Origin: a bacterium
GTDB taxonomy: Bacteria; Actinomycetota; Acidimicrobiia; Spongiisociales; Spongiisociaceae
NCBI GenBank assembly: GCA_028821575.1
Contig: JAPPFW010000004.1
Span: 1-61,867, forward strand
Reading direction: 5' to 3'
Length of the DNA stretch: 61,867 bases
Part shown: one piece after another, positions 1 to 61,867 of the stretch
How positions within the stretch are numbered: position 1 is the first letter of the stretch
Layout: each line of letters begins with the position of its first letter
Made by a program: the position numbers and the translations under genes
Notes under the pieces: model-generated
Databases searched by the model: none
Told to the model about the DNA's origin: nothing
The model's input: the letters and a program-made list of their open reading frames with translations, nothing else

Positions 1-35
1 TCCCGTGTCAAACCACCCACCCCCACCACTACCCC

Positions 36-54
36 CATGAAGAATTGGGGCTAG
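36..54. repeat. Right end of MITE-family inverted repeat (CATGAAGAATTGGGGCTAG); rest of the element probably upstream of the window
   Basis: 17/18 identical to 42612-42629 (CATGAAGAATCGGGGCTA). Confidence 0.6.
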
Positions 55-125
55 TTGCTAGTTTATGTTGATTTATCCTGGCTACTGACGCCACCTTCAG
101 CCGCGCCAAGGCGGGTCTCGTCCCT

Positions 126-1481
126 CTAGGAGGTCTGGAGCGAGGCGCGGCGGGCCGCTATGTGGATGAGATCCCAGACTCCCGAGAACGGTGGAGCGTA
201 GGCGAGATCGGCCCAGGCAAGCTCGTCGGCCGTCATCTCGTTCCAGATGGCCGTGGCGAACACGTCGATCCGTTTGCCGGCACCCCGTCCTCCTACGACT
301 TGCGCTCCGAGGATTCGTCCTCCGACTCGCTCCGCTACCACCCTGATGGTCATGGGTGCTGCGGTCGGCCAATACCCGGCCGCGGTCGTTCCGTGTGCGT
401 CACCGACCACAACGTCGAAGCCCGCCGCGATTGCGTCGGCCGGGCGGAGACCTGTGGAGGATATCTCCAGGTCGCATACCTTGGTGATAGCGGTGCCGAG
501 CACTCCGGGGAAGCGGGCGTCCCCTCCACCGATGTTGATCCCCGCCACGCGTCCCGCCTTGTTGGCAACCGTGCCGAGGTGGAAGTTGACGGGCTCGCCG
601 GTGAGCCGATGGGCGGCCTCGGCACAGTCGCCCCCCGCCCATACTCCGTCAGCATCGGTCCGCTGGCGGTCGTCCACCGAGATCGCCCCGGTTGGTCCCA
701 GGCCGATGCCGGCCCCGCCTGCAAGGCTTGACTCGGGTCGGAAACCCAGTCCGAGTACCACTACCTCGGCGGGGTGGGTCTCGTCGTCGCATCCGACGCT
801 CTCGACCCGCTCCAAACCGTTGATGCACTCGACCCGGGTTCCGGTCACGACCCGGATCCCCATGTGTTCCATTGCCGCCACGACCTGCAGTCCCAGATCG
901 GGATCGAGAGTCCGGTCGAGCACCGCCTCCCCCGATGTGAGGACGGTGACCTTCCAACCCCGGCTGTGGAAGGCCTCGGCGGCCTCGAGGCCCACATAAC
1001 CCCCGCCAACGACGACCGCATTCCCGGGACCGGCCTCGGCCGCCGTCCTGAGCATTACCGCATCGTCGAGGGTATGGAGTCCGAACACCCCGGGTAGATG
1101 AGCACCTTTGATCGGTGGGCGCAGTGGCCGGGCGCCGGTTCCGATCATGAGCGTGTCGAAACCGAGTTCGGCCCTCTCCCCCGAGTCAAGTGCAGTGACG
1201 GCGACCTTGCGGTGGTCGAGGTCTATGGCGGTGGCTTCGTGGCGGATCCGCACCTCGATACCCATCTGCGCGAAGACTTCCGGACTGCGCGCCACCAGGC
1301 GTTCCAGCGGATCGATGTAACCGGCGACGTAATAGGGCTCACCGCAGGCCGAGTAGCTGACCCATCCGGAGCGTTCGATGGCAATGATCTCCAAGTCATC
1401 CACCGACCTGCGCCGGCGGGCCTGGCTCGCCGCGCTCATCCCGGCCGCGTCACCGCCGATCACGACCATCCGTTCAGCCAT
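126..1481 (-). CDS. CoA-disulfide reductase / NADH oxidase family flavoprotein
   Basis: VIGGDAAGMSAA FAD motif, SYSACG redox Cys, VVGGGYVGLE NAD motif, GGD and C-terminal YAPPF. Confidence 0.9.
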   Translation of the reverse strand: MAERMVVIGGDAAGMSAASQARRRRSVDDLEIIAIERSGWVSYSACGEPYYVAGYIDPLERLVARSPEVFAQMGIEVRIRHEATAIDLDHRKVAVTALDSGERAELGFDTLMIGTGARPLRPPIKGAHLPGVFGLHTLDDAVMLRTAAEAGPGNAVVVGGGYVGLEAAEAFHSRGWKVTVLTSGEAVLDRTLDPDLGLQVVAAMEHMGIRVVTGTRVECINGLERVESVGCDDETHPAEVVVLGLGFRPESSLAGGAGIGLGPTGAISVDDRQRTDADGVWAGGDCAEAAHRLTGEPVNFHLGTVANKAGRVAGINIGGGDARFPGVLGTAITKVCDLEISSTGLRPADAIAAGFDVVVGDAHGTTAAGYWPTAAPMTIRVVAERVGGRILGAQVVGGRGAGKRIDVFATAIWNEMTADELAWADLAYAPPFSGVWDLIHIAARRASLQTS

Positions 1482-1592
1482 CTGTACCTCCTGGGTGCTG
1501 GGATTTGGGAGTTGTGTGGTTGCCTACCTAACACCGAACACCCGGCACCAAACACCTAATGCCAGAAACACCCAGCACCAATCACTTGATGC

Positions 1593-2990
1593 CTAGCCGA
1601 CAAGCCCGAGCGCAGCGGCGTTCTCCTCTATGTACGCGACGAGGCTGTCCACGCTGCCTGCGAAGTCCTCAGCGGACCCCACGAGGGCAGCGAGTGCGGA
1701 CCTCCGGGCCGAACCGTCGTCGGGGGCCGGGATCCGCAGTCCGTCCAGCATCCCCTCCGCGAGCGCAGGCAGGCGGGCGGCGTGCTGGATGGGTCCGTCT
1801 CCGAGCGTCCCCACCGGTACCGGAACCGTTAGACCCCTGACCTGCTCGTTGAACGAGCGGGCTTGATCGATGGTCTCGCCCAGGGCCGCGGCGGTCTCGC
1901 GGTAGGTGACGCCCGTCTCGGCGCTGTTGTCCCAGGCCTGGTTGGCGGCCTCGGCTTGAGCCACCAGGTCGGCGAGGGCCTGCTTGAAACCCTGCAGACC
2001 GTTGATGTAGGCCAGCGCTTCGCCGGACAGTTCCGCCGGCGGCGGAGTAGTTGTCGGGGTCGTGGTGGTTGCGGCCGATGCCGTCGGCGTGAGTCCAGGG
2101 TCCTGGGCGTTCTCCTCGACATCGCGGATCAGGTCGTCAACGGTACCGGTGAACGCCCCGGCTGCTGCGACGAAGTCATCGAGGGCCTCCCGGCGGGCGG
2201 AGCCGTCGTCGGGGGAAGGCAGGCGAAGTCCTTCTAGGACCGCTTCCGCCAGCGGGACCAGTTCGGTCGCCTGCCGGACCAAGCCCTGCAGGCCCTGGGG
2301 GCGGTCGGCCAGCGTGGAGGGTACGGGCAGGCTCATGACCGACTCCTGGAGGGTCCGGGTCCCGTCGATGACGCCGGTGATCGTCGCCTCTGTATCCTCA
2401 AACCGGGCTCCGGTCTCGTCACGGTTGTCCCAGGCCTCGTTGGCGGCGGAGATTTCCGCAACCAACTGGGCGAGCGTTGCCTTGACCTCGGCCAGACCAT
2501 CCAAGAATGTGGTGGCAGACGCGTTCAGAGCCGGGCCTTCTCTACCAGGCGAGGCGGTGGGGGTAGTGGTCCCCGCAGTTTCACCCACGGCCGCGGTGGT
2601 GGTTGCCGGCTGGGTCGGGTCGGGAGCCTCCTCGGAGGTCCCGGTCGTAGCCGTAACCGACGGACCGGTCGTCACGGTGGTGGAGTCCGCAGGATCGGGC
2701 TCATCGCGCGTGAAGACGAACAACGCCACCGCCACAACCAGCACCGCGAAGATGATGTGGGCGTACCGGTTCTTCTTCGGTCCGCGGCCCCCCGCCGACC
2801 GCGAGCGCGACCCGGTGCGGCGCCCTCCGTAGATATTCCTGCGGCGCCGCTGGCGACCTCGACTCGTCAATGGACTCACTGACTCCCTGCGCAGTTCGCT
2901 GAACCTGACGGGAGGAGCAGGCAAACCGTCCGGCAGCAGGAACTCCGACCTGATTGCGGAGGTCGTGGTCCTCGGCGCCAAGCCGGACAT
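1593..2990 (-). CDS. Membrane-anchored hypothetical protein with two tandem helical repeat domains and Thr/Pro linkers (start uncertain)
   Basis: Basic stretch then TM helix IIFAVLVVAVALFVF; internal duplication AANEAWDN..GLRLPSPDDGSARR / AANQAWDN..GLRIPAPDDGSARR. Confidence 0.7.
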   Translation of the reverse strand: MSGLAPRTTTSAIRSEFLLPDGLPAPPVRFSELRRESVSPLTSRGRQRRRRNIYGGRRTGSRSRSAGGRGPKKNRYAHIIFAVLVVAVALFVFTRDEPDPADSTTVTTGPSVTATTGTSEEAPDPTQPATTTAAVGETAGTTTPTASPGREGPALNASATTFLDGLAEVKATLAQLVAEISAANEAWDNRDETGARFEDTEATITGVIDGTRTLQESVMSLPVPSTLADRPQGLQGLVRQATELVPLAEAVLEGLRLPSPDDGSARREALDDFVAAAGAFTGTVDDLIRDVEENAQDPGLTPTASAATTTTPTTTPPPAELSGEALAYINGLQGFKQALADLVAQAEAANQAWDNSAETGVTYRETAAALGETIDQARSFNEQVRGLTVPVPVGTLGDGPIQHAARLPALAEGMLDGLRIPAPDDGSARRSALAALVGSAEDFAGSVDSLVAYIEENAAALGLVG

Positions 2991-3207
2991 GGTCGCTCGT
3001 TCCCCGACTCCGTGATCATATCCCGCTCCAACAGGCCATTAGTGCAAATCGCGCCCTTCGCGTCCAGATCGACCGAACCCGAATCGATCCGAAGGTCGAA
3101 GACGTGAAGTCGTTAGCGCGGGGGCACCCGGGCGTTCGGGCGCTGTCCGTCAAGGCAGGGCGCCGCCCATGTTGATAGATTCGGTTCGAGCAACCCTGGA
3201 GGTGAGG

Positions 3208-3567
3208 ATGATCAAGCTCATCGGGACGGCGTACAAGCGGGACGACTTCACTACCGAGGAGTTCTTCGATTACTGGTTCGACGTACATGCGCCGATATCG
3301 GCATCCCTTCCGGGGTTGAGGGGTTACGTGGTCTCCGAGGTGGTCCGGAAGTTGGGCGGCGAACTCGAGACGGAGGCCTTCGTGGAGCAGTGGTACGACG
3401 ACGAGGAAGCCTGGGACCGCGCCTCCGCCACCCCGACGGCCGCTGCTGCCTGGGAGGATGTGGGCAACTACGCCAAGACGACCGGGACTTTCTGGGTGGT
3501 CAAGGAACATGTGATCGTGCCGCCGCCGGACCGGGGCCCGGGGCTGGCCGCCGGCTGGAAGGAGTGA
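3208..3567 (+). CDS. EthD family protein
   Basis: MIKL..KRDDFTTEEFFDYWFDVHAP..LPGLRGY signature; GGAGG RBS. Confidence 0.85.
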   Translation: MIKLIGTAYKRDDFTTEEFFDYWFDVHAPISASLPGLRGYVVSEVVRKLGGELETEAFVEQWYDDEEAWDRASATPTAAAAWEDVGNYAKTTGTFWVVKEHVIVPPPDRGPGLAAGWKE

Positions 3568-3569
3568 GC

Positions 3570-4355
3570 ATGAGGCGGTTCGAGGGCAAGAACGTATTCG
3601 TCACCGGTGCAGGGAGCGGCTTCGGAAGGCGCACGGCGCAGCGCTTCGCCGAGGAGGGTGCACGGCACGTCTACATGGTGGACTACAAGCAGGAACGTCT
3701 CGACGAAGCCGCTCCGTCCATCGAGGCGTCCGGAGCGATCGCGCACAAGATCTGCCTGGACATGGGCGACATGGACAACTGCGTAGAGGCCATGGCCGAG
3801 GCGTTGGAGATCGATCCCAGGCTGGACGTCCTGGTGTCGAACGCCGGCGCGTGGGTCGACGTCCCTTTCATCGACATGGCTACCTCCGACTGGAGGCGGA
3901 TACTCTCGGTGAACCTCGACGCCTATTTCGTCTTGGCGCGGGAGGCGGCACAGGCGATGAAGAAGACCGGTGGGGGGGTCATCCTGTTCACGTCTTCGAT
4001 CGTGGCCCTCGGTCACGGGCGGGGGTTCACGGCCTACTGCGTCTCCAAGGCAGCGCTGGTGTCTCTGGCCAGGGCGATCGCGGTGGAGTGCGCCCCTTAC
4101 GGGATCCGGGCCAACTGTGTGAGTCCTGGCCCTGCCGACACCCAGCAGTCGGTCGACCTGGTGGGTGAGGAACTGATGGACAAGTGGCGCATGCACGGGT
4201 TCCCGGTGGTCCCCGCCAACCGCTTGGCCGACGACAGCGATATCGCCGAAGCCTTCCTATACCTGGCATCCGACGCGGCCAAGTACGTGAGCGGGGTCAA
4301 CCTGGTCGTCGATGGCGCTCTCACAGCCCAGACCTACGACGTCCCTGAGAGTTGA
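3570..4355 (+). CDS. Short-chain dehydrogenase/reductase (SDR)
   Basis: TGAGSGFG, SNAG, YCVSK (YxxxK), VSPG, VDG motifs. Confidence 0.9.
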   Translation: MRRFEGKNVFVTGAGSGFGRRTAQRFAEEGARHVYMVDYKQERLDEAAPSIEASGAIAHKICLDMGDMDNCVEAMAEALEIDPRLDVLVSNAGAWVDVPFIDMATSDWRRILSVNLDAYFVLAREAAQAMKKTGGGVILFTSSIVALGHGRGFTAYCVSKAALVSLARAIAVECAPYGIRANCVSPGPADTQQSVDLVGEELMDKWRMHGFPVVPANRLADDSDIAEAFLYLASDAAKYVSGVNLVVDGALTAQTYDVPES

Positions 4356-4389
4356 GGTTGTAGGGGGCGCTGTACGGCCTACTGACCTA

Positions 4390-4464
4390 TGGCTGGTGGC
4401 TGGTGGCTGGTGGCTGGTGGCTGGTGGCTGGTGGCTTGTGGCTGGTGGCTGGTGGCTGGTGGCT
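4390..4464. repeat. Heptamer tandem repeat (TGGCTGG)x~10.7
   Basis: Read directly; one variant unit TGGCTTG. Confidence 0.95.
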
Positions 4465-4502
4465 ATTAGATAGTAGATAAGTGGTTAGCGAGAGGTTGGA
4501 TA

Positions 4503-4703
4503 GTGGCATGGAATGTACCACCGTCTACTTTCCGGGTGATCTCTCGCTACCGGGATCTCGGAATCGGACTGGCCGACGCTTCACTGGTCGTCCTAGCGGA
4601 CCGGTATCAGACGGACACGATCTTCACACTCGACGAGCGCGATTTCCGGGTCGTGACAGGCTTGTCGGGTCGACCGTTCCGACTGCTACCGGCTGACCTC
4701 TGA
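4503..4703 (+). pseudogene. C-terminal fragment of a VapC/PIN toxin
   Basis: RYRDLGIGLADASLVVLA..IFTLDERDFRVV is the PIN C-terminal half; the N-terminal DT motif and an antitoxin are absent. Confidence 0.75.
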
Positions 4704-4733
4704 CTCAGGATCGACCCATGGGTCTGCGGGCGA

Positions 4734-5897
4734 TCAGCCAGCCAGGTCGACAGCTGTCTGAGCCAGGATCTCCGCGGCCACCGCTGTCTCCTCGATCCCG
4801 ACCCACTCCTCGTCGGAGTGGGCCTGGTCGATGCTCCCGGGGCCGAAGATCACGCAACTGATCCCGGCCGGATCGAAGCAGGACGCGTCGGTACCGTAGG
4901 TGACGCCAATCGGTTGGGTGCGGTGCCCGGTTACCCCTTCCCGCGCTCCGATCAGCGCCCGTACGACCGGGCTGCCGGGCGGTGTGTCCAGGGCGGAGGT
5001 GATCATGAAAGGGTCGCGCCGCTCCACAGGTACGCCGTCGAGAGGGGCCAGTAGCTCGTCGAAGGCGGTCAGGACATCCTCGGTGTCCTCCCCGGGGATC
5101 ACTCTGCGGTCCAGGCCGATGACGCACTCGGCAGGGACGACATTGATACCCGTGCCTCCCTCGATGGTGGCGACGGTCAGGGTGGCAGGTCCGACCAGGT
5201 GGTGGCCGTCGGGATCGAGGTCCGGTATGTACTCGTTTTCCAGGGCGTCCAGTACCCGGGACATGGCGTGGATGGCGTTGCGTCCAAGATGCGGCTTCGA
5301 CGAGTGAGCGGGGACGCCGGAGGTGGCGATCTCGAAGCGGATCACGCCCTTGTGGGCGGTAGCGACCTCCAGGCCGGTCGGTTCTCCTACGACTGCCATA
5401 TCGATCTCGGGATGGGAGGCCACCAGGGCTTCGGCGCCGCTCCCGCCCGCCTCCTCGTCGATCCCGCCGACGAAGACAACGGTGGCCCTCTCTGCCGGGT
5501 CCACACCCTCGAGCAGCCTTAGCGACTCGACCATCGCCACGAGGGAGCCCTTGGTGTCGCACGCGCCCCTTCCGTAGACGTTCCCGCCCGTCGAGAGGGG
5601 TTCGGCGGTGGCCTTTCCCGACAAACCCACTGTGTCCAGGTGGGCGTGGAACATGACGACGGGTGCCGCCTTCCGTCCGGGCAGCGTCACCACGACGTTG
5701 TCCCTCCCTCCCGGATGGACCGGCTCGCGGACCGGTTCGTAGCCAGCCGCTCGCAGATCGGCGACCAGGAGTTCCGCCAACTCCGCTTCTCCCGGTCCAC
5801 CGTCGAAGGTCGGGTTGACCGAGCGGACGCCGACGTATCGCAACAAGAGGCGTTCGACCCTGGCGCGGTCCGATCGGCCTAGAAAACGGGATCTCAT
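4734..5897 (-). CDS. M20 family metallopeptidase/deacylase (ArgE/DapE-like)
   Basis: HAHLDTV, GRGACDTKG, DEE, GEPT, FGPG..AHSDEE motifs. Confidence 0.9.
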   Translation of the reverse strand: MRSRFLGRSDRARVERLLLRYVGVRSVNPTFDGGPGEAELAELLVADLRAAGYEPVREPVHPGGRDNVVVTLPGRKAAPVVMFHAHLDTVGLSGKATAEPLSTGGNVYGRGACDTKGSLVAMVESLRLLEGVDPAERATVVFVGGIDEEAGGSGAEALVASHPEIDMAVVGEPTGLEVATAHKGVIRFEIATSGVPAHSSKPHLGRNAIHAMSRVLDALENEYIPDLDPDGHHLVGPATLTVATIEGGTGINVVPAECVIGLDRRVIPGEDTEDVLTAFDELLAPLDGVPVERRDPFMITSALDTPPGSPVVRALIGAREGVTGHRTQPIGVTYGTDASCFDPAGISCVIFGPGSIDQAHSDEEWVGIEETAVAAEILAQTAVDLAG

Positions 5898-6081
5898 GTC
5901 CTGGAACCTTACCGGACCGGGCTTGGCCTTTTGGGAGCGGGTCTGGATGGCGAATCCGGCGGATCGCCCGGTGGGGGAGTGCCTTGGCGCAGTCGTGACG
6001 GGCTTGCGAGCGAAGTCGCCTGCACGCGTTGTTCAGAACACTCCTAGAGTCGCGGGCGGCAACTCGACGCGGGAGGAGGCC

Positions 6082-6891
6082 ATGTGCACGACCGGGTTCC
6101 TCAGGCCGGGGCCGGACGACTACCTGCTGTTCAAGAATAAGGACTTCGGCCGGGCCAGCTTCGACGACCGGATCGTCCTAGAGGAGAAGGTGTTCGGCGT
6201 CGAGGGGATAGTCACCTGGGCCGGAGACGACCCGGATGCGGACGTGTTCTCGGGGTTCTCGGTCGGTGCCAACTCGTCGGGTCTCCTCGTCTGCGACTCC
6301 AACGTGCGGACTCTGCCCGATCACGCCAACTATGACGACCTGGTGGAGATCGCCCTGCGGGAAGGGAGCGACGTGGCCTCGGCCGTGGATGCCGTCCAGC
6401 GGGCTGTCGCGGCCCGTCCGTACCTATGGGGGAACCTGCTGATGATCGACGGCGAGAGCCAAGTGGCGGTGGAGGTCCGCAGCCGGAGGACGGCGGTGCT
6501 GCCGCTCAGCCGCGCCACGGCTCGCGCCAACCACCACACCGAGTTGGGCATCCATCCCCGCAACGACGACACGGTGACCACAGAGGACCGGATGGCCTCT
6601 GCCCAGAAGCGTCTCGACCGCGCCGCGTCCATAGACGATGTCCTCGTCCTCCTCAGCAGTCATGACCAAGGGGACACCGGAGTGTGCAACCACGCGCTGT
6701 ACACGACGGTGTACAGCTACGTGCTGCACCACACCGCGGGTAGGACCACGTTGCTGGTCAAGAGAGGGCGCCCATGCGAGGCAGGCCCGCGGATCTCACT
6801 GGCTCTTCCTCTCGGCCGGGACTGGTCGCGCGCCGCGGTCGACGACTTCAAGGCCGGATACCCGTCGGGCCGGCTGCGGGTGGTCCGCTGA
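6082..6891 (+). CDS. Ntn-hydrolase, C45 peptidase / acyl-CoA:6-APA acyltransferase-like
   Basis: GGAGGAGG RBS then M-C-T-T N-terminal nucleophile; KNKD, GANSSGL, ANH motifs. Confidence 0.75.
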   Translation: MCTTGFLRPGPDDYLLFKNKDFGRASFDDRIVLEEKVFGVEGIVTWAGDDPDADVFSGFSVGANSSGLLVCDSNVRTLPDHANYDDLVEIALREGSDVASAVDAVQRAVAARPYLWGNLLMIDGESQVAVEVRSRRTAVLPLSRATARANHHTELGIHPRNDDTVTTEDRMASAQKRLDRAASIDDVLVLLSSHDQGDTGVCNHALYTTVYSYVLHHTAGRTTLLVKRGRPCEAGPRISLALPLGRDWSRAAVDDFKAGYPSGRLRVVR

Positions 6892-6961
6892 TCGGTCCGC
6901 CCGCAGCGGATTCGTCCCCGGCGGACCCCCGGGGTGGTGAGAAGGCATCCGGAGGATCGGA

Positions 6962-7687
6962 TCAGAGTTGCATCCCGATGGCCTTCTGCCGGAGCCGCTT
7001 GCGTCGCTGCGGGACGTCCGGCAGGAAACTCTGAACGAGGTTCCAGAAGTCGGGGGAGTGGTTTCTCACCTGCAGGTGGGCAAGTTCGTGTACCACCACG
7101 TAGTCGATGAGGTCGGGCTCGAGCATCATCACCCTCCAGTTGAAGCGAAGGGTTCCGTCGACTCCACAACTCCCCCAGCGCTTGCGCTGGTTCCGGATCA
7201 GCACCAGTGACTTCGGTCCGTGTCCGGCCACGGGCCACCAGCGGTCGACGGTTTCCACTAGGTGTTCACCGGCGCGGTAGTGGTACCACTTGAGGAATGC
7301 TTGGCCGATCATCTCCACCCGTTCCTCATCACCGGCTCCGACCGGTTCCGTCACCTTGAAGACTCCATCCTCCAGGTCGACCTCCGGGCCGCTCACGTCC
7401 GCGGTCTCGAAGACCATGGGGATCTCACGGCCCAGATAGGCGAGGGTCTCTCCATCAGCGAATCGGATCGGTTCGATCTCGCTCAACCTCGCAAGGTGGC
7501 TCAGGATCCACGAGCCGCGATCGCGAACGAACTCCCGAATCTCGGAGCCTGAGACGGCCCACGGAACGTAGACGCAGACGCCGTCACGGCTCACCCGGAC
7601 CTCGATCGTCTTCTTGCGGCGCTTGCTGCGGCGGATCTCGTAGTTGATGGTGGTGCCCCCATGCGTGATGGAGTCTCGATCGGTCAC
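6962..7687 (-). CDS. YgjP/DUF45 (M48/SprT-like) zinc metalloprotein
   Basis: RRSKRRKKTI, RWGSC, DYVVVHELAHL..NHSPDFW. Confidence 0.9.
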   Translation of the reverse strand: MTDRDSITHGGTTINYEIRRSKRRKKTIEVRVSRDGVCVYVPWAVSGSEIREFVRDRGSWILSHLARLSEIEPIRFADGETLAYLGREIPMVFETADVSGPEVDLEDGVFKVTEPVGAGDEERVEMIGQAFLKWYHYRAGEHLVETVDRWWPVAGHGPKSLVLIRNQRKRWGSCGVDGTLRFNWRVMMLEPDLIDYVVVHELAHLQVRNHSPDFWNLVQSFLPDVPQRRKRLRQKAIGMQL

Positions 7688-8094
7688 TCGGGCCCCTTCC
7701 CGTCTGTCCCGACGAGCCGGTCGGCCGGTCCGTCGGAGTGGTTCATCTTCGTGCCCTCCCTGACCGGTCGATCGCATCCGGGGATCGACCGGGCTGGTCT
7801 CCCAAAACAACCCAGGCGATGCGTCGCCCCGGCATGCCCTCGCGATGGGATGCGTCTGCATCCGGTCTCCCCATTTGTTACAGGTGCGGAGCCGCCGCGT
7901 CTAGACCCCTGTGCAAAGAAGAGACGGTCGCTCGGACTCCGGACCTCGGGCGACCACGATGAGCCTCGGCCCGGCTGGCACGGTAGCGGCGCCGTCAGCG
8001 ATCATATACCGGGTCGCTCAGGTGGTGTTGCTTGACGTTCCTGTGGGGCTGTGTGCATTTCTCTGGTCCACCCCACCCAGGTGATCGGTCGCCG

Positions 8095-9060
8095 TCAGGA
8101 GTTGACTCGCCCGGAGGCGAGCAGCCGACGGAAGTCCTCGACCGTTCCGGCGATGCCATCTTCGAGAGAACGCTGCCGGTAGTCGATGATCTGGTCCAGC
8201 CCCCTGCCGTCGATGATCGATGGCAGGGGGAATGGATCGGAGTCGTAGGTAGTCTCGATACCCGGGGTGGTGGCGTCGATCAGCGCGGCGATCTCGGAGA
8301 TGTCGGCCACCGGACCTCCGACGTTGTGGACGAGCGCGGTGTCCGCCTCGAGCCGTGCCGACGCGATGAATATGGCTGCCATGTCCTGCGCGTGCTGGTA
8401 GGTCACCGTTCCGCCGTAACCGATGTGACCGGATTGGCGGGCCGCGGCGGCCAGCATCACCTTGGTGGCGCCTGACGTGAGGCCCTGATCCCGCCCGAGG
8501 CCGTAGATGACCGAGGGGCGGAGTCCCACCGATCCCACTTTCCAGTCGGCCGCGTAGATGCGAGCGGTCCACTCGTTGGCCTGCTTGTAGGCGCCGTACA
8601 GGGTGGCGGGTGCGGTCGGCGAGTCATCGTGGACCACGCCGCCCTCGTACATTGGGGCCGGGCCGAACACACCGATGGAACTGGCGTAGGTGAGCCCGCG
8701 GACCTGCCCGTCCGAGCGGCGCTTCGCCTCTAACACGTTCAGCGTTCCGGTGACGTTGACCAGGGAGCCGTTGATCGGATCGGCCGCGCAGAACGGGACC
8801 TGCAACCCGGCCAGGTGGACGATATGGGTGATCCTCTCCTCCCGGATCACTTCCCGGACCGCGGCTCCGTCCCTTATGTCTCCCCTGCGGAATACGACCG
8901 TCTCGAGTTCCTCGTCGTCGAGCACCAGGCGCAGCCGGTGCTGGTCGCCGGTGACGTCGAAGGCGACCACGGGTGTCCCCTCGCGGACCAGTTCGTGAAC
9001 CGCCCACGCACCGATACATCCGGCTGAGCCTGTAACGAGCATCCGTTCCGTATCGGTCAT
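8095..9060 (-). CDS. NAD-dependent epimerase/dehydratase
   Basis: VTGSAGCIG, HLAG, YASS, YGAYK; AAGGAGG RBS. Confidence 0.9.
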   Translation of the reverse strand: MTDTERMLVTGSAGCIGAWAVHELVREGTPVVAFDVTGDQHRLRLVLDDEELETVVFRRGDIRDGAAVREVIREERITHIVHLAGLQVPFCAADPINGSLVNVTGTLNVLEAKRRSDGQVRGLTYASSIGVFGPAPMYEGGVVHDDSPTAPATLYGAYKQANEWTARIYAADWKVGSVGLRPSVIYGLGRDQGLTSGATKVMLAAAARQSGHIGYGGTVTYQHAQDMAAIFIASARLEADTALVHNVGGPVADISEIAALIDATTPGIETTYDSDPFPLPSIIDGRGLDQIIDYRQRSLEDGIAGTVEDFRRLLASGRVNS

Positions 9061-9156
9061 CTCCACCCCTCCTTATTTTTCCTATGGCCCGCGGACAAGC
9101 GACAGGATAAGATACTCGGTCAGGCACAACCGGCGCGATCGAAGGAGGACACGCGT

Positions 9157-10998
9157 ATGGGTGGCTCATGGACGGAGTCCGAGTTCGGGTCCGAGGTTAC
9201 CGAACTCACGAAACAATACAAGGCCAAGGAGATCGGTCGGCGCCAGTTCATGAAGCGCCTGGGAGCGGCCGGCATCGGTGTGGCAGCGGCAGCCTCGATC
9301 CTGGCCGCCTGCGGTGATGACGAGGAACCCGAGGCTGCTCCGGCTACCACGCAGGCAGCCGCGGCAACCACTACCACGGCCGCTATGGCCGACACCGACG
9401 AAGCCCCCGCCACGACCCAGGCGATGGAGGATACCGAGACCGCCGAACCCGAGATGATGGGGCCGGTCGTGGGCGGTACGTTGCGGGAGGGCTACAACCG
9501 CGACGTCTCCAAGCATGATCCCCTCACCACAAACTGGTACGACCCGGCGTTCTTCGCCATCTACGAGGCGATCCTGTCGAACGACCCGAGCGGTGCCACG
9601 GTGCCTCAGTTCGCCTCCGGCTTCTCCGGCTCGGACGACGGGCTCGAGTACCGGTTCACGATTCCGGATGGGAAGCTCTCGCACTCCGGCGGGACCATCA
9701 ACGCCGAGATGGTCGCCGAGTTCTACCGGTCGATCCAGCAGTACAGCTTCATAGCGGGCCTGGCCGCCCCTGTTGACACCTACGAAGCGGATGGCTCCGA
9801 CGTTGTCATGAAGATGAAGAACCCCTGGGTGGGAGCCCTGGGGCCTCACAAGACCGGTTATTGGCGGATCGTGAATATCAACACCTGGAAGGAGCACTCG
9901 GTCAACGAGGACGGGTCCCTGAACGCCGGATCGACCTACGGCACCGAACTGGTGGACGGCACCGGTCCCTTCACTCATGAGGAGTGGGTGCCCGGGAGCC
10001 ACGTGCTGGTCAAGCGGTGGGACGCCTATCCGGGATCGCTGACCCCCTTCTTCGAGAACAAGGGCACGGCCTACCTCGATGCGATCCGTTGGACCGTCAT
10101 CACCGAGGCCGGCCAGAGGGCCACCCAGCTTGAGAATGGTGACATCGACACGCTGATCAACCCGGCTCACCAGGACATCGGCCGGCTCGAGTCAAACTCG
10201 GACCTGACGGTCATCAGGCACCCCGAGTGGTCGGGCTACCACCTGGCGATGAACCGTGACTACGCGGAGTACTTCGGTGACCGGCTCACCCGCCAGGGCC
10301 TCTCCCACGCGCTCGACCGCGAGGGCATGGTGCAGGCCATCCTGTTCGGGAACGGCGCCCCCACCTATGGACCGTTCCCCACCACGGACCGGAACTACGA
10401 ACCGGCGGTGGAGCAGTTCAACCAGTTCGACATCGATCTCGCCAACCAGAAGCTCGACCGGGCCGGATGGGTCCGGGGAGGCGACGGAGTCCGCGAGAGG
10501 GACGGTGTCCGCTTCGAGTTCCGCTACCTGGTGGAGGACGAGACGGTGCAGAAGTCGGTGGCCGAAGCGGTGCAGGCCCAGTTCGCCAACGTCGGGGTCC
10601 AGGCGAACCTCGACGTGGTCGACCGGGCGCTGGCCTTCGAGCAGCAGAGCGGCCCCGGCCGTGACGCGGTCGAGATGTCGCTCTTCTTCTGGTTGTGGCC
10701 TATCCCGCTGGACGTGTTGATCCTCTTCGGCGGCTCGCAGTTCATCCCGGTGCCCAACTTCTCCCATGCGGTCGAGCCGAGGGTCGACGACGCCATCGCC
10801 AGTTGGCAGACCTCGGCCAACGAGACACAGGCACAGGCGGCTGCCTCGCAGTTCCAGTTGGCGTGGGCGGAGGAACTCCCGTTCATACCGATCATGAACC
10901 AGAACGCAACGTTCGTGCACAACAACAAGGTGCACGGATGGCAGCCGTTCGTGTGGAACCTGTACCCGTACTACAACGACACGTGGATCGAGGCATAG
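9157..10998 (+). CDS. ABC transporter substrate-binding lipoprotein, family 5 (Opp/Dpp), Tat-exported
   Basis: GRRQFMK twin-arginine, LAAC lipobox, GTGPF motif, family-5 SBP size. Confidence 0.9.
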   Translation: MGGSWTESEFGSEVTELTKQYKAKEIGRRQFMKRLGAAGIGVAAAASILAACGDDEEPEAAPATTQAAAATTTTAAMADTDEAPATTQAMEDTETAEPEMMGPVVGGTLREGYNRDVSKHDPLTTNWYDPAFFAIYEAILSNDPSGATVPQFASGFSGSDDGLEYRFTIPDGKLSHSGGTINAEMVAEFYRSIQQYSFIAGLAAPVDTYEADGSDVVMKMKNPWVGALGPHKTGYWRIVNINTWKEHSVNEDGSLNAGSTYGTELVDGTGPFTHEEWVPGSHVLVKRWDAYPGSLTPFFENKGTAYLDAIRWTVITEAGQRATQLENGDIDTLINPAHQDIGRLESNSDLTVIRHPEWSGYHLAMNRDYAEYFGDRLTRQGLSHALDREGMVQAILFGNGAPTYGPFPTTDRNYEPAVEQFNQFDIDLANQKLDRAGWVRGGDGVRERDGVRFEFRYLVEDETVQKSVAEAVQAQFANVGVQANLDVVDRALAFEQQSGPGRDAVEMSLFFWLWPIPLDVLILFGGSQFIPVPNFSHAVEPRVDDAIASWQTSANETQAQAAASQFQLAWAEELPFIPIMNQNATFVHNNKVHGWQPFVWNLYPYYNDTWIEA

Positions 10999-11033
10999 AG
11001 GTCGGCGTCACGGGCGACTGAAGTACCGAACCG

Positions 11034-11066
11034 GAGTGGGGGCCGTGCGGGGCGCGGCCCCCACTC
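11034..11066 (+). terminator. GC-rich stem-loop after the SBP gene (attenuator/mRNA stabiliser)
   Basis: GAGTGGGGGCCG..CGGCCCCCACTC 12-bp stem followed by GTTT. Confidence 0.7.
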
Positions 11067-11084
11067 GTTTCAGGAAGGTGGTCG

Positions 11085-12020
11085 ATGAAGGTAGTAGCGA
11101 TCCGTACCGCCTACATGGTGCTGATCGTGCTGGTGTCGTCGGTGGCCGTCTTCTACGCCATCCGCCTCTCGGGCGGCGATGCGGTTGCGGCGGTGATCCA
11201 GCCGGGCACAGCGTCTCTCGAGGCTCGCGAGCAGTTGCGCGAGCTCTGGGGGCTCAACCTGCCCATCCACGAGCAGTACTTCGCCTACATGGGAAGGCTG
11301 CTGCGGGGCGATCTGGGCAACTCCCTCACCAACAACTCGCCTATCGTGGACATGCTGGTGATCCATGGCCGCCACAGCCTCATACTGGGCGCGGCGGCCT
11401 TCTTCATCGTGTTCGCCGCGGGGGTCCCGCTCGGCATCCTGGCTTCACTGCGACGCAACAGCGTGGTCGACGCATCGATCATGACCTTCTCGGTCGGGGG
11501 TATGGCCGTGCCCAACTTCTGGCTGGCCCTGCTGGCCGTGTGGCTGTTCGCTTCGACCCTCCACTGGCTGCCGACCGCCGGTTGCTGCGGTCCCCGGTAC
11601 CTGGTGATGCCGGCGGTGGTGCTGGCGATGGAGGGCCTTGCCCTGACGGTGCGCATGACCCGCTCCGCCATGCTCGAGAACCTCGGACGGGACTTCGTGA
11701 GGACGCTCCGCGCCGGCGGTCTATCGGAGTTCAGGGTGATCGGACGCCACGTCCTGCGCAACGCGTTGATACCCATCGTGTCGCTGGCCGGGCTGCGGAT
11801 CGGGCAGATCGTGGGATACGCGCTGGTGGTCGAGACGGTGTTCGGGTGGCCGGGACTGGGCCAGGTGCTGGTAAACGCGGTTCTGCGGCGCGACTACCCG
11901 GTGGCCCAGTTCTTCTCCCTGGTGCTCGTGGCCCTGGTGGTGCTGGGCAACTGGCTGGCAGACCTGGGTTACCTGGCTGCGAACCCCCGCCTTCGCTCGG
12001 CTCGGCCCACGGGCGTATGA
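11085..12020 (+). CDS. ABC permease (OppB/DppB-like), copy 1
   Basis: GDLGNS, PNFWL, RNAL, ETVFGWPGLG, RDYP. Confidence 0.9.
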   Translation: MKVVAIRTAYMVLIVLVSSVAVFYAIRLSGGDAVAAVIQPGTASLEAREQLRELWGLNLPIHEQYFAYMGRLLRGDLGNSLTNNSPIVDMLVIHGRHSLILGAAAFFIVFAAGVPLGILASLRRNSVVDASIMTFSVGGMAVPNFWLALLAVWLFASTLHWLPTAGCCGPRYLVMPAVVLAMEGLALTVRMTRSAMLENLGRDFVRTLRAGGLSEFRVIGRHVLRNALIPIVSLAGLRIGQIVGYALVVETVFGWPGLGQVLVNAVLRRDYPVAQFFSLVLVALVVLGNWLADLGYLAANPRLRSARPTGV

Positions 12021-12042
12021 TGCCTGCGGAGTCGGAGGACTG

Positions 12043-12984
12043 ATGGTGGCTGAACGGACAAGCTCCCATCTCGAAGCGTGGGACATGCGTCTCGCCGAGT
12101 ACGAGGAGAGTCGGCGGGTCGGCCCGGTGCGCGCCGCGCTCGATCGCATGCGCAGGAACAAGCTCCTGTTGCTCGGAAGCGCCCTTGGCATGCTGGTCCT
12201 GTGCACGGGCATCTTCGGCCCGATGATCTCCGGAGCCGACCCGACCTTCCAGAGCTTCGCCGACACCCACCTGCCACCTGGGAGCGAGGGCTACCTGCTG
12301 GGTACAGACCACCTGGGCCGGGACCTTGCGGTACGCACGTTCGTGGGAATCCGGGTGAGCCTGATGGTGGCGGCGGGCGTCACCCTGCTCTCCCTCATCC
12401 TCGGTCTCCTGCTCGGCATGATCGGTGGGTACCTCGGGGGATGGAGGGACCGCACGATCAGGGGAGTGGTCGACTTCGTGTGGGGGTTCCCGCTGATCCT
12501 GGTGGCGGTCCTGTTCGCAGGAGGGCTGGGTGAGGGGCTGTTCCCGGTGATTCTGGCGGTGGGCCTCGTCAACACCGCAGCGATCGCCAGGGTCGTGCGG
12601 GGCGAGGTCCTGACCCTGAGCGAACGTGAGTTCATAGAAGCGGCCCGGGCAGGTGGTCTGTCCACCACCAGGATCATGGCCAAGCACATCTTCCCGAACA
12701 TCCTCGCTCCCGCCCTGGTGCTCGCCTCCTACTACGTGGCGGTGGCGGTCATAGCCGAAGCGGCTCTGTCCTTCATCGGTCTCGGCGCGCAGCCTCCCAC
12801 CCCCAGCCTGGGCGGGATGGTCTCCGACGGCCGCAACTTCCTCCAGCTGAACCACTGGGGATCCACCATCCCCGGGCTGACCATCGTCCTGCTCGTCCTG
12901 GCCGTGTCCCTGATAGGCGACGGCCTGCGGGATGTGTTCGACCCGAGATTGCGCCACGAGGCGAAGGGGGTCGAGGAAGAGTGA
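12043..12984 (+). CDS. ABC permease (OppC/DppC-like)
   Basis: LGTDHLGRD, EFIEAARAGG, HIFPN, EAALSFIGLG, GDGLRDVFDPR. Confidence 0.9.
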   Translation: MVAERTSSHLEAWDMRLAEYEESRRVGPVRAALDRMRRNKLLLLGSALGMLVLCTGIFGPMISGADPTFQSFADTHLPPGSEGYLLGTDHLGRDLAVRTFVGIRVSLMVAAGVTLLSLILGLLLGMIGGYLGGWRDRTIRGVVDFVWGFPLILVAVLFAGGLGEGLFPVILAVGLVNTAAIARVVRGEVLTLSEREFIEAARAGGLSTTRIMAKHIFPNILAPALVLASYYVAVAVIAEAALSFIGLGAQPPTPSLGGMVSDGRNFLQLNHWGSTIPGLTIVLLVLAVSLIGDGLRDVFDPRLRHEAKGVEEE

Positions 12985-13898
12985 GACGGGTTCTGGCCCG
13001 CACCATCTACATGGTGATAGTCCTGGTGCTGTCATCGATCGCGGTGTTCTACGCCATCCGGCTCTCAGGGGGCGACGCGGTCGCCGCCCGTGTCCCCGCT
13101 TCTGCGTCGGCGGAGGAGCGGGAGGCCGTGAGGCAACAACTCGGACTCAACGACCCGTTCCACCAGCAGTACTTCGACTACGTCGGAAGCATCCTGTCCG
13201 GAGACCTGGGCAACTCGCTCACCAACAACGCCAGGATCGGCACCCTCATCACCGAGCACGGCAAGAACAGCCTCATACTGGGGGTCGCGGCCTTCGTGCT
13301 GGTGTTCGGTCTCGGCATCCCGCTGGGTCTGCTCGCCTCCCTACGGCGGAACTCTTGGTGGGATGGCGGGATCATGACGTTCTCCGTGGCCGGGATGGCG
13401 GTTCCGAACTTCTGGCTGGCGCTCCTGGCCGTGTGGCTGTTCGCGTCCGTGCTGGGATGGCTCCCGTCAGCCGGTTGCTGCGGCCCCAAGCAGCTCGTTC
13501 TCCCTGCTGTGGTCCTGGCGATGGAGGGTATGGCCCTCACGGTCCGGATGACCCGTTCGGCCATGCTGGAGAACCTGAACCAGGACTTCGTCCGTACCCT
13601 CCGTGCCGGTGGCCTCTCGGAGGTCCGGGTCATCGGCAAGCACGTGTTCCGCAACGCGCTGGTGCCCATCGTGTCCCTGGCCGGTCTCCGGATCGGCCAG
13701 ATCGTCGGCTACGCACTGGTGGTGGAGACCATCTTCGGGTGGCCCGGCCTCGGCCAGGTGCTGGTCAACGCGGTGCTGCGCCGTGACTACCCCGTGGCCC
13801 AGTTCTTCTCCCTGGTCCTGGTGACGATCGTCCTGCTGAGCAACTGGTTGGCCGATGTCGGCTACACGGTGGTCAATCCCAGGCTGAGGAAGACCTGA
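12981..13898 (+). CDS. ABC permease (OppB/DppB-like), copy 2
   Basis: Same motifs as 11085-12020 with long near-identical stretches. Confidence 0.9.
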   Translation: MRRVLARTIYMVIVLVLSSIAVFYAIRLSGGDAVAARVPASASAEEREAVRQQLGLNDPFHQQYFDYVGSILSGDLGNSLTNNARIGTLITEHGKNSLILGVAAFVLVFGLGIPLGLLASLRRNSWWDGGIMTFSVAGMAVPNFWLALLAVWLFASVLGWLPSAGCCGPKQLVLPAVVLAMEGMALTVRMTRSAMLENLNQDFVRTLRAGGLSEVRVIGKHVFRNALVPIVSLAGLRIGQIVGYALVVETIFGWPGLGQVLVNAVLRRDYPVAQFFSLVLVTIVLLSNWLADVGYTVVNPRLRKT

Positions 13899-14914
13899 TG
13901 GCGGCGACCGACCTCCGAGCCGGCTCCTCCGGGCGCGGACGGACCCCTTTGCTATCGGTACGGGGGCTCCGGACCGCGGTCACGACCCGTGGTGAGTCGT
14001 TCGACGTGGTACGGAACCTGACGCTGGACATCTACCCCAACGAGATCCTGTGCCTGGTGGGCGAGAGCGGATGCGGCAAGAGCATCACCGCGCTGTCGAT
14101 CATGCGCCTGTTGCCCACCCCTCCGGTCCGGACACGGGCCGGCCAGGTGCTGTTCAAGGGCCAGGACCTGCTCGAGCTCCGGAACAGCCGGATGCGTGCC
14201 ATCCGGTCGGAGTCGATCTCGATGATCTTCCAGGACCCGCTTACCTCCCTGGATCCGGTGTTCACGGTGGGGAACGTGATCTGCGAAGTCATCCGTTCCC
14301 ATCGCGACGTGAGTTCCTCGGAGGCCCGCCGGATGGCCGGAGAAGTCCTCAGCAAGGTCGGGCTCCCGGATCCCCTCAAGCAGCTCGACTCCTACCCCCA
14401 CCAGCTCTCGGGAGGCATGCGCCAGCGGGTCATGATCGCCCTCGCCTTGGTTCTGGATCCCGACATCCTCATTGCCGACGAGCCGACCACCGCCCTGGAT
14501 GTCACCGTGCAGGCACAGATACTCGACCAGTTGATGCACGAGCAGCGCGAGCGCCACATGTCGATGTTGCTGATCACCCACGACCTCGCGGTGGTTGCAG
14601 CGGTGGCAGACCGGGTGGCGGTGATGTACGCGGGTGAGATCGTCGAGCAGGCCCCGGTCGATGAGTTGTTCGAGGATCCCCGCCACCCCTACACCCAGGG
14701 TCTGTTGCGGGCCCTCCCGCAGGTGAGCATCAAGCGCCAGAGGCTCGACCCTATTCCCGGACTCGTCCCTCCACCTCAGCTCATGCCTCCGGGTTGCCGC
14801 TTCGCGCCGCGCTGCCCCCATGCCATCGATCGGTGCTGGACGGAGCATCCGGAGCTATCCGACGAGGTGGGGGACCGCACCCTCCGCTGCTTCAACCCGC
14901 AGCCCTTCACCTGA
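13898..14914 (+). CDS. ABC ATPase (OppD/DppD-like)
   Basis: [25 protein letters not shown]-terminal GCRFAPRC. Confidence 0.92.
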   Translation: MAATDLRAGSSGRGRTPLLSVRGLRTAVTTRGESFDVVRNLTLDIYPNEILCLVGESGCGKSITALSIMRLLPTPPVRTRAGQVLFKGQDLLELRNSRMRAIRSESISMIFQDPLTSLDPVFTVGNVICEVIRSHRDVSSSEARRMAGEVLSKVGLPDPLKQLDSYPHQLSGGMRQRVMIALALVLDPDILIADEPTTALDVTVQAQILDQLMHEQRERHMSMLLITHDLAVVAAVADRVAVMYAGEIVEQAPVDELFEDPRHPYTQGLLRALPQVSIKRQRLDPIPGLVPPPQLMPPGCRFAPRCPHAIDRCWTEHPELSDEVGDRTLRCFNPQPFT

Positions 14915-15627
14915 TGGGGCCGCCGCTACCCGTCGCGGTCAGGCTTGGCGACGGGCTGATCCTGCGGGGACACGAGTGGTCCCGAGACGGACCGCCGGTC
15001 TTGTTCGTACACGACTTGGGCGACGATCTGGACGCTTGGGGTCCGGTGACAGCCCGGGTGGCGGATCACGGGTTCAGGGTGATCAGTCTCGAGCTACGGG
15101 GCCATGGCCTATCGGATGGGCGACGCGATGCCGGCCGCGTGCTACCGGACCTGATGCTCGCACTCGCCGAGGTCACGGCGTCCTTCGGTCCGGTGGCGCT
15201 GGTGACGTACGGTTCGGTGACCGACGCGCTCCTGTTCATAGACGCGGAGTGCGGCGCGCCGGTCCACGTCATGGTGACCCCCCTACCCAGGGAACGGGCG
15301 CCGATCGACTGGCGGACGACCCTCCCATCGACGCGCTTGGTGCTGAGGGGCGCCATGAACGAGGCGGTGACCGACCACGTGAACTTCATCTATCCGAGGA
15401 TGAGGGGCCAGAACCTCCAGGTGACGGGTGCCTCGGATCGTGCCGGCCCCGCCCTGCTCGTGGACCAGCCCCAAATGGTCGAACACATGGTGATGTTCCT
15501 GCGCCGCTACCTCACCGGCTATCACCTATCGTGGATAGCGGACCACGCGGAGCAGATCGAAGCCCTCCGCGCCGAATGCGAAACCGGCGCTCGAACAGAG
15601 ACGACCCGACACACCGGAGGTTCCTGA
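14914..15627 (+). CDS. Alpha/beta hydrolase-fold protein, catalytic elbow degenerate
   Basis: PPVLFVHD, ELRGHGLS; no GxSxG; TGATG coupling to the upstream gene. Confidence 0.65.
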   Translation: MGPPLPVAVRLGDGLILRGHEWSRDGPPVLFVHDLGDDLDAWGPVTARVADHGFRVISLELRGHGLSDGRRDAGRVLPDLMLALAEVTASFGPVALVTYGSVTDALLFIDAECGAPVHVMVTPLPRERAPIDWRTTLPSTRLVLRGAMNEAVTDHVNFIYPRMRGQNLQVTGASDRAGPALLVDQPQMVEHMVMFLRRYLTGYHLSWIADHAEQIEALRAECETGARTETTRHTGGS

Positions 15628-15628
15628 C

Positions 15629-16501
15629 ATGGCTGTAGTGGACGCGCACCTGCACCTCTTCAAAGCCCACAGCGAGGACTACCCACGCCTCGTGTTCGAA
15701 GGCATGGTGCCCGCCGAGCGGGAGGAACTCGCAGAGGAGTTCCTCGGAGCGATGGACAGCGCAGGAGTCGATCATGCCGTCGTTGTCCCGCTGTCCGCAC
15801 ACGACAGGTACCTGGCGGAGATCCTGGTCGACTTCCCGGGTCGCTTCGCCGGTGTGGGTGTGTACGACGACTCGGCTGAGGTCGGCGCCACCCAGGTCGC
15901 GCGCCGGGCCGAGGAGGCCGGTATTCAGGGGCTCCGCTTCTACGGGTTTGGGGCGGAGCCGGGCCAGGCAGCCGAGTCCATGGACGTGTTCCCGGTGCTG
16001 GAGGCGATGCGCGATCTGGACATGAAGGTGTGGTTCTACGGATCGCCCGACCAGGTGGAACTACTCGACGAAGCCATGCGACTCCTCCCCGGGTTGAAGG
16101 TCGTGCTCAACCACCTGGGTTTCTGCCCGGACATCTGGATGGAGTTGGCGATTGACGAGTACATGCGCCCAAGGTTCGACATACCCCTTCCGCCCGACTC
16201 CCTGGAGTTGATCGAGAGGGTGGCGGCCAACCATCCCGACGATCTCTACGTGCACATCTCGGGCCAGTACGCCTTCACCCAGACCCCTTACCCCCATCCC
16301 GACATGCAAGAGGTAGTAGACCGGATCTACCGGGCGTTCGGCGCGCACCGGATGCTGAACGCCTCCGACTGGCCCTGGATCAAGGTCCAGCCCGGCCACG
16401 GCGAGGTGCTTGCACTGGTGGACCACCTTCTCCCGGACATCACCCCCGAGGAACGAGCCGCCATCAGAGGTGGTACCGCTCTGTCGCTGTTCAGCTTCTG
16501 A
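15629..16501 (+). CDS. Amidohydrolase_2 family metal-dependent hydrolase
   Basis: VDAHLH, LNHLG, ASDWP, GGTA motifs. Confidence 0.88.
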   Translation: MAVVDAHLHLFKAHSEDYPRLVFEGMVPAEREELAEEFLGAMDSAGVDHAVVVPLSAHDRYLAEILVDFPGRFAGVGVYDDSAEVGATQVARRAEEAGIQGLRFYGFGAEPGQAAESMDVFPVLEAMRDLDMKVWFYGSPDQVELLDEAMRLLPGLKVVLNHLGFCPDIWMELAIDEYMRPRFDIPLPPDSLELIERVAANHPDDLYVHISGQYAFTQTPYPHPDMQEVVDRIYRAFGAHRMLNASDWPWIKVQPGHGEVLALVDHLLPDITPEERAAIRGGTALSLFSF

Positions 16502-16686
16502 CATCTGAATCGGTCCGCTCGATCAGACCGGTCCAAGCGGGCGCTAACGCTCGGCCACCCGATCCGCGGACCATCTAGGAGGGTGCCGAAAATGAATCTG
16601 GCGGGGTTCGTTCGGTGGGAAGCACCTGGCGGAAGTGCTGCCGGTCGCGAGCGAACCCCTTTGTACGGGCTCTTTCATCACCCTCC

Positions 16687-16863
16687 CTAGCTCTCATCGG
16701 TCTCAGGGTCCGACTCCTCCAATCCGAAGTGGCGCAGCAGAGTGTCCAGTTTGGTTTCGATGTGGTTGCCAACGTGGTCGGCCAGATCGTCGATGCTGTT
16801 ACGAAGGGGCTTGACCAGCGGGTCCGCGTCGATCCAGGCTCGTACCTCTATCGGATTACCCAT
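16687..16863 (-). CDS. Small orphan protein (58 aa)
   Basis: GGAAGGAAG RBS upstream of ATG; protein-like composition in a lower-GC patch. Confidence 0.45.
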   Translation of the reverse strand: MGNPIEVRAWIDADPLVKPLRNSIDDLADHVGNHIETKLDTLLRHFGLEESDPETDES

Positions 16864-17151
16864 TGCGATCTTCCTTCCAATAGCTGACAAGTTCATCCTA
16901 CTTGAATTGGTAACGCTATCAAAGAGATAAGAGTATCGTTCTCTGGTCCCTCCAGACCGTGCCGGTCGCTCACGCACATGGCTTCCTAAGACGGCGTGAT
17001 GAGGCCCACCACATCCGACATCGGTACGTTGAGGATTGGGGTGGTTACCACGGAGAGGTGGCATGCTTCTTGAGTCGACCGGCTAACGGAGCGGCGCGAT
17101 GACGAGGACTACCGGCGGCTTGACTTTTCGAAACAACCTGATCCGGAGGTA

Positions 17152-18309
17152 CTAGTCGGCTCGCCAGGTCTTGACGGCGTCGGCGAGCCGCTTCACGCCT
17201 TCGAGGAGGGGTTCGGTGGCCGTAGCGAGCGAGATGCGGACGAAGGCGCCGCTGTCGGGACCGAACGTGGTCCCTGGCACCACCGCCACCCCGCGTTCCA
17301 GGACCAGTCGCCGGGCGAACTCGAGGTCGCTCAGGCCGCTTCCGCTCACGTCGGCCATCAGGTAGAAGGCGCCCGTCGGGCGCACGTAGGGGATGCCTTC
17401 CCGTGCCAGGAGGTCCACCACGACATCCCGCCGCTCGTGGTAGGCCTTACGCATCTCTGCGACCATCTCCTGCGGACCGGTGATGGCGGCCACCGCAGCC
17501 TTCTGCGCCGGGGCGTTGACGCATGAGGTGATGGGCTCCTGAGCTTTGATCACGCTCTCGGTCAGACCGGGGGGCGACACCAGGTAGCCGACCCGCCATC
17601 CTGTCATGGCGTAGGTCTTGGAGAAGCTGAAGAAGGTGATCACCCGTCCATCCGGGTCGAGCGGCCCGGCTGACACGAACGGTTCGTCGAACCAGATCTC
17701 GTCATACACCTCATCTGAGAGGACCCAGAGATCGTACTGACGGGCGAGTTCGATCAGTTCCTCCAGCGAGTGGCGGTCGGTGGTGGCGCCCGTAGGGTTT
17801 CCCGGCGAGTTCAGGAGCAGTGCCTTAGTCCGATCGGTGATGTGGGGCTCGATACGGGCCGCGTTGGGCACGAAGCCGTCCTCGGCCGCAAGAGGGAACC
17901 GCACCGCTCGTATCCCCAGCAGTTCGGTCATGAGAAGGTAGTTGGGCCAGCAGGGGTCGCTGACGAGCAACTCGGTTCCCGGGTCGGCGACCGCGGCCAT
18001 GACGCTGTAGACACCGACCACCGCGCCAGGCGTCACCACGATCTGGTCGGGGGAGGCGTCGATGCTGTTCCGCTCCCGGACCTTGCCGGCGAGTACTTCC
18101 CTCAGCTCCCCTATCCCGGCGTTCGGCGTGTAACGGGTGAAACCGTCGAGGGCAGCCTGGTGGGCGGCTTCGACGATGTGTTCTGGCGTGGGGAAGTTCG
18201 GCTCGCCGACCTCGAGGTGGATGGGGTCGTTCACAGTCCAGGCGAGTTCCATGATCTCGCGGATCCCGGAGCGGGGCAATGACTCGACGGCTCGCGACGG
18301 CCTCACCAT
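17152..18309 (-). CDS. PLP-dependent aminotransferase class I/II
   Basis: GEPNF, NSPGNPTG, SDEVY, SFSKTYAMTGWRVG. Confidence 0.92.
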   Translation of the reverse strand: MVRPSRAVESLPRSGIREIMELAWTVNDPIHLEVGEPNFPTPEHIVEAAHQAALDGFTRYTPNAGIGELREVLAGKVRERNSIDASPDQIVVTPGAVVGVYSVMAAVADPGTELLVSDPCWPNYLLMTELLGIRAVRFPLAAEDGFVPNAARIEPHITDRTKALLLNSPGNPTGATTDRHSLEELIELARQYDLWVLSDEVYDEIWFDEPFVSAGPLDPDGRVITFFSFSKTYAMTGWRVGYLVSPPGLTESVIKAQEPITSCVNAPAQKAAVAAITGPQEMVAEMRKAYHERRDVVVDLLAREGIPYVRPTGAFYLMADVSGSGLSDLEFARRLVLERGVAVVPGTTFGPDSGAFVRISLATATEPLLEGVKRLADAVKTWRAD

Positions 18310-19223
18310 GTGCGGTCCTCCTCCACGTAGCGTCGCTCTATCCGGGCCAGCGCCGAGTACACGGGCGGTACCACCTGACCCACCCTTACGGTACCCACCG
18401 CGCCTAGCAGGCGGTAGGCCTCTGCCAGGGTGAACCGCCCGGAGCGCCGCATACGACTGGCCAGGTCGTCGTATGCGGCCCTTACCAGGTCTTCCAGGTG
18501 CCCCGGTCCGGGCGCAACGCTGCCCCAGTCGGTGGGCGTGTTCACCTGCGGGAGGTGCGAGAAGCCGATCTGGTCGGGGTCGCGACGGTAGAGGCGCAAC
18601 GTGACGTCGGCTTGGCATTCGATGGCCGAGCGGTGGATCTCGGCATCTCCCTGCGCAAGGTGCGCATCGCCGAGTGACACAAGCGCCCCGTTCACGTGGG
18701 ATCGCATGACGACCCTGGCGCCGGCCCGGATATCGGGCAGGTCCACGTTTCCGAGGAAGTCCCTGCCTTGGCGGAAGGAGAGCACGGGTTCCGTGGCCGG
18801 CGCGACACCGATGGTGCCGACGAAGGGTTGGTAGGGGACCATGACCGGGCCCTTGCGAGTGGGTATCTCCACACGGTCGCCCCGGCGATGGCAGATGACA
18901 GTCTCCGCCGCCAGCGTCGGGTGGAGGGTGGGAGTGGTGTTCATGTGGCCGAAGCCGGTTACCGGAGCGCCCTCGACGTGTTCGATGCGAACCTCGATAC
19001 AGTCTCCCGATGTCACACCTTCGACGTAGATCGGCCCGGTCACCGGGTTGGCGCCACCGATACGTTCCATCACCTCGTCAAGGGTCTCGTAGACGACTTC
19101 GGGGCCGGTGATCGTCCCGCTGTGGGCATCCTGGGTCTCAACCACGATCGACTCCCCGGGTGCGATGCTGATCGCCGGTTCGGCGGAGGCGTCGAACTCG
19201 AAACGTGTCATGTCCCGCGTCAC
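18303..19223 (-). CDS. Acetamidase/formamidase family protein
   Basis: NPVTGPIYVEG, PFVGTIGVAP, GNVD, GDAHLAQGDAE. Confidence 0.88.
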   Translation of the reverse strand: MTRDMTRFEFDASAEPAISIAPGESIVVETQDAHSGTITGPEVVYETLDEVMERIGGANPVTGPIYVEGVTSGDCIEVRIEHVEGAPVTGFGHMNTTPTLHPTLAAETVICHRRGDRVEIPTRKGPVMVPYQPFVGTIGVAPATEPVLSFRQGRDFLGNVDLPDIRAGARVVMRSHVNGALVSLGDAHLAQGDAEIHRSAIECQADVTLRLYRRDPDQIGFSHLPQVNTPTDWGSVAPGPGHLEDLVRAAYDDLASRMRRSGRFTLAEAYRLLGAVGTVRVGQVVPPVYSALARIERRYVEEDRTW

Positions 19224-20008
19224 TCGCCGGATCGCTTCACCCCTTCCACGAAGGTGCGCATCGCCCGCCCGAACAACCCGACATCACCGCAGGCGATCAG
19301 GCGGGCGCCCCGGGCGACGTACCTGGCTGCAAAGGCGGCATCGGGTGCCGGCACACCGAACGCGATCCCGTTGGCGTCGCAGGCGGCCTGGATCTCCATG
19401 GCGCACGAGACGACCGAGGGGTGGTCCCACTCGCCGGAAACACCCAGGTCGACGGTGAGGTCCGACAGCCCGGCCAGTATGCAGTCGATTCCCGGAACCG
19501 CGGCGATCGATCCCACGTTCCGCACGGCCTCGACCGACTCGATCTGGACCGAGACGAACGTCGCCCGGTTGGCCGCCTCGGTGAACTCCCCCAGAGGCAT
19601 CCGTAGGCCGAATCCGGTCCGGCGACCACCGGCGGTCCCTCGCGTGCCTCCCGACCCGTACCGGGTGGCCGCCACGACTGCCCGGGCGGTGGCCGGGGTC
19701 TCCACCTGGGCCACCATGACACCGTGGGCGCCGATGTCGAGCGCCCTCGTGATCAGGTCCCGCGCCGGGTTGGACAGCCGCAGGACCGGGACGGTTCCGG
19801 CCGACTCGGCCGCCAGTGCCATGACGCCCGCCCGCTCCCAGGTGATGGTGCTGTGCTCCATGTCGATCAGCAGGAAGTCGCAGCCGGCGTGCGCGCAGAG
19901 TTCGGCCAGCTCCATGCCCGGCAGCCGGAGGAACATGCCCACGGCTACTCCGCCCTCGGAGAGGATGGTCTTGAGTGGATTGCCGTCCCGGATGTCGACG
20001 AAGCCCAC
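19220..20008 (-). CDS. HpcH/HpaI aldolase family
   Basis: IDMEHS, LDIGAHG, QIES, SDL motifs. Confidence 0.88.
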   Translation of the reverse strand: MGFVDIRDGNPLKTILSEGGVAVGMFLRLPGMELAELCAHAGCDFLLIDMEHSTITWERAGVMALAAESAGTVPVLRLSNPARDLITRALDIGAHGVMVAQVETPATARAVVAATRYGSGGTRGTAGGRRTGFGLRMPLGEFTEAANRATFVSVQIESVEAVRNVGSIAAVPGIDCILAGLSDLTVDLGVSGEWDHPSVVSCAMEIQAACDANGIAFGVPAPDAAFAARYVARGARLIACGDVGLFGRAMRTFVEGVKRSGE

Positions 20009-20020
20009 GCCCGCGGACTC

Positions 20021-21043
20021 TCAGATGATCGACTTCACTTCGGCGAAGTGGCACGCCACCCGGTGGCCCGGTGCCTGCTCCTGGAGGGCCGGTTCCTCGG
20101 TCCGGCATATCTCCTTGTCCTTCCCGATGGGGCAACGGGTGTGGAAGCGGCATCCCGAGGGAGGATTCAGGGGGCTGGGGACGTCTCCCTCCAGCAGTAT
20201 GCGGGACCGCTGCCGCTGGATCCTGGGATTCGGCGTGGGGACCGCAGATAGCAGGGCATGCGTGTAGGGGTGCATGGGGCGTGCGAACAACTCGTCGGTG
20301 CCGGCCTGCTCGACGATCTTCCCCAGGTACATGACCGCCGTGTCGTCGCATATGTGGCGGACCACGGCCAGGTCGTGGGCGATGAACAGGTAGGTGAGGC
20401 CGAGCCGGTCCTGCAGTTCCTCCAGCAGGTTCAGAACCTGGGCCTGGATCGACACGTCGAGAGCCGAGACGGGTTCGTCGAGGATCAGGAAGCCAGGGTT
20501 GAGAGCCAGCGCCCGTGCCACACCGATTCGCTGGCGCTGCCCGCCGGAGAACTCGTGGGGATAGCGGTCGGCCACGTTGGGATTCATCCCGACCAGGCCC
20601 AGGAGTTCCCCCACCCGCTCTGCCCGGTCGGACCGCGACATGTCGGTATGGACATGCAGCAGCTCGCCGATGGCGGCGCCGACCGACATGCGCGGGTTGA
20701 GCGAGGCGAACGGGTCCTGGAAGACGATCTGCATGTGACGCCGGAGTTCCCGCAGCTGCTTGCGGTCGGCGGCGATGACATCGATCTGCTCGGAGCCACC
20801 CCCTTCGAGCGGGCGCCGGAGCACCACCTCCCCGGAGGTCGGTTCGATCAGCCGGAGGATGCTCCGGGCCGTGGTCGACTTTCCGCAGCCCGACTCACCG
20901 ACCAGACCGAGGGTGCTTCCGGATCGGATGTCGAAGGACAGGCCCGCCACGGCCGACACCTCGCCCTTCTCGCCGCCGAAGACGCCCCCGCCGACGATGA
21001 AGGTCTTGACTAGATCACGGACGGAGAGGGCGGCGGCGTCCAT
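20021..21043 (-). CDS. ABC ATPase (OppF/DppF-like)
   Basis: [35 protein letters not shown]. Confidence 0.92.
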
Positions 21044-21246
21044 GGTCAAGCTCGGATGTCTCGGGGGTCGGCGGCACGCATACGGCCGTCATTCTACGCC
21101 GCCTCCCGCTCGGGTTGTCACCCTTTCCTATGGCCGGGACCCGCGGGTGCCGCTCGATCCGGACCCGGGTCCCGGTTCGGCGGATAGTATGTTGCGAGCA
21201 CGCGCCGGCAAGGGCGGCGCTTACCGGCGAACAGAAAGGCATGCGG

Positions 21247-21786
21247 ATGGCTGAGGATTTCCGGGGGAGGCTGGGAGGCTTGGACGGTCACGAGTTCGAG
21301 CAGTTCCTGGACGGCGACTATCTGGCCCGGGTAGCGTGCCTGACACCCGACGGCGCTCCCTACGTGATACCCCTCTGGTACCAGTGGGATGGCAGGGCGA
21401 TGTGGCTGGTCGGTCGCCAGCGAGCGGTCTGGTGCGAGTACATGAAGAACGATCCCCGGGTCTCCCTGGTCGTCGATGCTCCGCACAGCGAGCCCGACGA
21501 GTCCGGCCGCAGCATGGAGATCCCAAAGGTCATCATCCAGGGCAACGCCGAGATCGTTGAGGAGCCCAACGTGGGCGGTATGTGGGTACAGGTCGCCGAA
21601 GAAATGTCCTACCGGTATCTCGGGCCGAACGGTCCCGAGTACCTGACCGGAACGATCAACCAACCACGCTGGCTCATCAAGATCGTTCCCACGGAGATCA
21701 CCAGCTGGCAGGGCGTCGGTTGGGCCCGCCGCTACTGGGTCGAGGGCACCGGCGGCGCGACCTACGAGCAGGCCCACGGCGGCTAG
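21247..21786 (+). CDS. Pyridoxamine 5'-phosphate oxidase-like (FMN/F420 split-barrel) protein
   Basis: ARVACLTPDGAPYVIPLWY, NDPRVSLVVD. Confidence 0.8.
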   Translation: MAEDFRGRLGGLDGHEFEQFLDGDYLARVACLTPDGAPYVIPLWYQWDGRAMWLVGRQRAVWCEYMKNDPRVSLVVDAPHSEPDESGRSMEIPKVIIQGNAEIVEEPNVGGMWVQVAEEMSYRYLGPNGPEYLTGTINQPRWLIKIVPTEITSWQGVGWARRYWVEGTGGATYEQAHGG

Positions 21787-21910
21787 TGGTCAGTGGATGG
21801 TAGCTAGGACGATCCTGTAATGATAACAATCTGTTACGACTCTCACTGATTACCAGCCACAAGCTACAAGTCACTAGGCATAGTGGCATTGTTCGTTTAT
21901 GGTGTTGGGT

Positions 21911-22285
21911 ATGGCTGTAGAAGGTGTTGAACTCGAGGTATGGGAGCTTCCTCCGCCCGAGACTGATCGTGACCTGTTCAGGTTGGCACGCGCCTTCGGA
22001 TGCGAACCTCTCGACGTTACTCCGCCCTCGGAGGATGGGGTTGAGGATGGCGCCCGCACTTACGTGATCGACTTCTCCAAGGCAGATCCCCGAACGATCG
22101 AGGAACTGGGCTGGGACGGTAATTGGGAACCCGTCGAGGAGACGCCCGCCGAGCGGGCGAAGCGCCTGAAGGACGGCATGGCCGCGATGGCCGAATACGA
22201 GGCGGAATACGGGGCATTCACTGCTGACGAGAAAGCGTGGGCCAGAGGAGTCATGGCGAGCTTGGGTATAGGTGTTGACGGCTGA
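21911..22285 (+). CDS. Putative antitoxin
   Basis: Directly upstream of a PIN gene; C-terminal EYEAEYGAFTADEKAWAR resembles actinobacterial VapB tails. Confidence 0.55.
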   Translation: MAVEGVELEVWELPPPETDRDLFRLARAFGCEPLDVTPPSEDGVEDGARTYVIDFSKADPRTIEELGWDGNWEPVEETPAERAKRLKDGMAAMAEYEAEYGAFTADEKAWARGVMASLGIGVDG

Positions 22286-22287
22286 GC

Positions 22288-22662
22288 ATGGGAGGTCTGA
22301 CCTACGACACGGGTGCCTTGATCGCCGCCGAACGAAACGACCGACGAACCTGGCGGTTGCACGACGGTGCGATTTCACAAGGGCTGAAGCCGACGGTACC
22401 AGCGGGGGTGTTGGCCCAGGCATGGCGCGGAGGACCCCAGCCGAGGCTGTCCCAATTCCTGAGAGGTTGCCACATCGAGGCCTTGGATGAGCAGTTGGCC
22501 CGCTTGGTGGGGGCGAAGTCCCAGGCGCATGCGTCGCCGGATATCGTGGATGTGTCTGTCGTCGTGAGTGCCCGGCCCCGGGGCGATACTGTTGTCACAG
22601 GGGACCGCCGCCATGTGGTTCCGCTGGCCGGATCACTCGGCGTGCCAGTCGTATTGGTCTGA
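22288..22662 (+). CDS. PIN-domain (VapC-like) toxin
   Basis: YDTGALIAAER, VPAGVLAQAWR, DIVD, VVTGD. Confidence 0.85.
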   Translation: MGGLTYDTGALIAAERNDRRTWRLHDGAISQGLKPTVPAGVLAQAWRGGPQPRLSQFLRGCHIEALDEQLARLVGAKSQAHASPDIVDVSVVVSARPRGDTVVTGDRRHVVPLAGSLGVPVVLV

Positions 22663-22676
22663 ATCCACACGTATCC

Positions 22677-22731
22677 GGTCAGTGGTCAGTGGTCAGTGGT
22701 CAGTGGTCAGTGGTCAGTGGTCAGTGGTCAG
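22677..22731. repeat. Heptamer tandem repeat (GGTCAGT)x~8
   Basis: Read directly; followed by a degenerate complementary C-rich tract. Confidence 0.95.
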
Positions 22732-22764
22732 CATAAACCAGTACTAACCACCAGCTACCAACCA

Positions 22765-23583
22765 CTAGCCAAGCCGTTTCAGCCAGCCGAGGGTGAACGC
22801 GTTCCACTCGTCCACCATCTCGTAGAACGCGATGTGGCTGGACGCCGGGCCTGTGAAGACGTGCATGGTCGAACCGGGTATGCGCCGCTGCACCTCGAGG
22901 CCGTAGCGGGTGGGCACCTGCCAGTCGACCTCTCCGGATGTGATCAGCGTGGGAACTGAGATGCGGTGGAGACGGTCGAGGGTGTCATGGGTCCTGTCGG
23001 CGTGGAAGTGCCCCATCATTCCCTCCTTGCTGGGAGGATTGGGGTTCTCGAAGACGAATCCCCGCTCGAAGGCCTCGACCTCGTCGGGTCGCTCGTTGAT
23101 GAACTGCGGGCTCGCCACCCAGAGCAGGGCGGTGCGTATGTACATGGCGTAGTCGCCGTGGAGAACCGGTAGCTCGTTGGTGTCGATCATCCTTATGAAC
23201 CACTCGTCCGAGCGGCCCCAGGTGCAGTGGAGCTGGACCGAGGCCACCTTGGCGGGATGGTTGATGGTCAACTCCTGGGCTGTGGCGCTCCCTAGGGAAA
23301 GGCCGGAGACGTGGGCCCGGTCTACGCCTATGTGATCGAGCAGAGCGGCTGCGTCGTCCCCGAGGATCTCCATCGAGTAGCTCCGGGGATCGGGAGGTCG
23401 GGTTGACTGCCCGGTGCCGCGGGCATCGTATGCGATCACGGTGTAGTGATCGCGGTACGCCGCAACCTGTCCGGCCCAGGTGGAGTGATCGGCTGCCGTC
23501 CCCATGATCAGGAGCAGCGGATCGCCGGAACCCTCGATCTCGTAGTACATGTCGATGCCGGTGGGCAGCGATGCGAACGGCAT
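22765..23583 (-). CDS. Alpha/beta hydrolase
   Basis: DARGTGQS, GLSLG nucleophile elbow, GEVD, SSH. Confidence 0.88.
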   Translation of the reverse strand: MPFASLPTGIDMYYEIEGSGDPLLLIMGTAADHSTWAGQVAAYRDHYTVIAYDARGTGQSTRPPDPRSYSMEILGDDAAALLDHIGVDRAHVSGLSLGSATAQELTINHPAKVASVQLHCTWGRSDEWFIRMIDTNELPVLHGDYAMYIRTALLWVASPQFINERPDEVEAFERGFVFENPNPPSKEGMMGHFHADRTHDTLDRLHRISVPTLITSGEVDWQVPTRYGLEVQRRIPGSTMHVFTGPASSHIAFYEMVDEWNAFTLGWLKRLG

Positions 23584-23592
23584 GGTGAACTC

Positions 23593-23618
23593 CTGGTGGC
23601 TGGTGGCTGGTGGCTGGT
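23593..23618. repeat. Heptamer repeat (CTGGTGG)x~3.7
   Basis: Same unit as 4390-4464. Confidence 0.8.
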
Positions 23619-23624
23619 TTCGGT

Positions 23625-24626
23625 CTAAGGTGGGGCGGCGCCGGTGGACATCATGATCTTGACGTCCGTACGCCTCTGGGTGGCCAGGTCCTCGAACGCG
23701 GCGGCGATGTCCTCGAAGCTCTCCACGCTGCCGATCAACGGTTCGAGGTCCAGCCCTCCGGTAGCCAGATAACCGGCGGCCTCCCGGAACACCTCATCGG
23801 GATAGCAGAAGCTTCCGACGATCACCCGCTCGGCGACCACGACGTCGAAGAGGGGGATCTCCACCGCGGGAAGCCCGAGGCCCACGAAGCAGATAACCCC
23901 CGCCTTGGGAACGCTACGGATAGCGGCGAAGGCTGTCGCCGAAATGCCGACCGCGTCGAAGGAGACCTCGAAGGGACCGGCTGCTTCCACCTCGTCCGGA
24001 CGCAGCGCCTCAAACCCTGCCGACGCGGCCAGCGAGCGCCGTTCGGCGATCGGGTCCGACACCGCTACGCGCATTGCACCCTCTAGGCGGCACGTCTGGG
24101 CGATCGACTGGCCGATCATCCCCCCACCGACTACCAGGACGGACTGTCCGGAGCGGACCCCGGCCCTCCGCGTGGCCTGCAGCGCCACCGCCATCGGTTC
24201 TACCCCGGCCCCCCAGAGGAGGCTCAGGTTCCCGAGCGGTACGAGCCGGCCGGCGGGGATGACCATCGCGTCGGCGAACGCGCCCTGTATCTCCGGGGTG
24301 ACCCCGATCACGCGCAGGACGGCGCAATGGTTCTCCGGCCCGTGCCCGCACGATCCGTCGCAGGGCAGGCTCGGATTGAAGGTGACCGGGAGACCGATCG
24401 CCAGATCGGTCACCCCGGGACCGACCGCTTCGACCCATCCGCTGGCCTCGTGTCCCATGATCATTCCCGGCAACCTGCGCCCCGACTCGCCCGTGTAACC
24501 ATGGAGGTCGGAGCCGCAGATACCGACGTAGGCCATCCGGATGCGCACCTCTCCGGCGCCGGGGTCGGGCTTGGGGCGTCTCTCCACGTGGAAACGATGC
24601 CGGCCGTCGAAGACCAACACCCGCAT
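23625..24626 (-). CDS. Zinc-binding (MDR) alcohol/polyol dehydrogenase
   Basis: GICGSDLH, GHE, VGGGMIG. Confidence 0.9.
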   Translation of the reverse strand: MRVLVFDGRHRFHVERRPKPDPGAGEVRIRMAYVGICGSDLHGYTGESGRRLPGMIMGHEASGWVEAVGPGVTDLAIGLPVTFNPSLPCDGSCGHGPENHCAVLRVIGVTPEIQGAFADAMVIPAGRLVPLGNLSLLWGAGVEPMAVALQATRRAGVRSGQSVLVVGGGMIGQSIAQTCRLEGAMRVAVSDPIAERRSLAASAGFEALRPDEVEAAGPFEVSFDAVGISATAFAAIRSVPKAGVICFVGLGLPAVEIPLFDVVVAERVIVGSFCYPDEVFREAAGYLATGGLDLEPLIGSVESFEDIAAAFEDLATQRRTDVKIMMSTGAAPP

Positions 24627-24716
24627 GTCTGCTTTAGGTGTTGGGTGTTGGGTGCTAGGTGTCATGGGTTGGGTGTTGGGAGTTCGGGTACAGCGTGTCG
24701 GGTGCCGGGCTGCCGG

Positions 24717-26132
24717 TCATGCAGTCTCCACGTGTACGGGGGGACGGCGGGGGGTCCAGTCGGTGGCCGACTCGTATGCGGCGCCGATCTGGAGCACGGT
24801 CGCCTCTTCGAACGGGCGTCCCGCGATCTGGAGACCGGCCGGCAGTCCATTGCCGTCGAACCCGCAGGGCACGCTCAGCGCGGGCTGGCCGGAAAGGTTG
24901 AACGGAGCCGTCGTTCTCACGTAGGCCGCGGTCACATCCTCCACAACGCCTCCGCACTCCAATTGCTCGTCGCCGGCCGGCGCGGCGGTTGCAGGCAGGG
25001 TCGGGGTGACCACGGCATCCAGGTTGTGGTTTTCGAAGGCAGCGCGTAGACCGTCGCGGATCACCGAGCGCGCCTGCAGGCCCGTCAGGTAGTAGGACGA
25101 GGGAACCAACGTCCCGATGGTGAACAGATGCCGGATACCCGGCGAGATCGCCTCGGGGCGGTCGCGGAGCAGCCGCCGGTGATACGCGGCGGCCTCCGGC
25201 CCGACGATGGCGAACTCGGTCGCAAGGGTGCGGTCCAGTTCCGGTATGCGAAGGGGCGGGAGTTCGGCGCCCAGTGACCGGAGCACCTCGACCGCACGGC
25301 CGAACGAATCAGCCACCGCACCCTGCAAAGGCGCGAACGGCGCGTCCGCCAGCACACCGATCCGTAGTCCCTCCACGCCTCGACCGAGCCCGGCCGAGAA
25401 GTCCGGTACCGGAAGGCGGCTCGTCGCGGGGTCGGCGGGGTCGAAGCCGGCCATGGCCTGGAGGCTGGCGGCGCAGTCGGACACCGTGGCGGCGAGGGGA
25501 CCCAGGTGGTCCAGCGACCAGGCCAGCGATGCGACTCCGGCTCTTGAGACCCGCCCGAAGGTGGGCTTGAGGCCTGCCACCCCGCACACCGATGCCGGGA
25601 TCCTGATGGAGCCACCGGTGTCGCTTCCGAGCGCCATGGGGACCGCACCGGCAGCCACGGCTGCGCCCGAACCCCCGCTTGAGCCCCCGGGGAGGCGGTC
25701 CGTATCCCAGGGGTTGGCGGCCGGTGCGCTGTAGACGCCGCACGCCAACTCGTGGGTCGTGGTCTTCCCGACCATCACCGCCCCGGCCTCCCGGAGCCTG
25801 GTGACGACGGTCGCATCCGCCGATCGGGCCCGGTTTGAGAACGCAGGCGACCCGCACCGGGTAGGGAGCCCGGCCATGTCGATGATGTCCTTGATCCCTA
25901 CGGGGATCCCGGTGAGGGGACCTGCATCTCTCCCCGACTGCAGCAGGGCGTCGGCTGCTTCGGCGCCTGACAGGGCGCCGTCCCGATCGACCAGCACGAA
26001 TGCGTTCAGCCGATCGTTCACCCGCTCGATCCCGTCCAGCGCCCTCGTGGTCAACTCCACCGAGGACGTGGCGCCGCTCCTGAGTCTTGCGGCCGCTTCT
26101 GCGATCCAGCCTGCCGCGGGCACTATCGCCAC
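24717..26132 (-). CDS. Amidase-signature family enzyme
   Basis: GIKD (Lys), GGSSGGS, DTGGSIRIP catalytic triad motifs. Confidence 0.92.
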   Translation of the reverse strand: MAIVPAAGWIAEAAARLRSGATSSVELTTRALDGIERVNDRLNAFVLVDRDGALSGAEAADALLQSGRDAGPLTGIPVGIKDIIDMAGLPTRCGSPAFSNRARSADATVVTRLREAGAVMVGKTTTHELACGVYSAPAANPWDTDRLPGGSSGGSGAAVAAGAVPMALGSDTGGSIRIPASVCGVAGLKPTFGRVSRAGVASLAWSLDHLGPLAATVSDCAASLQAMAGFDPADPATSRLPVPDFSAGLGRGVEGLRIGVLADAPFAPLQGAVADSFGRAVEVLRSLGAELPPLRIPELDRTLATEFAIVGPEAAAYHRRLLRDRPEAISPGIRHLFTIGTLVPSSYYLTGLQARSVIRDGLRAAFENHNLDAVVTPTLPATAAPAGDEQLECGGVVEDVTAAYVRTTAPFNLSGQPALSVPCGFDGNGLPAGLQIAGRPFEEATVLQIGAAYESATDWTPRRPPVHVETA

Positions 26133-26311
26133 TCCGGCTCGAATGTCGTTGCGTACTCGACGTCCCGGTTGTCCAGCAAGCGCTCCAGTTCTCTCCCATC
26201 CACCCGTGCGGCTGCCAACCCGTCGGCGACGGCCGCCACGTCGAAGGCGGGACCATCGAGCCCGCTCTGCCTCAGCAACTCCGCGACGCGGGAGCAGGTG
26301 AGGTCATCCAT
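26123..26311 (-). CDS. Small protein coupled to the amidase (possible GatC/AtzG-like subunit)
   Basis: 62 aa, overlaps both neighbours, ends EYATTFEPEWR. Confidence 0.55.
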   Translation of the reverse strand: MDDLTCSRVAELLRQSGLDGPAFDVAAVADGLAAARVDGRELERLLDNRDVEYATTFEPEWR

Positions 26312-26696
26312 CGCCGGTCACCGCGATCACGTCGACCTCCATCTTGAGCCCCGGGAGGCCGAGGGCCGCCGCCTGCATCGCGGTGACGGCCGGGAACGGC
26401 CTGCCCGCGAACACCTCTTCCCTGACCGGGAACTCGTCGGATATCTCCCTGATGTCCTGCATGATGTAGGTGACCTTGACCACGTCCGCTATCGAACTAC
26501 CGGCGCCCTCCAGGATGTCCCGGATGTTCCGCCAGACCTGACGGGCCTGTTCCTCCACGGTGTCGCCCACGATGTCGCCGTTGCGGTCGAAGGCGACCTG
26601 CCCGGCCAGGTACAGCGTGTTCCCGGCCCTGATAGCGTGGGAATAGGGTTCCGGAGGTGGGCTGAGCGCATCGACCTCGACTGCCTCGATCCCCAT
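26304..26696 (-). CDS. RidA/YjgF family protein
   Basis: PYSHAI, LYLAGQ, DVVKVT, EVDVIA; GGAGG RBS. Confidence 0.9.
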   Translation of the reverse strand: MGIEAVEVDALSPPPEPYSHAIRAGNTLYLAGQVAFDRNGDIVGDTVEEQARQVWRNIRDILEGAGSSIADVVKVTYIMQDIREISDEFPVREEVFAGRPFPAVTAMQAAALGLPGLKMEVDVIAVTGDG

Positions 26697-26763
26697 CCGT
26701 ATTCCTCCTTCGGGCCGGCCACGATCATATACAATGCCGCCCAGCCTAAGCGGAAGTGCGGTG

Positions 26764-27591
26764 ATGCGGATAGCTCGATTCAGGGCAGATGGAATGGAGT
26801 ACTGGGGATTCGTCGATGGCGACACGGTACGCCCCGTGACCGGCGGGCCGGACCTGATGGACGTTCTGGGCGATCCTGGAGCGCTCGGCGATCTCTCCCG
26901 GAGGTCGACCGCCGAAGCAGCCCTCGGGAGCGTCGACCTGCTGGCCCCGGTCCCGAACCCGCCCCAGTTCGTCGGGATCGGGCTCAACTACCGGGCTCAC
27001 GCCGCCGAGTCGGGCGCCGCGGTGCCGACCTCCCCGGTCAGCTTTCCTTTCTTCAACTCCTCGATCATCGACCCGGGCGACCCCATCCTGCTTCCGCCCT
27101 TCACCGACGAAGTCGACTGGGAGGTCGAACTCGGGGTGGTGATCGGAAAGAGCGCCCGCGACGTCGCCGTGGAGGACGCTCTCGAGTACGTGGCCGGCTA
27201 CGTGATCGTCAACGACGTGTCGGCCCGGGACATTCAAAGGACGGAAGGCCAGTGGAGCCGCGCCAAGTCCCTCGACACCTTCAAACCGATGGGTCCCTGG
27301 ATCACGACCACCGACGAGTTGGGTCCCGCCGACGACCTCGACGTGAAGCTCTGGGTGAACGACGTGCTCAAGCAGTCCGGTGTGACCTCGGACCTGATCT
27401 TCGATGTTCCCGCGCTCGTGTCCCACCTCTCGCAGTCCCTCACCCTCGGCGTGGGGGCGGTGATCTCAACAGGAACTCCTAGCGGGGTCGGATTCGCCCG
27501 TACGCCGCCCGAATACCTGCAGGCGGGCGATGTGGTGACCCTCGAGATAGAGCGCATCGGGAGGTTGACCAACCCGGTCGAAGCCGGCTGA
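26764..27591 (+). CDS. Fumarylacetoacetate hydrolase family protein
   Basis: GLNYRAH, DWEVEL, NDVSARD, K-S-D, TGTPSGVG. Confidence 0.92.
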   Translation: MRIARFRADGMEYWGFVDGDTVRPVTGGPDLMDVLGDPGALGDLSRRSTAEAALGSVDLLAPVPNPPQFVGIGLNYRAHAAESGAAVPTSPVSFPFFNSSIIDPGDPILLPPFTDEVDWEVELGVVIGKSARDVAVEDALEYVAGYVIVNDVSARDIQRTEGQWSRAKSLDTFKPMGPWITTTDELGPADDLDVKLWVNDVLKQSGVTSDLIFDVPALVSHLSQSLTLGVGAVISTGTPSGVGFARTPPEYLQAGDVVTLEIERIGRLTNPVEAG

Positions 27592-27650
27592 GCGGCACCG
27601 CCGGCCCGCCCCGGCGCTATGTTGCATGGCCTGAACGGAGGGAGGCATCC

Positions 27651-28466
27651 ATGCCAACGGTCGAGGTCAATGGGGTAGACATCTGGTATCGATTCTCGGG
27701 TGAGGGCGAGACGGTGGTGCAGATCGGTGGCGCGGTCAGCGCCCATGAAGGCTACGAGACCATCACCCCGGGTCTGTCGCAGCACTACCGCGTGCTCGAC
27801 TACGACCACCGGGGGTACGGGCTGAGTAGCCGTCCCGATCAGCACTACACGCTGGAGGTGTGGAGCGCCGACCTGGCCGCTCTGATGGAGCTTCTCGAAG
27901 TGGAGAAGGCCCACATCCACGGTGGTTCGATGGGGAGTTTCATCGCTCTCGACTTCGCGGCCAGTTACCCGCAGAAGGTGGACAAACTGCTGATGGGGGC
28001 GGGCGCCGTGGCAAAGTGCGATGCGATGGGCGTCCACATGTTCCGGATCTGGCAGGACGTGGCCTCGGCCTACGGAGTCGCATCCGAGGAACTGGCCCGC
28101 GAGCTGCTAACCAAGGCATTCGCTAGGCCGTTCCTCGACGAGATGGGCGATGAGATTCTCATGGCTACGAAGGATGTGCTGGCCCGTAACACGGAGTTGA
28201 GTGTCTTCATCGACGCCTGCCAGGCGATGATCGATACCGATGTCCGGGACGTCCTGGCCCGGGTCACGGCGCCGGCGCTGGTGATGGTGGGCCGCCACGA
28301 CATACTCACTCCGATCGATGCGGGTCCCGGCGGCGCCGGTGCCCGGTACGTGGCCGAGAACCTTCCCAACGGGCGGATGGAGGTCTTCGAGCACAGCGGT
28401 CACGCCCACTACGTCGAGGAGGCCGAACGGTCTATCGAGGTGATCCTCGAGTTCCTGGCCGGCTGA
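27651..28466 (+). CDS. Alpha/beta hydrolase
   Basis: DHRGYGLS, GGSMG, GRHD, SGH. Confidence 0.88.
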   Translation: MPTVEVNGVDIWYRFSGEGETVVQIGGAVSAHEGYETITPGLSQHYRVLDYDHRGYGLSSRPDQHYTLEVWSADLAALMELLEVEKAHIHGGSMGSFIALDFAASYPQKVDKLLMGAGAVAKCDAMGVHMFRIWQDVASAYGVASEELARELLTKAFARPFLDEMGDEILMATKDVLARNTELSVFIDACQAMIDTDVRDVLARVTAPALVMVGRHDILTPIDAGPGGAGARYVAENLPNGRMEVFEHSGHAHYVEEAERSIEVILEFLAG

Positions 28467-28549
28467 GTTATCCCGGGCAACCGGAGACAGGGCAGGTGGA
28501 TTCGTGCTTTGGTCTCCCATGTGATGTATGTGAGTGGTATTGTGTGTTC

Positions 28550-28795
28550 ATGGGTGGGACGTATGCGGCAGTCATGGGAGACCGGGGCAGATTGGTGGTG
28601 CCGGCGGAGGTCAGAACTCGCCACGGATTCGAGAAGGGCACCTCCCTGATCTTCATGGAAACACCCTTGGGTCTGGTTCTCACGAGCCGCGAGACCCTAC
28701 TGGCGCGGATCCAATCTGAACTTGAGGGCAGCAACCTGGTCGAGGAGCTCGTGGCCGAGCGAAGGCGGGAAGCTGTGATCGAGGACGCCGGGTGA
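28550..28795 (+). CDS. AbrB/MazE-type antitoxin
   Basis: MGDRGRLVVPAEVR..G; overlaps the toxin start. Confidence 0.85.
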   Translation: MGGTYAAVMGDRGRLVVPAEVRTRHGFEKGTSLIFMETPLGLVLTSRETLLARIQSELEGSNLVEELVAERRREAVIEDAG

Positions 28796-29166
28796 CGACG
28801 GTACTGGATGCCTCGGCGATCCTGGCGCTCCTTCTCCGGGAGCCTGGAGCGGATGTCGTGCAGATGTCCCTCGAGCGAGATGCGAGGTGTGGAGCCGCCA
28901 ACTGGTCGGAGGTCGCTCAGAAGGTGTTCTCAGTGGACCGGGCTTATTGGGAGCCGGTGCGGGCGACCCTGGTGGACGGCTACGGTGTCCGGATCGAGGC
29001 GGTCCGGATCGAGGATGCCGAGTGGGCTGCCGGCCGATGGCGACAGGGGGAAGGTCTCTCGCTGGCGGATCGCCTATGCATGGCTCTGGGAGAACGTCTG
29101 GACGCGGAGATCCTGACTGCTGACCGTGCCTGGGGCGCCGAAGGTCGTGTGAGGCAGATAAGGTGA
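28792..29166 (+). CDS. vapC: VapC/PIN toxin
   Basis: VLDASAILA, NWSEV, LSLADRLC, LTADRAW. Confidence 0.88.
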   Translation: MTTVLDASAILALLLREPGADVVQMSLERDARCGAANWSEVAQKVFSVDRAYWEPVRATLVDGYGVRIEAVRIEDAEWAAGRWRQGEGLSLADRLCMALGERLDAEILTADRAWGAEGRVRQIR

Positions 29167-29176
29167 CGGGCCGAGC

Positions 29177-29920
29177 ATGAGATTGAAGGGCAGAACGGCA
29201 GTCGTCACGGGTGCAGGCCAGGGGATCGGAGCGGCCATAGCCCGCCTCTTCGCCGAGGAGGGGGCCAGACTGGTCCTTGCCGATGTGAGGAGTGGTCCCG
29301 TCGAAGGGGTGGTGGCTGGGATACGGGAAGCAGGGGGGGAGGCCGTGTTCGCTCGGACCGATGTCACCTCCGACGTCGACTGCCGGAGGATGATCGATAC
29401 CGCGGTGGACACTTACGGTGGTCTGAACATCCTGGTCAATAACGCCGGGATCGCGGGCAAGGGGACGGTCACGGAGGTGAGCGAAGACTTCTGGGACCGG
29501 GTGATGGCCGTGAACCTCAAGTCGATCTTCCTCGCCTCTAGGCACGCGGTTCCGCACATGGAACGCGGACGCGGCGGATCGATCGTCTGCGTCGCCTCAG
29601 TCGCCGGCGTGACGGGCGAGAAGGGTCAGGTGGCCTACAACACCTCCAAGCACGGTGTCATCGGTCTGGTGCGCTGCATGGCGTTCGACCACGCTCCGGC
29701 CGGTATCCGGGTCAATGCGGTCTGCCCCGGAGCGATCGACACCCCGCTGCTGAGCCCGCTGACCGAGGAACGCCGCACCAGGCTCGAGGGCATGCACCTG
29801 ATGGGTCGCCTGGGCCGGCCGGAGGAGATCGCCAGAGCGGTCCTCCACCTTGCGAGCGACGAGTCTTCGTTCACCACCGGAGCCGCCTACTTCGTGGACG
29901 GCGGCTACACGGCAATCTAG
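29177..29920 (+). CDS. SDR oxidoreductase
   Basis: TGAGQGIG, NNAG, YNTSK, VDGG. Confidence 0.92.
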   Translation: MRLKGRTAVVTGAGQGIGAAIARLFAEEGARLVLADVRSGPVEGVVAGIREAGGEAVFARTDVTSDVDCRRMIDTAVDTYGGLNILVNNAGIAGKGTVTEVSEDFWDRVMAVNLKSIFLASRHAVPHMERGRGGSIVCVASVAGVTGEKGQVAYNTSKHGVIGLVRCMAFDHAPAGIRVNAVCPGAIDTPLLSPLTEERRTRLEGMHLMGRLGRPEEIARAVLHLASDESSFTTGAAYFVDGGYTAI

Positions 29921-30027
29921 AGTCGGTCGTCGGTAGTCGGCTGCTTACCGCTCCACGGGTGAGACGTTTGGCGGTCGGATGGCAATTATCGTTCTTCAGA
30001 ACTGCCAGACAGAGGGAGGTCTGATCT

Positions 30028-30984
30028 GTGAGGGTCGGGTTCATCGGGCTCGGCAATGCTGGCAGCAAGCTGGCCGGGAGCCTCCTTCGCAACGACTTCG
30101 AAATGTTGGTCAGGGATCTGGACGCCGCCGCGGTCCGGCCCTTCATCGAGGCGGGAGCGGGCTGGGCAGACACGAGCCGGGACCTTGCACGGCGCAGCGA
30201 TCTGATCATCACGTGTCTTCCGTCGCCGGCCGCGGTCCGCTCGGTCATGGAGGGCGCGGATGGGGTGCTGGCCGGCCTCGGGCCCGGGAAGATCTGGCTG
30301 GAGATGAGCACCACAGACGAAGCCGAGGTCCGGCGTCTCGGCGATCATGTGGTGGCGGCCGGTGCGCATCCCCTGGACGGACCGGTGTCGGGAGGTTGCC
30401 ACCGGGCGGCTACCGGCAACATTTCCATTTTCGTGGGCGGGGAGCGCGACGACTTCGAGCGAGCCCTGCCGGTCCTGACCACCATGGGTCGGCGGATCCT
30501 GCATGTCGGTCCGCTCGGGGCGGCTTCGGTACTGAAGGTGGTGACCAACTATCTCGCCTCGGTCCATCTGGTGGCGCTGGGGGAGGCCCTGATGACCGCC
30601 CGGCAGGCCGGCATGGACCTCTCCACCGCCTACGAGGCCATCCGGATCAGTTCGGGTAACTCGTTCGTGCACGAGACCGAGTCGCAGGTCATCCTCAACG
30701 GGAGCTACAACATCAACTTCACGATGGATCTGGTGGTGAAGGACATGTCGCTCTTCCAGCAACTGGCGGATCTCCACGGGATCCCGCTGGAACTCTCTCC
30801 GCTGGTCCTCGACGTCTTCCGGCGTGGAGAGCAGGTGTACGGCTCCCGAGCCTGGTCCTCGGGCATAGTGAGGCTCTTGGAAGACGCCTGCGGTGTTGAC
30901 CTCCGGGCGTCAGGCTTCCCCGCCGAGATCGTGGACGATGAACCGGAGGGGCCCGGCTACGAAGTGACCCCTGCTCCCAGGTAG
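30028..30984 (+). CDS. 3-hydroxyisobutyrate dehydrogenase-family NAD(P) oxidoreductase
   Basis: GFIGLGNAG, EMST, DGPVSGG, KVVTN. Confidence 0.88.
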   Translation: MRVGFIGLGNAGSKLAGSLLRNDFEMLVRDLDAAAVRPFIEAGAGWADTSRDLARRSDLIITCLPSPAAVRSVMEGADGVLAGLGPGKIWLEMSTTDEAEVRRLGDHVVAAGAHPLDGPVSGGCHRAATGNISIFVGGERDDFERALPVLTTMGRRILHVGPLGAASVLKVVTNYLASVHLVALGEALMTARQAGMDLSTAYEAIRISSGNSFVHETESQVILNGSYNINFTMDLVVKDMSLFQQLADLHGIPLELSPLVLDVFRRGEQVYGSRAWSSGIVRLLEDACGVDLRASGFPAEIVDDEPEGPGYEVTPAPR

Positions 30985-32117
30985 CGGCGGTCCACCCGGG
31001 TGTTGATGTTGGTGAGGACCTCGTAGGGGATGGTGCCGGCCCACCTGGCCAGGTCGGTAGCGGTGATCGACTCGTCGCCCTGGCGCCCGATCAGGACGAC
31101 CTCGTCACCGTTGTAGGCCTCCCCCCCGGGTCCGATGTCGACCATGAACTGATCCATGCACACTCCCCCGACGATCGGCCGTCGCCGCCCTCCTACCAGC
31201 ACCCGGCCGTGGTCGGAGAGTGCGTGGAAATATCCGTCGCCGTAGCCGACCGGGACCGTCACCACACGCGTGTTACAGGCCGGGTGCCACTCCGCTCCGT
31301 AGCCGACGGGCATACCGGCCGGTTGCACCTTGAAGAAGACGACGCGCGACTTCCAGGCCAGCACCGGTGTCACGTCGACGGTCCGCTGAACCTCGTCCGA
31401 CGGGTAGACGCCGAACAGCAGGATGCCAGGTCTGACCAGGTCGAGGTGCGAGTCGGGATGCTGGAGGATCGCCCCGGAGTTGGCCAGGTGCAGCTTGGGC
31501 ATGGGCAGCCCGCGGTCGAGGTAGAAGGACACCGCCCGGCGGAAACGCTTCAACTGTCGGCGGGTCTGGGTCAGGTCGGCCCGGTCGGCGGTGGCGAAGT
31601 GGCTGTAGACCCCCTCCACCACCACGCTGGTGGCCTCCAGCCCAGCCCGGAACATCGCGGGCGCTGTGTCGGGTCGCATCCCGATCCGTCCCATGCCGGT
31701 ATCCACCTTGAGATGGATCCGGGCGGTCATACCCATGGCGGAGGCGGTCCGATCCACCTCGCGGAGCTTCTCGACCGAGGAGGCGGTGATCGTCAGGTCA
31801 TAGCGGAGGAAGTGGGGGATCTGGTTCACGTCGATGCCGCCCATCACCAGGATGGGGCAGCGGATCCCGGCCTCGCGCAGTAGTGCGCCCTCCTCCAAGA
31901 ACGCCACCGCCAGACCTGCCGCGCCAAGGGATTCGAGGTGCCTCGCTACCGGCAAGAGGCCGTGTCCGTATGCGTTGGCCTTCAGGACCGGGAGCATCCC
32001 TGCCCCACGCGTCGCCTTGTCCACGGCGCGGTAATTCGAAGCGAGGAGATCGAGGTCGATCTCGGCGAAGGTCGGCCGAGACAAGCGAGGGTCGAGGGCC
32101 ACCGTCGGTTCGAACAT
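30957..32117 (-). CDS. alr: Alanine racemase
   Basis: VLKANAYGHG, HLKVDTGMGRIG, YSHFA, GYGDG, CMDQ, TIPYE. Confidence 0.95.
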   Translation of the reverse strand: MFEPTVALDPRLSRPTFAEIDLDLLASNYRAVDKATRGAGMLPVLKANAYGHGLLPVARHLESLGAAGLAVAFLEEGALLREAGIRCPILVMGGIDVNQIPHFLRYDLTITASSVEKLREVDRTASAMGMTARIHLKVDTGMGRIGMRPDTAPAMFRAGLEATSVVVEGVYSHFATADRADLTQTRRQLKRFRRAVSFYLDRGLPMPKLHLANSGAILQHPDSHLDLVRPGILLFGVYPSDEVQRTVDVTPVLAWKSRVVFFKVQPAGMPVGYGAEWHPACNTRVVTVPVGYGDGYFHALSDHGRVLVGGRRRPIVGGVCMDQFMVDIGPGGEAYNGDEVVLIGRQGDESITATDLARWAGTIPYEVLTNINTRVDRRYLGAGVTS

Positions 32118-32249
32118 ACTTGCCGAGAGATTACCGTTATGGGTCAGATGCCAGGTGCGGCGTGGGTGACGCTACGGTCTTCGTCAAGGTGATGCGCGAT
32201 CTCCACGCGACATCCACCCACGTGCCACGGTCGGTGAATCGGTAAGGAG

Positions 32250-32534
32250 ATGAGCCTTGATGATGATGTGCGCCAGGCTCTGGCCAAGCTGCCCGACCGC
32301 CTTCTCGAGCATCAGGAGATGGTGCTCGTCGTGACCAACAGACAGCAGATAGGGGCCTCCTCCATCCAGGCCGCCCGGAGCGCCGCGGGCTACGTGGCCC
32401 ATAGCGACCACCAGCTGTTGTCCGACGCGGTGGTCCCCGGCGCATACATCGAGACCACCAGGTCCATGATCGAGCGCTACGGCGACGTGTGGTTTAGCGA
32501 TGAGAGCCAGGTCATCCGCCGGGAGCGCCTATGA
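32250..32534 (+). CDS. Hypothetical protein
   Basis: AAGGAG RBS; ATGA overlap with the next gene. Confidence 0.6.
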   Translation: MSLDDDVRQALAKLPDRLLEHQEMVLVVTNRQQIGASSIQAARSAAGYVAHSDHQLLSDAVVPGAYIETTRSMIERYGDVWFSDESQVIRRERL

Positions 32535-33457
32535 GCATTGAGACGATGAACGACACGATCACCGCGGTCCAGGGTGTGGAGGTGGGCCACTGGACCTCCG
32601 ATGATCACGGTACGGGGCTGACGGTGCTCGTCTTGCCGGAACCCAATGTGGCCGCCGCTGAGATACGGGGGGCGGCCCCAGGGAGCAGGGAGACCGCGCT
32701 GCTCCGACCGGAGATGAGGGTGCACCAGATACAGGCGCTGGTCTTCACGGGCGGGTCGGCCTTCGGGCTTGCGGCGGTCGACGGGGTGGTGCGCGAGTTG
32801 GCGGCCGACGGTCGGGGCCACCCCACGAGGAACGGACCGGTACCGATCGTTCCCGCTGCGGTGATATACGACCTCGACCGGCCGTCCGGCTTCCGACCAG
32901 GTGCTGAGGAAGGTGCCCACGCGTACCGGAACCGCTCCGCCGATCCGGTCCCGACCGGACGGATCGGAGCGGGAAGAGGCGCCACCACTTCGCAGTGGCG
33001 GGGCCCGCAGGCGGTGCGCCCCTCCGGCCTGGGGTCGGCGCTGATAGAGATGGGCGGGGTCCGAGTTGGCGCGCTGGCGGTGGTGAACGCGGTGGGCGAC
33101 GTGTTCACGCTCGGGGGAAGAGCTCTCACCGGCGGTGAGCCCTACCCGGGCCCGCCTGCTTCCGCCATCGGCACGGGCACCAACACGACCCTGGTGGCGG
33201 TGGCTACCGAGGGACGTCTCGAACGCGTCGACCTGATCAGGATGTGCATCCGGTCCCAGGACGCGGTGGCGGCCTGCGTGCGACCGGCTCACACCCGATA
33301 TGATGGGGATGCGGTGTTTGCCATCTCCTGCGGCTCTGCCGAACCCGACCACGATGCGCTCGGCGAGGCCGCGTTCGTGGCGACTGCGCGGGCGATCGAG
33401 GCGGCGGTGCGTTCCCCCAGGTCCCCGGGTTCCAATCAGCTGGAGGGTCCTGTATGA
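32531..33457 (+). CDS. P1/S58 (DmpA-like) peptidase
   Basis: ITAVQGVEVGH, GGSAFGL, GAGRGA, NTTL, DGD. Confidence 0.88.
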   Translation: MSIETMNDTITAVQGVEVGHWTSDDHGTGLTVLVLPEPNVAAAEIRGAAPGSRETALLRPEMRVHQIQALVFTGGSAFGLAAVDGVVRELAADGRGHPTRNGPVPIVPAAVIYDLDRPSGFRPGAEEGAHAYRNRSADPVPTGRIGAGRGATTSQWRGPQAVRPSGLGSALIEMGGVRVGALAVVNAVGDVFTLGGRALTGGEPYPGPPASAIGTGTNTTLVAVATEGRLERVDLIRMCIRSQDAVAACVRPAHTRYDGDAVFAISCGSAEPDHDALGEAAFVATARAIEAAVRSPRSPGSNQLEGPV

Positions 33458-34110
33458 CCAGGGTCGACGTCGAGGCACGCCTCGCGGAGTTGGCCTCGGA
33501 GGCTGCGACCTGTACCGCCTGCCGGCTCAGCGAGGGCCGCACCCAGGCGGTGTTCGCGGACGGCTCCCCCGACGCAGACATCATGTTCATCGGCGAGGGG
33601 CCCGGCTTCTACGAGGATCGGGAGGGTCTGCCATTCGTGGGCAAGGCCGGCATGCTTCTCAACCGTCTGCTGGGGGAGGTGGGTCTGAACCGGCGTGACG
33701 TGTACATCGCCAACGTGGTCAAGTGCCGGCCTCCCGGGAACCGGGATCCTCGTCCGGACGAGATCGAGGCGTGCAAGCACTTCCTTGTGGAGCAGATCAG
33801 GATGGTGGATCCCGCGGTGGTCATGACGATGGGGAACTTCGCCACCAAGCTGCTGCTGAAGACCTCCACGGGCATCACCAGGACACGCGGGACGGTGTTT
33901 CCCTGGTGGGGGCGAGTGGTGATCCCGACTTTCCACCCGGCCGCCGCGCTGCGTAGCGGACCTGCCATGGCAGACACGATACGGGGTGATCTGGAGTTGG
34001 CGGTGAGGACCGCCGACGACCGATTGGCTGGGCCCGAGCCGGAGGGGGAGAGGAGCGGCTTGACCGACCCCGAAGCAGAACCCCCCAAGCAACTCGGCCT
34101 GTTTGGATGA
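33454..34110 (+). CDS. Uracil-DNA glycosylase family 4 (Fe-S)
   Basis: CxxC, GEGPG..ED, PFVG, NVVKCRPP.NR, HPAA. Confidence 0.92.
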   Translation: MTRVDVEARLAELASEAATCTACRLSEGRTQAVFADGSPDADIMFIGEGPGFYEDREGLPFVGKAGMLLNRLLGEVGLNRRDVYIANVVKCRPPGNRDPRPDEIEACKHFLVEQIRMVDPAVVMTMGNFATKLLLKTSTGITRTRGTVFPWWGRVVIPTFHPAAALRSGPAMADTIRGDLELAVRTADDRLAGPEPEGERSGLTDPEAEPPKQLGLFG

Positions 34111-34586
34111 TCGTACTTCAAGCGCCCACCGCCGCGGACACCCGGCGGGTGGGCAGGGCGCTCGCTGCGCTGTCCCATGAAGGCGACATCATCCTGCTGG
34201 TGGGGCCACTCGGAGCCGGAAAGACAGTCCTGGCATCCGGTCTCGCCGAGGGTCTCGGGGTGACCGAGGTGCTCGTCTCTCCGAGTTTCATACTGGCGCG
34301 GACCTACGCGGACGGTTTCATGCCTCTCGTCCACGCCGACGTCTACCGGATCGGAACCTCCGGGGAGTTCATGGACCTCGACCTGGTGGACATGGCACGG
34401 GAGGGGTTGCTGATCGTTGAGTGGGGCGACGCAGTGGCGGCGTTACTACCCGACACGTGCCTTACAGTGGAGATCTCCGTTGCGGGTTCAGGCTCGCGGA
34501 CGATACGTCTCAGACCCCGCGGCCCGTGGTGTGATCGCCCGCTCGAAGAACTCGTGAAGGCTGTCCATCTGGAGCGCGAGCCATGA
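34107..34586 (+). CDS. tsaE: tRNA t6A biosynthesis ATPase TsaE
   Basis: GPLGAGKT, SPSF, HADVYR, VEWG. Confidence 0.92.
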   Translation: MIVLQAPTAADTRRVGRALAALSHEGDIILLVGPLGAGKTVLASGLAEGLGVTEVLVSPSFILARTYADGFMPLVHADVYRIGTSGEFMDLDLVDMAREGLLIVEWGDAVAALLPDTCLTVEISVAGSGSRTIRLRPRGPWCDRPLEELVKAVHLEREP

Positions 34587-35287
34587 GGATTCTCGCCATA
34601 GAGACCGCCACCGGCGCCTCGTCGGTCGCCCTGGTCGAGGGACGCCTGGTGGCGGCGTCGGCGAGCCGGCTGGGTAGGACAGGTCATGACGGTTTCCTGA
34701 TCCCGGCAATCGACTTCTGCTTCGAGCAGGCAGCCTGGGGGCCTGAAGAACTCGACATGGTGGTGGTGGACGCCGGGCCCGGACTGTTCACCGGCATTCG
34801 GGTGGGAATCGCTACCGGTCAGGGTGTGGCCGCCATGCTCGGCGTTCCGATCATGGCGGCGTCATCGTTAGACGCGCTGGCCTTGCGCGCCGCCACCGGC
34901 CGTCGCCACATCTGGTCGGTGGTGGATGCACGCCGGCGGGAGGTGGCGGTAGCGGGTTACCGGCCGGTTCCCGGGGGAGCGGTCATGGACTCGCCTCCCG
35001 AGTTAGTCGGCTACCAGCACATCCGGGGGATCCTCGAGTCGGATCCGGACGACGTGTTGGTGGTGGGGGACGTAGAGGCGCTGCCCGCGTCCGCACTGCG
35101 GGGCCTCAAGCGCGTCAAGGCCGGCATGCCCCGCTACCCGTCGGCCGACGCTCTCGCCGAAGTGGTGGTGGCAAGGGCGGAGAGGGGCGACTTCGGCGAT
35201 CCCGATGACGTGCGGCCCCTGTACATGCGAGAGCCCGATGTGACGCTGGGTTCGATCCACCTCAGAGAGGGTGGACTGTGGGTGTGA
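34583..35287 (+). CDS. tsaB: tRNA t6A biosynthesis protein TsaB
   Basis: ILAIETAT, GPGLFTGIRVG, DARRREV, PLYMR. Confidence 0.92.
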   Translation: MRILAIETATGASSVALVEGRLVAASASRLGRTGHDGFLIPAIDFCFEQAAWGPEELDMVVVDAGPGLFTGIRVGIATGQGVAAMLGVPIMAASSLDALALRAATGRRHIWSVVDARRREVAVAGYRPVPGGAVMDSPPELVGYQHIRGILESDPDDVLVVGDVEALPASALRGLKRVKAGMPRYPSADALAEVVVARAERGDFGDPDDVRPLYMREPDVTLGSIHLREGGLWV

Positions 35288-35778
35288 GCGGAACCACCGC
35301 GGTGAGGGAGATGGGCCCCTCCGACCTCGACCAGGTGATGGAGATCGAGCGCGTCACTTTCGCAACCCCGTGGGCACGCGAGGTCTTCGAGGACGAGATG
35401 GGGGCTCCCGGACGTTCCTACCTCGTGGCCCGGTACGGGAGCCGGGTGGTGGGCTACGGCGGAGTGATGGTGGTGGCTGACGACGCGCACATCAATACCC
35501 TCGCCACCGTCCGTCCTGCCCCGGTGCCCGCCGTGGGGACACGGCTCATGCTGGCACTGGTGGACCGAGGCTTGGAGGCGGGCGCCGAGTACCTGACCCT
35601 CGAGGTGAGAACCTCCAACCGCCGCGCCCAGGAGTTCTACCGCAAGTTCGGGATGGCCCCCGTCGGGGTGCGGAAGCACTACTACCAGGACGACGACGCG
35701 CTGGTCATGTGGGCCCACGACATCGGCGGCGCCGACTACCAGGCCCGGCTTCACCGCATCAGGGACGCTCTGCCATGA
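35284..35778 (+). CDS. rimI: Ribosomal protein S18 alanine acetyltransferase
   Basis: LEVRTSN..A..FY.KFG..VGVRKHYY..DDALVM; synteny. Confidence 0.9.
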   Translation: MSGTTAVREMGPSDLDQVMEIERVTFATPWAREVFEDEMGAPGRSYLVARYGSRVVGYGGVMVVADDAHINTLATVRPAPVPAVGTRLMLALVDRGLEAGAEYLTLEVRTSNRRAQEFYRKFGMAPVGVRKHYYQDDDALVMWAHDIGGADYQARLHRIRDALP

Positions 35779-36785
35779 GCGGACCTCTCGTCCTGGCCTT
35801 CGAGACCTCCTGCGACGAGACCGCAATCGCGGTCGTGAGGGGTCGAACCGTTCTCTCCAACCTCCTGTCATCCCAGGTGGAGATGCATGCCCGGTTCGGA
35901 GGCGTGGTTCCCGAGGTGGCTGCTCGCGCTCACGTCGAGGCCATCCGCTCCCTGACCCATCAGGCGCTCGGGGAGGCCGGTGTCCACCCCGACGACCTCG
36001 ACGCTGTCGCGGCGACGCGGGGGCCCGGACTGGTGGGTGCCCTACTGGTCGGCTACTCGTTCGCTAAGGCTATGGCCTGGAGTAGGGACCTTCCGTTCAT
36101 AGGCGTGGACCATATGGAAGGCCACCTGTACGCACCGCGCCTGGAGTTCGAGGAGTTCCGACCTCCCGCAGTCGTCCTCCTCGCCTCCGGCGGGCACAGC
36201 CAGGTGGTGCTGATGGAGGGCTGGGGCGAGTATCGCGTGCTCGGCCAGACCATCGACGACGCGGCAGGCGAAGCATTCGACAAGCTAGCCCGGTTCATGG
36301 GGCTGGGATTCCCCGGCGGTCCGGCCATAGACGCGCTGTCGGAAACGGGTGACCCGGAGGCTATCCGTTTCCCCCGGGCACTCCCTCATCGCCGGTACGA
36401 CTTCTCCTTCTCGGGTCTGAAGACATCGGTTGTGACACGGCTCGAGAAGGCCTGGGCGGCGGGAACCTTGCCGGCGGCTGAGGACGCGGCGGCGTCCATC
36501 CAGGAAGCAATCGTGGACGTGCTGGTGCAGAAGACCATGAACGCGGTCGAGGACCAAGGGGTCGAGATCGTCGGTGGCGGAGGTGGTGTGCTTGCCAATC
36601 GACGGCTGCGGCAGCGGCTGGAGGAGGAGGCACATCGGCGCGGGGTAGCCATGTTCCTGCCGAGTCCGATCATGTGCACGGACAACGGCGCCATGATCGG
36701 GGCGGCCGGCTCCTACCGTCTGGAGAGGGGCGAGACCACCCCCTGGACCACCGGAGTTGATTCATCCATGGTGATTGGTGGTTAG
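35775..36785 (+). CDS. tsaD: tRNA N6-threonylcarbamoyltransferase TsaD
   Basis: ETSCDET, GGVVPE, HMEGH, DDAAGEAFDK, FSFSGLKT, CTDNGAMI. Confidence 0.96.
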   Translation: MSGPLVLAFETSCDETAIAVVRGRTVLSNLLSSQVEMHARFGGVVPEVAARAHVEAIRSLTHQALGEAGVHPDDLDAVAATRGPGLVGALLVGYSFAKAMAWSRDLPFIGVDHMEGHLYAPRLEFEEFRPPAVVLLASGGHSQVVLMEGWGEYRVLGQTIDDAAGEAFDKLARFMGLGFPGGPAIDALSETGDPEAIRFPRALPHRRYDFSFSGLKTSVVTRLEKAWAAGTLPAAEDAAASIQEAIVDVLVQKTMNAVEDQGVEIVGGGGGVLANRRLRQRLEEEAHRRGVAMFLPSPIMCTDNGAMIGAAGSYRLERGETTPWTTGVDSSMVIGG

Positions 36786-36854
36786 TGGTGACAATCATCT
36801 ATGTTACTTGTTGTTGCGATCGATAGGTAGTGTCCCAGCCACCAGCCACCCCGA

Positions 36855-36911
36855 TTAGCAGTCCTGGCCCAAGGCTGCTAACTTCTGGCACTCGTAAGGT
36901 ACGAGTGCCAA
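36855..36911 (+). promoter_or_regulatory. Two tandem CIRCE (HrcA operator) elements
   Basis: TTAGCAGTC-N9-GGCTGCTAA (36855-36881) and CTGGCACTC-N9-GAGTGCCAA (36885-36911) versus consensus TTAGCACTC-N9-GAGTGCTAA, upstream of groES. Confidence 0.92.
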
Positions 36912-37004
36912 TCGGGGGTCCGCAACAACGCCGGCCTTCGGTGGCGTCCTACCGGGCGCCTGAGCGCTCTGTACAAACAGTCACCTGTTCAAGGAGGACT
37001 TCGG

Positions 37005-38970
<1,966 letters not shown>

Positions 38971-38996
38971 TCACCTCCCCTCCTGCAAGGCAAGAC

Positions 38997-39030
38997 CGAG
39001 ACGGCCCGTCCGAAGAGGCGGGCCGTCTCG
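38997..39030 (+). terminator. Stem-loop terminator of groESL
   Basis: CGAGACGGCCCGTC..GGCGGGCCGTCTCG. Confidence 0.75.
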
Positions 39031-39111
39031 CGTCCGGACACACCGACCGGCCTGCCGGGTACGCGGATGCCCGTCTCCGGAGGTCCCGGTGTGGCGGGAG
39101 CACGCCTGGGC

Positions 39112-40110
39112 ATGTCTATCGTGCGCGAAATGCAACCACAACAACCCCTACCTAGGATCGACCTGGCAAACACGCCCACACCCCTGCAGGCGTTTCCACG
39201 CCTGCGGGAGGTCTGGGGCGGTCCCCACGTTTGGGTCAAGCGAGATGACCTGACGGGCTTCGGCCTGTCCGGCAACAAGGTCCGGAAGCTGGAGTTCCAT
39301 CTGGCAGCGGCCCGGGAAGCCGGCGCCGACACTGTCATCACCTGCGGGGCGGTCCAGTCCAATCACTGCCGGGCCACGGCCCTGGCATGCGCACGCCTCG
39401 GATTCGACGTACGTCTGGTTCTCCGCACCGCCGACGGGAAGCCGCCCCCGAAGGCGGTCGCCAACCTGTTCATCGGCTCCCTCGCCGGCGCGACCATCCG
39501 CTACATCGCGGTGGACGAGTGGGTCGACCGGGATGCGATCATGGCTGAGGAGGCCGAGAAGCTGGAATCTGCCGGCCAGAAGGTATGGGTTATTCCCCAG
39601 GGCGCCTCCGACAGGCTCGGGATGTGGGGCATGTCACTGGGATTCCGGGAGTTGATCGGGCAGATCCCGCAGGTGATCGGCCAGGATGTGGCCGAGATAT
39701 GGCATCCGGGATCGTCGGGAGGCACCACGTCGGGATTCGGATGGGGATCTGACCGGGCCGCTTTCGAGACGCCGATCGTCGCGCTCTGCATCTCGGAGCC
39801 GGCGGAGTCGCTCATAGCCCGCGTAACCCGAATCTGGTCATCGGGGGTGGAAGCATTCGGCGGCGACATGCCGCAAACCCCCCTCGAATACATCGACCGC
39901 TACCTCACGGGTGGCTACGCCCAAGTCACCGACGAGTTGGTCGAGGTGCAGGCCGAGGCTACCCGGCTCACGGGGTTGCTCTTCGACCCCACCTACACCG
40001 GCAAGGCCATCTACGGCCTGCGGATGGAGATCGCCAAGGGTCGGTTCGGCCCGGACGACCATGTGATCTTCTGGCATACGGGCGGTGGTTTCGGCGCGCT
40101 AGTCGGCTAG
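39112..40110 (+). CDS. D-cysteine desulfhydrase / ACC deaminase family PLP enzyme (DcyD-like; start may be 39130)
   Basis: KRDD..SGNKVRKLEF, QSNH; DPTYTGKA and HTGG carry the Thr residues typical of DcyD rather than AcdS. Confidence 0.88.
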   Translation: MSIVREMQPQQPLPRIDLANTPTPLQAFPRLREVWGGPHVWVKRDDLTGFGLSGNKVRKLEFHLAAAREAGADTVITCGAVQSNHCRATALACARLGFDVRLVLRTADGKPPPKAVANLFIGSLAGATIRYIAVDEWVDRDAIMAEEAEKLESAGQKVWVIPQGASDRLGMWGMSLGFRELIGQIPQVIGQDVAEIWHPGSSGGTTSGFGWGSDRAAFETPIVALCISEPAESLIARVTRIWSSGVEAFGGDMPQTPLEYIDRYLTGGYAQVTDELVEVQAEATRLTGLLFDPTYTGKAIYGLRMEIAKGRFGPDDHVIFWHTGGGFGALVG

Positions 40111-40267
40111 CAAGCGCCGCACCGGACACCGCTACTCGTGGACGATGACTCTGTCGGGGCTGACCGCGTCACCGATGCATCGGGAGCGAACGCCGATCGG
40201 TGGGCCGGGGACGGTCGGTTAGAGCGACATCCACCGGGGAGTTTCGCATTGGATAGTCCCTCGGTGG

Positions 40268-40594
40268 TCAGACGAGAACTGCGGCTTGATCGATCCAGGA
40301 GGTGAGCAGTGCTTCATCGAGTCCGGTCCGCTTGGCGAGTTCGGCGGCGCTCGCGTCGGCGAGTTGAGCGATGCCATCCACTCCGGCAGTCTGCAGGAGT
40401 TCGGCCGCAGCGGGTGACAGCCCTGGGATCTGCAGGAGGTCGGAGTCCGGTCGCGGCTCGGATCCTGGTTCAGGGGCGGGTTTCGGTGTCTGGGGTTCAC
40501 GGTTCAGGGTCATCCCCACGAACCGGTTGCGGATGAGCCACCCGACCGCGCCCAGACCCCCCAGAAAAGCAAATACCTTCAGCAGCCGTTTCAT
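40268..40594 (-). CDS. Small membrane-anchored helix-hairpin-helix protein
   Basis: N-terminal hydrophobic anchor; DLLQIPGLSPAAAELLQTAGV..WIDQA. Confidence 0.7.
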   Translation of the reverse strand: MKRLLKVFAFLGGLGAVGWLIRNRFVGMTLNREPQTPKPAPEPGSEPRPDSDLLQIPGLSPAAAELLQTAGVDGIAQLADASAAELAKRTGLDEALLTSWIDQAAVLV

Positions 40595-40758
40595 GACAGT
40601 GGTCCCCTACCTCCTAGGCTTTCTGGCCGACAGGCCGTGCTGAACCGCGAACCGGTCTGTCCGACCGCCATATGATGCTAACTGTTCCACGAAGTTAGAT
40701 GCAGTCCCGGCGGCAACGAAGGCACCTCCTGGACGACCAGAGGGGGAAACGGACGGTT

Positions 40759-41778
40759 ATGAAGATCGACTACTACCTTCCCGACGGCCCCCTCGATGCG
40801 GTTCCCCGCCGAGTGGCGCGGGCCAGGGACATCGGCTACGACGGGGTCTTCACCGCCGACACCGCGCACGAACCCTTTCTACCCATCGTGGCCGCTGTGC
40901 CTTCAGGGCGCGGCATGGACTTCGGGTCTGCCATAGCGGTGGCGTTCGCCCGCTCGCCGATGGTGGTGGCGCAGACGGCCTGGGATCTGGCCGCCCTCTC
41001 CCGGGGTCGTTTCCTCCTGGGTCTGGGAACGCAGATCAAGCCTCACGTGGAGAGGCGGTTCTCGATGCCATGGGGGGCGCCCGCCCGGCGTCTGGCGGAG
41101 TTCATCGGGGCTCTGAAGGCGATCTGGGACACTTGGCAGAACGGCACGCGGTTGCGCTTCAGGGGAGAGTTCTACTCGTTCTCGCTGATGACACCGTTCT
41201 TCGATCCCGGACCGATCGATTATCCCCGAATACCCGTGTATGTCGCCGGGGTGGGGCCCGCTATGTCCCGCCTGGCAGGGGAGATGTGCGACGGCTACCA
41301 CGTGCACCCCTTCCACACTGTCAGGTATCTGCGGGAAGTGACCCTGCCTTCCATGGACGAGGGGGCTCGCCCGGCGGGCAGATCGTCGGCCGGCATCACG
41401 CTTGCGTCGATGGTCTTCGTGGTCACCGGCCGGGATGAAACCGAGATGGCGACCATGAGAGCACGGGTGCGGCAGCAGATCGCCTTCTACGCCTCCACCC
41501 CGGCCTACCGACGGGTTCTGGAGGTGCACGGCTGGGACTTCGGTCCGAGGCTGACGGCGATGTCGAAGCGAGGGCAGTGGGGCCGGATGGCCGACGTGGT
41601 CCCCGACGAGGTGGTCGCCGAGGTGGCGGTGGAGGCACCGATCGACCACCTCGGCGAAGCGGTTCGTCACCGGTACCAGGGGCTTCTCGACAGGGTCGGA
41701 TTCTACGCCCTGGACGGCGCGATGCCTGCGGTGGGCGACGACATGTGGGCGCAGGTGGTGTCTGCCATCCGCGGCTGA
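40759..41778 (+). CDS. LLM-class, probably F420-dependent oxidoreductase
   Basis: AVAFARSPM, GRFLLGLGTQIKPHVERRFS, LMTPFFDPGP, FYASTPAY. Confidence 0.88.
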   Translation: MKIDYYLPDGPLDAVPRRVARARDIGYDGVFTADTAHEPFLPIVAAVPSGRGMDFGSAIAVAFARSPMVVAQTAWDLAALSRGRFLLGLGTQIKPHVERRFSMPWGAPARRLAEFIGALKAIWDTWQNGTRLRFRGEFYSFSLMTPFFDPGPIDYPRIPVYVAGVGPAMSRLAGEMCDGYHVHPFHTVRYLREVTLPSMDEGARPAGRSSAGITLASMVFVVTGRDETEMATMRARVRQQIAFYASTPAYRRVLEVHGWDFGPRLTAMSKRGQWGRMADVVPDEVVAEVAVEAPIDHLGEAVRHRYQGLLDRVGFYALDGAMPAVGDDMWAQVVSAIRG

Positions 41779-41857
41779 GCAGCCTTCGACATAGCGCGAA
41801 GGTGTTGGGGACCCACCCCCTCACTCCAGGTCACCCCTCCAAACCCCCGATTAACGG

Positions 41858-41871
41858 AGAATCAGGGCTAG
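41858..41871. repeat. Isolated MITE-family end (AGAATCAGGGCTAG)
   Basis: Exact reverse complement of 42421-42434. Confidence 0.65.
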
Positions 41872-41895
41872 CCTGCCGGACCGGAAGGGAGTCGC

Positions 41896-42396
41896 GTGCA
41901 AACAGGATCTGGCGGGTTTCAAAACCTGTTCCGCGAAGTCATGTCGAACTTCGCAGCCAGCGTCACTGTAGTGACGAGCTTCTCGGATGAGCGCCACCAC
42001 GGGCTCACCGTCTCGGCCTTCACGTCGGTGTCGCTCGACCCTCCGCTGGTGCTGATCTGCATCGACCATTCGTCCCATAGCATTGCCGCCCTGCGTGTCG
42101 CCGGTGGGTTCACCGTCAACATGCTCCGGGAGGGAACCGCGGACGTGGCCGTCAAGTTCGCCTCCAAGGATCCGGACAAGTTCGCGGGTCTGGCGGTGGT
42201 CTCGCCCTCCTACGAGGGTGCCGGCCTGCGACTCCCCGAACACTCCTACGCCTGTCTCGAGTGCAGCACGGTCAAGTCGATGGAGGCGGGGGACCACACC
42301 ATATTCATCGGACACGTCGAGACCGCCGTTCGCTACGACCCGGCCAGACCCCTCCTGTACTGGCAGCGGGACTTCCGCCGCCTACACGACGAGTGA
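41896..42396 (+). CDS. Flavin reductase family protein
   Basis: FREVMSNFAASVTVVT, GLTVSAFTSVSLDPPL, GDHTIFIG. Confidence 0.92.
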   Translation: MQTGSGGFQNLFREVMSNFAASVTVVTSFSDERHHGLTVSAFTSVSLDPPLVLICIDHSSHSIAALRVAGGFTVNMLREGTADVAVKFASKDPDKFAGLAVVSPSYEGAGLRLPEHSYACLECSTVKSMEAGDHTIFIGHVETAVRYDPARPLLYWQRDFRRLHDE

Positions 42397-42420
42397 CCCC
42401 AGTGGTTCGATCACCATCCC

Positions 42421-42630
42421 CTAGCCCTGATTCTTCATGTGCCCGGCACACCGACGCACATAACGCCACGTCAACCCCATCATCGCGGAGCGGCCAACCG
42501 ACACCCCGCGGGTGAATGTCCAGCGTAGACCAAAACGGGTTCCCAGATAGCAATAATCCCAGGTCAGGACTCCAGGGCTCCCACTATCCATTCGCCCGAC
42601 AGACCCCAATCCATGAAGAATCGGGGCTAA
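42421..42630. mobile_element. MITE-like non-autonomous element (~210 bp) with 18-bp terminal inverted repeats
   Basis: TAGCCCTGATTCTTCATG (42422-42439) versus CATGAAGAATCGGGGCTA (42612-42629), 17/18 inverted match; related ends at 36-54 and 41858-41871. Confidence 0.7.
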
Positions 42631-43271
42631 CCACCAGAAAAGTCGTGGTCGATGAAGGCCTGCAAGGCAGTGCCGCTCAGCTGGCCCTGTATCTGGCGGG
42701 AGACGGTGCCGTTGGCGTCGATCAGGTAGGTGACGGGAAGCCCGACGAACGGGTATCCGTTCTTGACGGTCAGCCGATCGTCGATTCCCAGCGGGTAGGC
42801 GGCCGCCACCTCGGTGGCGAACGCCTCTGCCGGACCACGTGCGTCCTCGACCGCCGCACCCACGAAGGCGACCTCGGGATTGGCCACGGCGACCTCCGAG
42901 AATTCGGGGATCTCGCGCCGGCACGGGGTACACCAACTGGCCCACAAGTTCAGCACCAGCGGCCGGCCGTCCCCCGAGAGGTGTGCCGAAAGGACGAAAT
43001 CGGAGCCGTCGAAGAGCGAGAGACTGAACTCTGGAGCGGGTTGACCCGCCAGGGCACCCCTCGGGAAGCCCGCCACATCGATCACGGGTTCCACAGCCTC
43101 AGGGGCTGGCTCCGCCGGTGGGCTCTCCCCGTCGACCAGGAAGAGCACGAGCAGGCCGGCGACGATCACGGCTGTAAGGGCGGCGACCGCCGAGAGGGTG
43201 ACGGTTACAGTCCGGGTGCGAGGCGATGCCTCGCTCTCGCCAGGATTCGAGCCTTCCGGTGTCCGCGCCAC
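42627..43271 (-). CDS. TlpA/ResA family thiol-disulfide oxidoreductase
   Basis: TM helix, LNLWASWCTPCRRE, GLPVT. Confidence 0.9.
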   Translation of the reverse strand: MARTPEGSNPGESEASPRTRTVTVTLSAVAALTAVIVAGLLVLFLVDGESPPAEPAPEAVEPVIDVAGFPRGALAGQPAPEFSLSLFDGSDFVLSAHLSGDGRPLVLNLWASWCTPCRREIPEFSEVAVANPEVAFVGAAVEDARGPAEAFATEVAAAYPLGIDDRLTVKNGYPFVGLPVTYLIDANGTVSRQIQGQLSGTALQAFIDHDFSGG

Positions 43272-43522
43272 GTTCGAAGGTTAGTGAGCCTCGCAATCGA
43301 CCGGTACGCCTGCAGGTCGACCTGCCGATTCCGCCCGCCGACGCTCGGTGCGGCTGTGTTCCAGCGCCACGAGCGTCCGTACAGGTGGGCCTTCGTGACG
43401 GGACCTACGAGGAACACCGTTGCGTTGGACTGCGTCGCGGTTTGCAGGCAGGCCTGTCTTGGGCATTGCATCCCGCGTGCCATACACTCCGCCCGCCGAG
43501 TTCGCGAAGGAAAGGATCTGGA

Positions 43523-44350
43523 ATGCCGCTCCGGGATGGCTACGCGCACGGAACGCCGGGCTGGATCGATCTGAGCTGTGCCGAGCCGGAGGTCGCCAAG
43601 GCGTTCTACGGCGGCCTATTCGGGTGGCAATGGGAAGACCAGGAGGGTCCAGGAGGTGCATTCACCTACTCGATCGCTCACCTGGAAGGCCGGACAGTTG
43701 CAGGTCTCGGTCCCGCACCCCCCGAGTTGGTCAAGGCGGGTTTCAGAGGCGCCTGGAACACCTACCTCATGGTGGATTCGGTCGATGCCGCTTACCGGTC
43801 GGTGCTCAACGCCGGCGGCAAGAGCCTGGTCAGCCCACTCGACGTTATGGACGCAGTGCGCATGGCCTTCGTCATGGACGACCAAGGCACCTGCTCCGGC
43901 CTCTTGGAAGCTCGGGCCCACAAGGGCGCACAGGTGGTCAACGAGCCCGGCGCGTTCACATGGGTCGAACTCTACGTACCCGATCCGGATAGAGCGGCGG
44001 AGTTCTACCGGGCCGCGCTGGGTCTCGTCGCGCAGCCGGTGGATTTCGGTCCCGGTGCGCGGACCATGTCCTACTCCGGCCTGACGGTTGGTGAACGGGT
44101 GGTGGGTGGATTGATGGGAATCCCCATGGAGGGCATGCCGCCCCAGTGGCATGTCTACGTCGGGTCTGCCGACGTTGACCAAACCGCAGCCAAGGCAATC
44201 GAGCTTGGAGGGGAAGTCATGACGGGACCGTTCGCCCTTCCGCAGGAAGGCGATGTACCGGATGGGCGCATCGTCGTCATGCACGATCCCGGAGGAGCGA
44301 TGTTCTCAGCTCTTGAACTGGACGAGTGGCCGGCCGAGATTGGTGATTGA
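43523..44350 (+). CDS. Two-domain VOC/glyoxalase protein (CFP32-like)
   Basis: GTPGWIDL, FYGGLFGW, NEPGAFTWVEL, DPGGA. Confidence 0.88.
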   Translation: MPLRDGYAHGTPGWIDLSCAEPEVAKAFYGGLFGWQWEDQEGPGGAFTYSIAHLEGRTVAGLGPAPPELVKAGFRGAWNTYLMVDSVDAAYRSVLNAGGKSLVSPLDVMDAVRMAFVMDDQGTCSGLLEARAHKGAQVVNEPGAFTWVELYVPDPDRAAEFYRAALGLVAQPVDFGPGARTMSYSGLTVGERVVGGLMGIPMEGMPPQWHVYVGSADVDQTAAKAIELGGEVMTGPFALPQEGDVPDGRIVVMHDPGGAMFSALELDEWPAEIGD

Positions 44351-44404
44351 TGATTGGTCGCGAGGGTGGTCGGTAGCTGCTAAGGCTCCACCAGCCACCA
44401 AGTC

Positions 44405-47092
44405 CTACGGCGTGGTTGCCATCTCCTTGAGCACCGTATGGAGGATCCCGCCGTTGCGGTAGTAGTCCACCTCGACGGGTGTATCGATGCGTACCACCGT
44501 TGTGAAGGAGGTTTCGACCCCACCGGGGTGGGAGGCGATGACCCCTACTTCCTGGCGGGGCCGTAGGCGGTCGTCGATGTCGATCCAGAAGGTCTCGGAC
44601 CCGTCGAGACCCAGCGAGGCGGTTCCCTCCCCGGGCATGAACTGCAGAGGGAGGATTCCCATACCGATGAGGTTGGATCGATGAATGCGTTCATAGGTCT
44701 CGGCGATGACCGCTCTCACTCCGAGCAGGAACGGGCCCTTGGCGGCCCAATCCCGGCTGGATCCCATCCCGTAGTCGACGCCCGCCAGCACGATGGTGGG
44801 GATTCCGGCTGCCCGATAGCGCATGGCCGCCTCGTAGATGGTCTTGACCTCCCCGTCGGTGAAGTCGGTCGTCCAGCCGCCTTCAGTACCCGGTGCCAGG
44901 TGGTTTCTCACGCGGATGTTGGCAAACGTGCCACGGGCCATGACTCGGTCGTTGCCGCGCCGCGACCCGTAGCTGTTGAACATCAGTGGTGAGACCCCCG
45001 CCGCTTCCAGATAGCGTCCGGCCGGGGTGTCGGCTGAGATGGCACCGGCTGGAGAGATGTGGTCCGTGGTGACCGAGTCTCCCACCTTGACCAGGACGCG
45101 ACCACCGGCGATGGGCTCGATCGTCCCGCGATCGGTCGTCAGCCCGTCGAAGAAAGGGGGCTCCTGGATGTACGTGCTACCGGAGTCCCATCGGTAGAGG
45201 CTCGAAGCGTCGGTGCTGATCTCGCGCCACTCCGGTGGTCCTTCGAACACGGTCGAGTACTGCTCGGTGAACTGTTCGGGAGAGATCGACCTCGACACTA
45301 TCGCGGCGACTTCGGACGGGTCGGGCCAGACATCCCTCAGGTAGACGTCACGCCCTTCCCCGTCCTGGCCCAGCGGCTCGGTACTCAGGTCGATGTCGAT
45401 CGTCCCGGCCAGGGCGTAGGCCACCACGAGCGGTGGGGAGGCGAGATAGTTGGCCCGGATGTGCGGGCTTATCCGGCCCTCGAAGTTGCGGTTTCCAGAC
45501 AGCACGGACGCCACCACGAGGTCCTTCCCCTCGATGGCCCGGGCGATCGGCCCGGGAAGCGGCCCCGAATTGCCGATGCAGGTGGTGCATCCGTATCCCA
45601 CATTGAAGAACCCCAGCGCCTCTAGATCTTCGGTCAGGCCGGCCCGGTCGAGGTACTCGGTGACCACTCGCGAACCGGGGGCCAGCGATGTCTTTACCCA
45701 AGGCTTGCGGGTCAGACCCAGCTCGCGCGCCCGGCGGGCCAACAAACCGGCCCCTACCATGACCTCGGGGTTGGAGGTGTTGGTGCAACTGGTGATGGCG
45801 GCTATCACGATGGATCCGTCGACCAGGTCGAAGGTCTCGCCGTCGGACTCGACACCGGGCGCGCCACCGGGACTCCCGTGTCCGGAGAAGGTCGAGTCCA
45901 TGTCCCGGTGCCACTGTGCCTTCATTCCGGACAGGGCGATCCGGTCCTGAGGGCGGCGAGGTCCGGCCAGCGCGGGCTCGATGCTGCCCATATCGAGTTC
46001 GAGCAGCGACGAGTACACCACCGGATGGCTGTCGTCCCGCCACAAGCCCTGGAGCCTCGCGTACCGCTCAACCGTCTCGATGAGCTCCGCCGGCCGTCCG
46101 GTCAGCTCCAGGTAGGCGATGGTTTGGGAGTCGACAGGGAAGAAGCCGCAGGTGGCGCCATACTCGGGCGCCATGTTGGCGATCGTGGCACGATTGGCCA
46201 CCGGCATAGCATCGAGGCCCGGTCCGTGGAACTCGACGAAGCGGCCCACCACTCCGTGCTCGCGCAGCATCTCGGTCACCCGTAGCACGAGGTCGGTTGC
46301 GGTCGCCCCCTCCGGGAGCCGGCCGGTGAGGCGGACTCCCACCACCTCGGGTACCAGCATGAAGATTGGGCGGCCCACCATCGCCGCCTCGGCCTCGATA
46401 CCGCCCACACCCCATCCGAGAACACCCAAGCCGTTGATCATCGTGGTGTGAGAGTCGGTTCCCACGACGGAGTCGGGGTACAGTTGCGATCCGTTGTCCC
46501 AGACCACCCTGGCCAGGTACTCCAGGTTGACCTGGTGAACTATCCCGGTGGCCGGTGGGACCACCCGGAAGTTGTCGAAGGCCGACTGCCCCCACTTGAG
46601 GAAGGCGTAGCGTTCCTGGTTGCGCTCGAACTCGCGCCGGGAGTTGATGCGCAGCGCGAGGCTCGAGTTAAAGGCGTCCACCTGCACGGAGTGGTCGATC
46701 ACCAGGTCGCAGGGCACCAGTGGGTTCACCTTCTGCGCGTCACCGGCGTCGCCGGTCATTCTGACTATGGCGTCCCGCATGGCGGCGAGGTCGACGATGG
46801 CCGGAACCCCGGTGAAGTCCTGCAGGACCACCCGTCCGGGCGAGAAGGGGATTTCGGTCTCGGCTACCTTCGCCCCGTCGTATGAGGCCAGGGAGATGAC
46901 GTCCTGCTCGGTGACCGTGTGGCCGTCGCAGCTCCGGAGGGCCGCTTCCAGCAGCACCTTGATCGAGTAGGGCAGGGAGTCAATGTCACCGTGGTCTCTC
47001 AGCGAGTCGAGGCGATAGACGGTCCGATCCCCTATGGGGGTTGAGAGGGTGGTGGCTGATTCGAAAGGATTGCGGATTGCGTTGGTGCTCAT
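44405..47092 (-). CDS. acnA: Aconitate hydratase A
   Basis: [49 protein letters not shown]. Confidence 0.97.
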
Positions 47093-47362
47093 CGTTCCCG
47101 GTCCGGCTTCTCGGCGTTGGTCGGCGGCGGTCCCGGGTGGCCGCTCGTGCCCCCGGATCGCCCGCCCGATTCTAATTCGTGGCTGCGCCCTTTCCCGCAT
47201 GTCGGTTAAGGGTGACGGCCGCGGGCGGTGCCGCCGCGTGACGGTGCATCTGCGCGGCCGGGAGCCGGGCGTTCCTCAACCCCTATCATGGACGGCGGCC
47301 GACCAGTTGAGGAGCCACATGCGCGAGGCGCGCCCATACCAACCCTCCGACTCCCGCGGATC

Positions 47363-48454
47363 ATGAGTCCATCCAGGGACGAGGTGCTGGAAGCCGCTCT
47401 GGCCGGAACCGTGGATCCGATCCTGCAGCGGCCCCTCGGTGGTCTCGGCTATCTGCAGTCGGTCCGTGTCAAGCGCATGGGCACCGCGGTGGTCCGTCTA
47501 CTGATCCCGGTTCCCGGCGTTCCGGGCCATCAACTGATCGAGGCGGTGACGGCGGCGGCGCGGTCGGTTGACGGTGTCCGATCTGTTCGGGTCGAGCACG
47601 AACTGATGAACGACGATCAGCGTACGCAGCTGATGGCAGCGGTGCGGGGCGAGAAGCGTCCGGTGGGAGGTCCCGGATCAGGGACCTACGTGGTGGCCGT
47701 CTCCTCCGGTAAGGGCGGGGTGGGCAAGTCCTCTGTGACCACCAACCTGGCGGTCAGTATGGCGGCCCGTGGCCATTCGGTGGGGGTCATCGACGCCGAC
47801 GTGTGGGGGTACTCGATTCCGAGGATGCTCGGCGCCGACGGTGTTCCCGTGGTCGTCGCCGACTCCATCCTGCCGCTGCGGGCCTACGGGGTGTCGGTGA
47901 TCTCGATCGACTACTTCGTTCCGGACGGCCAGGCGGTCGTCTGGCGGGGGCCGATGCTTCACAAGGCTCTGGAGCAGTTCCTGACCGATGTCTTCTGGGA
48001 CGATCCTGACTTCCTGCTCATTGACATGCCGCCCGGAACGGGCGACGTGGCCATCTCGATCTCCCAGTTCGTCCCCAGGGCGCGGGTACTGCTCGTGACG
48101 ACTCCCCAGCCGACGGCCCGGCGGGTGGCGTCCCGGGCGGCCCGGATGGCTGACCGGGTGGACCAGAAGCTGATCGGCGTGGTCGAGAACATGAGCTGGT
48201 TCACCGGTGACGACGGAAAGCGGTACCACATCTTCGGGGAGGGGGGTGGCGCCGCCCTTGCCGAGCAACACGAGGTCGAGTTGCTGGTCCAGGTTCCGAT
48301 CCTTCCCGAGATGAGGGCAGGGGCGGACCGGGGTGAGCCGGTCTCCATCTCCGCTCCCGGAAGCGAGGCGGCAAAGGCGTTCGACCATCTGGCTGCCAGG
48401 ATCGTGGCGACCCGACCCCGGATCAGGACCCATCCGGAACTGCGGATCGGCTGA
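47363..48454 (+). CDS. mrp: Mrp/NBP35 family P-loop ATPase
   Basis: SGKGGVGKS, DADVWG, WRGPM, DMPPGTGD, ENMS. Confidence 0.9.
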   Translation: MSPSRDEVLEAALAGTVDPILQRPLGGLGYLQSVRVKRMGTAVVRLLIPVPGVPGHQLIEAVTAAARSVDGVRSVRVEHELMNDDQRTQLMAAVRGEKRPVGGPGSGTYVVAVSSGKGGVGKSSVTTNLAVSMAARGHSVGVIDADVWGYSIPRMLGADGVPVVVADSILPLRAYGVSVISIDYFVPDGQAVVWRGPMLHKALEQFLTDVFWDDPDFLLIDMPPGTGDVAISISQFVPRARVLLVTTPQPTARRVASRAARMADRVDQKLIGVVENMSWFTGDDGKRYHIFGEGGGAALAEQHEVELLVQVPILPEMRAGADRGEPVSISAPGSEAAKAFDHLAARIVATRPRIRTHPELRIG

Positions 48455-48505
48455 CGGTCCGGTGCCCGGCGATGGCCGGTCCGGGCGGCTGCGCCCCGCC
48501 CGCGG

Positions 48506-49270
48506 TCAGAGCCACGTAAGGGCGGTGGCACCGACCAGGAAGCAGTAGATCGAGAACGGCCAGATGCCATGACGCTCCAGCGCCCTGATGAGGAGCGAGA
48601 TGGCCCAGTAGCCGGAGGCGGCCGCTACCAGGGTTCCGGCGACCAATTCAGGGAGATGGGCGCCGGCGCCGGTGACTGTGAGCGTTTCCCGGGCTCCCGC
48701 TCCCAGGGTCACCGGGATCGCCATGAGGAACCCGAACCGGGCGGCCTGGGTGCCCGACAAGCCCCGCGCCAACCCGGCCGTGATCACCACTCCGGCCCGC
48801 GAGATCCCGGGCAGGAGGGCCAATGCCTGGGCCACGCCCAGGCCGAGAGAGTCCAGGGTGGAGAGATCCTCTGCATTCCGGTTGCGTTCCGTAAGGAATC
48901 TGGATGCCAGCAGGATGGCACCGGTCGCCAGGAGTGCTGTACCCACCGCCGTGGAGGAGTCCTGGAAACGCTCGACCCGATCGGCCAGAACCGATCCGGC
49001 GACCACCGCCGGGATGGTGGCGGTCACGACCAGAAGGCCCAGACTCCGCGCTCTCGGATCGTGACGCATCCCCCCCACCATCCAGCGGATGTCACGCCGG
49101 TAGAAGGCGAGGAGGGCCACGAGCGTTCCGAGGTGCAGCACGGCGGAGGTAGCGAGATCCGGTGGTTCGAGACCCAACAGGTCGGGAACTACCCGTAGAT
49201 GGCCGCTCGACGAGACGGGTAGGAACTCGGTGAGACCTTGGACTAGTCCCCAGACGATCGCTTCCAGCAC
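48506..49270 (-). CDS. uppP: Undecaprenyl-diphosphate phosphatase
   Basis: QGLTEFLPVSSSGH, PGISRAG. Confidence 0.93.
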   Translation of the reverse strand: MLEAIVWGLVQGLTEFLPVSSSGHLRVVPDLLGLEPPDLATSAVLHLGTLVALLAFYRRDIRWMVGGMRHDPRARSLGLLVVTATIPAVVAGSVLADRVERFQDSSTAVGTALLATGAILLASRFLTERNRNAEDLSTLDSLGLGVAQALALLPGISRAGVVITAGLARGLSGTQAARFGFLMAIPVTLGAGARETLTVTGAGAHLPELVAGTLVAAASGYWAISLLIRALERHGIWPFSIYCFLVGATALTWL

Positions 49271-49279
49271 GTCTTCAAG

Positions 49280-49831
49280 CTAGTCGTCCGTGCGTTCTCC
49301 GTGGGCCTCCACCAGCACGGATACGCGCTTTTCGGCCACTGCGACCGCGGCCGTGGCAGCCCGGTCGGGCGGAAGGGCCACGGTGCCGATAAGGCCGTCA
49401 TCATCGTACGGGCCGCTGCGTACTCCGGTCACCAGTCCGCCGATGGGTGCGACCGGGAGGTGGCCGGGCGAGGGCAGGATCACGAGTTGGACCCGAGTCC
49501 CGGCGGTTGCCTCGACGGGTACCGCCACATCCACCAGCCACCATCCGCCCGGGACGGATGTGGACATATCGGTGGTGTCGCCAGGAAGCAGAGGCTGGCC
49601 ACCGGCGAGGGGGCGGTTGGCGAATCCGGTACCGGAGACAGCCTCCAGCACGCCAGGCGGAATCTCACGCCACTCGAGAGCATCATCGACGGATTCCCCC
49701 CGGCCCAGATCACGTGTGAGAAACGGATGGCCCACGGTAGGGGAGGGCCGGAGTTCCAGCCATAGGCTGACGAGGACCACAAGCCCGATGAGGGTCCATC
49801 GAACGTAAGGGGGACGGGATATCCACAGCAC
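49280..49831 (-). CDS. SAF/CpaB-like membrane-anchored protein
   Basis: TM helix; TRDLGRGE..ANRPLAGGQPL SAF-like pattern; typical neighbour of fmdB in actinobacteria. Confidence 0.55.
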   Translation of the reverse strand: MLWISRPPYVRWTLIGLVVLVSLWLELRPSPTVGHPFLTRDLGRGESVDDALEWREIPPGVLEAVSGTGFANRPLAGGQPLLPGDTTDMSTSVPGGWWLVDVAVPVEATAGTRVQLVILPSPGHLPVAPIGGLVTGVRSGPYDDDGLIGTVALPPDRAATAAVAVAEKRVSVLVEAHGERTDD

Positions 49832-49926
49832 CCTTCCAACGTACCGGTGGACCGCGCCGGTGGGAAGAGGTCTGTTTGGTGGTTGTTGGTTGGGCTACCA
49901 CCTCACAAGCCACCATCCACCAACCA

Positions 49927-50511
49927 CTATCCGAGCAGATCCAGCCTGAAGCGTTGCTCGGCGGCGATGAGGTCGTCGGGTGTGTCCATGGAGAACCAGG
50001 AACGGCCATCCTCCCCCCAGGAGGACCAGTCGTGACGCTCGACTCTGGTCCACGGGACCGACTTAAGCATCTGCTGGATGGATCCGCCGGTCCTGAGTTG
50101 GCGGTTGGCCTCTCCCAGACAGGTGGTTGCATATGAGGCGCAGGTGACCTGCGGTCTGCCGTCGACGCAGATTGCTGTCTCGTTTGCCGCGGCCCGTTCG
50201 CCCAGGCGGGCCAGCGTCTCGGACCGCACGAGTGGTTGGTCCACCGCCACCAGCACTACCGGCGATCGCCACACCGTAAGAGCTGTCTGCAGGCCGCTGA
50301 GCGGGCCCGCCGCACGCGGGTGCAGGTCCGGCACCGCCTCCATCCCGGCCGGTCCTCTGCGGCGCCCTACGAGTGCCACCGTGGCGAAACCGGTCATCGC
50401 ATCGGCTACCCACTCGACCATGGACCGGCCGTGGAGTTCGAACGACGCCTTGTCGGTGCCCATCCGGGTGGATTCACCGCCGGCGAGAATGACGCCTACC
50501 ACACCGCGCAC
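49927..50511 (-). CDS. mobA: Molybdenum cofactor guanylyltransferase
   Basis: ILAGGESTRMGTDKA, GPLSGL, AVDQP, DTPDD. Confidence 0.88.
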   Translation of the reverse strand: MRGVVGVILAGGESTRMGTDKASFELHGRSMVEWVADAMTGFATVALVGRRRGPAGMEAVPDLHPRAAGPLSGLQTALTVWRSPVVLVAVDQPLVRSETLARLGERAAANETAICVDGRPQVTCASYATTCLGEANRQLRTGGSIQQMLKSVPWTRVERHDWSSWGEDGRSWFSMDTPDDLIAAEQRFRLDLLG

Positions 50512-50619
50512 ACGGTCACCCTAGTTGCTAGTTGCGAGTTGTTAGTTGCTGGGCGGTGGTTAGCGTTAGATCGGGTAGTTTTCCGGTCTCGGTAGTTCAG
50601 TGTGAGCGCGTGCTCAGGC

Positions 50620-50949
50620 CTACTTGACACCGGACTTCGCCGGCTCTCTCCCCTTCTTTGGAGAGCCGTTGGAAGAGGCGGGTGACTTGTCCGGAGCGGG
50701 GGACTTCTCACTGGCGGGCTTCTTACCGTCGGCGGGCTTGGAGTCGGTGGAGGACTTCTTGGGGCGGGGACCGCGAGAGTCGTTCACGTAGAACCCCGAG
50801 CCCTTGAACACGACTCCGGCAGGGAACAGGACCTTCCGGAGAGCGACCTCCCGGCACTCGGGGCAGGTTCGGAGTGGCTCGGCCGAGAAGCTCTGGAACA
50901 ACTCGAACCGGTGTCCGCAGTCTCTGCACTCGTACACGTAGGTGGGCAT
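50620..50949 (-). CDS. FmdB family zinc-ribbon protein
   Basis: MPTYVYECRDCG..CPEC..FKGSGFYVNDSR. Confidence 0.92.
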   Translation of the reverse strand: MPTYVYECRDCGHRFELFQSFSAEPLRTCPECREVALRKVLFPAGVVFKGSGFYVNDSRGPRPKKSSTDSKPADGKKPASEKSPAPDKSPASSNGSPKKGREPAKSGVK

Positions 50950-51043
50950 TGGAAGTCTCCGGTGAGGTCGCGGTACAGCCGGTGCCGGGTCGGCTGGACG
51001 TACGGGGCGGAAGCATACCATCGTCGGGATAGAATCATCCTCG

Positions 51044-51628
51044 ATGTTCATCGGCATCACCGCCCTATGCGTCAGCGCCTATCTACTCGGGAGCATTAAC
51101 ACCGCGTTGGTGGTCGCCGCGTCGCGCGGTGTGGACATTCGAGCGGTTGGCAGCGGGAACCCGGGCGCTTCCAACGTGCTGCGGAGCCTCGGCAAGGGGC
51201 CCGCGCTGCTGGTTACCGTGGCCGACCTGCTGAAGGGCCTCCTCCCGGCCCTTGTCGGGTTGCTGCTCTGGACCCCGGCGACAGCTGCGCTGGCGGGCTT
51301 CTGTGCGGTCGCCGGCCACTGCTACCCGGTCTTCCACCGGTTCCGCGGCGGTAAGGGCGTGGCCACCGCGGGAGGGGTCGCGCTCGCCCTGTCGCCACCG
51401 GTCATGGTTGCCATGGTGCTCATGTACGGCATCGGGCTGGCCGCGACCCGCATCTCGGCCGTGGGATCCCTGGCCGCCGTGGTCACTTCCGTGCCGGCGT
51501 TCATCATCGCCGGCTTGGAAACCGGGGCCGTGGTCTGGTTCGGTGCGACCATGCTGCTCATCGTCCTGCGCCATCGCTCCAATCTGTCCCGGCTGCGGGC
51601 CGGCACGGAACGCAAGCTGACGCCGTGA
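51044..51628 (+). CDS. plsY: Glycerol-3-phosphate acyltransferase PlsY
   Basis: YLLGSI, GSGNPGASN, DLLKG, GHCYP, GGKGVAT, RHRSN. Confidence 0.93.
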   Translation: MFIGITALCVSAYLLGSINTALVVAASRGVDIRAVGSGNPGASNVLRSLGKGPALLVTVADLLKGLLPALVGLLLWTPATAALAGFCAVAGHCYPVFHRFRGGKGVATAGGVALALSPPVMVAMVLMYGIGLAATRISAVGSLAAVVTSVPAFIIAGLETGAVVWFGATMLLIVLRHRSNLSRLRAGTERKLTP

Positions 51629-51668
51629 CCGGGACGAGGACGACCGGCCCCGAAGGGCGCTCCGAATC

Positions 51669-52478
51669 ATGAAGGTCGATGTGGCGGTGATCCCGGCGGC
51701 GGGGCGCGGCACGCGTATGCGCCCTGCTACCAACGCCATCCCCAAGGCGCTGCTGACCGTCGTGGATCGTCCCAGCATCCAGTGGGTGGTCGAAGAAGCG
51801 GTGCGCGCCGGCGTCAGGGATGTGATCGTGGTCGTGGATCCCGACACCGGGGGGATGATCGAACGGCACTTCGCCGACCTACCCGGCACACGGGGCGCCA
51901 TCGTCCGGTCCGTCGTGCAGCATGAGGCCCGCGGTCTCGGGGACGCGGTCCTGCGTAGCCGGGAGGCAGTTGGTGACCGGCCCTTCTTCGTGCTGACCGC
52001 CGACGACCTGATCCGACCCCGAGAGTCGATTCTCCACCGCCTAGCGTCCTCGTCGGGGAGTGGCCACTCGGTCGTCTGCGTTCGGGAGTTGCCCGTCGAC
52101 GTGCTGTCGTCCAAGGGTGTCATCGCACCGCGATCGGATATCAGGGGCAGCGTGGTCGGTGTCGGAGCCGCCGTCGAGAAACCGACCCCGGCGGAGGCGC
52201 CCTCCCGGTTGTGCATCCAGGGTCGGTACCTGTTCATGCCTGAGGTGTTCGAGCAGTTGGAAGATGTCGGACCGGGGTACGGCGGCGAGATCCAACTCAC
52301 GGACGCGATCGACGCACTGGCGCGAGAGGGCCGCTGCCGCGCCTACGTAACCGATGTGGAGATCCTGGACGTGGGCAACCCGGGTGGCTTTCTGAACGCC
52401 AACTTCGTCCTGGCCGCGGCCAGCAAGGAGTACGGTGGAAGCCTGAAGGCCATCATGAGAAGACTGCTCGAGGAGTAA
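51669..52478 (+). CDS. galU: UTP-glucose-1-phosphate uridylyltransferase
   Basis: VIPAAGRGTRMRPAT..PK, GLGDAV, VEKP, EIQLTDAI. Confidence 0.92.
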   Translation: MKVDVAVIPAAGRGTRMRPATNAIPKALLTVVDRPSIQWVVEEAVRAGVRDVIVVVDPDTGGMIERHFADLPGTRGAIVRSVVQHEARGLGDAVLRSREAVGDRPFFVLTADDLIRPRESILHRLASSSGSGHSVVCVRELPVDVLSSKGVIAPRSDIRGSVVGVGAAVEKPTPAEAPSRLCIQGRYLFMPEVFEQLEDVGPGYGGEIQLTDAIDALAREGRCRAYVTDVEILDVGNPGGFLNANFVLAAASKEYGGSLKAIMRRLLEE

Positions 52479-52481
52479 CCA

Positions 52482-53714
52482 ATGCGCCCGCTGGCTGATG
52501 CACAGAAAGATGTTCTGGATTCGGTTCCCCTGCTTCCGGTGGTTGAAGTGCCGCTCGGTGAGGCGCTCGGCCTGGCGCTGTCGAGGCCGGTGCTCGCTCC
52601 CCACGACGTGCCCCCATTCACGAATTCCGCCATGGACGGGTACGCGGTTCAAGGTGCGGATGTCCGGTGGGCTCCAGTGACGCTGCGCCTGCTCGAAGAC
52701 GTGCCTGCGGGACATGTGGCACGTGCAAGGGTGGTACCCGGCGCCTCCATCAAGATCATGACCGGTGCACCGATGCCCGAGGGTGCGGACACGGTGGTGA
52801 AGGTAGAGGACACCGAACCGCTCCCCGACGCGGTACGCATCCTCGCGGCTACCCAGCCGGGCACGGCCGTCCGTCCCGCGGGCGGGGATCTGGTTGCTGG
52901 TGAGTCGGTTTTCAACGTGGGGGAACGGCTCACCCCACGCCACATAGCGGTGCTGGCCTCGTTGGGCGTGGCCCCGTTGGTTCGGCGCCGGCCGAGGGTG
53001 GCGGTTCTCTCCACCGGGGACGAGGTCCTTGAGCCGGACACCGAGACACTAGGTCCGGGCCAGATCCGTGACACGAACCGGCCACTCCTCATGGGACTGC
53101 TGGAGCGGCTGGGGGCGGAGGTATGTGACCTGGGCATCGTCGGGGATGACGCCCGGGCGTTGCGGGAAGCGCTTGCGTTGGGAGCCTCGGAGGCGGACAT
53201 GGTGCTGACGTCGGGTGGGGTCTCGAAAGGCGAGTACGATCTGGTGAAGGCCATACTCGGGGAGATCGGCACGGTCGACTTCTGGCAGGTAGCCATGCAG
53301 CCGGCCAAACCCTTCGCATTCGGTCATATTGACGGTACGCCCCTTCTGGGCCTGCCGGGCAATCCGGTCTCCGTCATGGTCGCGTACGAGCAATTTGCCA
53401 GGCCGGCCCTGCTGCACATGATGGGTTGCAACTCGGTGTTCCGGCCCATGACCGGGGCCATCGCCGCCGAAGGATGGCGTACGCATCCGGGCAAGACCGT
53501 GTTCACCAGGGTGGTGACCGAAGTAAGAGACGGGGTCACCCACGTACGGAGCAGCGGAGCACAGATGTCGAACGTCCTGTCGTCCCTGGCTCGGGCGGAC
53601 GCCTTCGCGGTGATCCCAGTGGGGACCGGAAACGTCGAGGTAGGGGACGAGGTGACGATCGAGCTGTACCGGTCGCCCGAGGCCCGATCCGCTTCCGAGG
53701 TGCTAGGTGAGTGA
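52482..53714 (+). CDS. moeA: Molybdopterin molybdotransferase
   Basis: SAMDGYA, IMTGAPMP, STGDE, SGGVS, GLPGNP. Confidence 0.95.
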   Translation: MRPLADAQKDVLDSVPLLPVVEVPLGEALGLALSRPVLAPHDVPPFTNSAMDGYAVQGADVRWAPVTLRLLEDVPAGHVARARVVPGASIKIMTGAPMPEGADTVVKVEDTEPLPDAVRILAATQPGTAVRPAGGDLVAGESVFNVGERLTPRHIAVLASLGVAPLVRRRPRVAVLSTGDEVLEPDTETLGPGQIRDTNRPLLMGLLERLGAEVCDLGIVGDDARALREALALGASEADMVLTSGGVSKGEYDLVKAILGEIGTVDFWQVAMQPAKPFAFGHIDGTPLLGLPGNPVSVMVAYEQFARPALLHMMGCNSVFRPMTGAIAAEGWRTHPGKTVFTRVVTEVRDGVTHVRSSGAQMSNVLSSLARADAFAVIPVGTGNVEVGDEVTIELYRSPEARSASEVLGE

Positions 53715-54189
53715 AGGTCGCCTCTCCCACATCGACGAGCATGGTCGGGCCCGTATGGTCGATGTGGGAGACAAGCCCGTCAACGAGAGGCGGGCCGCTG
53801 CAGAGGCGGTGCTGGTCGCCTCCGCGGCAACGCTCGACCTGATCTTCGATGGTGGCTTGCCCAAGGGGGACGCCATCGGCACGGCCCGCCTGGCGGGGAT
53901 CATGGCGGCGAAGAAGACCTCCGAGTTGATCCCGCTCTGCCATCCCCTGTCCCTGACGGATGTGACAGTCGATGTCAGCCGTTCAACCACCGGTGCTCGC
54001 ATCAGGACAACGGTGCGCACCGCCGACAGGACCGGAGCAGAGATGGAGGCGATGACGGCCGCGGCCGTCGCCTCTCTCACTCTGTACGACATGGTGAAGG
54101 GGATCGAACGGGGTGTCCAGGTCGAGCGGCTCCGCTTGTTGAGCAAGTCAGGCGGCCGGTCCGGCGCGTGGTCCGCCGAGGCTCCGTGA
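53707..54189 (+). CDS. moaC: Cyclic pyranopterin monophosphate synthase
   Basis: MVDVGDK, LIPLCHP, EMEA, YDMVK, KSGG. Confidence 0.95.
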   Translation: MSEGRLSHIDEHGRARMVDVGDKPVNERRAAAEAVLVASAATLDLIFDGGLPKGDAIGTARLAGIMAAKKTSELIPLCHPLSLTDVTVDVSRSTTGARIRTTVRTADRTGAEMEAMTAAAVASLTLYDMVKGIERGVQVERLRLLSKSGGRSGAWSAEAP

Positions 54190-54311
54190 CCGGCCCGGAG
54201 GTGCGTACCCGCGGATGGTGTCTGGCCCCGTCGGGGCTCGAAATGCTTGGACTGGTCTCCCCGTACGTATAACCTCCGTCAAGGTTGCGACAGTAGGGAG
54301 TCGGTTCCGGG

Positions 54312-54767
54312 ATGGCGTGGGCGTTGTTTCTGGTAGTGGCCGGCATTTGGGCCGTGTTTCTTCTTCCGCCCCTGTGGGCTGATCGGCGCCCCTCTTTCTT
54401 CTCACCGACTCGGCGTCAGGCCTTGGCCGGAACGGCCCAGCGTGGCGGTACACCACCTAACACCTACCAGAGTCCGAGCCATCCGGTCGGAGGGGGTGCG
54501 GTGGGACATGACCGGGCTACCGTCCTGACGCGTCGCCGCAGGGCCCTGATGATCTTGGGGGGAACTGCTCTCACCAGCCTGGTTGCAGTAGTGGTCTTCG
54601 GAGGAAGGTGGCTCCTGGTCGTTCATGGAGCCGCCGACGTACTCCTCGTCTGGTATGTGGTGATGCTAAGGCGGATCGCGACGGTGTCTCGCGAGATGGT
54701 CGCGCTGGCGGCCGAATCGGAAGACGAGTTGGAGATGCCCCGCGTGAGGGTCATCGGGTCGAGCTAG
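54312..54767 (+). CDS. Membrane protein, possibly GlpR/SepX-like
   Basis: N-terminal TM (WAVFLLP), RRRR followed by two TMs; sits between the moeA/moaC block and tRNA-Ala as in other actinobacteria. Confidence 0.55.
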   Translation: MAWALFLVVAGIWAVFLLPPLWADRRPSFFSPTRRQALAGTAQRGGTPPNTYQSPSHPVGGGAVGHDRATVLTRRRRALMILGGTALTSLVAVVVFGGRWLLVVHGAADVLLVWYVVMLRRIATVSREMVALAAESEDELEMPRVRVIGSS

Positions 54768-54774
54768 TTTCGCC

Positions 54775-55392
54775 ATGTCCGTTCCGGATCTTTCACCTGT
54801 AGAAGCTGCTGCACGTGCCGAACTCGACCCCAAGTTCGAGGCGCGCGAGACGGCTATCTCCAACGGGCGGGTGGTGATCCGGTGTTCCGCCAAGGCGATC
54901 CGCTCCGCGCATCGGGGAGAGCGAGAGGTTGCGGGAGTCCTGCTGGAGAAGGCGCGCCTGCTGCTGGAAGCTTCCACCATCGCCATGGCGGCTCATCCGG
55001 ACATCAACATCGGGATTCTCAACGATGCGGCCAAGGAGTACGCAGAGGCACGCCTCTTCCTGGCTCTGTCCGCCGGTGACGATCTTCCCACCGCTAAGGA
55101 ACTGGGGATGACCATGGTTCCGTACCTCAAGGGATTCGGCGAGGCGGTGGGAGAGCTCAGACGCCGGCTGCTCGACCAGTTGAGGACCGAGGACTTCGAG
55201 GAGGCCGAGCGGATACTGGCCATCATGGACGAGGTGGTAGACCTCCTGGCGGCTCTCGACTACCCCGACGGCATGACGGGCGGCCTGCGCCGTACGACCG
55301 ACGTGGCTCGCGGTCTGACCGAGCGCAGCCGAGCGGATCTCACCTCGGCTCTCGTAGCCGAGCGACTGCGCCGCGACTTGGTACGCCGCTGA
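54775..55392 (+). CDS. Translin/Trax family protein (prokaryotic C3PO-like)
   Basis: ARE..I..R..IR.S..AI..HRG, KEYAEA, YL.G..EAVGELRR, LRR..DVAR...ER pattern. Confidence 0.8.
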   Translation: MSVPDLSPVEAAARAELDPKFEARETAISNGRVVIRCSAKAIRSAHRGEREVAGVLLEKARLLLEASTIAMAAHPDINIGILNDAAKEYAEARLFLALSAGDDLPTAKELGMTMVPYLKGFGEAVGELRRRLLDQLRTEDFEEAERILAIMDEVVDLLAALDYPDGMTGGLRRTTDVARGLTERSRADLTSALVAERLRRDLVRR

Positions 55393-55447
55393 GGCCGACC
55401 CGGGCGTATGGCGCCGTGTCCTGAGGGGAGTACAATAGGCGGTCCTT

Positions 55448-55524
55448 GGGGCTGTAGCTCAGTTCGGCAGAGCACCTCGTTCGCAACGAGGGGGTCAGGG
55501 GTTCAAATCCCCTCAGCTCCACCA
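55448..55524 (+). tRNA. tRNA-Ala (anticodon CGC)
   Basis: GGGGCTG/CAGCTCC acceptor stem with G3:U70, anticodon arm CCTCG-TTCGCAA-CGAGG, GTTCAAATC T-loop, encoded CCA. Confidence 0.97.
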
Positions 55525-55635
55525 TAACGTTTCACATGATTCCAGAAAACCCCACTGACCAGGCCTTTCGTAGTCTCAAGTGCCGTTGGTCGTTTCAGGA
55601 GATGCCAGTTGACACCCCTTAGTCCCGCACCTAAA

Positions 55636-55708
55636 GTAGTACCAGAAGTAGTTACCGCTGTCAGAAGTAGTAACTGCTCTGTTGGATGGATACTACTTCT
55701 GGTACTAC
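55636..55708. repeat. 17-bp perfect inverted repeat plus direct repeats (putative integrase arm-type sites)
   Basis: GTAGTACCAGAAGTAGT (55636-55652) / ACTACTTCTGGTACTAC (55692-55708); CAGAAGTAGT again at 55662-55671. Confidence 0.7.
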
Positions 55709-55732
55709 CTGATTCCTGCAGGAAGGGACAGC

Positions 55733-56896
55733 ATGAGCCGAGCAGGACGGCCGCTGACAGCATCGTTTGTCCGGACAGTCAAGACGCCAGGAAGGTACGG
55801 AGACGGCCGGGGAGGCCACGGACTCAGCTTGCTAGTAAAGGCCACGAAGAACGGTCGCGTCGGGAAGTACTGGTCACAGCGGATAGTCATCGACGGACGT
55901 CCTACGTCTGTTGGGCTCGGAAGTTATCCACGGATCAGCCTGGCAGCGGCTAGGCAGGCGGCTCTTCAGAACCGGCAGGAGCTCGACGCAGGGCAGGATC
56001 CGCGCCGCAGCCGGATTCCAACCTTCGAGGAGGCGACCGACAATGTGATCGCCCTTCATCGTGACAGCTGGAAGCGCGGATCGAGCACGGAAGTCGCGTG
56101 GCGGAACAGCTTCACCACCTATGTCTATCCGACACTCGGCTCGACGCGAATAGACCGTATCGCCACAGCAGATGTCATGGACAGCCTCGTTCCGATATGG
56201 CGCGAGAAGCCCACACAGGCTGAGCTATTGAAGCGGAGGATCGGCCAAGTCATGCGCTGGGCAATTGCGCAGGGGTACCGAACTGACAACCCCGCGGGCG
56301 AAGCCCTGGACGCCGCACTGCCCAAGAACAGCAAGCGAACCACCCACCACAAGGCGCTTCATCATACCGAGGTCTCGGCAGCGCTCGCCAAGATCCGTAC
56401 GTCTCGTGCCGCCGTCTCGACCCGCCTAGCAATTGAGTTCCTGACGTACACAGCAACCCGGACAGGCGAAATTCGGGCCGCTAGATGGTCCGAGATCGAC
56501 CTAGCCGACCAGGTCTGGACAATCCCAGCTGAGCGGATGAAGGCCCGCCGCCAGCACCGAGTACCCCTAGCAGACGCAGCGATTCAGGTGCTCGATCAAT
56601 CCCTGCGACACTTCGGTTCCGACGGCTTGCTATTTCCCGGAAGGGACGGCCGACCGCTCGGGCATGCCAGCATCGGGACTCTGTTCCGGAGACTTAACAT
56701 CGGAGGGACACCACACGGGATGCGGAGCTCATTCCGGGATTGGTGCTCAGAGTCAGGCGTACCGCGCGAGATAGCCGAGCGAGCGTTGGCTCACGTCGTC
56801 AAGGGAGCTACGGAGTCAGCCTATGCACGGTCTGACCTGCTTGAACACCGCCGTGAGCTAATGCAGCGATGGGCGGACTACATCACCAACCCGTAG
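55733..56896 (+). CDS. Tyrosine recombinase/integrase, P4-like with N-terminal arm-binding domain
   Basis: GRYGDGRGGHGLSL, GLGSYPRISLAAAR, TATRTGE (R), MKARRQHRVPL (K), HGMRSSFRDW (HxxR), LAH, AY. Confidence 0.95.
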   Translation: MSRAGRPLTASFVRTVKTPGRYGDGRGGHGLSLLVKATKNGRVGKYWSQRIVIDGRPTSVGLGSYPRISLAAARQAALQNRQELDAGQDPRRSRIPTFEEATDNVIALHRDSWKRGSSTEVAWRNSFTTYVYPTLGSTRIDRIATADVMDSLVPIWREKPTQAELLKRRIGQVMRWAIAQGYRTDNPAGEALDAALPKNSKRTTHHKALHHTEVSAALAKIRTSRAAVSTRLAIEFLTYTATRTGEIRAARWSEIDLADQVWTIPAERMKARRQHRVPLADAAIQVLDQSLRHFGSDGLLFPGRDGRPLGHASIGTLFRRLNIGGTPHGMRSSFRDWCSESGVPREIAERALAHVVKGATESAYARSDLLEHRRELMQRWADYITNP

Positions 56897-57445
56897 GATC
56901 TCCATCAACGGTCCACGAGACTATCGCTCCGCGGCCTTGCGCTCTGACCTTCCTAGATGCGCGATCCACGAAGGCTGTGCAGGTAGCTAACGGCGCTGCC
57001 TACCTCACTGCCAAGCCAACGCGCCCGCATCTCCACCGTGATTCGCACGATATCCCCTGGTCAAAGCATTTTTGGGGTGTTGGGTTATCAGTTTGAGTAT
57101 CGTTTGTTGCCTGGACGCGTTTCTCAGTCCCGAGGGTGTGGGTAGGGGAACGGTCGTGGGGGTGGGGCGGTTTGGATGCCAATCCAGGCCGCGGCGGGTG
57201 CAGTAGCTGATCAGTTGAAACGGGGGTCGACCTTTCTGGTTCCCGGGCTCGTGTTTGCTTTTGTCTGAGATCTGCCTGTTTGGGAGGGTGGCGTGTGCTT
57301 GCTGGTAGGGGTCCGCCGCTGACTCAGTCCGCCGGTGTGTGGAGTCCACGACGGTCAATGGATCGGTTGGGGGTCGGAGAGCCGTGGCTGGTGCGACCCG
57401 GTGGGCGAGGTGCCCGAGGATGGTGGCTTACGTGGCTGGGACCAT

Positions 57446-57712
57446 TTATCTTGATCGGGGAGGGCTCGGGGCCGGTGTGGTGATGGTGGTTTGGTCGTGG
57501 GTTTGTAGGCGGGATTGGACGGCTTGTTCGCTGATGTTGAGCCATTTGGCCATGCGGTACATGCTGATCCCAGCGGCGCGTCCGGCGGCTAGTTGGGTGG
57601 TGACCGCGGCGGAGGCTTCGGCGCGGGTCTGTTCGATGGCCTGGTAGGTGTCCCATGCCTGGCGGAGGCGGTTGTGGATGTCGTTGGGGTCTGGGGGTTG
57701 TTGGGTGCTCAC
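57446..57712 (-). CDS. Small HTH DNA-binding protein (probable repressor; GTG start inferred)
   Basis: GRAAGISMYRMAKWLNISEQAVQSRL helix-turn-helix pattern. Confidence 0.65.
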   Translation of the reverse strand: MSTQQPPDPNDIHNRLRQAWDTYQAIEQTRAEASAAVTTQLAAGRAAGISMYRMAKWLNISEQAVQSRLQTHDQTTITTPAPSPPRSR

Positions 57713-57770
57713 GCGGGCCGTCGTGGTGGGATGTGTTGGGGGGATGGTAACGGGGGCCGGTGTTACATAC

Positions 57771-57833
57771 TTGACATACCCAACCAGCCTTGTATACTCA
57801 ACTGATCTTGTGTACCCAACTAACCTTGTGTAT
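57771..57833 (+). promoter_or_regulatory. Sigma70-like promoter (TTGACA-N16-TATACT) overlapped by three 18-bp direct repeats
   Basis: TTGACA 57771-57776, TATACT 57793-57798; repeats ATACCCAACCAGCCTTGT / ATACTCAACTGATCTTGT / GTACCCAACTAACCTTGT (57776-57829). Confidence 0.7.
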
Positions 57834-57853
57834 GAGGGGAGTGTGAACACTCG

Positions 57854-58453
57854 ATGGTCATAGCGACAGCATCCGCGGATCGGCCGCCGGCCGGGCGCCG
57901 CTGCGGGGATGCTTACGGGTTGGGGTATCGGACAGCCCGTGCCGCCGTGTTGGCCCACAACGGGGGCCGGTGCGTTTTCTGCGGTCTTGAGGCCGCGGTG
58001 GAGGCTCATCACAGCGCTTGGCGTTATCCGTGCGGCAGCGACACGCCTTGTTGCGGCCGCCGCAAGGTCGAGCCTTCGGATCTGGTGGGGCTGTGTGGGC
58101 TGTGTCACGAGATGGTTACGACGTTGCGCCGTTACCGCCGGGCGGGCGGCGACATCTACATGTTGGTGGCCCGGTTCAAGGAGGCAGTAGCGGAATGCGG
58201 TACAGGATCAGAGTTCGGGGACTTAGCCCCATCATCTGCCACAACGGAGCGGCCGGGTTGGACACCCGGTCGGCTGCCAACGTCGAAAAAGCGCAGATCG
58301 CGCGAAAGCGGGGATCTGACCGGACTGAAGCTGACGAGGTCCGCCTCCGAGAGCTGGAGTGTTACACCTCTCTTTACCTCGACGAGAGGGGAGCGCCTAC
58401 GCTCCCTGCGGCAGCGTTTCGGGCGAACATCGAAGCAGCCGCCCGCAAGCTGA
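57854..58453 (+). CDS. HNH endonuclease-like zinc-binding protein; C-terminal part overlaps the next gene
   Basis: GRCVFCG..AVEAHH..DLVGLCGLCHE (CxxC..HH..LCxxCH). Confidence 0.65.
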   Translation: MVIATASADRPPAGRRCGDAYGLGYRTARAAVLAHNGGRCVFCGLEAAVEAHHSAWRYPCGSDTPCCGRRKVEPSDLVGLCGLCHEMVTTLRRYRRAGGDIYMLVARFKEAVAECGTGSEFGDLAPSSATTERPGWTPGRLPTSKKRRSRESGDLTGLKLTRSASESWSVTPLFTSTRGERLRSLRQRFGRTSKQPPAS

Positions 58454-58791
58454 GGCAGGGTCCCCAGGTGCGGGAAGGGCTCATAGTCGAAGAAGTCGAA
58501 GCCTTCGACTACGACCGGTCGTTGGGTACCACCGGGCCGGAGTTGGCCCGCAACGCCCAGTTCACCGTCGGTGTGCGGGTGCGACAGTCCCGGCTGCTGC
58601 GTACACGGGCCCGGTTCGATGAGTGGGCTGCCACGTTCCGGGTGGATACAGATCCCGAGTTGGTGGACCAAGAACAGCTGCTGGTGTGGTTAGACATAGG
58701 CGGTCGCCGGCTCGGGGTGGGGGACTGGCGACCGGAGAAGTCAGGACTACACGGCCGGTTCGAGGTGGAGAGCATCGAGACGCTCTCATAG
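58195..58791 (+). CDS. Stand-alone Cas7/RAMP-superfamily protein (198 aa)
   Basis: AAGGAGG RBS; N-terminal strand RIRVRGLSPIICHNG; G.PTLPAAAFRANIEAAAR (cf. Csm3/Cmr4 G.P.IPGSSLKG.LR); C-terminal G-rich loop LGVGDWRPEKSGLHGRFEV. Confidence 0.75.
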   Translation: MRYRIRVRGLSPIICHNGAAGLDTRSAANVEKAQIARKRGSDRTEADEVRLRELECYTSLYLDERGAPTLPAAAFRANIEAAARKLRQGPQVREGLIVEEVEAFDYDRSLGTTGPELARNAQFTVGVRVRQSRLLRTRARFDEWAATFRVDTDPELVDQEQLLVWLDIGGRRLGVGDWRPEKSGLHGRFEVESIETLS

Positions 58792-58800
58792 AGACGTCAT

Positions 58801-58945
58801 GGCTAGGCATGGCTAGGCGCGGCACGGCGAGGCCGGGCTCGGCTTGGCGAGGCATGGCTTGGCATGGCTGGGCAAGGAAACCGAAGGGGCCGGGGGAACG
58901 ACCTAACCGTCATAGACGGAGTGGTAACCCTCCACCCCTCCGGGA
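58801..58945 (+). ncRNA. Putative guide-like ncRNA: 15 x GGC-NN pentamer array (58801-58875) plus a structured 3' tail
   Basis: GGCTA GGCAT GGCTA GGCGC GGCAC GGCGA GGCCG GGCTC GGCTT GGCGA GGCAT GGCTT GGCAT GGCTG GGCAA; tail has a CCGTC-ATA-GACGG hairpin inside G-rich/C-rich arms. The repeat is certain; the RNA role is inferred. Confidence 0.6.
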
Positions 58946-59117
58946 ACACGCCACCACAACCCGGATACCCAACCGCGAGCATGACGAACAGGACAAACAG
59001 ATTTGGGGGATCGGTCAGCACCCACGTGCGATACCCGGCGGGGAATTCCACCTCCAGGTACCGACCCGGCGACCGCGGCAGCGGCGCGGATAGAACACGG
59101 AGTAAGGGAGACGTAGG

Positions 59118-59157
59118 AGGGGCCGGTTCCACATCGGATGGTGGAGAACCGGCCCCT
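59118..59157. terminator. Stem-loop between the convergent RAMP operon and alpA
   Basis: AGGGGCCGGTTC..GAACCGGCCCCT 12-bp stem. Confidence 0.7.
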
Positions 59158-59185
59158 ATGAAGCGCTTGGTTCTTGGTTGTGGTG

Positions 59186-59443
59186 TCACGCCGCGGTGGG
59201 GAGAGCATCGATCCAGGCCTGGATGTCGCTGAGGCGCCATCCTCTCGCGCGGGTGCCCTCGGGACCCAGCGGTATCGAGGGCGGGAACGATCCGTCGTCG
59301 ATCCGCCGCCAGATCGTCGTTCTGCTCAGACCGGTCAGCTCGCAAACCTCCCCGATGCGGACAATACGGTCTCCCATCTGACAGGTGCATGTGTTGTCGG
59401 TGACGAGGCGGAGCCTCGGTCGACGCTGGGCTGTGGATGCCAT
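59186..59443 (-). CDS. AlpA family phage regulator / excisionase
   Basis: RIVRIGEVCELTGLSRTTIWRRIDDGSFPPSIPLG..RGWRLSDIQAWI; AAAGGAG RBS. Confidence 0.9.
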   Translation of the reverse strand: MASTAQRRPRLRLVTDNTCTCQMGDRIVRIGEVCELTGLSRTTIWRRIDDGSFPPSIPLGPEGTRARGWRLSDIQAWIDALPTAA

Positions 59444-59480
59444 CTCGGTGCTCCTTTCGGTCCTGGCTGGCCACCAACAT

Positions 59481-59531
59481 GCCATATCGGGCCACACGGG
59501 GCCATACGGGGCCATACCGGGGCCACACGGC
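59481..59531. repeat. Five ~10-bp tandem repeats GCCAYAC/TGGG upstream of alpA
   Basis: GCCATATCGG GCCACACGGG GCCATACGGG GCCATACCGGG GCCACACGGC; GGCCACAC pairs recur near 59575-59590, 61173-61192 and 61223-61241. Confidence 0.8.
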
Positions 59532-60010
59532 CCCTGGTCAGAGCGCATTTCCGAGAACGTCCACCTGCGCCGGATGTGGCCCGTGTGGCCGACTCCGTCC
59601 CTGGTCGCCCTCTCTTGGTGGGGGTCCTCGCCGAGGGAGACTACGAGCCGGCTGCGTCGCCGGGCTGTTGTCCATCTCTAGTCCCAGTACGCTCGCCAAC
59701 CGGGGCGCATGGGTGCTGCCTCCACAAGACGGTGCCAGGTGGCGACGTGCTGGCCGCCGTCCCCCGCACGCGGACGGTCACCGGGGTGACCACGGCCCAG
59801 GCTGGTCACGGAACGGCGTGAAGCAGGAAGGTCACGGGGATCGGACCGCACCGTCGGTGGCGGTATCGATGGCGGCGGGCCGCACGTTCAGCGCGTGTTG
59901 GTTTGGGCTTCGGTGCCTCGGTTCCGACGATCGACTTGCCTTGCCGGTAGTCGGAACTGTCGATCTCGGCGCCCGCAGCGACGCAACCACAGCCACCTCC
60001 CTGGCACAGA

Positions 60011-60067
60011 CAAATGGCCGTTGAGGGGGGGTGGGCACAGTGCCCACCCCCCCTCAACGGCCATTTG
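60011..60067. repeat. 57-bp perfect palindrome (28-bp arms, 1-nt centre)
   Basis: CAAATGGCCGTTGAGGGGGGGTGGGCAC-A-GTGCCCACCCCCCCTCAACGGCCATTTG. Confidence 0.95.
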
Positions 60068-61867
60068 ACCGCCAGCGGGCGCAGAACGGTCGTGTTGGGA
60101 GCGTTGTGGCGCTATCAGGAAGCGTCGGTTCTTGCTGGTGTACCGAGTCGGGGGAGTCTCGTCATCGGGTCAGACTGCCTGTGGTATCTCGAGAATCTCG
60201 GGTGGCTGATCCCTGCTTCAGCCGCCTGCGGGTGGGTCGTTGTGCGACCACTCCTGGTAGTAGCGGGCGAGTTCCTCACGGTGGAATGCCTGGGCTAGAT
60301 CGGGAACCGATGCAGCCTCGATAAAGACTGCGGGGCACTGCCAGTAGCGGTCGAATGCCTTACGGCTGTCCGGCAGGGCTAGCAGCTCTTCCCGGCGTGC
60401 GGGTGACGTGTTCTTCGGGGGTAGCCGGAGGGCGGTGGTGGCGCTTCGCCTAGTTTCTTCGGCTGCTCGGCCTTGTACTCCGCCTCCCCACTTGGCATTG
60501 GGGTTGCCTTCCTTTCGGGTCGGAGTCCCCCGCCGGCCTGGCGCTGCGCCCGGTCGTCGCGGTGGTTTCGTTACCTCACGTTCTGCTGCTTGGTAGGTAG
60601 GGCGACCTGGCGGCAGGATTCGTCCTTGTCTGCTTGGCGTCGATGCATACCCGTTCGAGGTCGTGGAGCCGTCCGCGTTGTCGTACTCGTCGGCGGCCAG
60701 AGCGGGTCACGGCCCTTATTGGCGAGATCCCGCATCCAATCCTTGACACCCATCTCCGACCGTTGCCAGCGTCATCGCCCCGGCGGGGATGTACACGAAC
60801 TGTTGTTTCGTTAGATCGGCCCGGGCCTGATGGTCGACGCCGTCCTGGTGGCTAGACAACTAGGGTTGTCGCCGTGGTCGGTCATGATCGTCCCGTCGGT
60901 AACCATCTCCTGAACCTCGGCCGCCAAGCCGAGCAGCCGAGCGCTGCCTGGAGGGCAGTCCCCTTCGACCGCTGCAGCCGCCGTGCGACCAGCGCGTTGT
61001 GGTGGGCGGATGCATGGTCACCACCGTCGGCGTAGTTGAAAACAGCGCCCAGAACCCCCTCAGACGCGTAATACCCGGCGAGGGCGACACCGATTTTCGC
61101 AGTACTCAAACCCATCAGAAGCTGCATCACGCCAAGGGCGGCCACACGAACGCTCTCCGCAAGGCGCGAGGCGGCCACACCGGGGCCACACCAACCCCGC
61201 GAAACCCCAGGTAGTCCTACCAGTGTGGCCCCCGTGTGGCCGCATAGCGCGAAATCCGCCAGATCGGTCTCCCCACAGCCCGTCAGAGCGACCTGTTCGG
61301 GATACTAGGGCAGCGGAGGTGCCGCCGGGACCCCTGAGCAATGCCCAGGAAAAGCCGCCGCCGGTCGGTTACGAATGCCCAAGCACTTGCCCCGAGACGC
61401 GACCACGACGCGCAGAGCCGCCTGAAGAAAGCCGAAACCGAGTCGAAACGCCGATATTGACCGACCGAAGCAGCCGAAGCGAGCTACGGGGCCGTGATAG
61501 CGACGGAACTACGAGTTTGGAGGACCCCTGAATACATCGGTGAAGTGATCGACCGCACCCCGCTGGCAGTCCGCAAAACGTGGCTCCCACCAGTAGCCGA
61601 ACTCCCGCCGACAACCCGAGTTACAAAGGGGGTTTCCTAACGGCAAAGGGGGCTTTGGCATTTTAACGCAAACGTGTACGGCATCTTCTATCAGACTCTG
61701 TCTTGGTTGCTTGCTCTCACGGTTTGGTCCCATCTGCTCTTCTGTCTCTACTCTTGGGATTCGTCTGCTGCTCTGTTGATGATCGTTGAAACTCCCCAGT
61801 CTTGATCGTTGGAATTCCCCTTTACCTTGTTAGGTAGCTCTGATGTGTGATTATCGGGGCGGTTGCT

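What the first reader, a model, noticed from the sequence alone, without database searches (positions are those of the whole stretch)
58195..58945. Solo Cas7/RAMP-like gene plus GGC-NN pentamer array on a mobile island: candidate minimal RNA-guided system with a non-contiguous guide
Seen: a 198-aa ORF with RAMP hallmarks (first strand plus SP motif, a G.P.LP...R helix, terminal G-rich loop GVGDWR..GLHGRFEV). It is followed 9 bp after its stop by 15 perfect GGC-NN units and a hairpin tail. No cas1, cas3, cas5, cas6, cas10 or repeat-spacer CRISPR is present in the window. Known: Cas7-family proteins polymerise along an RNA with a fixed nucleotide period and present bases for target pairing. Inference: each protomer grips one invariant GGC and displays the variable NN, so the NNs together spell a gapped target. 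The island would use this ribonucleoprotein against a helper or competing phage, or to repress a promoter. From memory this architecture matches recently reported viral RAMP + GGY/NN-repeat (VIPR-type) systems; I cannot verify that here, so treat it as a new instance or relative of such a system.
Basis: partly seen in the sequence, partly recalled or inferred. Interest (0 to 1): 0.95.

Follow-up and report, generated by a model that had tools for sequence, protein, structure and literature searches.

The report
VIPR RNA-guided system with HNH nuclease
This is a real copy of the recently described VIPR system, in which a small Cas7-like protein lines up on a GGC-NN repeat RNA to read a gapped DNA target; it sits on a mobile island beside a nuclease gene that overlaps it, so it is a new member of a known kind, not a new kind.

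Summary
A 198-aa ORF (58195-58791) is followed 9 nt after its stop by 15 perfect GGC-NN units (58801-58875) and a hairpin (58881-58943). The protein matches the solved SUSP1 Vipr protein directly (PDB 36pp, E 7.9e-14, full length). It keeps the residues reported to hold G1, G2 and Y3: H16, R138, D177, W178, R179. Its model (pLDDT 97) resembles Csm3/Cmr4-type Cas7 proteins.

Among 58 non-duplicate related loci, 37 carry a same-strand GGY-NN array within 1.5 kb, against 1 on the opposite strand. VIPR systems were described in preprints from April 2026, so this is a new member of a known kind.

The gene is not solo. A conserved HNH nuclease gene (57854-58453) lies directly upstream and reads about 85 codons into vipr in another frame. 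This holds in 11 of 11 loci of the clade, and synonymous sites are constrained there. A divergent HTH gene and a promoter-like site complete the module. The module lies on a tRNA-Ala/integrase/AlpA island.

No natural target was found in the host genome, its relatives, viral contigs or metagenome contigs. Expression could not be tested.

The parts
55448..55524 (+). tRNA-Ala (anticodon CGC); integration site and left end of the island
   Evidence: ARAGORN; Rfam tRNA 68.8 bits. A 38-nt copy of its 3' end, without a tRNA gene, lies on another contig of the assembly (C73:951-988). This is a candidate attR.
55682..56896 (+). Tyrosine integrase (404 aa)
   Evidence: Pfam Phage_integrase 1.1e-22, Phage_int_M 4.4e-21, Arm-DNA-bind_3 1.5e-12.
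57446..57750 (-). Small HTH DNA-binding gene, divergent from the VIPR operon. The 5' limit is approximate. The homologous part maps to about 57485-57685 by my arithmetic from ORF residues 142-208.
   Evidence: phrog_686 'HTH DNA binding protein' E 1.1e-4 on residues 142-208 of the ORF 57446-58108. tblastn finds it, divergent from the HNH gene, in L012 (59% identity, E 4e-28) and L013 (52%, E 3e-17).
57771..57798 (+). Sigma-70-like promoter (TTGACA, 16 nt, TATACT; 11 of 12), 56 nt before the HNH start
   Evidence: Consensus scan: 1 site found against 0.3 expected in shuffles. It overlaps an 18-nt tandem repeat at 57777-57832, 3.1 copies. Function is inferred.
57854..58453 (+). HNH nuclease accessory gene (vap-like), 199 aa. 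Its last 85 or so codons (58195-58453) are overprinted on vipr in another frame.
   Evidence: HNH endonuclease PHROGs, best E 1.2e-5. The profile matches the IscB HNH domain (1.4e-4) and a CasD chain at residues 280-339 (1.8e-4) in PDB. CxxC..HH..CxxCH is invariant in 11 sequences. Same position, frame and 232-298 nt overlap in 11 of 11 loci. Synonymous sites are constrained in the overlap.
58195..58791 (+). vipr: single-RRM RAMP protein, 198 aa
   Evidence: phmmer to PDB 36pp_D 'SUSP1 Vipr protein' E 7.9e-14, residues 4-193 against 5-189. phrog_4652 E 1.2e-32. AF2 pLDDT 97.3. Foldseek top hits are Csm3/Cmr4/type VII Cas7 chains. R138 is invariant and D177, W178, R179 are at least 90% conserved in 73 homologues.
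58792..58800 (+). 9-nt junction AGACGTCAT between the stop codon and the array
   Evidence: It resembles the 9-nt GGAxxxxxx spacers that separate successive arrays in related loci, such as GGACTTCAT and GGACATCGT. A role in processing is inferred.
58801..58875 (+). vrRNA guide region: 15 GGC-NN units. NN string: TA AT TA GC AC GA CG TC TT GA AT TT AT TG AA.
   Evidence: Transcription was not tested.
58876..58943 (+). Array terminator unit GGAAACCGA, then a 3' hairpin (58881-58943)
   Evidence: Fold of 58876-58950: -33 kcal/mol, z -2.33. L012 and L014 fold into a hairpin at the same place (z -4.50, -3.98); the L013 fold is no better than its shuffles (z -1.12). Sequences differ and no consensus fold was recovered from 4 sequences.
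59186..59380 (-). AlpA-family regulator or excisionase-like gene of the island
   Evidence: Pfam Phage_AlpA 1e-13 on residues 60-113 of the ORF 59186-59548.

Best explanation
The locus is a complete VIPR (Viral Interference Programmable Repeat) module carried by a small integrative island at a tRNA-Ala gene.

Proposed mechanism:
1. One promoter-like site (57771-57798) precedes, in order, an HNH nuclease accessory gene, vipr, and a single guide RNA. Co-transcription is inferred.
2. About 15 Vipr protomers polymerise along the 15 GGC-NN units, one per unit.
   - H16 and D177 read G1.
   - R138 and W178 hold G2.
   - R179 and its neighbours pocket the pyrimidine.
   - The two N bases of each unit are left exposed.
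3. The next unit is GGA. Its purine cannot fit the pyrimidine pocket, so it probably ends the filament, and the hairpin caps the 3' end.
4. By the published one-base-skip rule, the ribonucleoprotein should bind double-stranded DNA that reads TAxATxTAxGCxACxGAxCGxTCxTTxGAxATxTTxATxTGxAA (44 bp) on either strand.
5. The conserved, apparently intact HNH protein probably converts binding into cutting or nicking. It may dock through the short conserved helix in its overprinted C-terminal tail.
6. The likely purpose is interference with a phage or rival mobile element of the host. The host chromosome itself has no such site.

Shown here: homology, fold, contact residues, array, family-wide linkage of gene and array, linkage and overlap of the HNH gene, and absence of a self-target.

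Inferred: transcription, filament length, the GGA stop, HNH recruitment and cleavage, and the biological target.
For: - Direct sequence match to the solved SUSP1 Vipr.
- SUSP1 contact residues H17, R138, D177, W178, R179, K33 and R39 align with H16, R138, D177, W178, R179, K32 and R39 here. This is my count on the alignment.
- R138 is invariant and D177, W178, R179 are at least 90% conserved in 73 homologues.
- AF2 pLDDT is 97.3. The model has one RRM core, a beta-hairpin at 122-141 that carries R138, and a G-loop at 174-180. The best PDB fold matches are Cas7-family chains at E about 3e-4 and TM about 0.55.
- 15 perfect units lie within the 9-16 range reported for vrRNAs.
- 37 of 58 non-duplicate related loci have a same-strand array of at least 8 strict GGY-NN units within 1.5 kb, against 1 of 58 on the opposite strand. 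I saw no shared NN string among the clade arrays printed, and one search kept 75 sequence-distinct guides of at least 9 units.
- HNH: PHROG and PDB profile matches and an invariant CxxC..HH..CxxCH motif. It lies directly upstream in the same frame relation in 11 of 11 loci.
- No self-target: the best one-skip match in the 4.14-Mb assembly is 20 of 30, the same as for the 0- and 2-skip rules. The authors likewise report no self-targeting.
- Island context: tRNA, integrase, AlpA.
Against: - No RNA data exist for this organism in the runs offered, so transcription, processing and protein binding of the array are untested.
- No natural target was found anywhere I searched. The best hit, 26 of 30 in a 34% GC viral contig, has its skip base at codon position 2 and spans a gene junction, so it looks like chance.
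- The hairpin has only a modest z-score and no covariation support from 4 sequences. It is not the pseudoknot described for SUSP1.
- The HNH asparagine position is D, E or H in this clade, so activity is plausible but not assured.
- The HNH model is only moderately confident (mean pLDDT 60.6; core blocks 68-84).
- Nothing here shows that the HNH protein acts with Vipr rather than on its own.
Confidence: 0.8

Rival explanations
1. It is a VIPR system that only silences, by binding and blocking transcription like the characterised SUSP1 and P. fulva systems. On this reading the HNH gene is an independent island function, for example a homing or packaging nuclease. Its overlap with vipr is then compact gene packing without functional coupling.
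For: The only experimentally shown VIPR activity is transcriptional repression. HNH genes are common in phage-like elements. Six members of the same Vipr clade lack a detectable HNH gene, or lack the upstream DNA to judge it (L001, L030, L031, L033, L035, L037), so Vipr can exist without it.
Against: The HNH gene keeps the same position, strand and frame relation in 11 of 11 loci spanning 47-83% Vipr identity. Synonymous sites of vipr are more conserved where the HNH frame overlaps: 0.563 against 0.423, permutation p 0.0002; 1030 identical codons observed against 734 expected after standardising by amino acid. The discovery preprint itself lists HNH among Vap domains and links nuclease Vaps to target destruction.
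Confidence: 0.15
2. It is a decaying, non-functional remnant of a VIPR system on a degraded island.
For: Relatives do decay. L001 has a TGA at the W178 codon and a broken array. L003/L015 and L014 lack the N-terminal half of the gene. Only one guide is present, and the island's right part has no recognisable genes.
Against: The ORF is full length with all contact residues. All 15 units are perfect. The HNH motif is intact, and the promoter-like site and RBS are present. Single-guide VIPR systems are reported as a natural architecture.
Confidence: 0.04
3. The pentamer array is not a guide RNA. It would instead be a DNA-level element (a protein-binding repeat or slippage-prone microsatellite) that happens to lie next to an orphan Cas7-like gene.
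For: The array varies in length by multiples of the unit in one related contig: two 10-nt deletions in run X5. Microsatellites behave this way too.
Against: The strand-specific linkage to vipr (37 of 58 loci against 1 of 58), the fixed GGY with free NN, and the direct homology to a protein solved in complex with such an RNA are not expected of a microsatellite.
Confidence: 0.01

Closest known systems
SUSP1 and Pseudomonas fulva prophage VIPR systems (type II; bioRxiv 10.64898/2026.04.26.720920 and 10.64898/2026.04.26.720927; I read the Results and several Methods sections of the first and part 1 of 2 of the Results of the second, no supplements)
   Same: A homologous Vipr protein (E 7.9e-14) of about 200 aa with the same GGY-contact residues. 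A guide made of GGY-NN units within the 9-16 range, on the same strand beside the gene. A mobile-element host. No CRISPR array or cas genes in the locus.
   Different: About a quarter of aligned residues are identical to SUSP1 Vipr by my eye (not computed). There is one guide, not four. A plain hairpin replaces the pseudoknot tail. The accessory gene is an HNH nuclease and not the Vaps of types II, VI and VII, which the paper calls predicted DNA-binding proteins. The carrier is an integrase/tRNA island in a 65% GC bacterium, not a phage genome.
Nuclease-bearing VIPR types (III-V) in the same preprint
   Same: The main text says types III-V carry predicted nucleases or helicases, and that single-guide systems exist. 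The legend of Fig. S21 lists an HNH domain among Vaps of types II, III and VII. Types II and VII are called DNA-binding, so HNH points to type III.
   Different: I could not see Fig. 5, Fig. S21 or the data tables, because supplements are closed, so the type assignment is an inference. Types III and V are said to be enriched in defence islands. This copy is on an integrase/AlpA island. No overlap of vap with vipr is mentioned in the text I could search.
Class 1 CRISPR backbone proteins Cas7/Csm3/Cmr4
   Same: The RRM core, G-rich loop and thumb hairpin are shared. The best PDB fold matches are Csm3, Cmr4 and type VII Cas7 chains. Both polymerise along an RNA with a fixed period.
   Different: Sequence identity in the fold alignments is 8-14%. 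There is no second RRM. The period is 5 nt with three bases sequestered, instead of 6 nt with one flipped. No cas10, cas5, cas6 or cas1 and no repeat-spacer array lie in the locus.
RNA-guided HNH nucleases: IscB, and Cascade variants with HNH fused to Cas5 (PDB 9k2z, 8yb6)
   Same: The HNH profile of this clade finds these HNH domains first in PDB (E 1.4e-4 and 1.8e-4). In both cases a small HNH domain is attached to an RNA-guided DNA binder.
   Different: Here the HNH is a separate polypeptide whose tail is encoded inside the RAMP gene. Two in-frame HNH-Vipr fusions exist in metagenome data (P0023, L041) but may be errors or pseudogenes. That the 8yb6 'CasD' chain is a Cas5-HNH fusion is my recollection; the PDB name says only CasD.

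Membership tests
VIPR system | Vipr protein homologous to characterised Vipr proteins | tested here: met
   phmmer E 7.9e-14 to PDB 36pp_D 'SUSP1 Vipr protein', residues 4-193 against 5-189. phrog_4652 E 1.2e-32. 2734 representative homologues at E <= 0.001.
VIPR system | Minimal RAMP fold: one RRM core, glycine-rich loop, thumb, no second RRM | tested here: met
   AF2 pLDDT 97.3, pTM 0.90 for 198 aa. Beta-hairpin 122-141 and loop 174-180. The best Foldseek PDB hits are Cas7-family chains, probability 1.00, TM about 0.5.
VIPR system | Residues that hold G1, G2 and Y3 (SUSP1 H17, D177, R138, W178, R179) | tested here: met
   They align with H16, D177, R138, W178 and R179 (my count; residue roles). 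R138 is invariant and D177, W178, R179 are at least 90% conserved in 73 sequences.
VIPR system | Tandem YNNGG (GGY-NN) repeats, at least 4 units and typically 9-16, beside vipr | tested here: met
   15 perfect GGC-NN units lie 9 nt after the stop, on the same strand. None occurred in 100 shuffles.
VIPR system | GGY fixed but NN variable among related loci | tested here: met
   37 of 58 related loci have same-strand arrays. No shared NN string is visible among the clade arrays. 75 sequence-distinct guides of at least 9 units were collected. The fixed positions were used to find the arrays, so only the NN variability is independent.
VIPR system | Structured, conserved 3' tail after the repeats | tested here: inconclusive
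   A hairpin is predicted here (z -2.33) and in L012 and L014 (z -4.50, -3.98); the L013 fold has z -1.12. Sequences differ and RNAalifold on 4 sequences gave no shared fold. It is not the SUSP1 pseudoknot.
VIPR system | Accessory vap gene with a DNA-related function | tested here: met
   An HNH gene lies directly upstream and is conserved in 11 of 11 loci of the clade with upstream sequence and a hit. Which numbered vap it is could not be checked.
VIPR system | Locus lacks a CRISPR array and cas genes; carried by a mobile element | tested here: met
   Rfam finds only the tRNA. There is no CRISPR-like repeat. Integrase, AlpA and tRNA-Ala are adjacent. Cas1 exists on another contig.
VIPR system | vrRNA is expressed and co-purifies with Vipr | not testable with these tools
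   No RNA run holds this stretch.
VIPR system | Natural target that fits the one-base-skip rule at >= 80% NN match, and no self-target | tested here: inconclusive
   No self-target: the best match is 20 of 30. No convincing external target was found. The one hit at 26 of 30 is probably chance. The searches were exact-seed or at most 3 mismatches, less permissive than the authors' nhmmer scan.
CRISPR-Cas type III (Csm/Cmr) | Cas7-family subunit together with Cas10, Cas5, a small subunit and a repeat-spacer array | tested here: not met
   Only fold-level likeness, at 8-14% identity. There is no CRISPR array or Rfam CRISPR repeat in the window. The neighbours are an HNH gene, an HTH gene, an integrase and AlpA.

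The most novel reading that the evidence does not exclude
In this Vipr clade the nuclease partner is partly hidden inside the effector gene. The HNH accessory gene has no stop before vipr. Its last 76-98 codons are overprinted on the first third of vipr and end in a short conserved basic helix (F/G-S-T-R-x-E-R-L-R-S).

Gene callers disallow such long overlaps, so they drop the HNH gene. Only 4 homologues of similar length exist in a database that holds 924 Vipr relatives. The clade may therefore have been taken for nuclease-free or accessory-free.

If the tail is the tether that brings the HNH domain to the Vipr filament, this would be a natural, compact, PAM-less RNA-guided DNA cutter. The overlap would also enforce co-inheritance of binder and nuclease.
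Probability: 0.4. Interest if true: 0.6.

Novelty: new member of a known kind. Interest (0 to 1): 0.4.

Why it matters

This copy does three things. It extends the family to a small tRNA-integrated island in a 65% GC bacterium from sponge-labelled metagenomes. It shows a clean single-guide architecture with a GGA stop unit. It also exposes a clade in which an HNH nuclease gene is interlocked with vipr by an overlap of about 260 nt.

If the nuclease works with the filament, the clade offers a compact (about 200 + 200 aa) programmable DNA cutter without a PAM, and an unusually clear example of overprinting.

For the scan itself, the finding is a true positive whose kind is already described.

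Tried and rejected
Target search. All of these led nowhere.
- Full 15-unit one-skip pattern: no hit in the own genome at <= 3 mismatches, in 61 relatives, in viral contigs or in metagenome contigs.
- Two 12-unit sub-patterns at <= 3 mismatches in 29 family genomes: none.
- Exhaustive scoring of the own assembly: the best match is 20 of 30 under the 1-skip rule, the same as under the 0- and 2-skip rules.
- Five 9-unit exact seeds in viral contigs gave 0, 2, 1, 0 and 13 loci.
- On rescoring, all were <= 21 of 30 except L027 at 26 of 30. Judging by the identical hit sequences printed, 10 of the 13 are copies of one repeated sequence (9 at 21 of 30, and L086 cut by its locus end at 18). I rejected L027 as a target because it is a 34% GC contig, the site spans a gene junction, and the skip base falls on codon position 2.
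- Guides of relatives against this window: top 0.78, against 0.83 for reversed controls.

Programmed frameshift idea. A -1 slip at GAAAAAG would join HNH to Vipr. I rejected it because the heptamer is not conserved; codons 31-32 are GAA AAA, GAA AAG, GAG AAG or GAG ATC in relatives.

Consensus tail structure. RNAalifold on 4 tails gave only 8 pairs at -4.3 kcal/mol.

Expression. No RNA holder was listed for this stretch.

Binding of HNH to Vipr. Complex prediction returned no verdict (scores 0.28 and 0.02, mark 0.32). This is neither for nor against.

Libraries. Pfam and NCBIfam have no model for Vipr, and PADLOC has none. Ten island ORFs had no Pfam hit, and nine of ten had no PHROG hit.

D177N link to a degenerate first G. 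It is seen in 2 of 2 N-variants (L012, L014). D-variants with degenerate arrays also exist (L019, L020), so no rule can be claimed.

Rows dropped:
- 11 duplicate loci, plus L011 and L025-L027, before the count.
- The pair with >= 85% identity.
- L034.

Papers. Supplementary tables and figures were closed, so the type assignment, and whether the overlap is already noted there, could not be checked.
Full report
**1. The observation**

The sequence is as described. The ORF 58195-58791 (+) encodes 198 aa and has an AAGGAGG about 10 nt before its ATG. Nine bases after the TAG stop, 15 uninterrupted GGC-NN units run from 58801 to 58875. The sixteenth unit begins GGA. A six-unit GGY-NN pattern matches only inside this array and never in 100 dinucleotide-preserving shuffles of the window. 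The 75 nt that follow fold into a long imperfect hairpin at 58881-58943 (-33 kcal/mol, z -2.33).

**2. What the protein is**

- Pfam, NCBIfam and PADLOC have no model for it.
- It matches phrog_4652, a family of unknown function, at E 1.2e-32.
- It matches the chain named 'SUSP1 Vipr protein' in PDB entry 36pp at E 7.9e-14 over its whole length.
- The cryo-EM preprint on that protein (10.64898/2026.04.26.720927; I read part 1 of 2 of the Results) names the contacts:
  - H17 and D177 read G1.
  - R138 and W178 hold G2.
  - R179 and its neighbours form a pocket that excludes purines at position 3.
  - K33, R39 and K82 touch DNA.
- Counting along the printed alignment, these correspond here to H16, D177, R138, W178, R179, K32, R39 and R84.
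- In an alignment of 73 homologues, R138 is invariant and D177, W178, R179 and P180 are at least 90% conserved.
- An AlphaFold2 model built on that alignment has pLDDT 97.3.
- Its best matches among solved structures are Csm3, Cmr4 and type VII Cas7 chains, at E about 3e-4, probability 1.00 and TM about 0.5.

So the RAMP reading is right, and the protein is specifically a Vipr.

**3. What is known**

VIPR systems were described in a preprint of April 2026 (10.64898/2026.04.26.720920; I read the Results and the Methods sections on discovery, typing, the targeting rule and natural targets). Its points are:

- A Vipr protein works with vrRNAs of 9-16 GGY-NN units and a structured tail.
- The NN bases pair with double-stranded DNA while one target base is skipped per unit.
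- No PAM is needed.
- The shown activity is transcriptional repression.
- There are seven types and six accessory (vap) genes. Types III-V carry predicted nucleases or helicases.
- Some systems have a single guide.

Two further preprints of October 2026 mention or extend the family (passages only). The kind is therefore known.

**4. Linkage of gene and array in relatives**

- The protein has 924 relatives at E <= 0.001 in the 90% clustered database and 2734 representatives in the 50% clustered one.
- I fetched 10 loci from genomes, 7 from viral contigs, 46 from metagenome contigs and 6 from related genomes.
- After removing 11 duplicates, 37 of 58 loci carry at least one array of >= 8 strict GGY-NN units on the gene's strand within 1.5 kb. 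One of 58 carries such an array on the opposite strand.
- Several of the 21 misses are contigs cut near the gene, or have arrays whose first G is degenerate (L012, L013, L014, L019).
- I saw no shared NN string among the arrays printed for the clade.
- Within the host's order the gene is sporadic: 4 of 301 genomes, the host included. This fits a mobile element.
- One contig of a related population lacks two 10-nt blocks inside the array, that is, whole units.

**5. The gene is not solo**

*The HNH gene.* The ORF 57854-58453 has an HNH core:

- It matches HNH PHROGs, best E 1.2e-5.
- Its profile matches the IscB HNH domain and a CasD chain in PDB at about 1.5e-4.
- CxxC..HH..CxxCH is invariant in 11 sequences.

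*The overlap.*

- The ORF has no stop before vipr and runs 259 nt into it in another frame.
- tblastn finds this gene in 12 of 59 non-duplicate loci, all in the clade with >= 47% Vipr identity.
- In 11 of the 12 it has the same frame relation and overlaps vipr by 232-298 nt. The twelfth, L041, is an in-frame HNH-Vipr fusion, as is the database protein P0023.

*Is the overlap selected?*

- Shuffling synonymous codons within vipr keeps the HNH frame open that far with p from 0.015 to 0.515 per locus. My Fisher combination of these gives about 0.006, and the loci are not fully independent.
- Where two sequences share an amino acid, they share the codon in 1264 of 2246 cases inside the overlap and 1219 of 2879 outside it. 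Column permutation gives p 0.0002.
- Standardised by amino acid, 1030 identical codons are observed against 734 expected.
- Clade members without a detectable HNH gene keep that frame open for 85, 6, 142, 0, 13 and 146 codons.
- The model of the HNH protein is moderately confident for the core and low for the tail, apart from a helix at 178-189 that coincides with the most conserved tail motif.
- Only 4 proteins of similar length match the HNH protein in the large database. My explanation, not tested, is that gene callers forbid long same-strand overlaps.

*Other parts of the module.* An HTH gene diverges from the operon (phrog_686, E 1.1e-4) and is conserved in L012 and L013. Between the two lies a strong promoter-like site inside an 18-nt tandem repeat.

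**6. Architecture of the guide in this clade**

- Arrays start 6-19 nt after the vipr stop in most clade members; in L013 and L034 the first listed array starts 32 and 70 nt after it. In L002 they lie upstream.
- Where there are several arrays, mostly 9-nt spacers beginning GGA or GGG separate them. L029, which uses GATTCAA-type spacers, is an exception.
- The last array is followed by a hairpin.
- Here there is one array, a 9-nt junction before it, GGAAACCGA after it, and then the hairpin.
- The published pocket for position 3 excludes purines. I therefore infer that the GGA unit stops polymerisation. This is not tested.

**7. The target**

- The one-skip reading gives a 44-bp site whose 30 specified bases are 70% A or T (my count), in a 65% GC host.
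- No site at or above 80% exists in the host assembly. The best is 20 of 30, equal to the other skip rules. This agrees with the authors' report of no self-targeting.
- No convincing site was found in relatives, viral contigs or metagenome contigs. The details are under Tried and rejected.
- The target is therefore unknown. An AT-rich phage or element is a guess.

**8. The island**

- tRNA-Ala (55448-55524), a tyrosine integrase (55682-56896) and an AlpA-like gene (59186-59380, minus strand) flank the module.
- The contig ends at 61867 in a dispersed repeat.
- A 38-nt copy of the tRNA's 3' end, without a tRNA, lies on contig C73 at 951-988, and C73 also begins with a dispersed repeat.
- If that copy is attR, the island is about 7.4 kb plus the unassembled repeat.
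- No virion gene was recognised in the part seen, so it resembles a satellite or integrative island more than a prophage.

**9. Verdict**

- The locus passes every sequence-level membership test for VIPR that I could run. Expression and target are untested.
- It is a new member of a known kind, closest to the nuclease-bearing types. The exact type could not be checked because figures and supplements are not available.
- The one feature that may be new is the interlocked HNH gene. I give it 0.4 that this overlap is both functional and unreported.

Noticed in passing
window 57854-58453 versus 58195-58791; also L002, L012, L013, L018, L028, L029, L032, L034, L036, L040: The HNH accessory gene never has a stop before vipr. 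It reads 76-98 codons into vipr in another frame in 11 of 11 loci, and synonymous-site conservation is raised in the overlap. Gene callers seem to drop it: only 4 homologues of similar length are in the protein database.
   Followed up: yes
P0023 (database protein, 307 aa) and L041:2-703: These are two independent single ORFs that join the HNH domain, about 24 residues of the overlap frame, and Vipr from about residue 28-31. They are either natural HNH-Vipr fusions, frameshift pseudogenes or assembly indels. Both lack Vipr's first strand, which carries H16.
   Followed up: partly
L012:2127-2196 and L014:1881-1950: The two relatives whose G-loop reads GVGNWRP (D177 to N; L012 also has H16 to D) have arrays in which the first G is free (G in 4 of 13 and 7 of 14 units), while GC at positions 2-3 is kept. 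This fits D177/H17 reading G1. However, L019 and L020 have degenerate arrays with D retained.
   Followed up: partly
L001:4001-4579: This relative (69% identity) has TGA at the codon of the conserved W178, a broken array and no HNH gene. It is a decaying copy.
   Followed up: partly
window 59479-59530 and 61164-61250: Iteron-like copies of GGCCAYACSGGG with a 10-nt period occur in two clusters 1.7 kb apart. The first cluster lies just upstream of the AlpA-like gene. They may be binding sites for an island regulator or replication protein.
   Followed up: no
window 60011-60067: A perfect 28-nt inverted repeat with a 1-nt loop forms a 57-nt palindrome in the unannotated right part of the island.
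   Followed up: no
window 61770-61867 and G000 contig C73:1-55, 951-988: The contig ends in a dispersed repeat that is found on at least 7 other contigs. C73 starts with another dispersed repeat and carries a 38-nt copy of the tRNA-Ala 3' end without a tRNA. This is a candidate attR, which would make the island about 7.4 kb plus a gap.
   Followed up: partly
G000 contig C90:44907-45746: The host assembly has a Cas1 gene (E 1.4e-88) inside an open frame of 586 aa, so a CRISPR-Cas system, perhaps with a fused Cas1, coexists with the VIPR island.
   Followed up: no
window 4390-4464 and 22677-22731: There are two heptamer tandem repeats, TGGCTGG x 10.7 and GGTCAGT x 7.9, both nearly perfect and far from the island.
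   Followed up: no
window 57777-57832: An 18-nt tandem repeat (TACCCAACTAACCTTGTG, 3.1 copies) overlaps the promoter-like site between the divergent HTH gene and the HNH-vipr operon. It is a likely operator.
   Followed up: no

What the first reader, a model, noticed from the sequence alone, without database searches (positions are those of the whole stretch)
58801..58875. The pentamer array carries information: invariant GGC, hypervariable AT-rich NN
Seen: GGC is conserved in 15/15 units, while NN reads TA AT TA GC AC GA CG TC TT GA AT TT AT TG AA. That is 10 different dinucleotides, 9 of 30 bases G/C in a strongly GC-rich window, and never GG or CC. A slippage microsatellite would homogenise whole units or mutate positions evenly, as the heptamer tracts elsewhere in this window do. 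Inference: the NNs encode a target, either contiguous (TAATTAGCACGACGTCTTGAATTTATTGAA) or gapped (e.g. TAnATnTAnGCnACnGAnCGnTCnTTnGAnATnTTnATnTGnAA, or its reverse complement). The AT bias points to a promoter or lower-GC phage DNA. I saw no convincing match within this window by eye.
Basis: partly seen in the sequence, partly recalled or inferred. Interest (0 to 1): 0.85.

Follow-up and report, generated by a model that had tools for sequence, protein, structure and literature searches.

The report
VIPR guide RNA repeat tract
The 15 GGCNN pentamers are the guide part of a VIPR RNA, a recently described phage-derived, CRISPR-like system in which a small RAMP protein holds each GGC and the variable NN pairs read a DNA target with every third base skipped; this copy sits on a small integrated element in a sponge symbiont, and its target was not found.

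Summary
Window 58801-58875 is 15 tandem GGCNN units with GGC in 15 of 15 and ten different NN. It is the only such array in the 4.14 Mb genome.

The array starts 10 nt after the stop of a 198-aa gene (58195-58791). That protein matches the solved "SUSP1 Vipr protein", PDB 36pp (profile E 5e-49; single sequence 7.9e-14). It models as a Cas7/Csm3-like RAMP and keeps the residues that hold G1, G2 and Y3.

Distant homologues carry GGYNN arrays on the same strand: 56 of 65 IMG/VR loci, against 2 of 65 on the opposite strand. Three 2026 preprints describe this system as VIPR. In them the NN dinucleotides pair with dsDNA under a one-base-skip rule (NNx).

An HNH-like gene upstream and a single guide RNA point to the nuclease-bearing "type III"; this is my inference.

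I found no convincing target in the own genome, 29 family genomes, IMG/VR or JGI metagenomes. The best hit was 26 of 30 in a 34% GC viral contig, which is about what chance gives.

Verdict: a new member of a known kind.

The parts
55448..55524 (+). tRNA-Ala (CGC). Its 3' end is the left attachment site of the integrated element.
   Evidence: ARAGORN. A 25-nt copy of its 3' end without a tRNA lies on contig C73:951-976.
55682..56896 (+). Tyrosine integrase of the element.
   Evidence: Pfam Phage_integrase E 1.1e-22, Phage_int_M 4.4e-21, Arm-DNA-bind_3 1.5e-12.
57446..58108 (-). ORF with a C-terminal HTH, a likely regulator. The true start is probably internal. It is divergent from the VIPR operon.
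   Evidence: phrog_686 HTH DNA-binding protein, E 1.1e-4, residues 142-208. Homologous in L017 and L018.
57771..57832 (+). Promoter-like site (TTGACA, 16 nt, TATACT; 57771-57798) overlapping three copies of an 18-bp repeat (57777-57832), upstream of the HNH gene.
   Evidence: 11 of 12 consensus matches. TRF period 18, 3.1 copies. Function is inferred.
57854..58453 (+). HNH-like accessory gene (candidate vap nuclease). The ORF overlaps vipr by 259 nt in another frame.
   Evidence: PHROG HNH endonuclease families, best E 5.6e-5; no Pfam hit. Homologous ORF upstream of vipr in L017 (64% identity), L018 (64%) and L024 (39%).
58195..58791 (+). vipr gene: 198-aa RAMP protein (P0001) that binds the repeat tract.
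   Evidence: phrog_4652 E 2.7e-32. PDB 36pp_D 'SUSP1 Vipr protein': E 5e-49 with profile, 7.9e-14 single sequence. AF2 pLDDT 97.6. Foldseek best hits are Csm3/Cas7, TM 0.5-0.57. H16, R138, D177, W178 and R179 present.
58801..58875 (+). vrRNA guide tract: 15 GGCNN units (16 YNNGG units if read from 58798 to 58877).
   Evidence: Same strand as vipr and 10 nt after its stop. Unit number is within the published 9-16.
58876..58945 (+). Putative vrRNA 3' tail: a long imperfect GC-rich hairpin (about 58881-58943).
   Evidence: MFE -33.1 kcal/mol, z -2.39. Comparable hairpins follow the arrays in L017 (z -4.64), L019 (z -3.66) and L018 (z -0.90). In a 4-sequence alignment, 3 of 13 pairs show compensatory changes. 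RNA ends are not mapped.
59119..59156 (.). Strong hairpin between the convergent VIPR operon and alpA. It is a possible transcript end.
   Evidence: Sequence and fold. The terminator scan did not call it because there is no T run. Inferred only.
59186..59443 (-). AlpA-family excisionase/regulator of the element.
   Evidence: Pfam Phage_AlpA E 1e-13. phrog_2790 E 1e-11.

Best explanation
The array is the guide tract of a VIPR RNA (vrRNA).

Proposed mechanism:
- The HNH-vipr-vrRNA unit is transcribed on the + strand, probably from the promoter-like site at 57771-57798 (inferred).
- One Vipr protomer binds each pentamer. Residues H16 and D177 hold G1, R138 and W178 hold G2, and R179 helps hold the pyrimidine. 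This reading is by homology to the SUSP1 structure.
- The 15 NN dinucleotides are thereby presented for pairing with a DNA strand that reads NNx repeated, with one base skipped per unit. The footprint is 44 bp with 30 informative positions.
- In characterised relatives this binding silences transcription. Here the adjacent HNH-like gene suggests target cutting. That step, and the assignment to 'type III' (HNH accessory gene plus a single vrRNA), are my inferences from the preprint's text.
- The system rides on a small element integrated at tRNA-Ala, with an integrase and AlpA, in an Acidimicrobiia sponge symbiont.

Shown here: array anatomy, protein family, conserved contact residues, the array-protein association across phyla, and no self-target.
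From the literature: the pairing rule and the filament.
Not shown here: expression, RNA ends, the target, and nuclease action.
For: (1) Protein family. P0001 matches PDB 36pp_D 'SUSP1 Vipr protein' (E 5e-49 with a 69-sequence profile, E 7.9e-14, residues 4-193 aligned, shared GVGDWRP...GRF loop). The AF2 model has pLDDT 97.6. Its best Foldseek hits are Csm3/Cas7 RAMPs.

(2) Contact residues. The residues that contact G1, G2 and Y3 in SUSP1 (H17, D177, R138, W178, R179) are present as H16, D177, R138, W178 and R179.

(3) Array features. 15 GGCNN units on the vipr strand, 10 nt after its stop, followed by a hairpin tail. The published vrRNAs have 9-16 units plus a structured tail.

(4) Association across homologues.
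- GGYNN arrays with at least 6 conforming units lie on the vipr strand in 56 of 65 IMG/VR loci and on the opposite strand in 2 of 65.
- By my reading of the listing, 7 of the 10 genome-contig loci (L023-L032) carry them.
- They also occur in phages LittleE, Trine and wV8, where the protein is 26-32% identical.

(5) NN varies while the scaffold stays. Window, G024, G010 and G012 arrays differ in NN. By contrast, microsatellites in G001 and G006 are homogeneous.

(6) No self-target. The best score in the own genome is 20 of 30 at skips 0, 1 and 2; shuffled-order maxima are 19-22. At skip 3 the only higher score is the array itself. This matches the published absence of self-targets.

(7) Accessory gene. 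The HNH-like ORF is conserved upstream of vipr in 3 of the 5 related loci of this clade that hold a full-length vipr match (L017, L018, L024; not L023; L019 is truncated).
Against: - No natural target was found. There were 0 hits with up to 3 mismatches in 29 family genomes, whether with the full pattern or with either 12-unit half.
- IMG/VR gave no exact full match. Among 141 seed loci, the best score is 26 of 30 in a 34% GC contig, and all top hits are in contigs of 22-41% GC. An iid model expects about 0.1-0.2 such hits per 1e10 AT-rich positions.
- The single JGI metagenome seed hit scores 21 of 30.
- No RNA run holds the locus, so expression is untested.
- The tail structure rests on 4 sequences.
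- The HNH assignment is weak in score (E 5.6e-5, no Pfam hit).
- The type call is made without seeing the preprint's figures or data files.
Confidence: 0.9

Rival explanations
1. The locus is a VIPR remnant or decoy. The protein and repeat tract are real VIPR parts, but this vrRNA has no current target. It could be an orphaned guide, or a guide used to redirect or soak up another element's Vipr, as reported for satellite 'solo' vrRNAs.
For: No target above chance in any collection searched. Relatives show decay: truncated vipr copies and a solo 10-unit array in G012, and an in-frame stop in the L023 vipr. The abstract of 10.64898/2026.10.15.759431 describes decoy-directed solo vrRNAs.
Against: Here vipr is full length with all contact residues, and GGC is perfect in 15 of 15 units. 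This argues for ongoing selection. The searches were insensitive: collections were scanned only through exact seeds, and uncultured sponge mobile elements are poorly sampled.
Confidence: 0.07
2. The array is a periodic protein-binding RNA in which only GGC matters, and the NN are unconstrained spacers with no information (a TRAP-like arrangement of triplets with 2-nt spacers).
For: This was my working idea before the family was identified. NN varies freely among relatives, and the N4 composition is biased towards purines. Either fact could reflect structural preference alone.
Against: For homologues, the preprint reports that changing NN alone reprograms targeting, that only one-base-skip targets are bound under competition, and that the structure shows NN paired to DNA.
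Confidence: 0.02
3. The array is an ordinary slippage microsatellite or a chance repeat in a GC-rich intergenic region.
For: Tandem repeats, including heptamers, are common in this window.
Against: 0 of 100 shuffles give even six units. It is unique in the genome. Its association with one protein family holds across phyla. Real pentamer microsatellites in the family have homogeneous units.
Confidence: 0.01

Closest known systems
VIPR system of Escherichia phage SUSP1 (type II; PDB 36pp; bioRxiv 10.64898/2026.04.26.720920 and 10.64898/2026.04.26.720927)
   Same: Homologous Vipr protein (E 5e-49 with profile) with conserved G1/G2/Y3 contact residues. Tandem GGY/NN pentamers on the same strand, followed by a structured 3' tail. 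No self-target.
   Different: SUSP1 has four vrRNAs of GGT-rich units and a DNA-binding accessory protein (vap1), and sits in a lytic phage. The window has one vrRNA, all-GGC units, an HNH-like accessory gene that overlaps vipr, a hairpin tail (no pseudoknot was sought), and lies on a tRNA-integrated element in a 65% GC Acidimicrobiia genome.
Type III VIPR systems (as described in the text of 10.64898/2026.04.26.720920)
   Same: The preprint text says some systems encode only one vrRNA, that types III-V carry predicted enzymes, and that an HNH domain is among the accessory proteins shown for types II, III and VII. The window has one vrRNA and an HNH-like gene.
   Different: I could not see the figures, the tree or data S4, so the type is inferred, not placed by phylogeny. 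The preprint finds type III enriched in defence islands. Here the carrier is a small integrase/AlpA element.
Class 1 CRISPR Cas7 (Csm3) backbone on crRNA
   Same: RAMP fold with G-loop and thumb. One protomer binds per RNA repeat length, with periodic base flipping.
   Different: Cas7 flips one base in six of a contiguous spacer. Vipr sequesters three of five guide bases and skips one of three target bases. There is no CRISPR array, no Cas1/Cas2, and no other cas genes in the locus.
TRAP (trp RNA-binding attenuation protein) binding sites (recalled, not from a call)
   Same: Many conserved triplets separated by 2-3 variable spacer bases, each bound by one subunit of an oligomer.
   Different: TRAP spacers carry no information and the protein fold is unrelated. 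Here the spacers are the guide.

Membership tests
VIPR system | Vipr protein: a single-RRM RAMP with glycine-rich loop and thumb, homologous to characterised Vipr proteins | tested here: met
   PDB 36pp_D SUSP1 Vipr: E 5e-49 and 7.9e-14. AF2 pLDDT 97.6. Foldseek top hits are Csm3/Cas7.
VIPR system | Residues that hold G1 (H17, D177), G2 (R138, W178) and Y3 (R179) of each repeat | tested here: met
   H16, D177, R138, W178 and R179 in P0001.
VIPR system | vrRNA tract of about 9-16 tandem GGY/NN (YNNGG) units next to vipr on the same strand | tested here: met
   15 GGCNN units at 58801-58875, 10 nt after the vipr stop. Unique in the genome.
VIPR system | Structured, conserved 3' tail after the repeat tract | tested here: inconclusive
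   A hairpin is predicted (z -2.39) with similar hairpins in 3 relatives. Only 4 sequences are available, and 3 of 13 pairs are compensatory. RNA ends are unmapped.
VIPR system | Accessory (vap) gene in the operon | tested here: met
   HNH-like ORF 57854-58453 (PHROG E 5.6e-5), conserved upstream of vipr in L017, L018 and L024. The match is weak, and the gene has not been compared with the published vap families.
VIPR system | vrRNA is expressed and bound by Vipr | not testable with these tools
   No RNA run is listed for the locus.
VIPR system | A natural DNA target matching at least 80% of NN positions under the one-base-skip rule, and none in the own contig | tested here: inconclusive
   Own genome maximum is 20 of 30, equal to the shuffled level. 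Family genomes give 0 hits. The best hit elsewhere is 26 of 30 in a 34% GC viral contig, near chance expectation.
VIPR type III | Placement in the type III clade of the Vipr tree, with a nuclease accessory gene and a single vrRNA | tested here: inconclusive
   A single array and an HNH-like gene are seen. The tree, figures and data S4 of the preprint were not available, so no phylogenetic placement was made.
CRISPR-Cas | CRISPR array of direct repeats with contiguous spacers, plus cas adaptation genes | tested here: not met
   No such array or cas genes appear in the ORF and family scans of 55-62 kb.

The most novel reading that the evidence does not exclude
In this sponge-symbiont clade, the repeat scaffold and the protein appear to change together.

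- The window protein keeps both G1 contacts (H16, D177) and has G at position 1 in 15 of 15 units.
- The 83%-identical G024 protein has D16 and N177, and only 4 of its 13 called units start with G.
- The G010 protein has N16, and 6 of its 9 called units start with G.

If this pattern is real, relatives read an xGYNN scaffold, and position 1 may become a third variable, possibly informative, base.

Together with an HNH gene that overlaps vipr out of frame, the clade could be a nuclease-armed VIPR variant with an altered code.
Probability: 0.15. Interest if true: 0.55.

Novelty: new member of a known kind. Interest (0 to 1): 0.35.

Why it matters
VIPR was described only in 2026 as an RNA-guided DNA-recognition system older than CRISPR, with a noncontiguous code. 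This locus adds several things.

- It is an intact, minimal example (HNH, vipr, one guide RNA) from an uncultured Acidimicrobiia sponge symbiont.
- It is carried by a small tRNA-integrated element, with close relatives in sponge-associated genomes of other phyla.
- It shows that the code can be recognised from raw sequence alone.
- It offers natural variants, with changed G1 contacts and a relaxed position 1, that could be used to test how the scaffold is read.

It does not change what is known about the mechanism.

Tried and rejected
1. Known RNA families. Rfam at E up to 1 finds nothing at the array. It finds nothing in the three phage loci at E up to 0.1.

2. Pfam, NCBIfam and PADLOC give nothing for the vipr gene. 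Only PHROGs names a family, of unknown function.

3. A TRAP-like, G-quadruplex or origin/iteron reading was considered before the PDB hit. I dropped it once the family was identified.

4. Target searches, all without a convincing result:
- Own genome at skips 0-3.
- Guides of relatives against the own genome, all within the shuffled range.
- 29 family genomes with up to 3 mismatches: full pattern and both 12-unit halves.
- IMG/VR: exact full pattern; 9-unit seeds; 8-unit seeds (141 seed loci scored).
- JGI metagenomes: one 10-unit seed.
- The 26 of 30 hit (L035) lies in a 32-34% GC contig across a gene junction. I treat it as chance.
- Collections could only be scanned with exact seeds, so targets with scattered mismatches would be missed.

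5. The reversed-sequence control gave 25 of 65. It is not a clean control, because reversed arrays keep GG at period 5. The opposite-strand count (2 of 65) is the usable contrast.

6. No RNA holder was listed for the locus. The laid DNA contigs show only that related vipr variants occur in several sponge metagenomes. The differences inside the array were not among the rows shown.

7. A class-level sample of 401 genomes held no other close homologue at E 1e-20 or better.

8. PHROG scans of nine further ORFs of the element gave nothing.

11. Supplementary files of the preprints were not requested. Data S3 and S4 (targets and type lists) may already include this clade.

Full report
**The observation**

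Window 58801-58875 reads as 15 head-to-tail GGCNN units. GGC is present in all 15. The NN are TA AT TA GC AC GA CG TC TT GA AT TT AT TG AA.

A six-unit pattern matches ten times, all inside the array. It matches zero times in each of 100 dinucleotide-preserving shuffles. The window is the whole of contig C2 of a 4.14 Mb, 100-contig assembly with 65% GC. A scan of that assembly for any invariant triplet at period 5 with at least six units finds this array and nothing else. Tandem Repeats Finder sees it only as weak rows, because two positions in five vary.

Two genomes of the same family hold true pentamer microsatellites with homogeneous whole units.

**Surroundings**

- The array begins 10 nt after the TAG stop of a 198-aa ORF (58195-58791, + strand; P0001).
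- Upstream lies an HNH-like ORF (57854-58453). It overlaps the start of P0001's gene out of frame.
- Further upstream are a promoter-like site with 11 of 12 consensus matches inside three 18-bp repeats and a divergent HTH ORF.
- The whole unit follows a tyrosine integrase next to tRNA-Ala.
- Downstream there is a convergent AlpA-family gene.
- A 25-nt copy of the tRNA 3' end, without a tRNA, lies on contig C73. Near it are motifs that also occur beside the integrase. The VIPR unit therefore sits on a small integrated element whose right end is on another contig.
- The record title of a same-genus genome names Candidatus Spongiisociaceae, class Acidimicrobiia. The DNA occurs in sponge metagenome runs.

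**What the protein is**

Pfam, NCBIfam and PADLOC give nothing. PHROGs gives phrog_4652, of unknown function (E 2.7e-32).

The family is large. There are 924 proteins at E up to 0.001 in one collection, none with a functional name, and 2734 cluster representatives in another.

A 69-sequence profile matches one solved structure, PDB 36pp chain D, "SUSP1 Vipr protein" (E 5e-49). The single sequence matches it at 7.9e-14 over residues 4-193. The AlphaFold model is confident (pLDDT 97.6). In a PDB copy that predates 36pp, its best Foldseek matches are Csm3/Cas7 RAMP subunits of type III and type VII CRISPR complexes (TM 0.5-0.57).

**The literature**

A full-text search found three 2026 bioRxiv preprints.

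- 10.64898/2026.04.26.720920. I read the Results, the Discussion, methods sections 18, 20, 26 and 27, and term passages that include supplementary figure legends.
- 10.64898/2026.04.26.720927. I read the Results and term passages.
- 10.64898/2026.10.15.759431. I read the abstract, the outline, section 17 and a term search.

- A small RAMP protein, Vipr, polymerises one protomer per repeat along a vrRNA made of 9-16 GGY/NN pentamers plus a structured 3' tail.
- The protein sequesters each GGY and presents the NN bases.
- The NN bases pair with dsDNA under a one-base-skip rule (NNx), on either strand and without a PAM.
- Binding silences transcription.
- Natural guides target competing phages and satellites, and none target their own contig.
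- Seven types are named. Some encode a single vrRNA, and types III-V carry predicted enzymes. An HNH domain is listed among the accessory proteins shown.

**Membership**

The window meets the features I could test.

- The protein is homologous to a solved Vipr.
- The residues reported to hold G1 (H17, D177), G2 (R138, W178) and Y3 (R179) in SUSP1 are present as H16, D177, R138, W178 and R179.
- The tract has 15 units on the vipr strand.
- A long hairpin follows it (z -2.39). Comparable hairpins follow the arrays of three relatives. The covariation evidence is thin: 4 sequences, with 3 of 13 pairs compensatory.
- The HNH-like ORF recurs upstream of vipr in L017, L018 and L024.

I checked the array-protein association independently.

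- GGYNN arrays with at least six conforming units lie on the vipr strand in 56 of 65 IMG/VR loci that encode a homologue. They lie on the opposite strand in 2 of 65.
- By my reading of the listing, they occur in 7 of 10 genome-contig loci from several phyla.
- They occur in Mycobacterium phage LittleE, Gordonia phage Trine and the Felix-O1-like phage wV8. In wV8 the units are GGT-rich.

Assignment to type III rests on one guide RNA plus an HNH-like gene, together with the preprint's wording. I did not see its tree, figures or data files.

**The target**

I applied the published rule to the window's guide. The results were as follows.

| Collection searched | Method | Result |
|---|---|---|
| Own genome | Skips 0, 1, 2 | Best 20 of 30; shuffled-order maxima 19-22 |
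| Own genome | Skip 3 | Only higher score is the array itself |
| 29 family genomes | Full pattern, up to 3 mismatches | 0 hits |
| 29 family genomes | Each 12-unit half, up to 3 mismatches | 0 hits |
| IMG/VR | Exact full pattern | 0 hits |
| IMG/VR | 9-unit and 8-unit exact seeds | 141 loci; best 26 of 30, next 24 of 30 |
| JGI metagenomes | One 10-unit seed | 1 locus at 21 of 30 |

- All top IMG/VR hits lie in contigs of 22-41% GC. The 26 of 30 site is in a 32-34% GC contig and spans a gene junction.
- An iid model predicts 0.1-0.2 hits of at least 26 of 30 per 1e10 positions at such GC, and tens of hits at the published 80% threshold. I therefore treat this hit as chance.
- Guides from relatives do not hit the own genome above shuffled levels.
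- The natural target is therefore unknown. Collection scans needed exact seeds, and sponge mobile elements are poorly sampled, so this is weak negative evidence.

**NN composition**

I called 284 distinct arrays in 59 loci.

- NN is less GC-rich than its locus in 44 of 59 loci.
- GG is depleted (observed/expected 0.67).
- Position 4 is 71% purine.

The AT bias of this guide (30% GC in a 64% GC locus) is thus common in GC-rich hosts. It fits pairing to codon positions 1 and 2, which the preprint reports for natural targets. It does not by itself point to a promoter or to low-GC phage DNA.

**Turnover among relatives**

The arrays after the 74-83% identical proteins of G024, G010 and G012 have different NN from the window. 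Three of them (G024, G012b and a solo array in G012) share a run of five consecutive NN units. This shows descent with unit-level change.

**Verdict**

The object is an intact VIPR locus, probably of the nuclease-bearing type, on a small integrated element of a sponge symbiont. It is a new member of a system published in 2026. Its own target, expression and nuclease action remain untested.

Noticed in passing
window 58195-58453: The HNH-like ORF runs 259 nt into vipr in another frame. The same frame stays open to a similar end in L017, L018 and L024. Among conserved Vipr residues, synonymous codon differences are fewer in the overlap than in the rest (0.20 vs 0.43, 0.31 vs 0.42, 0.29 vs 0.44). 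The contrast is weaker or absent in the comparisons with L024 (0.48 vs 0.54, 0.53 vs 0.62, 0.53 vs 0.53), and L023, which lacks the HNH gene, also shows a small drop (0.54 vs 0.64). This may be a true overlapping gene.
   Followed up: partly
L017 (G024), L018 (G010), L019 (G012) compared with window 58195-58875: Relatives in which the G1-contact residues are replaced have relaxed position 1 in their repeats. G024 has D16 and N177, with 4 of 13 called units starting with G. G010 has N16, with 6 of 9. G012b has N177 and its N-terminus is missing. The window (H16, D177) has 15 of 15. One IMG/VR locus (L099) with N at the aligned position still has G1 in 99% of units, so the link is anecdotal.
   Followed up: partly
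L009 2722-2795 and 4188-4246 (Mycobacterium phage LittleE); L010 3575-3860 (Gordonia phage Trine): In these actinophages each repeat tract is followed by a tRNA-like minihelix: an acceptor-like stem plus a T-arm with a GGTTCGA-type loop. ARAGORN calls one of them as a degenerate tRNA. The tracts are annotated as parts of hypothetical CDSs (LittleE gene 35, Trine gene 40). The words tRNA, RNase P and T-loop do not occur in the discovery preprint's main text.
   Followed up: partly
window 57777-57832 and 59481-59530: Three copies of an 18-bp repeat overlap the promoter-like site of the VIPR operon. About five copies of a 10-bp repeat lie just upstream of alpA. They are possible operator or arm-type sites.
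   Followed up: no
contig C73:860-980 and window 55620-55690: A 25-nt copy of the tRNA-Ala 3' end without a tRNA lies on C73. Next to it is a motif that also occurs twice beside the integrase. This is the likely right end of the element. The join between C2 and C73 is not assembled.
   Followed up: partly
window 60008-60070: A near-perfect palindrome of about 50 nt draws spurious microRNA hits from Rfam.
   Followed up: no
G012:C1:541867-541914 (L015) and G012:C1:546225-546563, 1491575-1491940: The same-genus genome G012 holds two truncated vipr copies and a 10-unit GGCNN array 4.3 kb from one of them. That array shares five consecutive NN units with the arrays of G024 and G012b. It may be a decayed or solo vrRNA.
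   Followed up: partly
L023 (Paracoccaceae MAG) 3001-3579; L024 (Caldilineaceae MAG) 2279-2694: Close homologues (69% and 58% identity) occur in genomes of other phyla, which suggests horizontal spread. The L023 gene has an in-frame stop at the conserved tryptophan of the G-loop. L024 has four adjoining arrays of about 18-20 units upstream of HNH-vipr.
   Followed up: partly
window 4390-4464, 22677-22731, 23593-23618, 24637-24689: Several heptamer tandem repeats occur, for example 10.7 copies at 97% matches and 7.9 copies at 100%. They were not examined.
   Followed up: no
run X1, contig record 4: The metagenome run that holds the window also has a second, higher-depth contig that matches only the vipr 3' end and part of the array, with an array-like loose end. 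This points to another VIPR locus in the same community.
   Followed up: no
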